Source: Vitrella brassicaformis CCMP3155 (lineage: Eukaryota > Protista > Chromerida). Taken from it: a DNA stretch of 64,000 nucleotides. A program made the position numbers and the translations under genes. The notes below the pieces were generated by a model. The model was given only the letters and a program-made list of their open reading frames with translations. It searched no databases and was not told the origin of the DNA. Of the stretch, positions 1 through 64,000 are shown piece after piece. Within the stretch, counting starts at the first letter, position 1, and the number at the start of each line of letters is the position of its first letter. The stretch lies in NCBI GenBank assembly GCA_001179505.1, contig CDMY01000185.1, forward strand, positions 1 to 64,000, in the 5' to 3' direction.

Positions 1-1581
1 CCACGTGGTCGACGTGACGCTCCTGTGGAAGCGACTCCTCGTCAACGAATGGGTCGTCCCGCGCGTTGATGGCCATGTAGGGGGTGCGGATGAAGGGCAG
101 GTGCGGCTTGGACGCCGATTTAATGTAGTAGTCCTTCTCGTCAGCATAGCCGAAGATGGGGGCGATGAAGTGGCGATCGAACTCGCCGATGGTCTTGGCC
201 TCGCGGACGCCATCGAGGTTGAACGACCCAGGGAACCTGACAGGCACAAGAAACCCCATGGATGCCTGCGCCCATTTTGTGTGCGAGAGGCCGTTTGTCT
301 CACCTCTGATGGTGAGTCTCGGCCTTCACTTTGAGGGTGCGAAGAAAATTCCCAGTGTAGACCAGACGCGAGAAGCCAGGGGAGTCGATCTTGGGCTGGG
401 CTGCCAGTGGATCGAACGGCACGCAGGCCACCGCCGCGCCCCTGACGCCTTTCTCCGCATAGGCCTCCTCTCCCATGGAACCAAGCCACTTGGTGATCAC
501 GTTGCCGCCAAGCGAGAAGCCGGCGAGAAACAGTGGCCGCGAGGGGGCGATGTGACGGAACCGCTCGACGAGGAACTGCAGATCTTCTGTGAAGCCAACA
601 TTGTATGCGCGGACCTAAACACAAGGCATCAGGCGAGAGTGGTCAGAATGTGTGTATGTGCAAACGGTTTCTCGCGTCAGGACTGCTCACCGTCTTCGGC
701 AACTCGCCGGAGCAAGATCTGAAGTTGACCAGACAAACGTCGAAGTTCCTCGCGTGGAAGGCCCTGGCCATCTTGAGACAGAGAGGGCTCCTCGAGTTGC
801 TTTCCAGGCCATGCAGCACCAGCACAAGCGGGTGGTTCGTCGACGGCTTCTCGACACGCCCCTCCGCCACACACCGGTGCAGCTCATGGGCACGGTCACC
901 ATCCCAGTAGTAGAAGTCCATGTCGATGAAATCGCCGTCCGGCGTGTCCACACGCACTCGAATAAGGTCGTCGATGAAGTGCCACTGGCTGTGCCGACCG
1001 AACAGCCGGGTGCGGACGGATTCTGAGCCGAAGATGGTCTGGATGTGCTGGTTCCGCGCCCATAGTGGAGGGATATAGGGCACTGGCTCGAAGGACTTGG
1101 CCACTGCGACGCGTTGGGAGAGCGGGAGGGAGGGGAGGGCGGCAGAAGAGGCCTGACAGGGAACACACAAACAGACATAGATGACACGCTCGTCTCACTC
1201 CTCGTCCGAGTGCTGTCCTTACCTCTGCAGCTGTGGGTGGGAGGTTGTCTTGCCTCACTTGCTGAGGGAGCAAGGCATCGCAGGCGCCAAACACCGGGTC
1301 AACAGACAACAGAGAAGCAGTACAAGAGCAGCCCAAGCCGCAGATCAGTCACCACACGAAGCCATACACGCGCATCCACAGCACCAGCATGAACGAGCAC
1401 ACCGTCCCCCCCTCACCACCAACCCACCCACCTGTGTCATTGCAGATCTTGTGCTCATCCAGATCTTCAGACTTCCCCTGGGATGAGCTGCTGGCGAGGA
1501 GATGAACTTGAAGGAAACAACAAGACGTGACGCCTGTGCCGTCAAGATGGATGTAAGGCAAACCAAAAGGAGGGGAAGCAT
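1..1581 (-). CDS. YheT/ABHD-family alpha/beta hydrolase with N-terminal signal peptide (multi-exon, 3' end runs off the window)
   Basis: Spliced peptides contain PLWARNQHIQTIFG, TPDGDFIDMD, LVLHGLESNS, VNFRSCSGE, RAYNVGFTEDL, the nucleophile motif GFSLGGN, FDRHFIAPIFGY and INARDDPF. GT-AG introns are in frame. Starts MLPLLLVCLTSILTAQA. Confidence 0.82.
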
Positions 1582-1754
1582 GGAAGGGGCCGAGGGAGAG
1601 AGCCCCAGTGAAGCAAAGCTAGCAACTCAAGCTCGCAATCCGTATTTGGCCAGGACAATCAGAGGGCGAGTTTTTCCGCGTTTGTCGCTCTCCGTCCGTC
1701 CAGGGAAAGATCTTTCGGCAGCTGAGTGCGCACTCCGTTCGCAGACCCCTAGCG

Positions 1755-2861
1755 ATGATGATGGGTCGTTCCGGCCTTGCCGTGTTGGTTGGCCTGGCTG
1801 CCCTCCTGCAGCCTCTCCTCGCCCATGGCCGACGTAAGCCGCACCACGGTACACCACCAGCACCTCCACACACCGAATGGACCTCACATCGTGGCAGATC
1901 TGTCCATATTGGTGTGGTTTTCTGCTGTTGTTGCGATATGGCCTTTGGGTAGCTGATCTATGGCTGCAGAGATGTCGGCGGAAGCCGAAACTCTTGGGCA
2001 AGGTAGGCAGACAGCCGATCCATCCATCCATCCATCCATCCATCCATCCATCCATCCGTCGGATGTGTGTGTGTGTGTTTTGTGTGCAGGGGGGGAGATG
2101 GCGGCGTTTCANNNNNNNNNNNNNNNNNNNNNNNNNNNNNNNNNNNNNNNNNNNNNNNNNNNNNNNNNNNNNNNNNNNNNNNNNNNNNNNNNNNNNNNNN
2201 NNNNNNNNNNNNNNNNNNNNNNNNNNNNNNNNNNNNNNNNNNNNNNNNNNNNNNNNNNNNNNNNNNNNNNNNNNNNNNNNNNNNNNNNNNNNNNNNNNNN
2301 NNNNNNNNNNNNNNNNNNNNNNNNNNNNNNNNNNNNNNNNNNNNNNNNNNNNNNNNNNNNNNNNNNNNNNNNNNNNNNNNNNNNNNNNNNNNNNNNNNNN
2401 NNNNNNNNNNNCGCTCGTGCGGCTGCAGCTGGACCACGTCGCCAGCAGCATCACCGCCGCCCACCAGATGACGGCCGCCGCCCTGGGAGCCATCGACAAC
2501 GCCCACCGCACCATTCTCCTTCAGATGAATGCCGCCGAGAATTCCAAGCAGCCGGGTAGTGCGCAAACCGACAGACACCCAGACGGAACGACGTGCGGCC
2601 GTCTATCTGTGTGCGTGTGCAGATTGGTGCAAGGAGTGTGCTGCGGCTGCTGGGAGGAACAAGAACTTCGTTTGCCTGGTCAGGGAGGAGGTACTCCGCC
2701 CGTGGGACATTCACGGGCGTTCCAACTACAACGAGTACCAGGTGGTGGCCATCATCCAAGGCGGCGGGTGCACCTCTATTGAGCAGATGAGGGGCGTTTG
2801 CCACCAGACCGAACAGGAGATAGGAGCGCAGCAAACCCACTGCGGGCTGAAAACGGCTTAG
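1755..2861 (+). CDS. Hypothetical secreted protein (spans an assembly gap; C-terminal exon Cys-containing)
   Basis: Signal-peptide-like MMMGRSGLAVLVGLAALLQPLLAHG. Coding-like exons after the gap (LVRLQLDHVASSIT..., WCKECAAAAGRNKNFVCLV...HCGLKTA*) have canonical splice sites. Confidence 0.4.
2112..2411. other. Assembly gap (300 N)
   Basis: N run. Confidence 1.
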
Positions 2862-3031
2862 ACAGAGATGTAGAGGGCAAAGGAGGGAGAGAGGGAGAGA
2901 GGGAAAGAGGGAGAAGGGGAGAGAGGGAGTCACTTCTGCTGACAGCGTTAGATAGCTGAGCAGCTACACCGTGTGTTGCAGACAGACGGGCTGGCGGGAC
3001 ACACACATGGGGGACACGGACACACAGAGTT

Positions 3032-4308
3032 TTAGTGGTCATTTTGGAGTGTGTGCGTGTGTGATTTGGATAATCCCATCGGCTGTCTGTGTGTGGCTGT
3101 GGCTGCCTGTATGTGTTGTGTTGGTGGATGGACTGCCTGACTGTCTGGCATGGGTGGTGTTGGCCGCGCATGCCCATGTCCACGGCCCGGCTGCAGCGTT
3201 GCATTCACAAACGGATGGATGGATGGACCACTCCCATTGTTTTTTACCATCAAGCGGAGCGCATCACACGGACAGGTTAACGTACATCCAGAGTTGGGCC
3301 TCTTACACACACACACACACATGCAGAAAGTATCACACCAAATCCAGCACCACCACCACCAGCGATGCCCTAATGAGCCAACCACACACACACACACAAA
3401 GCTCGGGTCAAATCGTGTGGTTCTTTTCCACTCCAGCGCACCTGGCTTTGCTGCTGCTGCTGCTGCTGCTGCATGAGCCTGGCTGGCATTATGCGCCAGC
3501 ACGGCTTTGCCCTCGGCTATTAGCTCGGCCGCCTGCTTTAGACAACTCATTCCCTGCACACACACACCCACACACACGTGTGACGTCTGTCCGTGTGTGT
3601 GGGTGCTGCCGCCTGTGGCTGCGACGACAGCCGCGTTGTTGCACACCACCCAGTTGCCGGAGTCCAGACGGATGGCTGCAGGTATGTCACACACACATAC
3701 ACAGAGAGTGGCAGAGTGATTGCCTTCTCCTCTCCCGGGTTGTTTTGTTGCCCCACCGTGCAGGATGGCATCCAGCGCCTTGTCGAGGCTGCCCGTCTTG
3801 TAGTGGGCGTACGCTGACCGACCAACACATCCCACATCGATGGATGGATGGATGTGAGCGTCACGTCAGTCGCCGACCGAGTGCGGTTTGTGCGTATGTA
3901 GCTTCAGACATGAGGGAGAGGCCCTCGCTGATCACAGGGGAGTGCCCTCAGCATAACGTTCCAGCACTAAAAGAGAGAGAGAGAAAGAGAGAGAGGGAGA
4001 GGAGGATGGGTGTGGACGTATCCCTGTCTGTCTGTCTGTCTGTGCGTACGTATGCAATTAAGGGCCATCGCCGTCGCTGGTGAAGGCTTTGTGGGGTGCA
4101 TTTCCTTGTGGATCGTCTTGTTGAGCAACGTCTCTCCGTCCGATGAGGTCAAGCACCTGCTGTCCACACTGGGAGAAGAGCAGGAGACACCGACATACAC
4201 CGTGAACGAGTGGAACTTCGCGGACCTTCTGATCTGCCGACTTGCGCTTGGCCTCGCTCTTTGCCTTCGATTTGGGCCGCTTGGCTGCCAGCGAGGAACC
4301 GGCTTCAT
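3032..4308 (-). CDS. Hypothetical protein with possible TPR-like helices (boundaries uncertain)
   Basis: Exon peptides AYAHYKTGSLDKALDAIL, AAIRLDSGNWVVCNNAAVVAA and GMSCLKQAAELIAEG resemble TPR helical pairs; microsatellite-rich introns lie between them. Confidence 0.35.
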
Positions 4309-4487
4309 GATTTGATCTGGCGGAGGAATACCTCCACACGGTGGATTTCAACGGACCTGAGGGAGTAGGAGAGAGCAATGCGTTTCAATGAATGAATGTG
4401 CTGACCGGTCCGCGGCGGAGCCACGTGCACATCCGATTCGCTCGCTGGCGGCTGAGCCAGGCGGTTCGTAAACGCAATGGTTTTTCC

Positions 4488-4503
4488 AAACCCTAAACCC
4501 TGA
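4488..4503. promoter_or_regulatory. Telo-box-like AAACCCTAAACCCTGA between divergent genes
   Basis: Two tandem plant/apicomplexan-type telomere units in a short head-to-head intergenic region. Confidence 0.4.
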
Positions 4504-4642
4504 AGCTTTTTTTGAAATCTCGAAGCAGCAAATCACCACGCGCATCTCCGTCCGTCCCAGTAAGCCGTCACTCGCCAGCCGTCCGCCTCCGTACAAAAGT
4601 TGTCACTCTCCAGAGTCAACCGCAGATCATCCCCCCCTCGGC

Positions 4643-6689
4643 ATGATGGAGCCGTCCACCTCCCCAGCGGTGCTTACCGTCCCCGCACAGCCGACAGCGT
4701 GCCAAAAATGCTGCTCTCCCTGCGACGAGAGCGAAGGCATGGTCACTCCGAGAGGTACATGATGGCTGTGCATTCATCGCCACACATGAGGCATGCAGTC
4801 TAGATCTCCCCTCCCTGTCTGTATGCGGTGCGTCATGCAGAGCCGCCGGAGGAGGAGCGCAGTGTGGTCTTCCACTCGCCAGTGGCGCACCGGAATGAGA
4901 GATCCGACTATAATGGCTATGAGGAGGAGGAGGCCGATGAGGGAGGCAGCTCACTGGGGCTGCTGACGGTGCTGCTGCCGTGCTTTGTGGCCCTGGCGAC
5001 GCACACGTGGATCCACAGCCTGTCCATGTTCGAGATCTACCTTCTGCGAGACCCTGCTCTCAGGTATGGCGCCCCGCCGGTTGGTCACAGGACATTCCTT
5101 CCTGCACTTTTTGTTCAGGTATACGACCCGCACGCACGGCGTCATCATGTCGCTCTACTCGCTGCCCGAGATGCTGTCGGCCATCGTGGGCGGTCTCCTT
5201 TACACCCTCCCACGCGCACCCACCCTGCTGCTGGCAGCCATCACCTTCGAGTGGGTCGGCCAGGTCATCTTCGCCGCGGCAATCGGCATGAACACGCTCC
5301 CCTTCGCATTCGTCGGCCAGTGCATGGCTGGGATGGGTGCCGGCATCACGGTGGTCATCCAGAGGGCCGTCATGTCAGGCCTCCTGCCGCACAAGACCAC
5401 CACGGCCATGGGCCTCGCCGTGGCCATCGCTGCCCTCGGCCGCACGACGGCCAAAGCGACTGTGGCTCCCCTTGTCGACATCTCTGGCGGCTACAAGAAC
5501 GCCCTCGCCTGTGTGGTGCTCTCGACGTCATTCTCCTTCGTGGCTGCAGTGATTTTCGTCTTTCACGGCAGGAGAGTTCTGGGCCGGATAGAGAGGCAGA
5601 CGCTCGGCCGGTCGGCCAAGGGTGAGGGCGTGGGTGTGGCGCGTGCGTGGGCCGCCATTGCACAGGGGGAGCTGACGGGAAGGTTCTGGGTGCTGAACGT
5701 GCTACACCTGTTGCTGCTGGCGGTGCTGCACACCTTCATGAACTTCTCGGGCGACCTCATCTTTCAGGTACGTCAACGTCATGGATGCTGCCATCCATCC
5801 ATCCATCCATCCACTGTCCCTTGTTGTCTGTCAGACCTGGCACACCGGCGATATCGCCACAGGGCTCCTCTCGTCCATAGTGACCGGCCTGGTGATCATC
5901 GTGCTACCCCCAATCACCTTTCTCCTCGACACATTCGGCGGCGGACTCTCAGTCTGCCTCACAGCATGCATCATGACCCTCCTGGTGCTTGTGGGGGCGG
6001 CCACTGCCGGCGGCGCGCCGCCGGCCCGCGGCCCAGGGGGCGAGAAGAGCGTCGTGCCGAGTGTGGCGTCGGGCAGCGGCCCGGGTAGCCGGGCCTTTGC
6101 GGGGCTGCTGGTGGTGGTGCTGGGGTTCACGGAGGCGGTGGGGCCGGCTGTGCTGCTGGGAAGGATCCCCCACGAAGACAGGTGCGTGTGTGGGCGAAGG
6201 GGTGCAAGAAGCGACGCCGTAAATGAGTTGTGGTCTGCTTCATTGTCTCATTCCTTCAGCGTCCGGTCGCCCAATCTGCACGGTTTGGCGTTTGCCGTGG
6301 CCGAGGTCTCGTCCGCCCCCGCAGTGGCCATCCTCAACGCGTCATTCGGCTCCATCGCCCAGTCCACCCACACCTACCTCTACCCCCTCCTGCTCCTCGC
6401 CGCTCTCGCCTGTCTCGCGGCATGCCTCCTTGTTGCTCTCCTCGTCAAGGAGCCGAAACGCGGCGCGGCTTTGCACCACGGCTACTCTCGCGCGCGGCTT
6501 GGGGTGATTGGTGTGGCTAGGAGGGAGGCCAGTGAGGGGTGGCGGAGCTGTGTCGGGGAGGAGAGCGCCTGCTCGCGGGGGCAGCAGAGGAACGGCAACT
6601 GCACTGGCAACGGCAACGGGAACGGGCAGCTGGCAGTCGATGATGTCGGGGACGGGTATAGGCCGCTTGCAGACGAGAATGGCGCGTAG
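4643..6689 (+). CDS. Major facilitator superfamily transporter (MFSD1-like), about 5 exons
   Basis: Many hydrophobic helices in two halves (YSLPEMLSAIVGGLL, GQCMAGMGAGITVVIQR, LGRTTAKATVAPL, LHTFMNFSGDL, LHGLAFAVAE) with in-frame GT-AG introns. Probable start MMEPSTSP at 4643. Confidence 0.8.
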
Positions 6690-7652
6690 GCGCTTGTTCG
6701 CCTGTCTGTCTGCCGGTTAGGAGTAGGTTCGGTCATTCACTGATTGGTCGATTCATTTGTCGTCGTCGTGGACGGACAGACGTCTGTCTGAGAGTTTTCC
6801 TCGGTCTGTGCGTGTGTGTGATCGATTCCACCTGTGTGTGTGTGTGTGTGTGTCCGTGAGTGGGGAGGGAGAGGTCAGGGCACACAGACATACTGGGCGA
6901 AAGCGCCATGTCTGCTCCCGGTTTGTGGGTGAGAGATTTTCTCAGACACGGGACTGATGGCAACGGCCAGGCGTCTAGGCTTTTCCCACTCTTGCTAGCC
7001 ATATGTGCTGCATCCATATGACGTATCGACCTATGACCCTACCCACACACCTGATGCATGTCCTCAGTGAGAGTCAATGGCATACTGATTGATCTGGGTA
7101 CTGAACGTGCAAGCTTCAAAATACCACACCACAATTGGAGACATACTGTCTGTCGGGCGAGAGCGGCTGAGGGGCTGAGACACGCTTCTCCACACACATT
7201 CGATCATTACGAAAAATAGCGCGACGTCGGGAAGAGAACAAGCGAAGCCATACATATATACGTCGAAACCATATGTAACTACTGAGAAAGAGACAGCCCG
7301 CCCGCCCAACTGGGGCGGGCTGAGCGCGTATGCTTGAGCTCCCACAGCCAATCACAAACCCGCGGTTGGTTGAGCCAGCTAGCTAGCCAGCCTGTCCACC
7401 CGAGACAGCGAGAAAGCAGACGTCCTTTGCCGTCGGCCACTCGGGTGGGTGCCTGAGAGCTGTCTGTCACATTATCCTGGCTGGCGACAAATATAGATAG
7501 ATGAGAAACTCATATCTAGGCGGCCGGAGAACTACAGAACGACCGGAGAGCTACAGATAGGTAGACAGAGGCATCCATCGGCCTATACGACGTACTTCCA
7601 TAAACAGGACGGCAGCAAACACACTCATAGACACACACGCATAGACGCACAA

Positions 7653-9647
7653 TCAGATTGGTCCGTAGACGGGCGGCTGGTAGGCGGTCAGCACAGGCAC
7701 AAGGGCGTAGTTGAGGGTGTCCGTCACGCCGTTGACCGTCGCATACGGAACGAACAGGGGCTCACACGCACCCGTGTGCTCAAACAGGATCACCGACTGA
7801 CACACACACACACACACACACACAGAGGAGGGACAGAGGACAAGGACATACCGACAGGCCCGAATACTACTTCTGTCTGTCTGTCTGTCTGTCTGCCTGT
7901 CTGCCTGTCTGTGTCGGTTACGTATTCGCAGGGGCCGGTTTCGCAGAAGAGGCCGATGGTGACGGGGGTCGAGCCGTCGAAGCCGTCCGTCGCGATGGCC
8001 GCAGCGTCCTCATACACGCCAGCAATCGGCGCATTGGCGCTGGTCACGAAATCCCTGAAGATAGACAGGCACAATAGAGACAGCCATCTCCCTCTGTCTC
8101 TCCCACTCTCCCTGTCTCCGTCTCCCGTGTCTGAATGTAATGTGTGTTGGTGCGTGTGGACCTCACTGTGTGGCCTCGTCGAATATGATGAGGTCGACAT
8201 TGCCCGATAGCGACTGCACCGCCGCCACGAGGAAAGCGGCCAGGTCGTAGATCGCGAAGGCGTCCTGGATTGTCAGCGTCACAATCTCCTCTTCAGCAAG
8301 GTAACCTATCTCCTCATCGACGAAACCTGTATCGCAAGCCCGCCCACCGACAGCGATCTCGTCTTATCTGTCGGCCCTCCCTCCATCCCTCCCTCCCTCA
8401 CACAGGAATGCACCTACCCGGGCAGGGGGGCACGGTTTGTGTGGGGTCAGGGACGGGAGCAGGCCCAGGGACCGGGGCGGGCTGGGGAGCTGGCTGGACT
8501 GGTTGGACTGGCTGGACTGGCTGGACGGGCTGGACGGGCTGAGGGTACTGAGGCGGCACCGCACCGGGGGGTGGTTGACGATCTGCGCAAACAGAAACAC
8601 CCGCGCATAGATGACCCGCATGCATCGGGCGTGAAAGCATATTGGATGCAGCTCAGCAGCCCGGTGCACGTGATGTGTTGAGACTCACTCGCCACGGACA
8701 GCCTGCTGCCGATTCCCTCGCTCTCTTCGTCTGCGTCGTCGTCGCCGTTGTCGTCCCCATCATCGATGTCTGTCACGTTCATGTCATCGATCATGTCGGT
8801 GAGGTCATCGATCATGTCTGTCATGTCATCAATATCGTCCTGCAGGTCGTCCACGTCATCACTCAGGTCATCCTGACGACACAGAACAGAAGAGGCAGAC
8901 AGACAGGTCAGAGAAAGAGGGAACAATAGCTTCTCGTCTCTGTCTCACCACGTCATCGGCGGCGTCATCGACGTCATCCGCCACGTCATCTGCCACGTCA
9001 TCTGCCACGTCGTCGACGTCATCGTCAGGCGGGGCGTCCTCTGGGGGCGGCTGTGGGCGGCGCTTGTAGTACCCTCCATGACGCGCACGGTCGTCTGCAT
9101 GACCACACACAACACACTCAGCCAAAGGTCGCCCACACCGTGTCGTCCGTCGCCTGATCTAGTGTGGCGGCTCACCTGCCTCACTCTCGTCCGCATATTG
9201 GTCGTCGCCGTCATCATAGTCGGTGGTGTTCTTGTCAGGGGGGTAGTAGATCCCTCCGCCGCCCCTGCGGCGGCCCTTGTTGATGGTGAGGGTGCCGTGA
9301 CCGTGCTTCATGATGTCCACCCCGCCGCCCATGTCCTCGAGCAGTGTCTTGAGCTGCAGGAACCGCTCCAGCACCATCTCCAGCTCGGCTGATTTCTCCT
9401 CCTTCGGCCCGGGGACGTTGTCGATGTAGTGGCGGCCGCCAGCCTTTCTGTCATCCCGTCCTTTGCCATTGTCGGGGCGGTTGTCGGGTCGGTCGACGGG
9501 CCGCTGGCGCTCGTGTGTGTCCACGTCTGAATCGCGGTTCAGGAATCCGAACAGGTCGGGGAGACCGGCCGAGCAGAGTGCCAGGCAGCTGAGAATGGTG
9601 CAGAGGGATAGGAGGCGGAATGCCGTACGTGGGAAGGAAGAAGCCAT
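7653..9647 (-). CDS. Secreted Asp-rich protein with (QPV)n repeat and C-terminal PPC-like beta domain (7 exons)
   Basis: Signal peptide MASSFPRTAFRLLSLCTILSCLALCSAG; DDVADD and DDMTDMIDD repeats; 9-bp tandem repeat encoding QPVQPV. C-terminal exons splice in frame to ...VQSLSGNVDLIIFDE...SVILFEHTGACEP...YGPI*. Confidence 0.75.
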
Positions 9648-10525
9648 GCCGGCACACAGGAGACGATTAGTTCGACCTTCAGGGAGATTTTCTGTGTGTA
9701 CGGTACGTGTGCGGTACGCATTTGTGGCCATGGCAACGAACGGACATAAACGGCCAATGATTGATGCAGGCGACCACGCAGCAGGCAGTGCGTCGGTCAG
9801 TCACCGCACGGAAACATGCAGTAAGATGAAAACGCGTACGCGAAGTCCATCCACGGTGACGAGACGCAAAAAGCCCTCATGCATCGTCCGTCCATGTAGA
9901 CGCCATTCACGAGCCCACCACACCACCTGTGCGCCTCTGGCCTGCCTGAGCACGGACACGCTCATCCACCCACTAATATTAGTATTCACACTGAAGAGTC
10001 CTCCCCGGCCCATCCCTCCCCTCCCTGGCTCACCAACTCCTCCCCTCATTTCCCCTCCCTCCCTCAATTAGTCGCTAGCTAAAGACGCAGCCACCCGGCG
10101 GCTGGCCCCACTTCACTCACAGACAAAGAGAGAGACGTGAGGCTGATCCATCCATCGTCTAGTGCGTGCTTGGTCCGGTGTTCAGGCATATGTACAGACA
10201 GGCAGGCAGGGAGGCAGGCAGACAGACAGAGGGAGGGAGGGAAGGAGGAAGAGAGGGAGGGAGGGAGGGAGGGAGGCAAGACGAGAGCCGGCCTGCGTGG
10301 GTCACCGGATGCAGGGAAAAACCGCCCCAGGCAGGCAGGCTGGCAGGGAGTCAGATAGATACTCGTCTGTCTTTAATTATGGCGCACACGCACATCCTGC
10401 AGCAGCAATGAGTGCATTTGCGATAGCTACAAACCAGGCAGGAGGCAGGAGGCAGGCACTACATCGTCTGACTAGACACTCACACGACTACGGCTCGCTG
10501 GCTGGCTGTCTGTCTACAGCTAGAG

Positions 10526-13500
10526 CTACAGTTCGTCGTGGCCTGGCGCCTCTGTGGACTCGCTGCCGCCCTCCTCCTCGCCGCCCTCCATGTCGCCCAT
10601 CTTCTCCTGGGCCTTCTTGATCAGCTCCTCTACGTCTGCCTCAGCGTCGCTCGACGGCTTATCCCCTGCACACACACATACACACAAAATGTGATAGACA
10701 TACTCAGCTCGTGTGGGTGGGTGGGTGGGTGGATGGGTGGGTGTGGACCTTCCTCCTCGTCCTCGTCTTCATCCTCGTCGAGCGGGCCCACATCGACCTC
10801 CTCGATGGGCGCCTCGGGGTCTACACCGATGTCCATCGACAAGTAGCGATACCTACACACACACCAGCAAACAGACCATATATACCACATTGCTTGCACA
10901 GCCTGGTGTGTATGTTATGTGGAGGTATGTGGGCTCACAGTTTGGCGGCCATGTCTGTTGGGTTCTCAACGTCAAATCCCGAGGCCAGCATGGCGCTGTC
11001 GAAGAGCATCGACGCCGTCGCCTTGGCGCCCTTGTCCTCCTCGTCAGCCTGCGCACACCCACACACACACACACACAGATTTTTGTGTGGCTGGCTGAGT
11101 GTGTGTGTGACCCACGTACCTTGATTTTCTCGAGTAGCGACTTGATGACGGGGTGGTTGGGATTGATTTCGAGGACCTTCTGGCCGGCCATCATCTTGAC
11201 CTCGTTGTTGTTGGCGAAGGCCTGCGACTTCATGATCTTCTCCATGTAGGCCGAGTAGCCCCACTGCGACGCCACCACGGCCACAGGGTCCTCCACTAAC
11301 CTCTTGCTCAGCTCAACCTGATGACACACAAGCACACAGAGAGAGGGGAGGGTGTCTGTGTCTGTGTCTGTCTGTGGGTGTGGGTGTCGCGGCGCTGTTA
11401 CCTTTTGGATTTTGTCCTTGAGGTGGTTCTTCCACCACTTCATGAGCGGCTCGTACATCTCCTTGAGCTTCTTGTCGCGCTTCTTGTCGTCCTCGGACTC
11501 GTCGAACTTGATGTCGCCCTTCTGGATGGACACCAGCTTCTTGCCCTCGAAGTCGAGCATCTTTTGGAAGCACGGCTCGTCCATCGACTCTGTTGCCATT
11601 TCGTTGCATGCATTGCCACACACACACAGAGAGAGAGAGAGAGAGAAATCCATGACTCTCTCTCTCCCTCCCTCTCTCTCTCTCTGTCCGTGTGTGGGGG
11701 TGGGGGGGCCTGCCTGTGAGGAAGACGACTTCGAGGTCTCGTTTCTTGAAGGCCTGCATGTGTGGGGACTTCATGAGCTGGTCGGTGGACTCGCCGGCCA
11801 TGTAGTAGATGGTGTCCTGGTTCTCCTGCATCCTGTCGACGTAGTCGTCGAGGCCGATCTGCTTGTCCAGCGACTTGCTCGTGTGAAACCTGATCCATAT
11901 CATCCACACGACACGCGCACAAGGAGGGACACACAGACGAGCACCACGGTGAGTGTGCTGTGCCGTGGACCACGTCTCTGTCTGTCTGGGTGGCGTGTGC
12001 GTGTGTTAAGTAAGATGGTCTCTTCATTCGTGTGTGTGACGTCTGTCTCATCACGATCGCGTCAGCGTGGAGTGATTTGTGTGCACGTCAGCTAATCCTC
12101 AGCGATCCCCCCTCCCCCTTGCCCTCCACACGAGCACACACACGCAAACGCACCTGAGGAGCTTGACGATCTTGGCCCTGTTGGAGTCGTCTTCGTAGCA
12201 GCCGAGCTTGAGGTTGCGCGAGAACTGATAGTAGAACTTGTCGAACCGAGACTTCTCGTCCTTCTTGGGCTTCTCGTCTTTCTTCTCCTTCTCGCCCTCG
12301 GCCTCTGCACGACCAACATGACAGACACCGACACACGGAGGCGCATGGGCGCATGTCATGTTTGGCTTGGGGGCTGTGCTGTGTGTGTTGGGTGTGTTGG
12401 GTGTGTTGGGTGTATGGCAATGTGTAGTGAGTGTACCTTCCTCCTCCTCCTCCTCCTCCTTTTTCTTGTCGGCCTCCTTGGCGAGCTTCTTGAACAGCTC
12501 GAGCGTCTTGCGCACCAGCTTCTTGCTGATCACCTTCATCACCTGCACACAAATATCCATCGCCCACGCGACGCAATGGAACACACTTTTTTTTTCCATC
12601 CATCCATCCATCCTCCGGCCCATGCACCAACCCACCCACCTTGTGTTGCTGCAGCTGCTCCCTGTTGACGTTGAGTGGCAGGTCGTCCGAGTCGACGACG
12701 CCGCGCATGAAGTGGAGGTACTTTGGCATGAGGTCCTCGAACTGGTCCGCCACCAGCACCCGCCTCACGTACAGCTTCAGCTGGCTCTGCTGCTTGAAGT
12801 AGTTGTCGAACATGTCCATCGGGGCGCGGCCGGGGATGTACAGAATCGACTGCACTCACTCACACACACACACACACACACAGGTAGACACCGACAGGGA
12901 GAGGGAGCGGTGGGTGTGTGTGATGGGTGGCTGATGGGTGTGTGGTGGGTGACGGACGGACGGACGGACCTTGAATTCGATTTCGCCCTCAGCGTTGAAG
13001 TGGGTGTATGCGAGAGGGTCCTGGTAGTCTTTGGTGGTGCTCTTGTAGAACTCCTTGTACTCGGTGTCGGTCACCTCCTCCTTCGGACGCAGCCATATCG
13101 CCTTCTGCGTGTTGAGCTGCTCCCACTCCCTGCACACACACACACACACACACACACACGCGCAGACACATGAATGAATGACCGTCCACCCACCCAGCTC
13201 CCTCCCTCCCACCAGTATTTCTTGGTGACAGATTTGGTCTTCTTCTTCTTCTCCTTCTTGTCCTCTCCCTCGTCCCCTTCCTCCTCTTCCTTGACCTCGA
13301 CGTCCTCCTCCTTCTTGTCCTCTTCGTCCTCCGCCTCGACGGGCACCTCCTCGGTCTTGCTCTTCTCCACACGCAGGTAGATCGGGAAGGATATGAACTG
13401 GGAGAACTTCTTGGCCAGGTCGCGCAGCTTGTACTCATTCTGAGGGTGGGTGGCGGGGCGGCAAGGCAAGGCAAGAGTGGGCAGGGCAAGGAGAGAGGGT

Positions 13501-14139
13501 GTGTGTGTTGGTGTTGTCGCGTACGCACCAGGAATTCGGTAGAGTCTTCCTTGAGGTGCATGGTGATGCGAGTGCCCCTGCCGAGTGTGTCGCCTCGGGG
13601 GTCCTTGGCGATCCTGAAGTTGGCGTCTGCAGTCGACTCCCAGATGTGCTGCTCGTCGTCGTGGTGCTTGGACGTCACCTACAGCAGGGCCAGCCATTGC
13701 ATGGACACACACCACACAGGCAGGCAGGGATGGTGTGCTGAGTGAGGTTGTGCGGGGTGGGTATGGTATGGTGTGGGGGCTGCGTGTCGCGCGTACCGTG
13801 ACTTTGTCGGCGACGAGGAAGGTGGAGTAGAAACCCACACCGAACTGACCGATCAGATTCACATCGGCACCTGGCACATCATACACACCACAACACACAA
13901 CACACACGTCCACCCACCCTGTCTCTGTGTGTGTGTGCGTGTGTGTGCGTGAGTGTGCGTCTGACCTCCAGCAACGGCTTCCAGGAAGTTTGTGGTTCCG
14001 GATTTGGCGACAGTGCCGAGGTTGTTGATGAGGTCCTGTTTGGTCATGCCGATACCCGTGTCGGTGAGGCTGAGGGTCTTGGCCTCGCTGTCCCACTCTA
14101 TCCTGATGTCCAAGTCCTTCTTGTCGCCCAACACCTGCA

Positions 14140-14170
<31 letters not shown>

Positions 14171-14845
14171 TAACCACCGAGTTGACGAGTATGAGGGTGA
14201 GGCTGCAGGGTGTGGTGTGTGTACTCACCGCTTCGTCGGTAACGGAGAGGTATCTGACTTTCTCGAGCGCGTCCGCGGCGTTTGAGATGGTCTCGCGAAG
14301 GAACACCTCCTTCTGCGTGTACAGACTGTTGATGATAATGTCCATCAGCCGATTCACCTGCACACAACACAACACACGTATGGCCACACACAGAAGGAGG
14401 TGGGGTGGCTGTGTGTGGGGTGGCTGTGTGTTTCTGCGGACCTCAGCCTGGAACTCGTAGTTCTCCGAGGACTTGCCGAGGGCCTCCTTCTCCTCGTCAG
14501 ACATGGAGTCCATGTTCTTGCTGTGGCGCACACAACCAAACAAGACACATACCATCCGCAGTGCCTAGTGCCCGTCTGCAGCCTCTGAGCCGCGTTCCTC
14601 ACCCATCAGCGGGCTTGTTCTTGGGCTCATCCTCTCCCTCGTCGTCGAGGGCACCTTCGTGCCCCTCGGCCGCGAACTCTTCAGGCAGATCTTCGTCCTC
14701 ACACACAACTACACACACACATGGGCGGTCAGCATGAAGCGGCCACGTGCCGTCTCCGTGCTGTCTGGCTGTGCGGCGCACCTGTGTTGAGGCTGAGCAG
14801 GAAAACCAGGGCCACGAGGCCCAGCAGCAGCCAATGGCGCACCAT
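10526..14845 (-). CDS. HSP90B1: Endoplasmin / GRP94 (ER HSP90), about 17 exons
   Basis: Signal peptide [17 protein letters not shown]; [62 protein letters not shown] and LEINPNHP motifs; C-terminus APGHDEL* (ER retention signal). Confidence 0.97.
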
Positions 14846-14959
14846 CTCCGAGAAGAGGAGTGTGTCGAGCCGCCGCCAAGGGAGATCGGCGCAGGAAGGT
14901 GACCAAGCTGACAGTCTCCGCACCCAGCAGCGGCTTTCTGGTGTTTTCAACGCTCCCTG

Positions 14960-14998
14960 TGACGTGGTCGATCCACGTGTTCATTCTTCAAACCCTAG
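14960..14998. promoter_or_regulatory. Inverted ACGTGG-N5-CCACGT (UPRE/G-box-like) plus telo-box in the GRP94 upstream region
   Basis: TGACGTGG at 14960-14967, CCACGTGT at 14973-14980 and AAACCCTAG at 14990-14998, all 115-155 bp upstream of the GRP94 ATG. Confidence 0.35.
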
Positions 14999-15122
14999 CC
15001 CTGGACCCTGTCGACTTTTCCCTCCTCAGTTGCGAAGATCTACCCCCTCTGTCTACTTTCCTCATGTCGTCACGCCGCCCGGGGATCTTACCGCCGCTGT
15101 ACGTGAATTTCACATATCCCCA

Positions 15123-16055
15123 ATGATGGCTCGTGTCCTCGTTGCGCCCCTCATCCCCCTGCTGCTCGCCTCACATGGAGTGCTGTGCCAGGCACAGGTG
15201 ACGGCGGCGGACGGGCAGGAGCTTGAGGAAGCCGGACAGAGCTTGCGAGGCTCCGCCAGCCCCACCCCGACGGTTCCGCCGGCCGTCAAGCAAAAAGAGT
15301 GCCGCGTCCTCGACAGATTCAATGCGACCATCGAGCCGGGCGACTATCGGAAGATCTCCATCGATCTGGTACGAAGTAGGTTGGAAAACTGACACTTCCA
15401 TCATGTGCAGCCTCTTCTTTCTCTTGCCCTTCAGGATGAGCTGCGGACGACGACTTCTGCAGACGTAGATGTTGTTATCGCTTCCAATGCTCTCCGCGGC
15501 GATGGTGACCTTTTCACATTTGTGGACGGGTAAAGAGATGGAGAGATACGCACACACACACACTGCTGCACAAGCGCGTGCCTCCTTGCAGCGAAACATG
15601 GGGGGAGTCGCTTCAACCGTCGTGTCCACTTGAAGATGGCTATGGGCTCTGTCGGCGTCGCATTTTATGAGGGCTCTTTCTCTCTGCTGGAGGCATATAT
15701 TGTCCCGTTCGGCAATGAAACCGCCATGATGGTACGTTTTGAATGCCTGATGAATGACGGCCGCCTTGATGGGGTTTCTTGTGTGTGCAGGATGTGATAG
15801 TGTACGCGACGGATGAGGAGTGCGAGCCCTCGGTGTCCATCAGCTTGGCAGGGTGTGCCAACCCGATCTACCCTGGAAGTGGATGGATACCCTCCCCTCT
15901 ATCCTGCGCTTTTTGCCCTATCGCTGGCGCTCGGCCCGGCCCAGATAAAGGTGGGTCTCTCGGAAGGAACAGAATGCAACACAAACAAAAGGCTGTTGTC
16001 TTCTGTCACAGGTGGGTTTGAGCAACCAGACAGAGGCCCAGACACACCCAGGTGA
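15123..16055 (+). pseudogene. Secreted family paralog 1 (PPC-like), apparently frameshifted in exon 3
   Basis: Same exon structure as the paralogs at 16585 and 39082. Exon 3, read in the phase conserved in both paralogs (GETWGESLQPSCPLEDG), hits TGA before the conserved EAYIVPFG, which lies in a shifted frame. Confidence 0.55.
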
Positions 16056-16584
16056 TGAGGGGGAATCGGTGAATGGCGCACCCAGCTGCAGTGCAGATGG
16101 GGTGCCCTCTATCGGCTGTCTGTCCATCGGCTGTCTTGTCTGTGTCTTGTCTTTCCTGTGTCGCAAGTCATATCGCGTAATGTGATTCCCTTCCCTCCTC
16201 TCTCTCGTGAGGCCATTCTTTGTGTATGCTGTGGGAGTTAAGGGCGGTCAATCTGTCCGTCCTGCCTGAGGATTGCCTGTTTGATGTATGCGGCCTCCCT
16301 GCCTGTCTGCCAGTGTGCCTGCCTGTCTGGCATGTACGTTTCTGTTTGTGCTGATCTAGTGAGAATGAGAATGCGTGGGCCTCGACAGACTTGTTGCTGT
16401 CATGGCTGATTTGATTGAGTGAGCGGATGGCGTCAGTCAATTGAGAATCGACTGACTGCCTCTGATAATAAGACTCCCGGGAACAACGAACGGTTGCTCT
16501 TCCGTTTACATTTACCGTACGTGCCGGTGGCCGTCGCTGATAGGACAGCTCGGAGCTGCCTTTAGTAACAGTGGAGTCCCCGAG

Positions 16585-17596
16585 ATGGCTCGTGTCGTCG
16601 TGTCCCTCATCTCCCTGTTGCTGGCCTTCAATGGAGTGATCTGCCAGGCCCAGCTGGCCACGGTGGACGTCGACAGGCAGGAGCTCGAGGACACCATCCA
16701 ACGACTGCGAGAAGGGTTCCTGGCACCCGTGCAGAGTAAGCAGGAGCTTGAGGTATCCGCCGAAGCAAGTCCCGCCAACGGCAGTCCCACATCGACGCTT
16801 CCGCTAGCCGTCAAGCAAGAAGAGTGCCACGTCCTCGAGAGGTTCAATGCGACCATACAGCCGGGCGACTATCGGAAGATTTCCATCGATCTGGTAAGAC
16901 CAGACGAGAGGTCAGGCAGCCGACGCGTCCAGCATCTGCACCTTCTTCTCGCCGTTGTTTCTTCAGAATCAGCTCCGCAGTGATGGCTTTGTTGGGGTGG
17001 TTGTCGCGTCGAATTCGCTTCGTGGCGACGCAGACATCTTCACCTTCCTTGACAGGTGAGCGTGGGGCGAGAGATGCACTTACATATCGACCACGTGCTC
17101 GTGCAGGGAAAAGAGGCACAAGTCGCTTGAACCATCGTGTTTTCCTGAACCGGGCCATGCTGATGATTTTGAGGACTATGCCGGCTTCTACCTGGCTTCT
17201 CTTTCCATCGTCGACCACACTCTTCTGGAGGCCTATATCGTGCCGTTCGGCAGCGACCCCGCCGAAGTGGTACGATGCGAATGCCTGATGGCCACTGACG
17301 GCCACTCTGATGGGATTGCTATTGCTGCAGGATGTGATAGTGTACGCGACGGATGAGGAGTGCGAGCCCTCGGTGTCCATCACCTTGACAGGGTGTGCCG
17401 ACCCGATCTACCCTGGAAGTGGATGGGAGCCTGCTGAACTTGGGCCTGACGAGAATGCTGGCGCTCGGCCCGGCCCAGATAAACGTGGGTCTCTCGGAAG
17501 GAACAGAATGCAACACAAACAAAAGGCGTGTTCTTCCTGTTTACTTTCACAGGTGGCTTTGAGCAGCCAGACAGAGGCCCAGACAGAGACCGGTGA
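16585..17596 (+). CDS. Secreted family paralog 2 (PPC-like), 5 exons, intact
   Basis: MARVVVSLISLLLAFNGVICQA signal; RFNATIQPGDYRKISIDL | NQLRSDGFVGVVVASNSLRGDADIFTFLD | REKRHKSLEPSC...EAYIVPFGSDPAEV | DVIVYATDEECEP...YPGSGW...GARPGPDK | RGFEQPDRGPDRDR*. Confidence 0.8.
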
Positions 17597-18141
17597 TAAG
17601 GTGACACGCAGCTGCAGTGCTGGTGTCCGCTTTGCTCATGCGGCCGGGCAATAGACATTTGTATCTGTGATTTTTTCCTGTTGGCCGTCCAAAATGGTGA
17701 GTGTCTCTGTTCTCTGGGTTCACTTGTGCTCTGTGCTTGATTAGATTTGGGGTGCTAGCGTTCATGGCAGATGCATTTGATTCTTATCCTTCACTGGTGT
17801 GTGTCTGTGGTTTTGCTTTGACGGAGGGAGGGAGGGAGCCAGAGCGGCCGAGGGTTTTGTTGTGTGAATGCAATTAAGGCTGCCTGTCTGTGTGCATCAT
17901 GCCCGTGTGCTTGATTTGCGTATGTGTGTACAGTACGCTGTATAGTCGTAGATTTGAGACAAGAGCGGAATTGTTTTGACGTGCTGTTGTTTCGACACTC
18001 ATGGTTTATGCGCACATGCATGCACATGCAACACAAGGCGCCATCCACACGATGGCAAGTTGTCCACATGAAGGGACGAACGAATCGGGGTCAACGTCAA
18101 CCATCCATCGACAACAGAAAGGCACGACGACTGGGGTAGGG

Positions 18142-18193
18142 AGGGGCCAGTCGTCCAGGTGACCTCTACCGAACGACCGAACGACTGGCCCCT
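18142..18193. repeat. Perfect 13-bp inverted repeat (AGGGGCCAGTCGT ... ACGACTGGCCCCT) with 26-nt spacer
   Basis: Direct inspection of intergenic sequence. Confidence 0.7.
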
Positions 18194-19069
18194 AAAAAAT
18201 CATCATCACTGTCGCCACGCGCTTCATGCACCATCGCAGCGTCCTCATTATGTGTCCGTATTCGCCACATGTGTTTCACACAACTCAGGCAAAAACTCTC
18301 TCTACCGTCGGTGAAAGTTTTGTTGTTTTGCTGCATTCACGTGTGTGTGTGTAAGGGCCGACCTACCAGCCGTCCAGCCAGCGCAGAAAGGAGTGTTACT
18401 GTACACGGCTCGCTCACTCAGTCACTCAATCACTCGTTTACCATCAACGACCGACTCACTCATGTCATGAGAAGAAAATCGCTCCGCTCCCTCATGTGCA
18501 CCGCTCTCCCCTCTTTCTCTCCTGTCTGTGTGTGTGTGTGTGTGTGTAGGTATGCACATGGATGCACGACTGCACTGCACTACGGGCGGCGCCCGTCCAC
18601 CCACCCAGCCACTCATACATCCTTGCCCCCCCCTCCACCCTCCAACGTGCGATGGTTGTCTTCTCTTCCTGGCCCGCCCTCTCGGCTTTCTTGACTGCAC
18701 GTGCTCGTTCGCCTCTCGAGCCGCCGACAGCACAAGGTCGAAAGCGCAAGAGGAACACGAGGGCGTGCAGAGAAGAAAGCCATGAGAGCGACAGCTCACA
18801 TCCATCCATCCATCCATGAGCCCAGATCGGCACACAGTCTACGTCTTACACCGCACAGACACTCACACAAACGATCCCACCCACACGCGCAACCAAGACG
18901 CCAGGCAGCCAGCCAGCCGTCCAGCCGGCGCTCGTCTTCGAGACGAGCGTGAAAATTGCACCAGGCCGGGCCAGGCTGGCTGGGCCACACCACACCACAC
19001 CCACACCACATCCGCGACAAAAACAAAAAGAGAGAATTCAAGGCAGGCAGCCCATCGGGAGTGAGGGAG

Positions 19070-20018
19070 TTAGTTGGAGTAGTCGGAGACATCGCCGCAG
19101 GAGCAGACGAGGTTCTTCTCGCCAAAGGGGTTATTGACGCGTCCGACGGTGGGCCAGAACTTGCCCCTCATGTGCACCCAGGGGGCGGGGAAGGCGCCGA
19201 CCTCTCGAGAGTATGGCCGGTTCCAGTCGCTGCTGCACACCTCCTTCTGCGTGTGGGGCGCGTTCTTGATCGGATTGTTGTCTTGCGGCTGATGGAGGCA
19301 GCCAGGCGACACACACACACACACACAGGGGTATGCAGCCGTCCGTCATGAGACCTCTATAGGTCGGCCTCAGTGGGTGGATTGTCTTGCTTACCCATTC
19401 GCCGGATTCGATTTTGCCGATTTCCTCGCGGATCATGATCATGGCGTCGCAAAACCGATCCAGCTCAGCCCTGCACACAAGCACAGACACAGACCACGGC
19501 TCATCTCGAGTCTGTCGGGGGTCGCTGGGTGCTTCTTTTTACTCACTGGTTCTCTGATTCGGTTGGTTCGATCATGAGGGCTGATGGGACGGGCCAGCTC
19601 ATGGTGGGCGCGTGGAAGCCGTAGTCCATCAGACGCTTCGCGACGTCCTCCTGCACACACATCGACACACGCACATAGAAGCGGATGAGTGGGTCTTTGT
19701 TTATGGCTGAGTGCGTGTGTCTCCGCGGCTGACCTCAACGATGCCGCATGACTTTTTGAACGGCTCGACGTCGAGGATGAACTCGTGCGCACACCTGCCC
19801 TTGGCACCGGCGAACTTGATGTTGAAGTGGGGCTTCAGCCGAGTCATCATGTAGTTGGCATTCAATATCGCCATCTGACACACACACGCATCGCATGGCC
19901 AAGCCACACCACACGCCACACGCCACACACATGCATTCCCCCTCTCCCTCTCTGTCCTGTGCTGTGTTGTGTGAGGTCAACCCACCTCTGCGGACGCTTT
20001 GAGGCCCTGCGCGCCGAG

Positions 20019-20051
<33 letters not shown>

Positions 20052-23005
20052 CATGGCCGAGCCCCACGGGGCGCCCGTCACCTGAGGCCCCCTCTCCACC
20101 GTCCCAACCGGCACGATGCAGTGGCCGGGCAGGAAAGGCGCCAGGTGCTTCCTCACACCTGATGTCGTTAGACACACAATACACACAGAGAGAGAGAGAG
20201 AGAGATGTGTGTCGGTTTCGGTTAGAGCGTTGTGAGTGTCTGTGCGCACCGATTGGTCCGACGCCCGGCCCGCCGCCTCCGTGAGGGATGGCGAATGTCT
20301 TGTGCAGATTCAGGTGGCACACGTCTGCACATTCTCACACACAAACACGCAAACAGCGATTACAAATATCACATTCGTGTGTGGGCACACCACACCCATC
20401 GTGTGGGATGGGATGAGATGTGTGAAGTGCATGGCACGCACCTGCCCCAATGATGCCCGGGGAGGTCAGCCCCAGCTGCGCATTCATGTTTGCGCCGTCC
20501 ATATAGACCTGCCCCCCGTTGTCGTGCACAATCTGGCATATCCTCACAATCTCCTCCTCAAACACGCCATGCGTCGAGGGGTACGTCACCATCAGCGCGC
20601 TCAGGTCCTCGGAGTGCTCCTTGGCCACGGCCTCCAGCTGGGCCACGTCGACGTTACCCTGCTTGTCAGAGTCGATGGCCTTGATGCGCATGCCGGCCAT
20701 GACGGCTGAGGCCGGGTTGGTGCCGTGGGCGCTCTTGGGGATGATGCACACGTCACGGTGGCCCTCGCCGATGGACTCCTGGTACTTGCGGATGGCTAGG
20801 AGACCCGTGTACTCGCCCGTCGCGCCACTATTCGGCTGCAATGAGACTGCGTCAAAACCTGCACACACACACGAGAGAGAGAGAGAGAGGGAGACAGAGA
20901 GGGAGGGAGGGAGAAGGGGACTGGTGCTGTGTGGTGTAGTTTGCGGCTCGTCCGCTGACCGGTGATGGTGCAGAGGTATTTGCTGAGCTCGAAGATCATC
21001 TGTCGGTAGCCCTTGGTCTGCTCGGGCGGCGAGAAGGGGTGCATGTTGGCGAACTCGTTCCACAGGATGGGCTCCATGCTGCTGGCGGGGTTGAGCTTCA
21101 TGGTGCAGGACCCCAGGGAGATCATGCTCGTGTTGAGGGCCAGGTCCTTGTTCTCCAGGTACTTCATGTAGCGCATCATCTCGGTCTCCGTCTGGATGAG
21201 GTTGAAGATCTGCTGCGTCATGAAGGACGACTTGCGCGCGAAGGCCGCCGGCATCTCGCCGGTGACGTTCTTGGACAGCTCGGAGGGGTCCACCTTGACG
21301 GGCTGGCCGTACCTGGCGAGGGCGAACCCCTCGAGCAGCGTGTCGACGTCCGCGACGGTATGGGTCTCATCGAAGGCGACACCGACCATTGTGGGGCCCA
21401 TCGAACGGATGTTCATCTGGCGAGACCTGCATACACACACACACACACACAGAATACGGCACAGCACATGGCTGGGTGTGTGGGGGGAGGGGGGGGGGTG
21501 CGTGTGCCTGACAAACTGACCTCATGATTTCGACCATGACGTCGGTCGACACGGGGGCGATGTCGACTGTGAGGGTGTCGAAGAAGTTCTCGCCGTTGAT
21601 CGTCGTGTAACCCATGCTCTCGATGCCACGCTGGAACCTGACACAGACACACACACACACACACACGATGCACAGGTATGCGCAAATCGACATCTCTGTG
21701 TGAGTCTCTCTCTGTGCACACCACCCACCTCTGTGCGAGTCCGTGGACGCGCCTTGCGATGTCCTTGAGCCCCTCCGGCCCATGGTAAATGGCGTACATG
21801 GCGGCGATGTTGGCCAGCAGCGCCTGGGACGTGCACACATTGCTGGTCGCCTTGTCCTTGCGGATGTGCTGCTCCCTCGTCTGCAGCGCCATCCTCAGCG
21901 CCCTGTCCCCCCTCTCGTCTATCGATATCCCGATGATCCGCCCGGGCATCCGACGCATGTTCTCCTTGCGCGTCGCGAAGAAGGCCGCGTGCGGACCGCC
22001 GAACCCCATGGGCACACCGAACCGCTGCGTCGTGCCGAACACGACGTCTGCACCGAACTCGCCAGGGGGTGTGGCGAGGGTGAGTGCGAGAGGGTCGGAT
22101 GAGACGACGAGCTGTGCGCCGTGTGCATGGAGGGCGTCTGCGACGCCCCTGAAGTCCTCAAGGGTGCCGGTGGTGTCGGGGTACTGGACGAGTGCGCCGC
22201 AGACGGACTGCTTTGAGAAGTTGAAGTCGTGATGGTCGCCGACGATGAGCTTCATGCCGATGGGCTCGGCGCGTGTCTTCATGACCTCGATGATCTGGGG
22301 ATGGGTGCGGTCGCTGACAAGGAAGACGTTCTTGGTCGGCTTGGCGCCCGTCGACCGGAAGACCATCGTCATGGCCTCGGCACCCGCCGTCGCCTCGTCC
22401 AGCAGCGACGCGTTGGCGATCTCCATGCCGGTCAGTTCCACAACCATTGTCTGGTAGTTGAGCAGCGACTCGAGCCGCCCCTGGCTGATCTCTGCCTGGT
22501 ACGGGGTGTAGGCGGTGTACCAGGTGGGATTGGTGACGAGGCAGCGCTTGATGACGGGCGGCAGGATGTTGTGGTGGTAGCCCATGCCGATGAAGGACTT
22601 GTGGACGACGTTCTGCCTGGCGATCTTGTCGAGCAGGGTGCTCATGACCGTCTCGCTCTGCGTCGCCTCGTGCAGGTTGAGCTTATCCTTCCGCCGAATG
22701 CTCGCCGGCACCGTCTGCTCTATCAGCTCCTCAATCGAAGACACGCCCAGCACCTTGAGCATGTCAGCCACCTCGGTGCCGTCAGGGCCGATGTGTCGAC
22801 GCAGAAAGGTGTCAGAGGGGCGCAGAAAGGATGGCACCGACACATCACTGCTGCTGCTGCTACTACTGCTGGTGCTGGTGCTGGGGGAAGAGGCTGCTGA
22901 CGAGAAGTGTTGGACAGCAATGCGGCGATGCTGTGAGGAGGGGGGTAGCTTGGCTGCCCTCGCACACACGCATCCTGCCAGCCGCCTCGATGCAACGGCC
23001 CTCAT
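19070..23005 (-). CDS. GLDC: Glycine dehydrogenase (decarboxylating), glycine cleavage P protein, mitochondrial
   Basis: Arg/Ser-rich presequence; [104 protein letters not shown], the PLP-lysine motif [18 protein letters not shown], and [21 protein letters not shown]. Confidence 0.97.
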
Positions 23006-23291
23006 GGTCTCACCGATATGTCCGCCCTCAGCGAAGTACCACAGCAGTACCACAGCTGGCGGATACGACGAACGTGTGTTCTGGAAACGCTGATTAAGAG
23101 AAGAGTCCAGTGGAGCTGCGCGTGAAATCCATCGGAAAGGGTCGCAGGGGAAGCGGCTCAAGTACAAGTATTGCTCAAGTATTGCCTCGAGCAGCAAAGC
23201 AGCCGCTCAGTTCATTAAAGTAACCACTGGATGTAACGTTGTGTCGACGTTGGGGTGTTCGGAGCGCCGCCGCGGGAGTGTGGCCGAGAGT

Positions 23292-25887
23292 ATGGCTATG
23301 GCGCGCGAGTGCACCCAGGGTGAGGGAGCCTCAGGGAGGGCCGGCAGAATGAATGGAAGATTGAAAGGCCTGCATCCCTCCCTGCTGTCTGCCATTTACA
23401 CTGCAGGCACTCTCAGACTGCAGATGAAGGCGCCATATGAGCAGCTCGATGAACAAACCGAGCACCGCACCGCCCAGGCAGTGGTACGAGGGTTTGCACG
23501 AGTTGATCAAGCGAGGAGGAAGGCAACGGGCCCTCCCTCTGTGTCTGTGGTGATTGCAGATGTGGCTCATGGCACACAGGGGTTTCAAGCTCGACTTCTT
23601 GGTGACCCCACGCCGTGGCCGGTTCGGCACCGTCGTGGCGATGAGGGACTCCGACGGTCGGCGGTGGGCGGTGAAGCTCATGTCCCACAGCGAAACAGAC
23701 GCCAACGCACAAGTGGTACGCTCACACGCTCTAAGGCAGCAATGTTAATCAACACACACACACGCACAGGGAGGGTACTTGGATGTGTGTGTGTGTCAGG
23801 TCAACGGGTGGTTTCGCGCGGGCAACGACCTGTGGATCGAGGACTGCCAGCAGCGCGCCAGCCAGCCCTACCCGATACAGCCACCGCCCACCATTGTCCG
23901 GTGCCGAGCCGTCTACCACATCCCGGGGCCGTATACGACGCTCGGGGGCGAGCGAGTTGAGGGCGTCACGGCGTATCAGCTGGAGTGGATCGACCGTAAG
24001 CAGGCCACCCACCACATTTAAGGGTGGATTGCATGACTTTCGGCTCTCTCTGTCGGTGTTTATTGTTGTGTGTTTGCAGGGACTTTGCACGAGTTGAGGG
24101 GCCCCCTGTCTGAGGCAGCCCTGACCGCCATAGCCGAGGGGGTCGTTCGGGCGGTCGGCTACCTGGGGCTGTGTGGGCTCATCCACGGCGACATACACGT
24201 GCGTACTCGTACCTATGTGTATCACACACTCACTGACTCGCACCTGTGTGTGTGTGTGCAGGCCGGGAACATCGGAGTGCGGGTACGTCAGGCGGTCAAC
24301 CCCACCACCACCACCAGCACCACCACCAGCAGCGCCGCTCGCGACAGAAAGATCCGCGACGGCGACGGCGACAGCGATGAGTACGAGGCCGTGTTGCTCG
24401 ATCTTGACCGACTCCACAGGGAGAACGGCAAGGATCGCTTCAGCTTCCCCGAGATCAACAACGCCCTCGCGCCACACGGACAGGAGCAGCAGCCGCGGCC
24501 CGGCATGCTCTCTCACGGCCGAGACATGTACGATGCCGTCCACTGGCTCATCCAATCACTCAAGCGGCTTGACGCACCGCGGCGCCTAACCGCCGTCTTC
24601 GAGGACGTCCTGGCCATCAGTGAGAGGCAGCCCGCTGTGTGCTTATCTCAGGTGGGTAAGTCGGCACATAGACCACTCAAACAGGCAACGCCTGCCCACC
24701 TGCATACGTGTGATGTGGTGTGTATGTGTGTGTGTGTGTGTGTGCGTGTTGGATGACCAAACAGATACTGTCGAAGCTTCGAGCGTTGCGCAAGTCGACG
24801 AAGGCTCCCCCCAAGCCGTCAGCTGCCGCGTGTGGCACTGAGAACCGGAAGACGCCCCCTCTCTCGCCGCCCTCGCTGCGGCTGCCGGGCCATTTCACGC
24901 CGCAGCTCGACCCGACCCGCCCCACCATCTGCAACACCCGAGGGGCCCCCCCAGCACCACTAGTAGGACATCTGGCCGACCGCCACAACACACACCGCCC
25001 CCCTGGAGGCGTCATCGCGCCTCCCATTCCCCCATACCCGCACACGTCGCTGCCGGTGTGCAGCTCTCTCGTTATGGTGGTGCTCGTTTGCAGCCGACAC
25101 ACAGGGACGGCCCTGGTTTCGCTGTTAGCGGTGCTGTTCCCCCCTTCGCCCCTACCCCGCTGTGTCCTGCCTGCTCGCCCCCATTGCCCCACACCAACAC
25201 ACGCCCACCACCAGCAGCAGCGGCACCAGCAATGATGCCTTACCCGCCGCTCTGCGCGCAATACGGCAAGAGCCCAGCTACTCACCACCACTACAACAGA
25301 GGCGGGACACGCCCACCAAGTCCACCACCTATGAAGGCGCAGCAGGGTGCCAGGCTGAGGAGGGGACAGCAGAGGGCGGCTGAAGCGGCGCGAGAGGCGG
25401 CGGAGGGGGCCCGCAAGCTGGCGCAGCAGATACGGGAGGAGCAAAGGCAGTGGGAGGAGGCGTCGCAGGTGCGCGCGGACACGCACAGACGGCCGTATTT
25501 CTCTCCTTTGTGGTTGTCTTCATGTGTCTGCGGTGCGGTGTTGTGTGCGATTTCCTGCAGGCACCCGCAGTACCTGTCCCCTACCGTCCGCCACTGCAAG
25601 GGCACCCACACGCACAAGCTGCGGCTCCAGCACCGCGACAACCACAGCCGCCCCCGATGGCGGCGATTCATCCGCCGCCCATGATGCCGGTGCCACCGAT
25701 GGCACTGATACCGCCCGTTCATGTGCCCGGGATGGGGCATGGTCCGTGCCTCCGAGCACCCCCACCTGTCCCCGGGATGCTGCCATTACCACCACACCAC
25801 CACCACTATGGCGTCCCAACACCACCACAGGAGAGCGAAGCAGCAGCGGGCTGGAGGTGGTTCTTGGGGCTTTTCCGCCGGGGATGA
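23292..25887 (+). CDS. Divergent protein-kinase-like protein with long Pro/His-rich tail
   Basis: Spliced motifs RRGRFGTV (Gly loop), WAVKLM (catalytic Lys), HGDIH|AGN (catalytic loop across a phase-0 intron) and LLDLD (DFG position). Start and last exons are less certain. Confidence 0.65.
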
Positions 25888-26269
25888 GTGGGTGGCGAGA
25901 AAGGGCGCATTTCGGGGACATACAGAGAGGTGACGTATACCGGATGGTTATCTTGGATGCCTGCCTGCCTGCGTCAGCCCGATGTGTGTGTGAGTGATTC
26001 TCTTTCTTTTTTTGGTCTGTCCTGTCTGTCCATCGCATTTAAGTCTGTCCGTCGGTCGTCGAGTCTGCTGTGGATGGATCGATGAATCGTTTGAGTAGGT
26101 GCTCACATGCCTTCCGTCTGTCCGTCTGGCTGTCTGTCTGCTGTCTGGCTACTTGGTGGGTGCCGTGTGGCGTCACGTCAGCCATGCACAAAGGGCCGCG
26201 CACCATCGCCTTTTTCTTTTTCAATTTCGTTTGATGGCCATTGCTTATCGTCTCAGTCTCTTTTCAAAA

Positions 26270-26480
26270 GTAGCTGACACTGGCTGCCTCTGTCCTTGGT
26301 CGTTTTATGTTAGTTCCAAGTCTGCAGCCGACACGGGCTGCCTACAGCTGTCTGTCTTTTTCCTGCAGCTGCGTTTTTCCTGTTCCTGTACGGTTAAACT
26401 CTGCTTTCAGTAGCAGCTGACGCGGCTGCCGTGTTTGTCCGTCTGTTGCTTTCATTTTAAGGCAGCTGATACTGGCTGCC
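26270..26480 (+). repeat. Four degenerate approximately 18-nt self-complementary repeats (GCAGCY-GAYACN-GGCTGC) with dissimilar T-rich spacers
   Basis: Copies at 26270-26287, 26324-26341, 26413-26429 and 26461-26480. Confidence 0.65.
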
Positions 26481-27036
26481 ATCCATCCATCCATCCATCC
26501 GCCTTTTTCCCATTACTTTTTCTCGATCGTCTCACTCGCCTCGCTACGTGGCCTTTGGTGTTGTGGCCCGCCCTTCTGAACATGTGCTGTGCGCTTTGTT
26601 GTCGAGTACCCACCCCACCGATGACGTCACACGAGCGGGCACCCGCCGATCACAAATCACGCACACACACACACACACACGGAGAGTTGGACAGCCGGCC
26701 GGAAAGGCGAGCATGCATGGCTTCCGGTGGGGTGGATGTGGTGCCGTCTGGGTGCGTCGTACTCTCCGTTGACTGGCTGCGATGTGCGCTGCTTGCTCGG
26801 TCGCTGTCTGGCTTGCGGTGTGTGCAATGCATACTGACATGGTTCGACTGGCTGCGTATACCCCTCCCTCTCCCTAGCTCTAGGCGGCTGCCGTGGGTGT
26901 GGTGAAGGCTGGCACGTGCGAAGCACCTCTGCCACTCGTACATTCACGCCTGTGGCACAACGACATCGTTTACACACAAACACACACACACACACCTATG
27001 TGATTTGTCAGTCGTGTGTTGCGCCTGTGACGGAGA

Positions 27037-27368
27037 GGGGGGGGGGGGGGGGGGNNNNNNNNNNNNNNNNNNNNNNNNNNNNNNNNNNNNNNNNNNNNNN
27101 NNNNNNNNNNNNNNNNNNNNNNNNNNNNNNNNNNNNNNNNNNNNNNNNNNNNNNNNNNNNNNNNNNNNNNNNNNNNNNNNNNNNNNNNNNNNNNNNNNNN
27201 NNNNNNNNNNNNNNNNNNNNNNNNNNNNNNNNNNNNNNNNNNNNNNNNNNNNNNNNNNNNNNNNNNNNNNNNNNNNNNNNNNNNNNNNNNNNNNNNNNNN
27301 NNNNNNNNNNNNNNNNNNNNNNNNNNNNNNNNNNNNNNNNNNNNNNNNNNNNNNGGGGGGGGGGGGGG
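27037..27368. other. Assembly gap (27055-27354) flanked on both sides by poly-G
   Basis: 18 G, then 300 N, then 14 G. Confidence 0.95.
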
Positions 27369-27563
27369 AGTGTGGACCATTGTTTTTGAGAAGGGGACCG
27401 AATTGACAAGAGAAAAACTTACGTCGGAGTGTGATTGTGTGTCGATGAATGGATGGCGGATGCGTGAGCTCGACTGGTGAGAAAGTGCCCTTGAATGCAA
27501 TGCATCACTCAGTCCATGCCATGCCATTCCACCCACGAATGCACCCACCCACATACAGACCAA

Positions 27564-28379
27564 TCACTGCCCAAAGCACTCGTCCCAGAAGTCGCCCTCC
27601 AGCTTCACCAACTCAACAAACACCTGCCGCATCTGCGCCTCCGCCGCTGTGCCGCTGCACTCCTTAGCGGTGCGGTCCACTTCGCCGTACAGCCACGAAA
27701 CAAACGCGCGGAACCCATCGTTGGAGTGGAGGCCGATCCACTCGTGGAAGTAGAAGGGCAGTGAGGCGGGGGGCTTCTCTGTTGCTGCCAGCCGGACGCC
27801 CCACGAGTGGTACACCCACTCGGCGCAGAAGAGGGCCGCAATCATGGAGTGGTAGCCCTCGCCCTCGGCCCGCGCGAAGGCGTCGAGCATCTTCTGCATG
27901 GTGGGGCTGGGTGTGGCCTTGCCGGCCTCCGACTCGCTCGAGCCAAGGGCAGCGAATGACCGCAGGAAGTAGTCGTCTGCACGGCACGACACAACAGAAC
28001 ACACGTGGCAGGCCAGCATACACCACAGGTGGGTGTGCGTGAGGGTCCGTCGCTCTGGCATGGCATACTCTCTTCGGATGTGATGACTGCGAGGAAGGAG
28101 GAGAGCTTGGAGATCTGCGGCATGGCCGGCGCCGCAGCAATGATTCGCGCAATGAGCCTTGCAAAGCTCTCCAGGAAGATATAGTCCTGCAGCGCACACA
28201 GCGCACAACGGATGATACGCACAATGGCGCAGATGGTGTGCTACCTGCATCAGGTAGATCTTAAACTTTTCCTGCGGCAGAGTGCCGCCCCCGATGCCTT
28301 CGATGAATGGATGGTGCGTCGCCCTCTTCCAGTCCGCCCCAGCCGCCCTCTCCAGCTCAGCAGCGCCAAAATCAGCCAT
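27564..28379 (-). CDS. tenA: TenA/THI-4/PqqC-family protein (TenA_E-like thiamine salvage aminohydrolase), 3 exons
   Basis: WKRATHHPFIEGIGGGTL, FKIYLMQ|DYIFL, AEWVYHSW, FHEWIGLHSNDGF and LEGDFW motifs with in-frame introns. Confidence 0.9.
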   Translation of the reverse strand: MADFGAAELERAAGADWKRATHHPFIEGIGGGTLPQEKFKIYLMQVAHHLRHCAYHPLCAVCAAGLYLPGELCKAHCANHCCGAGHAADLQALLLPRSHHIRREYAMPERRTLTHTHLWCMLACHVCSVVSCRADDYFLRSFAALGSSESEAGKATPSPTMQKMLDAFARAEGEGYHSMIAALFCAEWVYHSWGVRLAATEKPPASLPFYFHEWIGLHSNDGFRAFVSWLYGEVDRTAKECSGTAAEAQMRQVFVELVKLEGDFWDECFGQ

Positions 28380-28563
28380 CGCAACCAGCGTTTGGACGCT
28401 GTGCCAAAAGATCTCTCAGCAGCGGCCGTCAAGCTCTTCTCTGCACCGCTTTCTCTCCGTTTCCCTGCCTGTCGTCGGCTTCTCGCGATCCACTTAAGCT
28501 CGCACAAGCAAACTGTGTGAAGCGGAGAAGACCCCTTTTTTTACGAGCAGTGTGACGTGCGCA

Positions 28564-29399
28564 ATGTCGTCTTCTTGCAGATCTTGGCTTTTGTGTTCGG
28601 CGGCCGTCGCTTTGCTCTTGTGTCTGACGGAGGCGAGCAAGCAGGCGCCGATCTATCCCTCCGTGGGTCAGGAGGAGCCGCCACTGCTGTGGCTGAAGGA
28701 ATTCGCGCATGCGTGGAACCGATTCGCAGCCGTCGATAACGAAACATGGTGAGAGAGGGAGAGGATGGGATGATGGGCGCTGAACACACACAGTGCGTCT
28801 GTTGGGTTGGTGTGTTTATGTGTGTGTAGGGAGCGGGCACTCAACCAGACAGTGCTGAAGGAGACGTCGGTCATGTGCGTCGCAGACGACTGCAAGCACC
28901 CCATCGCACACATGCAGGTCAGCCAGCCGCAGCACGCCACGCCCATCTGTGTGCACACGTCATGTGTGGTGGACGGCTTCAATGCCTGTGTGGTGCAGAA
29001 GTTGATGCGTGATGGTGCCGTGAAGAGCTACGGCATCATCCACACGGAGCGGACGGTGCTGACGCCCTCGACGGTGGCCTACACATGGGCACTCGCCATA
29101 CACACAGCCATGGACTGCTACGGCATGACACAGGGTCAGCCACCCCACCCCACCCCGTCCACACACCATGCCCATCACCTCTTCGTGTGTATCTGTGTGG
29201 GTGTACAGGTCGTTCAGTGGCTCGTTTCGACCCTTCCGACGGCCGTCTTGAGGTGCTGCAGGTGTACCCCGAGATGGAGTCGCACAACGACCTGTCGGTG
29301 CGGTGCCTCGACCCGCTCGACAACTGGAACAGGAAGAAGGGCGGGCCCGTTGCGGCCACCACACAGAAGGCACCCGGCAGCGGCAAGACGGAACTCTGA
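28564..29399 (+). CDS. Hypothetical signal-peptide protein, Cys-containing, ending in KTEL (ER-retention-like), 3 exons
   Basis: MSSSCRSWLLCSAAVALLLCLTEA signal; the three exons splice in frame; terminates ...GSGKTEL*. Confidence 0.65.
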
Positions 29400-31713
29400 C
29401 CTGACCGACCGACCGACCGATGCACGCAGAGAAATGAGTAGAAGGACGGGTGCGGTGCACGGGGAGCATCCAGGCGGTTGCATATGTGTGTAGCAAGCAT
29501 CCGATCGCACTTGTCAGTGTTTATACGTACCGATCTACGTGCATAGTCGTTTTTGGGGTTTTTCGTGCCAGCCTCTGTTGGCGGGCGTGGGGGTGCGAGA
29601 GCCAACCTGCCCACACAGGCAGGCAGGCAGCGCACTCACACACCTCCGCCAGTCAGTCTTTCTTCCCCTCTCTGTGGGTGGGTCTGGGTTGGTAGGATGT
29701 GTGTTCGTGTGGTGACGCGAACGAGACTGCAGACGAGGGACTGCTGATGATGGCAATTCATAAGGGTATGTGTGTATGTGTTTCGTGCTTGATTGAATTG
29801 AAACGAACCCGCGCCTCTGTTTGCTGCTGCAGCGTCCGTCCATGGCCATGCAGAGTATCAGTACCCAAGCAGACAGACAGACAGCCAAGAAAGGAAGAAG
29901 GCAAGAAGTGGATGAGTGAGTGGGTTGAGAGGATGAGACGTCAGTGCCCTCCTCTCGACCGGTCCAAGTGAGTGGGTGAGTGAGTCAGTGAGTGAGACAG
30001 ACACACTTGCAGATGAATGAAGACATGGTTAGCGGAGTGAGCGAGAGTGCAATCAGCTGTGTATGTGCACTTGGAAATTCGCGTCGTTCACACACCACAC
30101 ACACACACATTCATACACACATTCATACACACATTCATATATACGTACATAGTGTATGTAGGCAAGTGCACGGCTGTATAGAGCTGTTAAATACACCAAC
30201 CGCACGGTATCGGTCTCCCTCTTCCCTCCCCCTCTCTCCCCCACCACACCACATGACATGGGCAAGACAGACAGACAGACAGAGACGGAGAAACGTTGGA
30301 ACGAGAGGGTCAGAGAAAGAGTTGGTTGAAAATGGAGGTATGCATTGCGCGCTGCCGGCACAAACGCGCTGCACACATTCGATTCGTTCCCACGTAAAAA
30401 CACCATTCATTCATTCATTCATTCGTTCATTCCTGAGAGCTTTACACACTTCCATACATGAGCTGTGGCTCTCTTCCCTCGTCTGAGCTCGTCACGTACT
30501 ATACACACGCATACACATTCACATATGTATCATATGATCACATAAGCAGACAGGGAGATGTCACTCGCTCGCTCGCTCACTCACTACCCCACGCACGCAC
30601 AGGTACGCAACAACCCCAACCAACCCCAAAGCCAAAAACGTGATAGATATATCAGCACTCGTTCAATTCTTCTTCTTCCTCTGCCCTCTCATTCATTCAT
30701 TCATTAGAACACGCGGACACGTACATACAAATTTGGGTGTACAAACACTTATGTAAGGGTATACACGTACACGTATACACACATGTACATGTGCACACAC
30801 AAATAGCCAAGTATGAAAGCAGCCATCACATCATGCATGTGCATGTGCATGCGCCATCCATCCATCCATCCCATCGTCGAGGGTCAAAAAACGCCATATT
30901 GAACCAACAAGCAGCAGAGGAAGCACGAGTTTGAAGAGTGCACTCTAGTGGAGTGAGTCGTGTTGCGATGAGCGCACCCACCCATCGATATCTCGAGACG
31001 ACAGACGAGACGAGACAAACCTGTAAACTTCCCTTTTGGTGGTATTAAAAGTACACAGACAGTGGTAAGCAAACAAGGAAGTAATGAAGGAAGGAGACAA
31101 GGAAGCGAGTCGACAAAACCCATACAAGACAAGACCTGTGCAAAGGTGTGTGTGTGTGCAGGTGCGTATGTGTGTATGTGTGTGTGGTGTGATGCATGAC
31201 GGCCAGTCGATCGGGCCATTCTGTCGTCTGCAGCGGCCCTCCTGACGGCACGTCATGTATGTGTGTGTGTGTGTGTGTGCGTGTGGAAGTGGTGGTTAGT
31301 GTGTCATTTGACACAGCCGGCAGGAAGAATCCACGGCGGCTGTGTGAGTCGTGTGATGGAATGAGATGTGATGGAGAGTGGGGTAAGAAGCATGATGTAC
31401 GAGAGACGCGGCAAGAGCTAAGCACCGACAGGTAAAGACAGACCGACAATCCACCGAGAGCGAACGCCCGAGAAAGAGATCAGCTGCATCTGCGCCGACC
31501 GACACACGTATGCAGCGACCAACACACAGTCAGTCATTCCTAGACGCCCTTGCCTCTTTCGACACGACTGTACCTACCGTACCCTACTCACCCTCCCTGA
31601 CGACAAAAGGCACCCAGCACGAGAAGCGTGCTGTGTGCCTGCATCCGTACAGAGGGGAGAGGGGGGGAGAAACGCCCCATTCTCACCCGAGGGTGGGAGA
31701 AACGCCCCTTTTC

Positions 31714-31714
<1 letters not shown>

Positions 31715-31759
<45 letters not shown>
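31715..31759. repeat. Poly-C tract (about 45 C; poly-G on the minus strand)
   Basis: Homopolymer in a large intergenic region. Confidence 0.95.
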
Positions 31760-31761
<2 letters not shown>

Positions 31762-32612
31762 GACGCGCAAACAGGAAAAAATAACCCCACAACGAACGCA
31801 ATATACCGAGACAGAATAGGCAAATCAACGTCCTCGACCATGTACGAATCACCACACCAACCATGCGCCCATCCCATATCGATGAACGGCCTACGAGAAA
31901 CCAACCACCCCGACACGCAGACCTCACCACGGACAGACCGGCCACATCGCATCACACCACGACATCTCACCTCACCTCCCAGAGAGCGCACGCACATGCA
32001 CACCGACCGACCGACAGACAGACAGGGTACAAAATCTGTCCCCCCCATCCCTTAGCCCGTCTGTGTGTGTGTGTGTGTGTGTGTGTGCCACAGAAGCAAG
32101 AGAGTGTGTGGGGCGGTGACCATTCCGTGAATGGAGGCGACGTGAGACGCATACACAGCATATATCGTTTCATTACACACAGAGCAGCGTATGTACACAC
32201 TCATGTATAGATAGCATTAATGCCTTTCTGTGTGTCTTCTCTCTTCCCCCTACTAGCCTCTAGGCAGGCAGAAAGACACACGGACAGGCGCTTCAAACAT
32301 GCACTCGTGCACCCATCCATCCATCCATCCGTCCACTCGTTCTCTCACGCACACACAGACCCGTGCATGTAACAGCAAAACAAAACAATACACAACGTCA
32401 CGTCAGACTCTCTTTTGGCACTATCACATTGCTCGTTCGCACAGGCAGGCCTTCTTTCCATGGCCCATCTCACGTCATCTCACTCTATAGGAACTCACTG
32501 CATACACTCATAAGGGTGTGACGGCAGGGGAAACCCCACCTCGCCCATCCCCACCCTCTGCTGCGACAACGGCGAGTCGAACATCTCTAACGAAGGGCCC
32601 ACCAGTGCCTCC

Positions 32613-34717
32613 TCACCCACACCCACACTCACACCCACGCCCACCCCCCCTCCCCAACAGACCTCCCTGTCCAGCATGTGCATATCGTCTAACACATCCA
32701 GGAGGGGCGGGGGGCTGGCGGATGGCGGATGGCGAGTGGGGGTCCAGCAAGCCGCCTGGTGAGGGTGAGAAGGGGTGGTGGTTGTGGGGTTGGTGCCATG
32801 ACGTGTGTGGTGCGTTCATGGCGGCAGCCGAGTATGTGCCGAGTGACGCAGAAGAGCTGAGTGACGAGAGGGGGGAGTGGCAATGGGATGAGGGGGGCGG
32901 CGGAGGCCGTGGGACTCGCAGCCACTCATACTCATCCTGAAAAGACCAACACACAAGACGCACCACTCCACTGACACGGATGATTCCCCGGACGGACAAC
33001 CGTCTCTTTGTCTGTCTCACCTGGTCGGTCTCCCCACATGCCTTCTCAGGCTCCAAGGCGTCCATGGCGACACCTCTGCATGGCATCTCGTCTCTTGGCT
33101 GGCTGCTGATGCTGGGTGGCCGCTCGTCGGTGGCCGGTGTGGGCGAGTTAGGAGGGGACAGGAGGGGAGTGGAGGGCGGGGTGGGCAGGGGGAACTGGTA
33201 CACCTGCTGATGCTCCTGGTCCTGCTGATGCCGCTCCCGCTCCCACTCCCGCGCAGGCCCCCGACGCATCGCCACCTGCACGTCTTGCAGCCTACTGGCC
33301 TTCTCCTCACGCTCCTCATCATCGGACCACCGTGACGCCACCCTCTCACAAACACCAGCACCGTCGACCCCATTGTCGCTTTTGACGCGCATCGGCATGT
33401 CGGCACTCGCTGTGGGCGTGCTGCTGTTGCTCTGGCTTCCTGACGCGTCGGTGCCTGCGGCACAGGTGTGCTGCCGGCGCATGAAGGCCAGGGGCCGGGG
33501 GAGGGCTTCGACGGAGTCTGACTTGCGTTTCTTGCTGCTGGAGGTCTTCATGCTGGCCAGCTCGCTGCACACCAGCTGAGACAATTCACCCTGATCAATC
33601 ACACCAACACCACCACACAGGCAGACGATGAGATGAAGTCTGTGGTGCGTTTGTGTCCGGCTCACTCCTGACTGACCATGACGATGCTTTCTGAGGGTCC
33701 CCGCCTCGTTGTGGCCGAAAGCGCCATAGGAGCACAAGCAAGGGAGGGGCGGTGCAACACGCCGTCTTCTTCGTTGCATGGATGAGCAGCGGGCGGCTGC
33801 CCGATGACCTTGGTGACGATCTCGTGCATCGCCTGCAGCAGAGCGAGAGGGCTGGTGGTGGCTCGGGAGGGCGGTAGAGATGATGTTGCTGGTCGGGGCG
33901 GGGGCGGGGGCGGGAGTGAGGGAGGGGGCAGCCGGGCAGACGAGAGGCCATGACGGGTGGAGGTGGTGAAGGTGGTGGTGATGGTCTCTGGCCTTAGCAG
34001 TGGCAGCATGTGTTGTCCGTGTCCTGCGCAGGCCATCTCGTCGCCCTTGTCGTGCCTCTGCTTGAACTCCTTGATGGAGAACCCACGGCGGCTGACACAC
34101 ACTCACAGAGATAAACACAGAGGTCACGCAGCCGCTACCATTAGTCAGTCCCCCGGGCCACCCCCCTGACTCGACTCACCTGCAGAATCTGCTGATGGAG
34201 CTTTCATTGGAGCAGGCATATCCGTATTGGTTGTGCAGCAGCTCCACTACGGCCTCGAGGGTGATCTTTGGCTTGGTCTGCAGCAGGTTCTTGATGATGT
34301 CGAGCGCCGGCTCGTCCAAACTCTTGCCGCGACCAGGCCAAAAGGTCTTGGCCCGCTTGCGCGGCTCCAGAAAGCCTAGTTGAACCAGCCAGCGACGAAC
34401 AGACAACAGCAGATGGGCTGTGTGTGGCTGTGTGGCTGTGTGGCGGTGTGCTGACTGACTCGGGTCTCTGTTGGTGGCTATCATGGTTTCGACTTGCGAG
34501 ATGTATCTGGCGATGCTGCTCTGGCTGAGGTCGAACATGGCTGCTATCTCCTTCTGAGGCTTGCCAGAACGCCATAACCGATACACCTCCTGCAGCCAGC
34601 AAACCAAAACACACAGACACAGACAGACCGTTGGTCGGCCCCTCTGTACGGATCTTTTCTCGTCGAAGTGCGCACCTGTTTGAGACCGCCGGGATGGCTC
34701 TTGCCTCGCTGACCCAT
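32613..34717 (-). CDS. Paired-like / IS630-Tc1-mariner-type bipartite HTH DNA-binding protein without DDE domain
   Basis: Exons 34717-34676, 34589-34460, 34375-34180 and 34091 onward splice to MGQRGKSHPGGLKQEVYRLWRSGKPQKEIAAMFDLSQSSIARYISQ...EPRKRAKTFWPGRGKSLDEPALDIIKNLLQTKPKITLEAVVELLHNQYGYACSNESSISRFCSRRGFSIKE, followed by a low-complexity Pro/Ser/Gln/His tail. 3' end approximate. Confidence 0.75.
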
Positions 34718-34824
34718 CCCTCTTGCTGCACAGGGGAGCGGGGACGGGAAAGCAGCAGGCGCAGACGCGCGTCTGACACAACGTAAAGATCCGAGTCTCG
34801 ACGATCGCGGCCGTTAATGGAACC

Positions 34825-37217
34825 ATGTCTGTCATTGCGGAAGGAGGGGACGCCGTCGTCTTCGGTATGCTCCCCCATCACCATCCCTCCCCTTTGATAC
34901 CATACATTCGCTTCATTCTTTCCCTCTCTCTGTGTGTGCGTCTCTCTGCATGTCTGTGTTTGCAGCCCTTCTCGTGATTGTGGGCATCATCGGCACGTTA
35001 TCGCTGTACATCGGTGTCCGCGCCCTGTACCGCACATGCATCGCACCGCAGCTGAGGAACAAGGCACAACAGAGTAACGTCTTGGCCGTCTTCTTAAGGG
35101 AGAGATGCGACCATGCCGTGAGGGAGGGGTGGGTGCCGCGGCGAGTGGTCAGGGAGGCGGACGTGTTTGGCGCCCCCCTGCTGAGACAAATCCATGCGGA
35201 CGGGCCGCGGATGTGGGACGTGAAGCCACAGGTATGCACGAGCGTTGTCCCATCAATCCTCTTCATGCTGTCGTGTGGCTTCATGCTGTCGTGTGGATGC
35301 CATGCAGCCTCGGTCATCCCCTCCGCCCGACCTCTATGAGCCTCCGAGCTACCTGCTGCCCGTGTCAGTGCACCAGGAGGTGTCCACTCTGCCCCTCCCA
35401 CCACAGTCGGCCGCCTACTTCGAGACAACGCTCCTCCCACACATCACACCTGACGATGACAATGCCAATCAAGACGAGGAGGGGTCGCTCAGCGCGTACA
35501 AGAAGCCACATGGGCCGCCGATCTTTGCCGTCGGTGAGTGAGTGAGACAGGCAGCAGATGAGGGAGGGACTCGGCACAGGGTCGTTTTGGCTTGGTGTGC
35601 CAGGTGTGTGTCCGAGCCCCTACCCGCCAGACTATCTGCCGGGCCTCTTCGCACCGTCCATCGCATTACACAACTGTGCGGCAGACAAACAGCCAGGAAG
35701 AAACACAATGAAAGGGAGACATCCATCATCGTGTTGTGCCCCTTCTCTGTGTGTTCAGTGGCCTACCTAGAGGACGAGGGCCACCGTGGGTCCCGTTGGT
35801 CGCGGCCCAAGGGCGGCGAGGGCGGCATCTACAACGGCAGTGTCGACGCATGCACACCGGCGCCATTCTTCGATGTCGGCGCGACGATAGGCTGCGAGAT
35901 CGATCGAGCGCAGGGTACGCTGCTCTGTCCCTTTGAGGGTGGCATGAATGGCCTGTCTTGTGTGCTCATCGATCAGGGAGGGTGACGTTCTTTCTGTTCC
36001 GCAGCAGCAGCATCGACGGGAGTGGCGGCCAGAGGACCACAACCAGAACCAGGCGGCGGAGACAGAGAGGCGTGAGCGAGAGGACGAGGCGGCTGCTGTA
36101 TCGGGTGGTGCAGCCACACAGGGCACCGACCGTCATCACCGTCAAGGCGCCCCAATTCACTCTGTGCGTCGGGGGGGCCACACAAACGCTGCGGTGCCAT
36201 CCTGGATATGTTGTTGTGTGTGTGTTGCGTGTCGTCATGTCACACAGGCGCACCCCGCTGGATGCCTTCACGTTGGACCCTGACCGGCCGCCGGAACATC
36301 TCGAGAGCGACACCCCCGCCATGTTCGTCACTGTGGCAACAACTCACCCACGTGAGCAGCCCACACCCTTGTCCATGGCCCCGTGCACATATCTATCAAA
36401 TCTTTCTTGACCAGGTGCGGTGTCCTTCAGCGTCAATTTCGGCGAGCAGCCTTTCCTCCGCGAGGAGGGCGACGACATCGGCTTTGGCGTGCCCCTCTGC
36501 CCCTCAGCCCCCGGACACGCTGACAAGACTCGATCTGTCCGCCTTTTGCTGAAGCAGGCCATCGCCAAGACCTTCTCGCGGCCGCGAGCATCCCCTCTTG
36601 GGCGACAGGAGGTCTCCACACCTGATGACGCTGAAGAGTCGAAGGGAGAAGGGGATGTCCGTGTGGTGCTGGGGCGAGGTCGATCATCGAGCACCGCCCC
36701 ATCGGAGACTGCCACCCTGGGACCAATCCCACCCGCCCCAACATTCCACCAACCACACAGACCACCAGCCGATAGACAGCACCAAGAGCAGCAGCCATCC
36801 TATCCCAAACGTGAGAAACGGCCGTCCCTGTCTGCACTGGTGGAGGGCAACAAAATCCTCAGAGATGGCGGTGTCGGGAGTGGTGCTGGTCGTCGGGCGT
36901 CGGAGCCAGCACTGGGGGTGTCGGCCCTGCCGCCTGGATGGATGATGCATGAGGGAGAAATGTCTCCCCCTCCCTCCGCCCCGATGAGCGACTCGCCACC
37001 CCTTTCCCTACTCGCAGGCCTCACACCGCTCGACGAGAGAAGACGGCCGACCATCACGTCAACCACCACACACCAGCCAGCGATGCGGCCAGTGGTGTCT
37101 CCTACTCTTCACGCGGCCAGCCGTTCGCCGCCGGCATCGTGGGCTCCTCCCGCCAGAGGGCCGTCGATGGAGATCGACCTGCTGCCGCCACCAGCTGCTG
37201 CTGCCAGCAGGGGCTGA
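34825..37217 (+). CDS. N-terminal TM + SPRY-domain protein (Ssh4/Ear1-like)
   Basis: MSVIAEGGDAVVF|ALLVIVGIIGTLSLYIGV TM helix; SPRY motifs AAYFETT, IFAVG, PYPPDYLPG, GATIGCEID, VTFFL and SVNFGEQPF. Confidence 0.75.
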
Positions 37218-37953
37218 TGGAGTGCCTGACGAAGACGGGTGAGGCATTCATGGAGAGGGAGGGAAGTGCATTGATTGGATGTGATCGCACGTTTGTGCAG
37301 CCGTCTTGCTTTCGTGTGCTGCATGGCGACTGGTGGCTTGTTCTGTAGCTTCGTTAATGGCCTATTTTCCCTTCCTTGGGCAGACTCTTTGTTCAGTGCC
37401 TCTGTCCTGGACTGTCCATGTGTGACCATCCAAATCGTCTCAAGTCAGGACCACACACAGGAACACGACACCGTGCGGCTCGCAGAGAGCAGCGCAGACA
37501 GACACAAAATCAGTGCAGAAAAAACAGCTGCACGGCCGACGGTATCCTGTGCACCAAATACGTGGGTGCGCGACTTTCGCTTGCATTGCCGAAGAAACCG
37601 AGGAAGAATAGTTCAACTGTCGGCACGGATGTATGGGATATCACAAAACAAGCTCAGCTCGACGGCAAGCAGGGCAGATGTCGGCAAGCAGTGCCCTCCC
37701 TGATTGATAAAGGAAAGAAAATAAAAAACCACCGATTTGGGAACCTCGAGAAACACAGCAGGAGAGCACGCCGATGAGCTATTGCATGGACTGCCCTATG
37801 TATATCTGTGTACCATTAGCCATTCCCAGGCACTCATCTCATCATGCACGTGGTCCTACACTACCACGCCTAAGCACACGCAGAAAGTCCTATGCTGTGC
37901 ATATACATACCGTCCCCTTGCTAGGAATGACCACAGCAAACACCCATACAGCG

Positions 37954-38010
37954 TCAAAGCTTCCCGTCTTGGCCATAGGCCATTGGGGTTGCCAACCGAC
38001 GGCCACGCCT

Positions 38011-38043
<33 letters not shown>

Positions 38044-39082
38044 ATCGTCATCATCGTCATCGTCTGGTTCCTCAAAGCCACCTGAAGATGAACGTAAAGC
38101 ATATATGACGCCAAAGGCTCCCCCAATCACATTGCTTTTTGTTTGTGTTGCATTCTGTTCCTTCCGTAAGACTCACCTCTCTCTGGGCCGGGTCGAGCGC
38201 CAGCATCGCAATTATCACCTGGCGGGCAGCAGTCGTACCATCCACTTCCAGGGTAGCATACATTTTGACACGTCCCGAATTTCACCGGTTCCTCACACGC
38301 GAGTGTCGCATACCCATCTTCATACACGAAGTCCCTGAGATACACCACCACATCCTGCCGGAAACAATCAATGGCCAGTCGGTCCTTCGTGCTCCCATCT
38401 CTCTGTGAAGGCGTACCACTTCGGCGGCGTCGTTGCCGAACGGCACGATGTATGCGTTCAGACGTGAGAAAGCTGGCCCGGGTGGCGCATTCCGAATGGT
38501 TGAAACAACATCCTCGAAGCTGTCAGCAGAGCCCTCTTCAAGTGGACAGGATGGCTCGACTGACTCCCGATACTTCTCCCTGCAGGGAGGACGCACGTGT
38601 TGAATGGCAACGTGTGTATGCCAGCTGTCAATCTCTTTACCCGTCCACAAAAGAAAAAATGTCCCCATCGCCACTAAGCGAATTGGCAGCGATAACCACA
38701 GATGAGTCTGAGTACATCGTCCGGAGCTCATCCTGAAGGGACAAAAAGAAAACAAGATGCTGCACATGATGGATGTGTCGCCTGCCTGACTGCCCGTCTT
38801 TCTTACCAGATCGATGGAAATCCTCATGTACTCGCCCGGCTGGATGGTCTCGCTGAGTCTCAGGAGTTCGCGGCATTCCTCTTGCTCAACGGTCGATACG
38901 AGGCTGGCGTTGGCAGAGGGCCTGGCACCGCTGTGCTGCCCCTTCGCAAGCCCCATGAAGTCGTCTCGCAGTCGTTGAATGGTGTCCTCGAGCTCTTGGC
39001 TGTCGAGGTCCACCGTGGCCAGCTGTGCCTGGCAGAGCACTCCATTGAAGGCCAGCAAGAGAGGGACGAAGACACGAGCCAT
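37954..39082 (-). CDS. Secreted family paralog 3 (PPC-like) with poly-Asp tail, 5 exons
   Basis: MARVFVPLLLAFNGVLCQA; TIQPGEYMRISIDL | DELRTMYSDSSVVIAANSLSGDGDIFSFVD | ...NAYIVPFGNDAAEV | DVVVYLRD...CYPGSGW...GARPGPER | GGFEEP, a poly-Asp run, then RRGRR...GKL*. Confidence 0.8.
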
Positions 39083-39219
39083 CTTGGGAGCCTGGAACGC
39101 TGCGTACGGTATGTAAACCAAATGTAAACGCATGCGAGACGCCCCAGGTGCCCCCAGGAAGACTGCAGACAGAAGACCTGTCTAGAGGATCTATCCAATC
39201 ATCCCTCCATCTCATCAGA

Positions 39220-39764
39220 ATGCCGTCCATTCAGAATCTGGTGGTTGTTTCCGTCTTGGCTGTGTGCGGCGCCGATGGATGCCTTGCCAGGCTGCCGCGG
39301 GATGCCCACCATCCCAGCTGTCGTGGCCTTCATCCCCTCACCAATCAGACGGGGCCCAACGCTTCTCCGCCCGAGCAATCGCACTCACATGCATATTTGA
39401 TTACCAAGCGATCACGCCGAGACGTGCATCTGTGTGCAGAGATCGTTCTGTCCGAGGAAGAGCCGCCTCTCCTAGCGGCGGTGTCGTCACTGAAGTGCAC
39501 TGAAGGTGAGTGATGAGAGACAGCCACATCCGTCTCTGTGCTCCGAGGTGTGCGAATACAGCCGAGTGCCCATCCGGACTGGAGTGTCCCGAGGGCACCA
39601 CGTGCTACAGCACGAACCCAATCAGGGTCCAGGGCGAGAAAGAGAAAATGCACTTCAGGTGTGACAAGGAAGGCCAGGAGGACGCAGCGAGGCGCAGGAA
39701 CAACAAGGACGAGCTCATGAGGGAGATGCTCAACACATGCCGCTGCTGCAGAAAAAAGCTTTGA
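39220..39764 (+). CDS. Small secreted cysteine-rich protein (model uncertain)
   Basis: Signal-like MPSIQNLVVVSVLAVCGADGCLA; downstream exon CAPRCANTAECPSGLECPEGTTCYS...RCD...TCRCCRKKL*. Confidence 0.45.
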
Positions 39765-39944
39765 GTGAGAAGGTCAACCGATCGGCTCGTTCTCCTTCAT
39801 GGCATATGAAAATGGACGGCGGACACACAGCGACTGATCAACCAATGAGCCGTCGTTTGTCCGTTCCCAGGCATCCTCCCATCATGCACACAAAGACAGA
39901 CAGACAGGCATGCAGACACTACTCAGAGTCTCAGGATGAAGGTG

Positions 39945-42136
39945 TCATTCAGCTTGGTCCGGTGCCTGTCGCCCCCGAAAATGTACAAAGCACCCTCTGC
40001 AGCCGATAAGCACACACACACACACACACACACAATGCATAGAATCGATGCAGCACGTTCGATCGGTCAAGTATTTCGCACTCACCGTGCAGCACCATCG
40101 TGTGCCCAGACCGCGGACAAGGCACACGACCCTCTGCATGACAACACACCCATCCATCCATCCATCTAGGCTCGCCTGTGAGCGCGTACCATGTTTGGTG
40201 GCGGTCTTGCGTCTGAGGTTGCCGGCAGCGTCGAGCAGCCTCGCCTCGTTGCCTCTCTTGGAGTCCCTCGCCCCCGACCCACCCTGTCGGCCGAAGCGTG
40301 ACGCCATCCGACGCACAAAGTCACCGACGCCCTGGCCCTCAGGGTGCGGCTGATCCACCTCCCTCACCTGCTTCCACGCCATGCACACACAAGAGGTGAT
40401 GGGATCGCGCTTTTGTGTGGGTGTGTGTGGGTGTGGGGGGGGGGCTTGCGTACACAGTCTGGTGCTCTTGCTCTGAGGAATGGTGCCGGGGCGAGTGACT
40501 TGAGGGCCTTGAACAGTAGCCCGTCGATGTCGGGAGGCGACAGGCCGCCTGCGCCGCCCACAGACCTCTGGGTGTCGTCCAGGCCGATCATGGTCCCGGT
40601 GCTCTGCCTCGTGGCTGCCAGCTTGTGTGCGCTAATCCTGTGTGAGGAGACCTTGATGCGATGCCCGTCGGCCGTCACACGAGAGGCTGACGCCTTCAGA
40701 GGGGCATCTGACAGACACACCAAAGAGGAGATTCGAAAGATGCGACACAATTCAGGAGGGAGACGGTTTATGCCTGCCTGCTTACCGCTGGCACCAGTAG
40801 AGCTTTTCTGGTCCTTGGCGGGTCTCGATCTCTGCTTGCACCGCCACTCCTGCGTCTGAAGGCCGAGAGTGTAAATGTCGGTGCTGTCCTCGTTGTCCAT
40901 GTCAGTGCCGCCAACAATGATCAGCAGCTGCCCATGCATCACGCCACACAAATCTAATCCACACACCATCAGACAGAGAGCAGACTGTGCATCCTCTCCG
41001 CTTCCCCAGGGGTGTCTCGTTTGGGCTCACCTCACCAGCTCGAGGCGAGGGCTTCTCCCCTGACGTCTCGATCTCCGCCCACCTGATGTCCCAGCCCATG
41101 ATGTTGTTGTCTTCCTGCATGGCCTTGCTCTTGCTTACGTGTGTGTCTCCGTGTTGAATGACCAGATGTCGTTGAGCTTGTGGTTTCTTGTCGTCGATCC
41201 CCCGAACACGAACATGCGGCACCCCACGCCCACGGCAGCATGGCTGTGACGCGCAGGCGGCCAGCGAGGCACTCTTCGACCAGGGGAGGCGACTGAGAAC
41301 GAACAGGACAGCACAGTGCCAAGACTCCCTCCGCTTTTCTCGACACGACCATTCAAGGACCATTCATTCACCTGGAGTGATCTGTGTCCATCTGTCGCCG
41401 ATGAGGTCGAACTGCCACAGCTCGGCCACAACGTCGCCGCCCTTCTTGTACCCACCAAACACCATCATCTGCCCCTCAATCACCACCGCAGTGTGGCTGT
41501 CCCTGGCGCTCGGCACAGTGGCCGGCCGCCTGTCGCGGCCCAGCTCGGGGGGCTCAACCACACGCCACTTGAGGTCATTCAGCTCCAAAGAGACGCTCTC
41601 GTTGGTCTCACCGGAGGCCTTGATGCCGCCGAAGACGTGCATCGAGTCGCCATGAAGCACCGCCGTGTGGCGGCATCTACACACATGGAAGACAGACGCG
41701 CGCGCGCGCGAGATGCGACATGAGTGGGGGAGGGAAGGCGCTCCTCACCTTGGGTCGGGTGTGTTTGTGGTGCTGAGCTTCTCCCATCTTTCGAAACCCG
41801 CCTCCCCAAGCACCAACACGTGCTGCGGACAGACAACACCGGGGCCCCACGAACAATCCTTCGTTTCATCTGCAGTGCGTTTCTCGTACCACATCGCCCA
41901 GCAGCTGGTCTCGCGCGTCCCTGCCGCCATATACGAAGGCCTTCTCGCTCGAAAGCACCATGGTATGGTGGCTGAGAGCCAAACAAGCAGAGGAGACTGT
42001 GTGTGTCATGAATGTGTGGCGATTGTGTGACTCAGAGGGGTTCCTTTTCTCACCTGCGTCGAGTGGGCGGTTTGCCCAGGGCCCTCAGCTCAGACCATAA
42101 TGATGGTGGGGATGAAGGGTCATCGACAGACAACAT
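39945..42136 (-). CDS. Kelch-repeat beta-propeller protein
   Basis: Repeated R-x-x-H...(F/Y)GG...W units: HHTMVLSSEKAFVYGG, RHTAVLHGDSMHVFGG, RDSHTAVVIEGQMMVFGG, RHSHAAVGVGCRMFVFGG and LLIIVGG. 3' end approximate. Confidence 0.88.
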
Positions 42137-42293
42137 GGCGCCACACACAGCCGGAGGGAAAGCTCAGCCTGGTGTCCGTAGAGAAGGTCAGCGAGGGGCT
42201 GCGGCTTCTTGCTTGCACGCGCTGCCAACAACTCTGAGGGGAAATCCCCTCATACTGTCACTGTATTTTGTCGTGTCCGCACAACCAGGGCAA

Positions 42294-42373
42294 GGTCACA
42301 TGGCCGAGAGGTCTAAGGCGCCACGTTTAGGCCGTGGTCCGCGAGGGCGTGAGTTCGAACCTCACTGTGGCCA
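42294..42373 (+). tRNA. trnL-UAG: tRNA-Leu (anticodon TAG)
   Basis: Acceptor stem GGTCACA/TGTGGCC; A-box TGGCCGAGAGG; anticodon stem CCACG/CGTGG with loop TTTAGGC; long variable arm; T-loop GTTCGAAC. Confidence 0.95.
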
Positions 42374-42887
42374 TCTTCAACAAGCTCTGCATTGCCTTGT
42401 TTGATTCATTGCCATCAGAAGACAGGGCTGCCGCCAAGTCTGCACTCTCGACGGTGGTCGAGCTGTGCCATCGAGTAGACATATAGATGTTGGTTGGCTA
42501 TTGTGTTTAACGAGACTCGTGTCTGTAACCCCGATGGGATCCTGTCGTCGCAGCACGCACTAAACTAACAGCATGTACATGCATAAGAGCATGCATACGG
42601 CCGGCCTGTCTCTCCCTCCCTACACTGGCACCGGCGGACAAACAGATGGCAACAGAGAGCACTGCCATAGATGTAAACGACCTAGTGACCGTCTCACACG
42701 TAGGTTCTCGCTACAGAGATGTGTGTACATAGATCATGTGAACCAGAACCTGTTATTGCAGATGCCGAACTCCCAAAAAGCAGCGCCAACAACGCCACCC
42801 ACGCCTTTCTGTCACTGCTCCGGGTGCCACGTGTGCGGCGGCTCTTCGCAGTCCTCGAAATCGTCCTCGCGGCAATCCAGGTACGAC

Positions 42888-45800
42888 TCAGGGGCGGCAT
42901 CCGAGTGGACGGTCCCCAGGTGGGAGAGAGTGGTGTCCCCTGGCTGAAGTTGCCCGCCACTCGCCATAGCAGTGGCTGCAGGTGCACATATGTCGGCACG
43001 GCACAAACATGATGGATGCCTGCCCGTGCTGGCCGTAGCATTTGCTGCAGTCGGCTTGTTGGTGGTCGGCGGAGGGGCAGGAGCCGAGAACGGGGTGCTT
43101 GCACGGGACGTGCCGGGTCGATGGCACCGTCCGATGAGTCTTGAGGCTGTCCCTCACTGACGATGTGCTGCTGCTGCTGATGCTGTTGCGTGGCGGCAGG
43201 GGGAGGGGGGTGGGATGGTCGTGGCGGGAGAACGAACCAGTGACCACAATCCTTTGCACCAGCGGCTCCAAACCTGAAGCAATACCAAAACAAGGCACAC
43301 ACCCAGATGAATTCCCTCTCTCTCGTCAACGAATGTCCCTCTGCATGCCTACAATGGATCGCTGCGATGGGGCAGGGGAGGCAGGGGACAATGGGGGACT
43401 GCTGGAGGCTGCGTGGCCATCCCCGTGCCGCCGTTGAGCAACGGTGGGCCCATCAGGACGGGCGGGACTCCACCGCCACGGCGCTTTGCAGCTTTCGAGA
43501 TCGGGGCGGCAGGAGGAACGTTTTCCTTCTTTCCGAACCGCTGGTGCTGTCGCTAATCCCCAGCTGCCGCTCGCCCTCTGCCCAAGGTCGACGCAGACGT
43601 CACGACGTCCTGGTTGCCTTGTTTGGATGTCTTCTTGTTGCTGTGGCCGCTCTGCCGTGCGTGGAGGCCAAAGGCCGAGTTGAGAAGCATGGCGTCGGGG
43701 TCCTCTACCTCGCTCTCGTGATCAGTGCTCAGGGGATGCTCGTCACCATGGTCGTCTTGCAGATCAGAGCCCGCCTCGGCGGCCGCTGTGGCAGACTGGC
43801 TGTGCTGCCCCTTGCCCTTGTGGGCCTTCATTTCCTTCTTGGCCATCCGCGCCTTCTCTCTGGCGTCCTCCTGGATGAGCTTGTCGGCGTTGCGTTCCGC
43901 CTCAACGGCCTCTGCCGCTAGCTGGGCCTCGGGCTTGCGAGAAGACTGCTTGGCCATGCTCTGCGTCTTCTCCTTGGCGCCCTGCTGGGCGATCGATTCC
44001 AAGAAACGCAGGAACTGAAAGAAAGATCGAGGTCAAGAGTGTGAGGGGGGGGTGGAAGGAGGTGCTTTCGCGTCAGCCTGCCTGTGGTGGTTTGCTGAGA
44101 TGGGTGGCATCAGGGCTGCGCATCTCCTTGACAGAGTCGAGCTGAATGAAAGCGGCGTGGCGTACACGTGAAAAGATGGATAGATGCGGGCAAGCGTGTC
44201 TCGTTTTCTGACCTTGAGTATCTCTCGGATGAACGGATTGCGGGTGTGCTCCCCCTGGGCAACCAGAGTCCTCCCGTAGCTGCACACGCACATCCATCCA
44301 TCCATCTCGCGCACCGCATCCATGTGTGTATGTTCACGGATGCGTAACGGTGCTTACTTGACCATCGTCTGGAGAACGGCCACGACCGAGTCCAAATTGA
44401 TGTCAGTACTGGTCAGCTGTCCCCGCGCTCGAGCGAGCACCGCATCGCAGAGAGCCTTGGACAGCCCTGCGGTCGACAAAACCTGAACCAACCAAGACAC
44501 TTGCAAGTGTCGAATCTCACTGCACACGCTGCCTGCTGACTGACTTTTCGATCGGTCTGGATCAGGAGTTTGAGGCAGGTCACACAGAGGGCCAAACCGA
44601 CCCTGAGCGCCTGGCAGTCCAGCATGTCCACCAAGGTAGACACAAAGCCGGAACCGATCAACTCCTGCCCCCTCCCCTCCTCTGTGTCACACACACACAC
44701 ACACACACACACAACGATTCGTCTATGAAGAGCGGATCACGCGACGGCGTACCTGCGAGAGCGATTGCTGGTGTGACGATGGTATTGCCCAGGTAGGTCG
44801 ACATGGTATCACCTTGGCGGATCATCTTGACCACCTTGCCGCGCACGAGGCATCCATGACGATCGGCTCAAGCAGACGGAAGGGGAGGGGGGCCGGTGCG
44901 AGCACTTTGAGCAATCCCACTTCCTCCGCCAGCTTGACGACCGGGTCTTCATTGTGGGCATCCGTCGCCTGCCGCTTCGCCAGCAGAGAGGTCGCGCAGA
45001 GCCAGTAGGCAGTGCACATGAGGGCGCCTAGGACGAGGGATGCGGCTCTGAGCTCAAAGGAGCCATCCTCGGCCGACACGACGAGCTGGGCCAGTCTGTT
45101 GAAGTGGGCGTACACGTGAGAGCCCAACGCCGCTTTGGTCACTTGCCAGTCCTCCACGGCTGCACACAGGCACGACACCAGGCACATAGAGAGACGCCAA
45201 CGAACACAGGATGCCCTTCTCCTCCCTCTGTGTGAGTTCACCTGTTAGGCGTCTCCGGTCGAAGGACACAGTAATAGTCGGCAGCAGATGGATCATGTTG
45301 TCGGCGCCACGCTGGCCGTCGACAGCCCCATGGTCTCGACAAACATGGTGAAGAATGGAAGCGCCAGTGACCATGGGTGGCTGGGAAGACTGGGCGAGTA
45401 CAAGAGGATGAGCACGTTGCGAGCCTCGCCTGCCAAGACCACATGCCGGGGTCGCAGGAGGACGCTCATGGCCTGCCGGATAGTGGCCTCATGCCGCCTC
45501 AGGAAGTCGTCGCGAAGCCTGGCAGCGGCCGGGTAGTCTCCCATGGCAGGGAGGGCAGCAAGGGCCGCCCTGATGGCGTACAGCCGTGCAAGTGTCACGA
45601 CGTCGATGCGGGGTGGAGGAGGAATGCCCAGCGGCTTGCAAGAGTCGGAAATGAGGACTGTCTGAGCGGCTGTTTTGTCGGTGAGCTCGATGTCGTCTCC
45701 CTCGCTCGGTTGGCTCCACGTCAGAGTGTCGAAGATGGCCGACACGAACGTCGGTGCCAACGGGCCGACGAGTGTGAGCAAGCGGTTGCGGAGCAGACGA

Positions 45801-48406
45801 TAGAGGACGTCAGCCGTCGCAACCCGACACTCGACGCTGCTGCCATCCACCAGGTGCGTCAGGATGCGGCGGAAGGCATCGACGTCGTTGACGAACCGCT
45901 GGGCGAGCCCTTTGAGCACGGGCATCTGGACCTGGCTGATGCCCCTGGCTGATCGGATGTAGACCTCCACGTCATCCGAGAGCAGCCCGTCCTCAAATTG
46001 CTCGATGCTCTCAGGGGTGGGGTGGGAGCTGGTCGACGGAGCGGCAGGGTGGTCAGCAGCAGCCTGGGGGGCAGCAGCCTGGGGGGCTGCTGCGAAAGCC
46101 GCGGGTGCGGGGGCCTTCTTGTTCTTCTCCTTCTTCGCTTTCTGGCCCTTCTTGCCCTTGGCTGGAGCGGTCATCGACTGGAAGAACGACGACACCTTCA
46201 GGAAAAAGAAGCGTGCAGTGTATCATTACTCATTCAGTGCGCGTATTTCCTTGTACCTACCTCATTTGGCGGGGTGGAGAGCGCTGACGGCCCAATTAAC
46301 TTGGCGCCGTACTGGTCGAACAAAGCCACAAGCAGGCTGGGTACCGACGTGGCGTGTGCGAGATACACGTATACACACCTACCTGGACGATCTGCTGAGG
46401 AAAAGGGTTGCTCGGCACCTTGCCCTCAGCGACCAACTCGTCTCCATACCTGGACACACACACACACACACACATCAACGCATACACACACGACGCTGGC
46501 CACTAGACGGCCATCGCATTGCCTACGTGATGATTCTGCTGAGCCAGGCAACGAGGACGGGCCGCCTGTCGAACTGACCGTGCATCATGCCAGCGGTCTG
46601 GGAAATGGCCATTGCCGATGTGCAGATCAGCATCGATTCGGACAAGGCTTGCGCCAGGGCCTCCGTGCCCAAGAACTGGCGGACAAAGAAAGAAAGAAAG
46701 ACAGACAGAAAGACGGAACCTTTGTCGCTTTCTGCGAATGTGGTGAGTGTGCTGTGCTGTGCTGTGCTGCGCTGTGCTCACCGATCTGTCTCTTTGGACG
46801 ATCATATCCAGGCAATGCAGATCCAGGTGCATGACGACGTCGTCCACAGACACCGACAATTGCCCCACCATCCCAAACAGCACCGGAAGGAAGCCAGCCT
46901 TCTTGAGAACAGACAATTGATTCGACTCTGCCACACGGACAGACAGACCAGCAGACACAAACAAACAACCCAATGCATACGTATGCCTGCACCAGGAACC
47001 CTTCCGTGGGCGCACCAATGGCAGCCATGGCTGGAATGAGGATCGCTGCAGCGATAGCATGCGCCTGGAGGTCGCTTGGTGCTGCCTGCGCAGCTGCGAG
47101 CACCCTGCTCATGAGTTTTTCCTTGAACAGCGGCCGGCATGGTGCGAGAGGGAAGGGGGCCACCCTGCACAGCTCGGACACAGGAATGGTTCGCTCATCC
47201 CCACCGCCTGACATGACACACAAACAACCAACCACACAGGAGCCAGGCCCAGTGATCCGATGCAGGCACTGACTCGGCCAGCATCTGCCCTCTCTTTCTC
47301 TTTCTGGGTGGGCGCATTGCATACCGAGTTGGTGGCGGCAGAGGAGGAGGGCCCTCGCGAGTGTGGTGCCCAGCGCAGCACATGCAGCCGCGAGGAGCTG
47401 TCCGTCTGATGTCACCACGATGCGCACGAGGCACTCCACATGAGCGTAGCAATGCTCTCCGATCAGCTCCCGCAACTCGCTCTCTTCCAGCACTACGGGA
47501 GGGAGGCAGACAAACAGGCAGACACAAAGAGAATGTGGGTGGGTGGGTGTGTGCGTGTGTGTGTGTCCTTGGCGTACCTTCGTCGCGTGGCAGCCATTCC
47601 ACCTGATGGTAGAGGTCTATGAGGCTCAGCACGTTCGCCCAGTACAGGTCATCTGCCGACCGCAGCGGCCCCGCGGCGAAGAGGCACTGGACCATCATCG
47701 ACAGCAGGGGCAGCAGGAGGTCCACAGCCATGGGAATCTCTCCTCCCGCCACAAACTGGTGGGCCACCCTCGCCCCCAGCTCACGCACCAGCGCATACGC
47801 CCAACTGGACACATTCACGGCCGCTGCCGTCGTCCGCAGCGGCATCAGGTGCAGACACTGCTTAACGGTCGTCCGATGGCTCATGAAGAAGTCGTCACGA
47901 ATCTCGGCGTACTGCTTTGATGGCAGCACCTCCTTCGCCGCGTAGAAGACTTCCACCAGCAGCGCCAGCCTCGTGCAGGTGATCACGTCCAACGCACAAC
48001 GAGCGACCTTCCTGCCGAAGACGCTCTGGTAGACCTTGCCGTCCAGACGCACCTCAGTCCACGTGACGGCGCCGATCACAAAAGCCGCCACTTGTGCCAG
48101 CTGAGTCGGCGGCACGCGTAGAAGGGCAAGCCGAACCGTTCCGTTAACCTGGAGTGCACAGAACAAGTCAGCGGCAATGACCCGGTTGGTCTCTGCAGTG
48201 GTGTCGTCCAGGAGGGCAGACAGCAGCCGCTCGAGCGCATGCCTGTCGCCCAGCAGCCGTCCGGCGAAGCTGGTGAGCTGATCAGCAGACACATTGCCGC
48301 TGAGTACGGCGGTGGCGAGGCCCTTGGCGGCCACGAAGAACGGCTTTTCTTCTGCGTCTGGCGATAGCACGACCTTCTCGGGACAGGCAAGGCCGCTGTG
48401 GCTCAT
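42888..48406 (-). CDS. Large helical (ARM/HEAT-like) protein of two homologous modules, a charged linker and a C-terminal RING-HC-like finger (one gene or two tandem paralogs)
   Basis: Module A (48406-46390) and module B (46198-44210) share aligned motifs. A phase-0 splice joins A to B. CSKC...FVPCRHMCTCSHC lies near 43030-42970; linkage of the RING exon is uncertain. Confidence 0.55.
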
Positions 48407-48465
48407 CTTGAATCTAGAAGCGGCGAAAGCTGATCCGAAAGCTGCTGAGCCCTTTGACCCCCCTC

Positions 48466-51087
48466 CACCTCTAAGCTCGCAAACCCTAATACTTTCGCTT
48501 TGGAGGCTTTTTCCCATTGCAGGGGGCCACAGGGGCGGCTGGTGATGTGCTCATCTAAACCCTAGTCATCACATCATTCAATTGAGGATATCAGCGGATG
48601 TCCATCCGATTCGATGCATCCAACGACACATGCAGAACAGACCGCCACTTCAACCCATCACTGCACTTTGCAGTCCTGGCTGTGTTTGCCGTCGGCAGGG
48701 CGGCTGTCGCCCCCCGTCTGCGATGAATCAGATGCCCCGCTACCCTCATCCTCTCCCACAGCCGCATGTCCCTCTCCCGCTACTGCCGGATCCTGGCCGC
48801 CCCGCTCGCCAGTCCCGTCAAGAGCGGCTTCCTTCTCCTGCCTCTCTGCTGCGGCCTGCTTGGCGGCGGCCTCCTCTGCTTCTTGTCTGCGCCTCTCCTC
48901 CAGCAGCTCCTCAGCACGACGGACAATACGATCGATGTCGCCCTCTGACAAACACACGCCATAGACACACACACAAGTGAATAAATGCATGAGGGGCGAC
49001 CGCCTCTCTCTCTCTCTCTCTCTCCCTCTGTGTGTGTGTGTGTGTGTGTGTGTGTNNNNNNNNNNNNNNNNNNNNNNNNNNNNNNNNNNNNNNNNNNNNN
49101 NNNNNNNNNNNNNNNNNNNNNNNNNNNNNNNNNNNNNNNNNNNNNNNNNNNNNNNNNNNNNNNNNNNNNNNNNNNNNNNNNNNNNNNNNNNNNNNNNNNN
49201 NNNNNNNNNNNNNNNNNNNNNNNNNNNNNNNNNNNNNNNNNNNNNNNNNNNNNNNNNNNNNNNNNNNNNNNNNNNNNNNNNNNNNNNNNNNNNNNNNNNN
49301 NNNNNNNNNNNNNNNNNNNNNNNNNNNNNNNNNNNNNNNNNNNNNNNNNNNNNNNGGAAGCGGGTCATGCACTCGGTGGGCTTGTCGGGCTGCTGCTGCT
49401 GCTGCTGCTGCTCGAGGTAGGTCCGCTTGTCCTTCTTGACGGCACAGAAGGCCCGCAGCGTCTCGTACGACCTCGCCAGGTCGGTGTTCTTCTCTGTCAG
49501 CTCGTCTCTCTCCCTGGTGAGCTCCTCCTTGGCTGTGCGGAGGGTCTCGAGGTGCTGCTGCAGCTCCCCCGAGTAGGACCCTGCGCCCGCCCGGATGCGG
49601 CCGTGGAGCTTCTTGTTCTCGTCATTGACACGCTGGAACGCACTGCGCAAGTTGCGGTTCTCACGCTGATAAATAGATGGATGCAGGGATGAATGAGATC
49701 ACACAGACACACACGTGTGTGTATGTGTGTGTCAGTCAGTCAGTCAGTCAACGGACCTCCACTTTTTCGATTCGTTCGGTGAGTGGCTCGGTGCCGGCCT
49801 CCATGGTCTGCAGGCGGGTCTCCTGCCGAGCCTTGATCTTCTCCATGGCCTCTATCCTGCACACACAACACAGACAGACGCATGACATTCACAAGTCTGT
49901 CTGTGGTGCGCCGGTCGGTGTTCTTGTGGCAGCTGACTGACTTTGCGCGGCAGTGGCTCATTTCCATCTGAAGGTCGGCGGCCGTCTGCTTCAGGCGGGC
50001 GCACTCACTCTCAGCTATGTCACGCTGGACACACACACACAGACCATACACGCCATCTGATCTGTTGACGGTGGCTTGGTTGGTTCGTATGTGCGTACCT
50101 TTCTGCTCTCTTCCTTGAGGCTGTTTGCGAGTCCGTCGATCCGCTCTCTAAGCGCCTGTCTCTCCCTCTGGTGCCGCTCCTCCACCTTGTGCATCTCGTC
50201 CTCCTTGTCGGCCTTCAAGCGCTGACAACACGAATGCACACAGCCACACAGCCACACACAAATACACACACCATCCATCCATGTGTGTGCGGGCGGACAG
50301 ATGGGGAGGGTTCTTGCCTTGTAGAGTTGGCCCTGTTCCGTCTTGGCGAGTATGGCGCACTGCTGCTCCAGCTGCCGCACACGCCACCTCAGCTGCCGCG
50401 CCACATCACCATCCACACCACCACCCTCCCCCTCCCCGCCCTCGCCCCCCTCTGCACCATCCTCACTGCTGTCAATGTCGTACTCGGTGTTGACGCCACA
50501 CTCAACGGACGTGTCCTCCTCCCCACCCACACACACATCCGCAGTGGCCGTCGGCTCCGTCGCCACGGCAGTGTCGAGCAGCACTTTGTCGGTGCGTGCG
50601 CGGAGGGCCGCCCGTGTCTCTGCCAACTGGCTCTGTGTGTCGGTGAGAGTGGCCTGGAGCCGCGTCTTGTCCTCCTCGCCGGTGCCGAGGTCCGTGTGGA
50701 GCTCGCGGATGTCTTGCTGGGCCTGGGAGAGGTCGTGGGAGCTGCTGTGGAGACATGCAGTCAGCTCGGCGATCAGCCCGCCATGGTGAGACCGCTCGGA
50801 AGCAACCTGAGACATCAAGAGCGTTTTGTAAATGTTGTTGGGTGCGCGTTGGTCGGTTGTGCGCACCTGATGCGCGTGCAGGTCGGCGTCGAGGCTGATG
50901 ATGTCGATGTAGGCCTGATGGAGAGGGCCCGCCAACGCACTCGACTGCAGCGAAAGATAACGAACGAGTAGGCAAGATGCTCAGCTCCGTTCTAGATGCA
51001 CGTGTGCCTACCTGGTCTAACAGCTCGTATAGCTGTGCGTCCAGCTGGCCGATCCTGCCCGCCAGAGACTCCGCCAACTCTGCCACA

Positions 51088-51118
<31 letters not shown>

Positions 51119-51334
51119 TAGGCGGGCAGCGCGTCAACAGTGCAATTGGTGGGTGGAATATGTCGCAACGCACCGACCTGGCTATCATCCTGCTCCTCCG
51201 AGATGCTGCTGATGAGGTCCTCCTCAAGCGCACTCACGTGCCTCACCAGCCGCTCGCGGTCCTCCCTCCCCCACACGAGCTCCCTCTCCATCCCCCTGAT
51301 GTCCCTCTCCAGCTTCGCCACGCGAGCCCTCTCG
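48466..51334 (-). repeat. Segmental duplicate of 52853-55490 (kinesin 3' exons, 3' UTR and downstream promoter); 5'-truncated kinesin tail copy
   Basis: Near-identical sequence and the same ORFs (48658-49650 vs 53059-53820; 50015-50935 vs the 3' part of 54185-55990). Confidence 0.95.
49056..49355. other. Assembly gap (300 N) inside the duplicate; the paralogous copy implies only about 70 bp are missing
   Basis: Flanks match about 53456 and 53529 in the other copy. Confidence 0.9.
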
Positions 51335-51355
51335 CCACACAACACAACACCCCCC

Positions 51356-51703
51356 GCCACACACGTGTGTGTGTGTGCAGCTACTCGACAGCCACGCACC
51401 CTCCCTGTCTATGAGTGTGTGTGTGTGCAGACACTCGACAGCCACGCACCCCCTCGCCACACACGTGTGTGTGTGTGCAGCTACTCGACAGCCACGCACC
51501 CCCCCGCCACACACGTGTGGGTGTGTGCAGCTACTCGACAGCCACGCACCCTCCCTGTCTATGAGTGTGTGTGTGTGCAGACACTCGACAGCCACGCACC
51601 CCCTCGCCACACACGCCACGCACCCCCCCGCCACACACGTGTGTGTGTGTGCAGCTACTCGACAGCCACGCATCCCCCCGCCACACACGTGTGTGTGTGC
51701 AGC
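51356..51703. repeat. Complex minisatellite (units GCCACACACGTGTGTGTGTGTGCAGCTACTCGACAGCCACGCACCC and variants) at the duplication breakpoint
   Basis: About 6-7 imperfect units in two alternating types, each ending in ...CTCGACAGCCACGCA(C/T)CC. Confidence 0.9.
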
Positions 51704-52640
51704 AGAGAGGCCGGCGGAACTTTTGACGGGCAGCAGAGGGGCGGGCGGAACTTTGCTGACCGGCCGCATGCTGGAAGGGCACTTGATCTCGATTAACACC
51801 AGCCATTAATTAGATGCGGGGAGCATCGAGCCCGCACCACCACCATCACCCGCATCGCATAGATAGCACACCAGCAGCAGTGTTCGCTGGACGAACCTGA
51901 CATATATACACCCGGCCACACGAGCTCTTTCTCGGTGAGCAGGCCCATTCCACCCACCATGCTCACCTACTGATGTCGGTCCACCCAAATGCCGACATGT
52001 CTGTCACCGCCCACCAAGCACCTGCACACCAACAAGCTCAAAACACAAGCAGTGAGTGCACTCGTTGAGAACCATTGGTCGATGCAGGCAGAACCATGTG
52101 ACTGACCTTGGTTGACGCAGATCCATATGCCCTTCCCTTCCTTTAGCTAGTCAGGCGTCCGTCACGTCACTTCACGGGTGGTGCCTTCTTATCGCCAGGG
52201 GCGGCCGCGCAAGGTCCCCCGGACTCCCTCCAGATGCTCAGCCGCCATCAATCAGCTCCTTCCTTATGCCCACAGAAACAAATGTCCTCTAGAAAGTTCC
52301 GCTGTTGCTCCAAACCCACACCACCGAAAAGCCCTCTTGCTGGCGAAGAGAATGACCTGCAAAATGCCTAAGGAAAAGCATTCCTCGGAGCTGCACGTCA
52401 CACACAGCACCAAGCATTCGGAATATATGTGCCTTCCTCCTTGTGTGACGTCACCGTGAGCAGCGGCCAGCTGCAGCACAGCAAAGCCTTCATCGAGAGC
52501 AATCCTCTGACACCCTAAGGAGCCTCCGATGCTGCCACCTTCCACACACACTGGGCGGCCATCTGCGCATCCACACACACTTACGGCTCAAGCAAATGAA
52601 GGAGAGCATGTCAGGAGGCCGTGTGTTAACGAATAGTGAC

Positions 52641-52718
52641 CTTTTCGTAATGGAGACGATGGTAAGTTTGTTGTGGGTCACCAGGACGGAGGCAACAGAC
52701 TTGGCGCAATGCGCCCAT
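52641..52718 (-). CDS. Possible first coding exon of a small gene (MGALRQVCCLRPGDPQQTYHRLHYEK), downstream exons unresolved
   Basis: Polypyrimidine/GTCAG acceptor 2 nt before the ATG and a phase-0 GT donor after; lies just downstream of the duplicated telo-box region. Confidence 0.25.
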
Positions 52719-53058
52719 TTCTGACACAGACAGACACAAAAGGCACGTCAGCAGCAGATATTTGCCCTTCTGGCTGCTCCTGACTGCGTGTGTGGCCTTT
52801 CTGTGAGCCTCTCTGCTGCTGATCTGATCTTCTTTGCGCGTGCTTTCCCCTGCACCTCTAAGCTCGCAAACCCTAGACCCCAAACCCTAATACTTTCGCT
52901 TTGGAGGCTTTTTCCCATTGCAGGGGGCCACAGGGGCGGCTGGTGATGTGCTCATCTAAACCCTAGTCATCACATCATTCAATTGAGGATATCAGCGGAT
53001 GTCCATCCGATTCGATGTATCCAACGACACATGCAGAACAGACCGCCACTTCAACCCA

Positions 53059-53426
53059 TCACTGCACTTTGCAGTCCTGGCTGTGTTTGCCGTCGGCAGG
53101 GCGGCTGTCGCCCCCCGTCTGCGATGAATCAGATGCCCCGCTACCCTCATCCTCTCCCACAGCCGCATGTCCCTCTCCCGCTACTGCCGGATCCTGGCCG
53201 CCCCGCTCGCCAGTCCCGTCAAGAGCGGCTTCCTTCTCCTGCCTCTCTGCTGCGGCCTGCTTGGCGGCGGCCTCCTCTGCTTCTTGTCTGCGCCTCTCCT
53301 CCAGCAGCTCCTCAGCACGACGGACAATACGATCGATGTCGCCCTCTGACAAACACACGCCATAGACACACACACAAGTGAATAAATGCATGAGGGGCGA
53401 CCGCCTCTCTCTCTCTCTCTCTCTCC

Positions 53427-53458
<32 letters not shown>

Positions 53459-56400
53459 CTATGTGTGTGGTCACCTGTGAGGACGTAGTAGGGGTCTCTT
53501 CCCGAGCTGTCCAGCGGCCATTTGGTGCGGAAGCGGGTCATGTACTCGGTGGGCTTGTCGGGCTGCTGCTGCTGCTGCTGCTCGAGGTAGGTCCGCTTGT
53601 CCTTCTTGACGGCACAGAAGGCCCGCAGCGTCTCGTACGACCTCGCCAGGTCGGTGTTCTTCTCTGTCAGCTCGTCTCTCTCCCTGGTGAGCTCCTCCTT
53701 GGCTGTGCGGAGGGTCTCGAGGTGCTGCTGCAGCTCCCCCGAGTAGGACCCTGCGCCCGCCCGGATGCGGCCGTGGAGCTTCTTGTTCTCGTCATTGACA
53801 CGCTGGAACGCACTGCGCAAGTTGCGGTTCTCACGCTGATAAATAGATGGATGCAGGGATGAATGAGATCACACAGACACACACGTGTGTGTATGTGTGT
53901 GTCAGTCAGTCAGTCAGTCAACGGACCTCCACTTTTTCGATTCGTTCGGTGAGTGGCTCGGTGCCGGCCTCCATGGTCTGCAGGCGGGTCTCCTGCCGAG
54001 CCTTGATCTTCTCCATGGCCTCTATCCTGCACACACAACACAGACAGACGCATGACATTCACAAGTCTGTCTGTGGTGCGCCGGTCGGTGTTCTTGTGGC
54101 AGCTGACTGACTTTGCGCGGCAGTGGCTCATTTCCATCTGAAGGTCGGCGGCCGTCTGCTTCAGGCGGGCGCACTCACTCTCAGCTATGTCACGCTGGAC
54201 ACACACACACAGACCATACACGCCATCTGATCTGTTGACGGTGGCTTGGTTGGTTCGTATGTGCGTACCTTTCTGCTCTCTTCCTTGAGGCTGTTTGCGA
54301 GTCCGTCGATCCGCTCTCTAAGCGCCTGTCTCTCCCTCTGGTGCCGCTCCTCCACCTTGTGCATCTCGTCCTCCTTGTCGGCCTTCAAGCGCTGACAACA
54401 CGAATGCACACAGCCACACAGCCACACACAAATACACACACCATCCATCCATGTGTGTGCGGGCGGACAGATGGGGAGGGTTCTTGCCTTGTAGAGTTGG
54501 CCCTGTTCCGTCTTGGCGAGTATGGCGCACTGCTGCTCCAGCTGCCGCACACGCCACCTCAGCTGCCGCGCCACATCACCATCCACACCACCACCCTCCC
54601 CCTCCCCGCCCTCGCCCCCCTCTGCACCATCCTCACTGCTGTCAATGTCGTACTCGGTGTTGACGCCACACTCAACGGACGTGTCCTCCTCCCCACCCAC
54701 ACACACATCCGCAGTGGCCGTCGGCTCCGTCGCCACGGCAGTGTCGAGCAGCACTTTGTCGGTGCGTGCGCGGAGGGCCGCCCGTGTCTCTGCCAACTGG
54801 CTCTGTGTGTCGGTGAGAGTGGCCTGGAGCCGCGTCTTGTCCTCCTCGCCGGTGCCGAGGTCCGTGTGGAGCTCGCGGATGTCTTGCTGGGCCTGGGAGA
54901 GGTCGTGGGAGGTGCTGTGGAGACATGCAGTTAGCTCGGCTATCAGCTCGCCATGGTGAGACTGCTCGGAAGCAACCTGAGACATCAAGAGCGTTTTGTA
55001 AAGGTTGTAGGGAGCATGTTGGTCGGTTGTGCGCACCTGATGCGAGTGCAGGTCAGCGTCGAGGCTGATGATGTCGATGTAGGCCTGATGGAGAGGGCCC
55101 GCCAACGCACTCAACTGCAGCGAAAGATAACGAGAAGGCAAGATGCTCAGCTCCGTTCTAGATATACGTGTGCCTACCTGGTCTAACAGGTCGTATAGCT
55201 GTGCATCCAGCTGGCCGATCCTGCCCGCCAGAGACTCCGCCAACTCTGCCACATACTGCACACACACACGCACACAGACAGGCAGCACGTTCACAGTGAA
55301 ATTGGTGGGTGGAATATGTCGCAACGCACCGACCTGGCTATCATCCTGCTCCTCCGAGATGCTGCTGATGAGGTCCTCCTCAAGCGCACTCACGTGCCTC
55401 ACCAGCCGCTCGCGGTCCTCCCTCCCCCACACGAGCTCCCTCTCCATCCCCCTGATGTCCCTCTCCAGCTTCGCCACGCGAGCCCTCTCGACCCGGACAC
55501 ACTCAACGGCCTCGGCTGTGCGGCTCTCCAGCTCCTGCTTGAGCTCGAAGTTGTGGGTCTGCTCGGCCTCGTACCGCTCGAACAGCTCGTCGTACTCTTG
55601 CTTCTGACTGGCGAGGGCGTCGGCCGCCCCCTGCAGCTCCTTCCGCACGGAGTGCTCGTGTGCGGTGGCTTCCTCCAGCCGCGAGGCCATCTCGGTGAGC
55701 TGGTCGCTGCTCTGCGTGCCTTGTGTGGCGGCCTTGCGGATGTGCTCCTGGAGCCGATGGACCTCGGCGGTCAGCGACGCGCGGGCATCCTCTGCTGACT
55801 TGAGCTGCTCGGCCATCTCCATCTGATGGGCCAGGCCACAGACAGGCGAGAGCTGTGCGGTGCTGTGCGGTGTGCGTACCTTTTCTGAGTGGAGGTCTTC
55901 CAGTTCCTTCTTGGTGTCCTTTGCGGTGCGCTCAGCGTGGTGCAGACGAGACCTGAAGTCGTCACGCTCAACCTGCCAGACACGCGCCACTCACACATGT
56001 CCACACACGTCTGTGTCTCTTTCCTTGGTTCGTGCAGTGCAGTGCAGTGCAGTACAGTGCATCGCTGGCTGGATGTGTGGTGTCATCTCATTCACCTCGG
56101 CCTGTGCGAGGGCATCCTTGAGTGCGATGACGGCCCGGCCCGAGTCATCTGGCGAGTCCTTCGAGGCAGCACTCCGCAGCTGAGACTCAAGATGCTGCAC
56201 CCAGCAACACGAGACACACGATGAATGCATCCTCGTTCCTTCGTTTCGTTGTGGGCTGATTCACCTTGATGGTGTCAGCGAGTTTGTTTCTCTCTAAGGC
56301 CAGGTCCTCATTGTCACGCTCCAGACCGTCAACATCCTGCACACAAAGACAGACAAACGTGGTGAGACCCTGTAGTGCAAAAAGCCGTGCCGTGTCTCTC

Positions 56401-59400
56401 CCTTTGTGTCTGTTCGTTCGGTACGTACCCGCTGCAGCTTCTCCCTTTGCTTCTTCTCCTTCTGCAGCAGCTCCGACACATGCTCGGCATTCTCCAGGCG
56501 GGCACGCTCACTACGCAAGGCAGCCTGCACGACCAACACGCCACACCACACAAAGCAAAGAAGCACAGGGGTGTGTGTGTGTGCGTGGAGGGATGGACAG
56601 ATGGGCGAATGTGTCTGGCATTCAGATTCACCTTGTATTCGGCCTCCTTTCTTTCGATGTCGTCCTTGAGTCCCCTCAGCTCGCCACACACCCGCTCGTA
56701 GTCATCCTCCTTGCGCGCCAGGTCGCCCTCTTTCTTCTGCAGATCCAGCCGGACCGCCTTGAGCTCTTCTTCCTTGCGGTTGATGCCGTGTTTGGAGTTG
56801 TCGAGGGCCACCTGCACCTCGCCGCGGAGCTTCTCGGCCGCCTGCCGCTCGCACTCGAGCTGGTGGTTCTTGGCCGTGAGCTGGTCCAGTCGGGCCTCGA
56901 GTGACACCTTGGACGCCTCCACCTCGTGAAGCGCCTTGGAGCGCACATCCAATTGCTGACAAGGGGGAGAGGGGAACACACACACATGTTGCTGTGAGAG
57001 CGTTGGCTTGCGGCCCCTCTCTCTGTGTGTCTACCTGTGTGATGTCGTCGATTCGGAGTCGTTTGGCCTGGAGCTGCTGGCTGGTGGCCTGCAGCTGATG
57101 CTCGTGGTCTGGCACATGTGCCTGCAGCTCCTCCAGCGCAGCACGAACGCTCTCCTCGGCCATGCGGGCCACACGCACCTCCTGACGCAGCTTCTCATTC
57201 GCCTAAATGCCGCCACATGCAGAATGTCGCCGAGCAGTGACAGATGTCGCTCTCCCCCTTCGCCCCTCTCTCCCTCCCTCCCTTGCTTACCGATTCCATG
57301 TTGGACATGGCCGTTTGCAGAGTGAGTTTGTCCTTCTCTATGGCCTTCCTCTCGTCCATGAGCTCCTTGACGCGGCCCTCGAGCGACTCGAGGCGGCCGT
57401 TCTTGGTGCTCTGCGACTGGCGGCTCTTCGACACCTCTGAACGGAGATCAGCCAGCTCCTGCAGGACACACACAACGGCAGAGAGACAGATGGAGGGGCG
57501 ATGGGAGGCCTGTCGAGTGTGTTGCTGTCCCTCCCTACCTTTTCCATGGCTGTCACGGTCTCTTCGATCTTCTTGCGGTCCTCCTGCTGGCTCTCCAGGG
57601 CAGCCTCCAGCGACGCCTTCTCGTGACGCAGACCAGCAGCAGCCACAGTCGCCTTTTCAACCTCCGCCTGACACACACAAACAGAACACGGGTTTGTCAG
57701 CACACAACCAGTGGCGTGTGATTACTGACCTGGAGCGCATGCAGCTGCTGCTGGCTCAAGCTACTCGTCTGCATGGCGGATGCGATGTCGTCGGCCCGCC
57801 TCGTCCAGCGCTCCTCGTTGGCCATCTGCTGAGTGCGGAGGGCCATCAACTCGCCGTCGAGGTGAGACACGCGAGACGCCAGGTCAGACCTCTCCAACTG
57901 AGACACAAACAAAGGAAAAGGAAAAGAGACATGCAACAAACAGGAACAGGAAAGATGTGCATGCCCAGCGACCTCTAGGGTGCTTCGCTCCTCCTTGAGG
58001 CGATCCACGAGCTGAGTGGATAGCCACGGGGGACACGCAAACGTGCAGCTATGTGAGCGACCACTTCTTCTCCTTACCTGTTGTTTTTCCTGCATTTGTG
58101 TGAGCGTGAGGTCTCGCGCCTTGACGGCATTCTGCAGCTCCCTCTCCTTCTTCTCGCGCTCCGCCTTCTCCAGCTTGGCGATGCGCTCCGCAACCGCTAC
58201 CTTCTCGCTATACTGATACGTAGATGGATGGAGACATGGATTGGAGCAGAGGCGCAAACCAACACAGAACCAATTTGCCCTCCCTTGGGGCTGGCTGCGT
58301 GTAGGCGTGTGTCAGTCACTCACTCACCTCAGCGTTGGACGATCCCACGCTGTGCAGCTGCTCCTGTATGAGGGCTTTCTCGGCTTGGAGGGCCTGGATC
58401 TGCTGCTGCAGGGCCGACTCGGACTCACGCAAGCGAGACAACTCAGAGGACGTATCCTGACAGGAAAGGGGAAGCAACACCGACACACACACATGTGTGT
58501 TTCGCCATCTCTCTCGTGTACAGGGCGTATCGGCTGGCTGACCTGCGATGGGACTGGTTGGCCCCTCATGGCAGCCAGCTCTTGTTCAGCAGCGGCGAGG
58601 CTCGCCCGCAGGCTGTCCCTCTCCTGCATAATACACAACACGACACGAAACGCAGCAGCTGCTACTGACGGCCGGGAAGATGATGAGACGTAATCACCTG
58701 GCGCGCTGCATCCATCTTCTCCTCCTCTTGCCCAGCCTGAACAGACGAGTCACACGCCTGACCAACACATGAAGGTGATTCCTCCAATGTGGCTGTCCAT
58801 TTGATGTCTGTCGTTGTCTGTACCGGCGGGCGGGTGTCAGGTGTTGATGTGGGTGCAGTGGTTGTGCCGTCCTTGGCCTGTGCCTCCAGCTCTGCGATGC
58901 GTCGCAGGGCCTCGTCATGCTCTGACTCTACTGCCTTCTTGGACTCCTGCACACAATGAGATGAATGTAAGTAGATGCCTAGCCGTGGCCCTTTTCCACC
59001 TCAAGGTTGCCGTATTCGTCGAGCACTTGCCGTGCATGGTCCGCCAGGTCGTCGAGCTCGCGCTTCGCCTCGGCCTTGTCGGCCCCCAGGGCGGCCACTG
59101 CCCCCTCCAGCTCGGCAATCCGAGCACTCGCCCACACAGGCACCGATGAGTCGCCTTCGGCCCCACTATCCGTCTGCACACCTAGCTCGGACACCTGGCA
59201 GGAGAGGAGAAGCACACATTGGTTGAGACATGGATGTTGTCGCGTCAGTCACCTTTGCTTTGGTCGGTCGTCGGAGCTGTGGGGGGAGAGATGGCGTGCG
59301 GGGCGGAGACGCGGCCATTGACGACGGCAGGTCCCGCAGCCGTGACCCCTCCTGCGGTGCGCTTGGCTGTGGCTGCATCGTGCCCTCGGCGTCTCGGCGC

Positions 59401-62086
59401 ACCCCCAGTGAGCGGCGAACTTTGTCAGCAGCAGATGGTGGGTGGTGTGAGTGGATGAGGGGGCTGGGGTGGGTGTGCGAGACCTCCTGCTGATCCTCCA
59501 CCGCCACCCACTCACTGTCGTTTTGCTCCAGCTCGCTAGAGGTGGGCACGTGGATGGTCTTGCGGCGCATCTTGTTGCCCTGGCTCTTGGGCAAACACAC
59601 CACACTGACAGACAGAGGGAGGGAGGGGAAACACCACACATGAATCGATGGACTGGACGGATGGATGAAATGGCAAAGAATATGTGTGGGCGGGGCGCGC
59701 CTGCGTACGTTGCGGCCGAGTGGATTTGTGCCGCCAGCTGGGCGATGTGCGCCTCCAAACGCGACCTGCAGACGGACAAACGCAGCGGTGTGCAATGAAG
59801 TCGGCTGGCATCCTCGCGAGTCACCTTTCCTCTCGTAGCTTGGAGTTCTCATCCGTGAGGTTCTGAATCTTCTCTACCTGCACCCCATCCACAAGACAAC
59901 ACACATCCCACGGATCGGAGCGCGGGTGGCCAACCACGCAGCCACTTACCCCGTATTTGTCATTGAGCTGCTGCCGGAGGACTCTGATCTCACCCTTGAG
60001 CTGCTTGATGGCCGACTGCTCGTCGTCAGCAAAGATGTTCACCTGACACACACATAGACATTCATGTGGATACGTGGGCGTCCAGGAGCCCTCTGTGCTG
60101 ATTCGCGCACTTTGGGTTTGTTGGTGATGGCCTTGGCACGGAGTGCGAACTCTAGTGTCCTGACAGAAAATCGAAATGAAGGCCGTTTGGCTGCAGCGGA
60201 TGTGTTGATGTGGGGGCCTCGGGCGGGCGCCTACTTTTTGCTCTCGCTGTAGCATGTGCTAGATGGCGACACCGTGCAGATGACGGCCGTCCTCGCGTTG
60301 CCGCCGATGGAGTTCTGCAGCAGCCGGGTGATCTTGGAGTCGCGGAAATTCACAAACGTCGACTTCTCCTGTCAACGCATACATAAACCATGCCCCCTTC
60401 CTCCATATGTGTGTGTGTGTGTGTGTGTTGCACACCCCACCCTCTGACCATTTTGTTTTTGGCTTGTTCGAGAGTGCTGAGTTGTTCGATGACCCTGGAG
60501 AGCGCCAGGAGGCTCTTGTTGATGTTGCCCCCCTCCCTCTTGCGCTCATCAGCCGTCTGGGCCTTGCTCACATTCTCGGATCCTGACCGAAGGGAAAAAC
60601 GGATAGATAGAAATGCGGGCTGTGTGTCTTCTGCGTCGTGACGTACCTGCGAGGTCGACCAGGTTGAGGAGACCCACCCGAACCGTCCTGTCGATGTCGC
60701 ACGCACCCAACTCCTCATCGTCCGCCTGAGTATAACGCACACACAGTACAGACACGTGGCTGGGGTGGGCGAATGGGTGCGTGGGAGGCGGGGAGAGAGA
60801 GGACTCACTCACCTGCAGGTGTCTTGATTCGATGCGGAGTCTGAGGATGGTGTGAGCGCGAGACGACCGCTCGTTGAGGTTGGTCGCCGCTATGTGCTTC
60901 ATCTTGTCACCCAGCTCACTTAATGAATGCAATTCATCCATGAAGGAGGACAGACAGCAGTGAGTGGACTGACTTGATGGGCGGCGAATGCAATGCAGAT
61001 GTGAGCTTACAGCAGCTGGAAGACGTCATCGCTGCACGTGATTTTGGTCTCCTCCGCGTTCTGGACCGACACATCTGACCGACACAGACAGACACACCGG
61101 ACAGCAGCTTTGCCTTTGCCACCAGCAGTCCGCTTCGCTCTCCTCACCCACCTGCGCCCTGTCCGATGATTTGCAGCGTTTTCTTTGGTGTGTTTGGGCT
61201 CTGGGCCTCTGCGATGAGGTCAAACAACTGCTCGTTGTACACCTGAACAGAGGGAGGGGAAGTGGCACACCGGGGAGGGTGTGTTTGCATGGGTGTCGTG
61301 TAGGCGCTTCACCTCCAGGTATGACATGCTGACGAGGTATTCTCGCTGTCGGCACTCGTCGTCAGCCTGACGAACACCAGCAGATGCACAGATGCATGTG
61401 GAGAGATGAATGGGGAGTAAGTCAGTGGCGAAAATCGACCGACCTTGGCTATGAGTGCGAAGATCTCCTGAACGGCCCTCTGCACAATCCCCTTCACACA
61501 CTTGTCACCATTGCCTGCAAAGGACAGAACAACTCCACTGCCCGCCATTCTTCCCTTGCTGCCCCGCCGACCCACCCACCCATCATGGTATGCGTCTTGC
61601 CCGAGGCCGTCTGGCCGTACGCAAACACGGTGCCTGTGTGGACAGACGTGGCGTAATGAGGAACGCAACAAAAGGGCGCCTTGTCAGGATGTACCATTGA
61701 AGCCGAGTACGGCGGAGTGTACGATGTCCTTGACGAGCTCATCAAACACCTCATCGTTACTCGCGCTCTCCTCAAACACATGATCTGACCATACATACCA
61801 TAGGCAGGCACACCTGTTCACCCAATCCTCGTCGGCCGGATGTGTGTTCTTTCCTCATCCCGAGCTCACCGAATGCGTAAGATTCGTTGGATCTGAGGTT
61901 GATGATGGTCCGCCTGTCTGGGCTGTTGACGGTCCAGCACCTGCCCTTGCCGGCGTAGAGCGGCTGCTGCTCCAGCTCCCTCTCCTTGTCATTCAGCGGA
62001 CGGAACCTCACGGCTACATTGATGTTGCACGACTTGCCAGACGACGCATCCGCCAGGACTGTGGATGCCGATGCAGACCCATCCAT
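53059..62086 (-). CDS. Kinesin-7 (CENP-E-like) motor with a long coiled-coil tail, more than 30 exons
   Basis: [18 protein letters not shown]|[16 protein letters not shown] (P-loop), SYLE|[14 protein letters not shown] (switch I), LNLVDLAG|SE (switch II), [37 protein letters not shown] and [10 protein letters not shown]|VN. Confidence 0.93.
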
Positions 62087-62428
62087 GGCCACCCAATTGC
62101 CGCTCGCGCACTGCGAGCTTAGCTCTGTAAATCTATGGGGCAGCCAAAGTCCACAGATCGTCGTGGGGAGCGTAATGCAGCACGCAGCCGACCGGCAAAA
62201 GGAAGGGGTGAGGGACAGGAGGGACACGCACGTCTGTTTAAGTTGTTGTCTGTGCTTGTCTGCTTGACATTGTCTGTCTGACATGGGCGTCGTAGGGCGT
62301 CGACGTCTTTTCGCGTCATTAACTTGTCGACGCAACAGGTCGACGCAACAGGCAGGATACATTGTGTGCACAGCACTCTTGAGTATCAATGTCACATCCA
62401 AGACAACGCACGGAAACAACACCGATCC

Positions 62429-64000
62429 CTACCCCCACTGTCCCTCATCATCGGATATTGGTGTCGCTGTACGCGTTGAATCGACGTCTCTGTGCCGCCC
62501 CCTCCACAGCCGGTTCCCACCGCTTCGCCGCACAATCTGCCCAACGCCCTCCTTCCCTTTATAGCGTCGCTTATCACTGCCAATGAGCTGCATCACAGGC
62601 TGCGAAAAGTCGAAGACCTCACGGCTGAATTCAGGAGTCGACGGGGGGGTGGGAGGGGGGAAGGCAGATGGGGGGCAGCCGCGGTGCTGCGCTCTTGCCT
62701 GCTGGAGACCCATGGCCAGACTGCAGTCATTATTGAGAGAAGAAGCTGGGTGGGCACCACATATCAGCAATTGGCTGGTGTCTCTTGCTCACCTCAACTG
62801 GTAGACGTGTCTCTGGGGGAAAGTCATGTTGTGATGTTTGTGGGGCGTCTGTGGCGGGGGGGCAAATGATGGTGTGGCCATATCTGGCGAGAGGGTGACT
62901 GGAGATGAAGAAGTGGCCGACCAGACCTGACTGATGCTGCCAACTCGCGGAGAGCCTGTCATTGACAAACCACGCATATACACTTACATAGCCACATGTG
63001 ACAGCCGCATGTTATCGTTTTTCCTCCCTCTGTACCTGATGCACTTGACAGCTGGTCCCCTCCGCCCGTCTGTGTAGCCACCGATCTCGCCTTGCCGACG
63101 TAGCCGATGTCTGATAATCTCCGCTCCTCTTCCATCAATCCAGCAGCATTAAACACAGGCAGTCGCCCCTGCACTTGAACTCTTCTTGGAGGAAAGGGAG
63201 ATGGCCTGTCTAGGAATCTCTGTTGTCTCTCGCGGCCCGTTCGTGCCGGCGATGGGCGAGCTGGGCAAGTGGGGCAAGAGGCTTGACCGACTGAGGTCTC
63301 TTCAAGCCTGAGACAGGGGATTGTCCATCAAGCCATGAAAGGAGACGACACCGATATTTTGACATCATATCTCTTTGCCCAACCGACCTGCTGAGCATTT
63401 GCGGCATGATGCTGAGGAGCTGCTGTGTAATTGAATCCAACAGCGTCCTCATTTGGCTTCTCTCTTCTCGATCGAACGATGTTTGCTCCTGCAGCACCCG
63501 CAGCTGCTGGTCGATGCCGGCAAGTTTTGCGCTGACGATTGCACATAAGTGAAGGGCTTTTCCTTCGCATCCACCAGTATGTATGTCCGTGCTCTCACCG
63601 CAGTGCCCATCCTGTGTCTTCTTGCGGTAGCCCCAGACCAGGCTCGTCCCTCGAGCTGTCCCTGGCCGGTTTCCAATCTGCTGGGCGACCACTAAACAGC
63701 AGGCTTTCCTTCCCGTCTTGTGTCTCTTGCGGCGTTGTTGACGGACCGCAAGCCGGGCCGCAACCGCACACGGAACACGGATACAAAAGGTCATACGACG
63801 GTGTGAAACCTTGGGCCCCGGATCTTCCCTCAGGCTGAGCAGGGGCCTCGCCCTGATCAACAGGGCAAGAAGACGATAGAGACTCCTCAGAGAGCAGCCA
63901 CGCGCCATGCGGTGTGTGGTTCCGTGAGCAAAGGGGCTCCGCCACTTTCCGTGAGCAAAGGGGCTCCGCCACACTCCAGGACCACCCAGCAGAAGCCTTG
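62429..64000 (-). CDS. 3' portion of a hypothetical coiled-coil-containing protein (partial, boundaries uncertain)
   Basis: Coding-like exons AKLAGIDQQLRVLQEQTSFDREERSQMRTLLDSITQQLL and GLMEEERRLSDIGYVGKARS. Confidence 0.35.

What the first reader, a model, noticed from the sequence alone, without database searches (positions are those of the whole stretch)
32613..34717. Domesticated IS630/Tc1-mariner DNA-binding domain: a paired-like transcription factor candidate
Seen: the first about 130 aa form two HTH units joined by a basic GRGK linker, followed by SISRFCSRRGFSIK. This closely follows the N-terminus of IS630/Tc1 transposases (G-x-S/P-x-x-EIA...S-x-S-x-I-x-R; GR-x-x-x-L; P-x-x-TL-x-E/A; S-x-S-x-I-x-R-x-x-x-R-x-G-x-S-x-K). 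Where the DD(35)E catalytic domain should start there is a long Pro/Ser/Gln/His low-complexity tail with an NLS-like SKKRKS. Three spliceosomal introns interrupt the DNA-binding region, I saw no TIRs, and it shares a promoter of about 107 bp with a host gene. Known: the animal Pax paired domain and other host factors derive from Tc1/mariner transposases. Inference: an independent domestication producing a new transcription factor in an alveolate lineage otherwise dominated by AP2 factors.
Basis: partly seen in the sequence, partly recalled or inferred. Interest (0 to 1): 0.8.

Follow-up and report, generated by a model that had tools for sequence, protein, structure and literature searches.

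The report
Transposase-derived DNA-binding gene in Vitrella
The alga Vitrella brassicaformis has an expressed, intron-bearing gene that keeps only the two-part DNA-binding head of an IS630-type jumping-gene enzyme, joined to a disordered tail; animals built factors such as Pax the same way, so this is a new example, with its DNA binding still untested.

Summary
Window 32613-34717 (minus strand) is a six-exon gene of Vitrella brassicaformis CCMP3155, already public as the unnamed protein CEL93690.1 / A0A0G4EE95.

- **DNA-binding head:** residues 1-133 form two three-helix HTH units joined by a disordered basic linker. They align collinearly with the N-terminus of IS630-family transposases (NCBIfam E 2.6e-9; hhalign probability 97.5%).
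- **No transposon features:** there is no DDE relic in any frame and no terminal inverted repeats. The rest is a Pro/Ser-rich tail with a KKRK cluster.
- **Expression:** RNA-like contigs splice introns 3 and 4.
- **Relatives:** a search of 1.84 billion proteins found only one relative, a Vitrella paralog. The scan's note s1-227082 had flagged that paralog on other DNA. It shares two intron positions with this gene.
- **Selection:** dN/dS for the head is 0.26 (CI 0.13-0.42), while the tails no longer align.

This is a host gene pair built on a transposase-type DNA-binding module, not a decayed transposon.

"Paired-like" describes the architecture only, because no PAX or Tc1 profile matches. The role as a transcription factor is inferred. 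No ortholog was found outside Vitrella.

The parts
34676..34717 (-). Exon 1 (residues 1-14, ATG at 34717-34715). It holds the start of HTH1 helix 1.
   Evidence: Sequence. It matches P0001. The paralog encodes the same 14 residues without an intron. They align to the very N-terminus of IS630 transposases.
34590..34675 (-). Intron 1 (86 nt, GT..AG, phase 0). Absent from the paralog.
   Evidence: RNA contigs do not cover it.
34460..34589 (-). Exon 2 (residues 15-57 plus 1 nt). It holds HTH1: helices 9-21, 26-33 and 37-54.
   Evidence: Pfam HTH_28 E 5.6e-5, below cut-off. AlphaFold2 model, pLDDT 85-90 here.
34376..34459 (-). Intron 2 (84 nt, GT..AG, phase 1 inside the Ser58 codon). The paralog has an intron at the same position and phase.
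   Evidence: A contig of run X2 ends exactly at 34375.
34180..34375 (-). Exon 3 (residues 59-122). It holds the basic disordered linker (59-73, with PGRGKS) and HTH2 (helices 79-91, 97-106, 115-124).
   Evidence: Pfam HTH_32 E 8.7e-4 and HTH_33, both below cut-off. Model. This is the most conserved segment between the paralogs: pN 0.17 against pS 0.59.
34092..34179 (-). Intron 3 (88 nt, GT..AG, phase 2). Absent from the paralog.
   Evidence: A contig of run X1 joins 34091 to 34180. DNA runs read through.
33677..34091 (-). Exon 4 (residues 123-261). It holds the RRGFSIK end of the transposase-like head and helix 129-144, then a Pro/Thr/Ser-rich tail.
   Evidence: No Pfam family beyond residue 130.
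33591..33676 (-). Intron 4 (86 nt, GT..AG, phase 0, after Met261). The paralog has an intron at the same position and phase (after Met197).
   Evidence: A contig of run X1 carries the joint 33589/90 to 33676/7. Paralog locus.
33021..33590 (-). Exon 5 (residues 262-451). It holds the short conserved ELSxLxxxELA motif and the KKRK cluster (residues 281-284, about 33522-33533), then low-complexity tail.
   Evidence: BLASTP segment to the paralog, E 0.022. A contig of run X1 covers 33171-33589.
32937..33020 (-). Intron 5 (84 nt, GT..AG, phase 0).
   Evidence: RNA contigs do not cover it.
32613..32936 (-). The public annotation instead removes 32561-32693 and ends at 32495.
   Evidence: A contig of run X1 runs unbroken from 32400 to 32605, across the annotated acceptor. 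This mildly favours the unspliced end.
34718..34824 (.). 107-nt gap to the divergent neighbouring gene (617 aa, no Pfam family, plus strand from 34825).
   Evidence: Gene calls on contig CDMY01000185.1. The neighbour is also spliced in run X1.

Best explanation
This is a host gene of Vitrella brassicaformis, one of two old paralogs. Its first 133 residues are the bipartite DNA-binding head of an IS630-type (IS630/Tc1/mariner superfamily) transposase, kept from the original start codon onwards. The DDE catalytic domain has been replaced by a disordered Pro/Ser-rich tail.

**Shown**
- The head is homologous to the IS630 N-terminus.
- There is no DDE domain and there are no TIRs.
- The gene is transcribed and spliced.
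- The two copies share two intron positions.
- The head is under purifying selection while the tail diverges freely.

**Inferred mechanism**
- The KKRK cluster takes the protein into the nucleus.
- The two three-helix units each read a half-site in the major groove, and the basic linker lies in the minor groove, as in Tc3, Sleeping Beauty and Pax.
- The tail recruits partners.
- The protein therefore acts as a sequence-specific DNA-binding factor, either a transcription regulator or a chromatin/repeat binder.
For: - **Identity:** the protein is CEL93690.1 of V. brassicaformis.
- **NCBIfam:** IS630 is the best hit for both paralogs. Scores are 37.0 bits (E 2.6e-9) and 26.7 bits (E 3.5e-6), in one collinear stretch covering both HTHs and the linker.
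- **Plasmid tblastn:** in all 12 plasmid records whose match covers at least 80% of the head, the annotated genes under the match are IS630-type transposase genes or their HTH-only first reading frame; three of the 12 carry no annotation there or only 'transposase'. IS3 and recombinase hits cover HTH1 only.
- **Alignment:** shared positions run from Met1 through FD(L/V)S, LEP, G-GK, the IT..EL stretch of HTH2 and S(I/L)SRF..RG(F/Y)S.K. BLASTP E is 7e-10. hhalign gives 97.5% probability over 116 columns.
- **Model:** two three-helix units with a disordered linker at 59-73, mean pLDDT 74.
- **Atlas:** the nearest clusters are all transposase-type HTH proteins.
- **Nothing transposon-like remains:** no DDE and no TIRs.
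- **Splicing:** RNA-like contigs splice introns 3 and 4.
- **Paralog:** 64% identity over residues 1-133. Intron positions are shared at Ser58 (phase 1) and after Met261/197 (phase 0). dN/dS is 0.26 with bootstrap CI 0.13-0.42 and dS about 1.2.
Against: - All Pfam hits for this copy are below the gathering cut-offs. Only the paralog passes one, HTH_Tnp_4, which is the Harbinger/IS5-type HTH.
- IS21 scores close behind IS630: 30.4 against 37.0 bits.
- The two IS630 sequences used for hhalign were chosen as the best tblastn hits, so that E-value is flattering.
- PDB sequence and fold searches give nothing significant.
- No ortholog was found in any other species, Chromera included.
- The RNA status of runs X1 and X2 is a guess by the tool, supported only by the canonical joints.
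- DNA binding, localisation and the regulatory role are untested.
Confidence: 0.65

Rival explanations
1. The head is a generic tandem-HTH module. It may come from another transposase superfamily (IS21, IS481/IS3, Harbinger), or it may not be transposase-derived at all. On this view the resemblance to IS630 reflects the common HTH clan.
For: - IS21 (E 2.7e-7) and IS481 (E 6.8e-4) also match collinearly.
- The paralog's HTH1 passes the Pfam cut-off for HTH_Tnp_4.
- The structural neighbours of each half are sigma-70 region 4, LuxR and AraC units, at Z 6-7.
- IstA ranks next to Pax in Foldseek.
Against: - IS630 ranks first for both paralogs.
- Every long pairwise hit whose annotation names a family is IS630-type, none is IS21 or IS481, and the alignment starts at Met1.
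- HTH_Tnp_4 covers only about 35 residues of HTH1.
- To my knowledge IS21 has no eukaryotic elements; this was not tested here.
Confidence: 0.17
2. This is a decaying, truncated transposon copy that happens to be transcribed from the neighbour's bidirectional promoter. It has no host function.
For: - The family is confined to one species and has only two copies.
- RNA coverage is low and patchy.
- The tail is low-complexity and has no known domain.
Against: - dN/dS of the head is 0.26, with the CI below 0.42 at dS about 1.2.
- The 558-codon frame is intact across five introns.
- Two intron positions and a short tail motif are shared with the paralog.
- There are no TIRs and no DDE remnant in any frame.
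- Nucleotide similarity between the two loci is limited to the head exons.
Confidence: 0.06
3. The gene is a host gene as described above, but its role is not gene-specific transcription. It could bind transposon ends or other repeats for silencing, or for centromere or chromatin organisation, like pogo-derived CENP-B/Abp1. It could also act as an HTH-only repressor of a related transposase, like the short first-frame product of some bacterial insertion sequences (an analogy from general knowledge, not tested here).
For: - The bacterial IS630 relatives retrieved encode an HTH-only first frame.
- CENP-B(1-129) and the SETMAR DNA-binding domain appear among the weak Foldseek rows.
- Scan notes list other DNA transposons in this genome (unchecked).
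Against: - No related autonomous element was detected anywhere.
- No repeat family that could serve as a target is known.
Confidence: 0.12

Closest known systems
IS630-family transposases (bacterial IS630 proper, e.g. the Azospirillum and Roseibium plasmid copies at L002 and L003)
   Same: The N-terminal 120-130 residues are collinear from Met1: HTH1, an LEP-containing basic linker with G-GK, HTH2, and the closing S-SRF..RG(F/Y)S-KK. Identity is 26-29%. NCBIfam IS630 gives E 2.6e-9.
   Different: There is no DDE_3 catalytic domain, no TIRs and no TA duplication. The gene carries five spliceosomal introns and a 420-residue disordered tail. It scores 37 bits against the family's 100-bit cut-off, so it is not a transposase.
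Genes made by co-opting the DNA-binding module of Tc1/mariner transposases in animals (the Pax paired domain; Drosophila cag, CG4570 and toy; PMC13548663)
   Same: Only the bipartite HTH head of a transposase is kept. The catalytic domain is lost, the head is under purifying selection, and the gene is expressed from a fixed host locus.
   Different: No PAX, Tc3 or mariner profile matches. The host is a chromerid alga. No orthologs exist across species, only one paralog pair. Function is untested.
CENP-B / Abp1 / Jerky / TIGD (pogo-derived) and the SETMAR DNA-binding domain
   Same: A transposase-derived tandem HTH is used by the host to bind DNA. These appear as weak Foldseek neighbours.
   Different: They come from a different branch (pogo, Hsmar1). 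Many retain the DDE-derived domain. There is no sequence-level match here.

Membership tests
IS630/Tc1/mariner transposase (active or decayed element) | N-terminal bipartite HTH (PAI/RED-like) DNA-binding domain | tested here: met
   NCBIfam IS630 E 2.6e-9, residues 15-141 on profile positions 4-124. hhalign 97.5%. Model with two three-helix units.
IS630/Tc1/mariner transposase (active or decayed element) | DDE/DDD catalytic domain (DDE_3 or relatives) | tested here: not met
   No Pfam hit in residues 130-553 or in the other-frame ORFs. tblastn with two IS630 catalytic parts finds nothing better than E 0.5 anywhere in the window, and nothing notable in the gene.
IS630/Tc1/mariner transposase (active or decayed element) | Terminal inverted repeats with a TA target duplication | tested here: not met
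   No inverted repeat brackets the gene. The best pairs are low-complexity or lie inside intron 1.
IS630/Tc1/mariner transposase (active or decayed element) | NCBIfam equivalog cut-off (100 bits) | tested here: not met
   37.0 bits.
PAX paired domain (PF00292) | Profile match to PF00292 | tested here: not met
   PF00292 is absent from the hmmscan lists at E up to 10. HMMER's filters may drop very weak hits.
PAX paired domain (PF00292) | Two three-helix subdomains joined by an extended linker | tested here: met
   AlphaFold2 model. Pax6 and Pax5 are ranks 2-3 in Foldseek but not significant (E 0.04, TM 0.24-0.29).
PAX paired domain (PF00292) | N-terminal beta-hairpin before the PAI subdomain | tested here: inconclusive
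   Residues 1-8 are unstructured in the model, with pLDDT below 50.
Pfam HTH_Tnp_4 (HTH of Harbinger/IS5-type DDE nucleases) | Gathering score of 27 bits | tested here: not met
   This copy scores 11-14 bits. The paralog P0002 scores 28.5-31.6 bits, which passes, over HTH1 only.
Domesticated transposase gene (usual criteria) | Fixed locus without transposon ends, intact frame, expression | tested here: met
Domesticated transposase gene (usual criteria) | Purifying selection on the retained module | tested here: met
   dN/dS 0.26, CI 0.13-0.42, measured between paralogs.
Domesticated transposase gene (usual criteria) | Syntenic orthologs in other species | tested here: not met
   No relative outside Vitrella in 1.84 billion representatives or in the word search. 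No second chromerid genome could be searched as DNA.
Sequence-specific transcription factor | Nuclear localisation, specific DNA binding, effect on transcription | not testable with these tools
   Only an NLS-like KKRK cluster, conserved as KKRQK in the paralog.

The most novel reading that the evidence does not exclude
Vitrella independently created a small family of sequence-specific nuclear regulators from an IS630-type transposase head. This would be a protist parallel to the origin of the Pax paired domain. The two paralogs would read related motifs, possibly relic transposon ends scattered near genes, in a lineage whose known regulators are mostly ApiAP2 proteins.
Probability: 0.25. Interest if true: 0.65.

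Novelty: new member of a known kind. Interest (0 to 1): 0.45.

Why it matters
Chromerids are the free-living photosynthetic relatives of apicomplexan parasites, and few DNA-binding regulators other than ApiAP2 proteins are known in them. A host gene pair built on a transposase DNA-binding head would add a second, lineage-specific source of such factors. [quoted passage not shown]

- loss of the DDE domain
- intron gain
- duplication
- replacement of the tail

The protein is small enough for direct DAP-seq or SELEX. Its reach is limited: the family seems confined to one species, and the proteins are already in public databases, unnamed.

Tried and rejected
- **Word search, read-through ORF:** no hit. 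That search could not see proteins of 550 aa.
- **PDB sequence search, two-sequence profile:** nothing. The best hit was the Hin HTH at E 0.84.
- **Foldseek against PDB:** bipartite HTH proteins (Pax, IstA, CENP-B, SETMAR) appear, but all at E of 0.008 or worse and TM below 0.3. The free orientation of the two halves defeats global superposition.
- **VIA-align wide search:** only generic three-helix HTH matches for each half (Z 6-7).
- **tblastn of the exon pieces against the whole window:** no further copy in the window.
- **blastn of the two paralog loci:** similarity only in the head exons, so this is not a recent segmental duplication and not a repeated mobile unit.
- **Perfect 15-nt inverted repeat, 31643-31657 / 34639-34653:** rejected as a TIR, because one arm lies inside intron 1.
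- **Literature:** nothing on this family in Vitrella.
- **Not built:** I did not make a typed, joined spliced protein. Searches went exon by exon by reference, and then used the database's own record P0001.

Full report
**Where and what.** The window has about 59% G+C and short GT..AG introns. The gene lies on the minus strand. Reading that strand and checking the arithmetic gives six exons:

| Exon | Window coordinates |
|---|---|
| E1 | 34717-34676 |
| E2 | 34589-34460 |
| E3 | 34375-34180 |
| E4 | 34091-33677 |
| E5 | 33590-33021 |
| E6 | 32936-32613 |

The five introns are 84-88 nt, all GT..AG. The coding sequence is 1677 nt (558 codons) and stays in frame. An exhaustive HMMER search returned a public protein, P0001, that is 100% identical to the exon pieces. 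It is CEL93690.1 / A0A0G4EE95, an unnamed protein of Vitrella brassicaformis CCMP3155 on contig CDMY01000185.1. Its model equals mine through exon 5. It differs only by one more annotated intron (32561-32693) and an end at 32495.

**How the spliced model was searched.** I did not type a joined protein. From then on I used the database's own record.

**Transcription and splicing.** One call of read laying covered 32400-35300.
- Run X1 is RNA by the tool's guess. Its contigs join 34091 to 34180 (intron 3) and 33589/90 to 33676/7 (intron 4), both CT..AC on the plus strand.
- DNA runs X3 and X5 read straight through both introns.
- A 180-nt contig of run X2 ends exactly at 34375, the first base of exon 3.
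- X1 also splices the neighbouring gene.
- Introns 1 and 5 and the donor of intron 2 are not covered by RNA contigs. They rest on splice signals, the annotation and the paralog.
- An X1 contig runs unbroken from 32400 to 32605, across the annotated last acceptor.

**The head.**
- Pfam gives only sub-threshold HTH hits for this copy: HTH_28 at E 5.6e-5, HTH_32 at 8.7e-4, plus HTH_33, HTH_23 and HTH_Tnp_4.
- NCBIfam is more telling. On the spliced head, IS630 family transposase gives E 2.6e-9 and 37 bits. Residues 15-141 align to profile positions 4-124 of 299 in one stretch. IS21 follows at 30.4 bits and IS481 at 19.2 bits. The paralog gives the same order.
- In a tblastn against 72,556 plasmids, 12 records cover at least 80% of the head. 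Where the matched gene is annotated, it is an IS630-type transposase gene or its HTH-only first frame. Hits to IS3 transposases and recombinases cover HTH1 only.
- Aligned with two of the IS630 N-termini, the Vitrella proteins share positions from Met1 onward: FD(L/V)S, LEP, G-GK, the IT..EL stretch of HTH2, and S-SRF..RG(F/Y)S-K.
- BLASTP gives E 7e-10. hhalign gives 97.5% probability over 116 columns. Both values are flattered because the targets were picked as best hits.
- AlphaFold2 (mean pLDDT 74) predicts helices 9-21, 26-33 and 37-54, then a disordered linker at 59-73, then helices 79-91, 97-106 and 115-124, and a last helix at 129-144.
- Fold searches are not decisive. Foldseek lists a CRISPR-repeat-binding protein, Pax6, Pax5, IstA, CENP-B and SETMAR, all at E of 0.008 or worse. 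VIA-align sees generic three-helix units for each half. The Atlas neighbours are all transposase-type HTH proteins, at lead level only.

**What is missing.**
- No Pfam family matches residues 130-553 or the ORFs in other frames.
- tblastn with two IS630 catalytic parts finds no relic.
- No inverted repeats bracket the gene.
- The tail is 14.6% Pro and 12.4% Ser.

**Relatives and selection.**
- Among 1.84 billion representatives, only one true relative appears. The word search agrees.
- That relative is P0002 (CEM10134.1), a second Vitrella protein on another contig.
- The paralogs are 64% identical over residues 1-133. Beyond that they are unalignable, except for a short motif, M|(G/D)ELS..(I/V)..ELA followed by KKRK or KKRQK.
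- Two intron positions are shared exactly: phase 1 inside Ser58 and phase 0 after Met261/Met197. Introns 1 and 3 are private to the window's copy.
- Nucleotide similarity between the two loci is confined to the head exons.
- I computed Nei-Gojobori counts exon by exon and summed them. They give dN 0.30, dS 1.17 and dN/dS 0.26, with bootstrap CI 0.13-0.42. HTH2 is the most constrained part.
- The ancestor of the pair was therefore already an intron-bearing gene with head plus tail. Both copies have kept the head under selection since an old duplication.

**Interpretation.**
- The best reading is a host gene pair built on the DNA-binding module of an IS630-type transposase. It most likely encodes a nuclear, sequence-specific DNA-binding protein.
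- The homology, the loss of the DDE domain, the splicing and the constraint are shown. DNA binding, nuclear import and any regulatory role are inferred.
- 'Paired-like' is fair as a description of the architecture, but the protein is not a member of the PAX family. The match is to IS630 proper, not to Tc1, mariner or pogo profiles.
- The main rival is that the head comes from another HTH-bearing family (IS21, IS481, Harbinger).
- A decayed transposon is unlikely.
- Co-option of only the DNA-binding module of Tc1/mariner transposases is a described route in animals (PMC13548663). This is therefore a new member of a known kind, in an unusual lineage and apparently restricted to one species.

Noticed in passing
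window 48480-51334 and 52881-55490: A near-identical tandem segmental duplication. Copies lie 4156-4401 nt apart, with blocks at 95-100% identity. Between them, at 51350-51739, is an array with a 50-nt period.
   Followed up: partly
L001 6647-6946 (contig CDMY01000401.1): A 300-N assembly gap sits inside the paralog gene and the annotation treats it as an intron. The middle of protein P0002 may therefore be incomplete.
   Followed up: partly
L001 4474-5809 and 6001-8387: The paralog also sits head to head with a neighbour, an AA_kinase gene, with 191 nt between the two coding sequences. This mirrors the 107-nt divergent arrangement in the window.
   Followed up: no
window 32495-32693: The public annotation removes a 133-nt intron (32561-32693) and ends the protein at 32495. 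An RNA-like contig runs unbroken across the annotated acceptor (32400-32605). The 3' end of the gene is therefore unsettled.
   Followed up: partly
window 31640-31760: A long C/G-rich homopolymer-like tract (it reads as poly-Pro or poly-Gly in several frames) lies about 0.9 kb downstream of the gene. A (GT)n microsatellite lies at 32060-32090.
   Followed up: no
window 34376-34459, 34590-34675, 34092-34179, 33591-33676, 32937-33020: All five introns of this gene fall within 84-88 nt. Two of them start with the same GTCAGTCA. The paralog's intron at the shared Ser58 position is longer (about 165 nt) and starts with GTCAGTGA.
   Followed up: no
window 34825-37217 (+): The divergent neighbour encodes a 617-aa protein with no Pfam family on record. 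It has a hydrophobic stretch near the N-terminus (ALLVIVGIIGTLSLYIGV) and is spliced in the RNA-like run.
   Followed up: no
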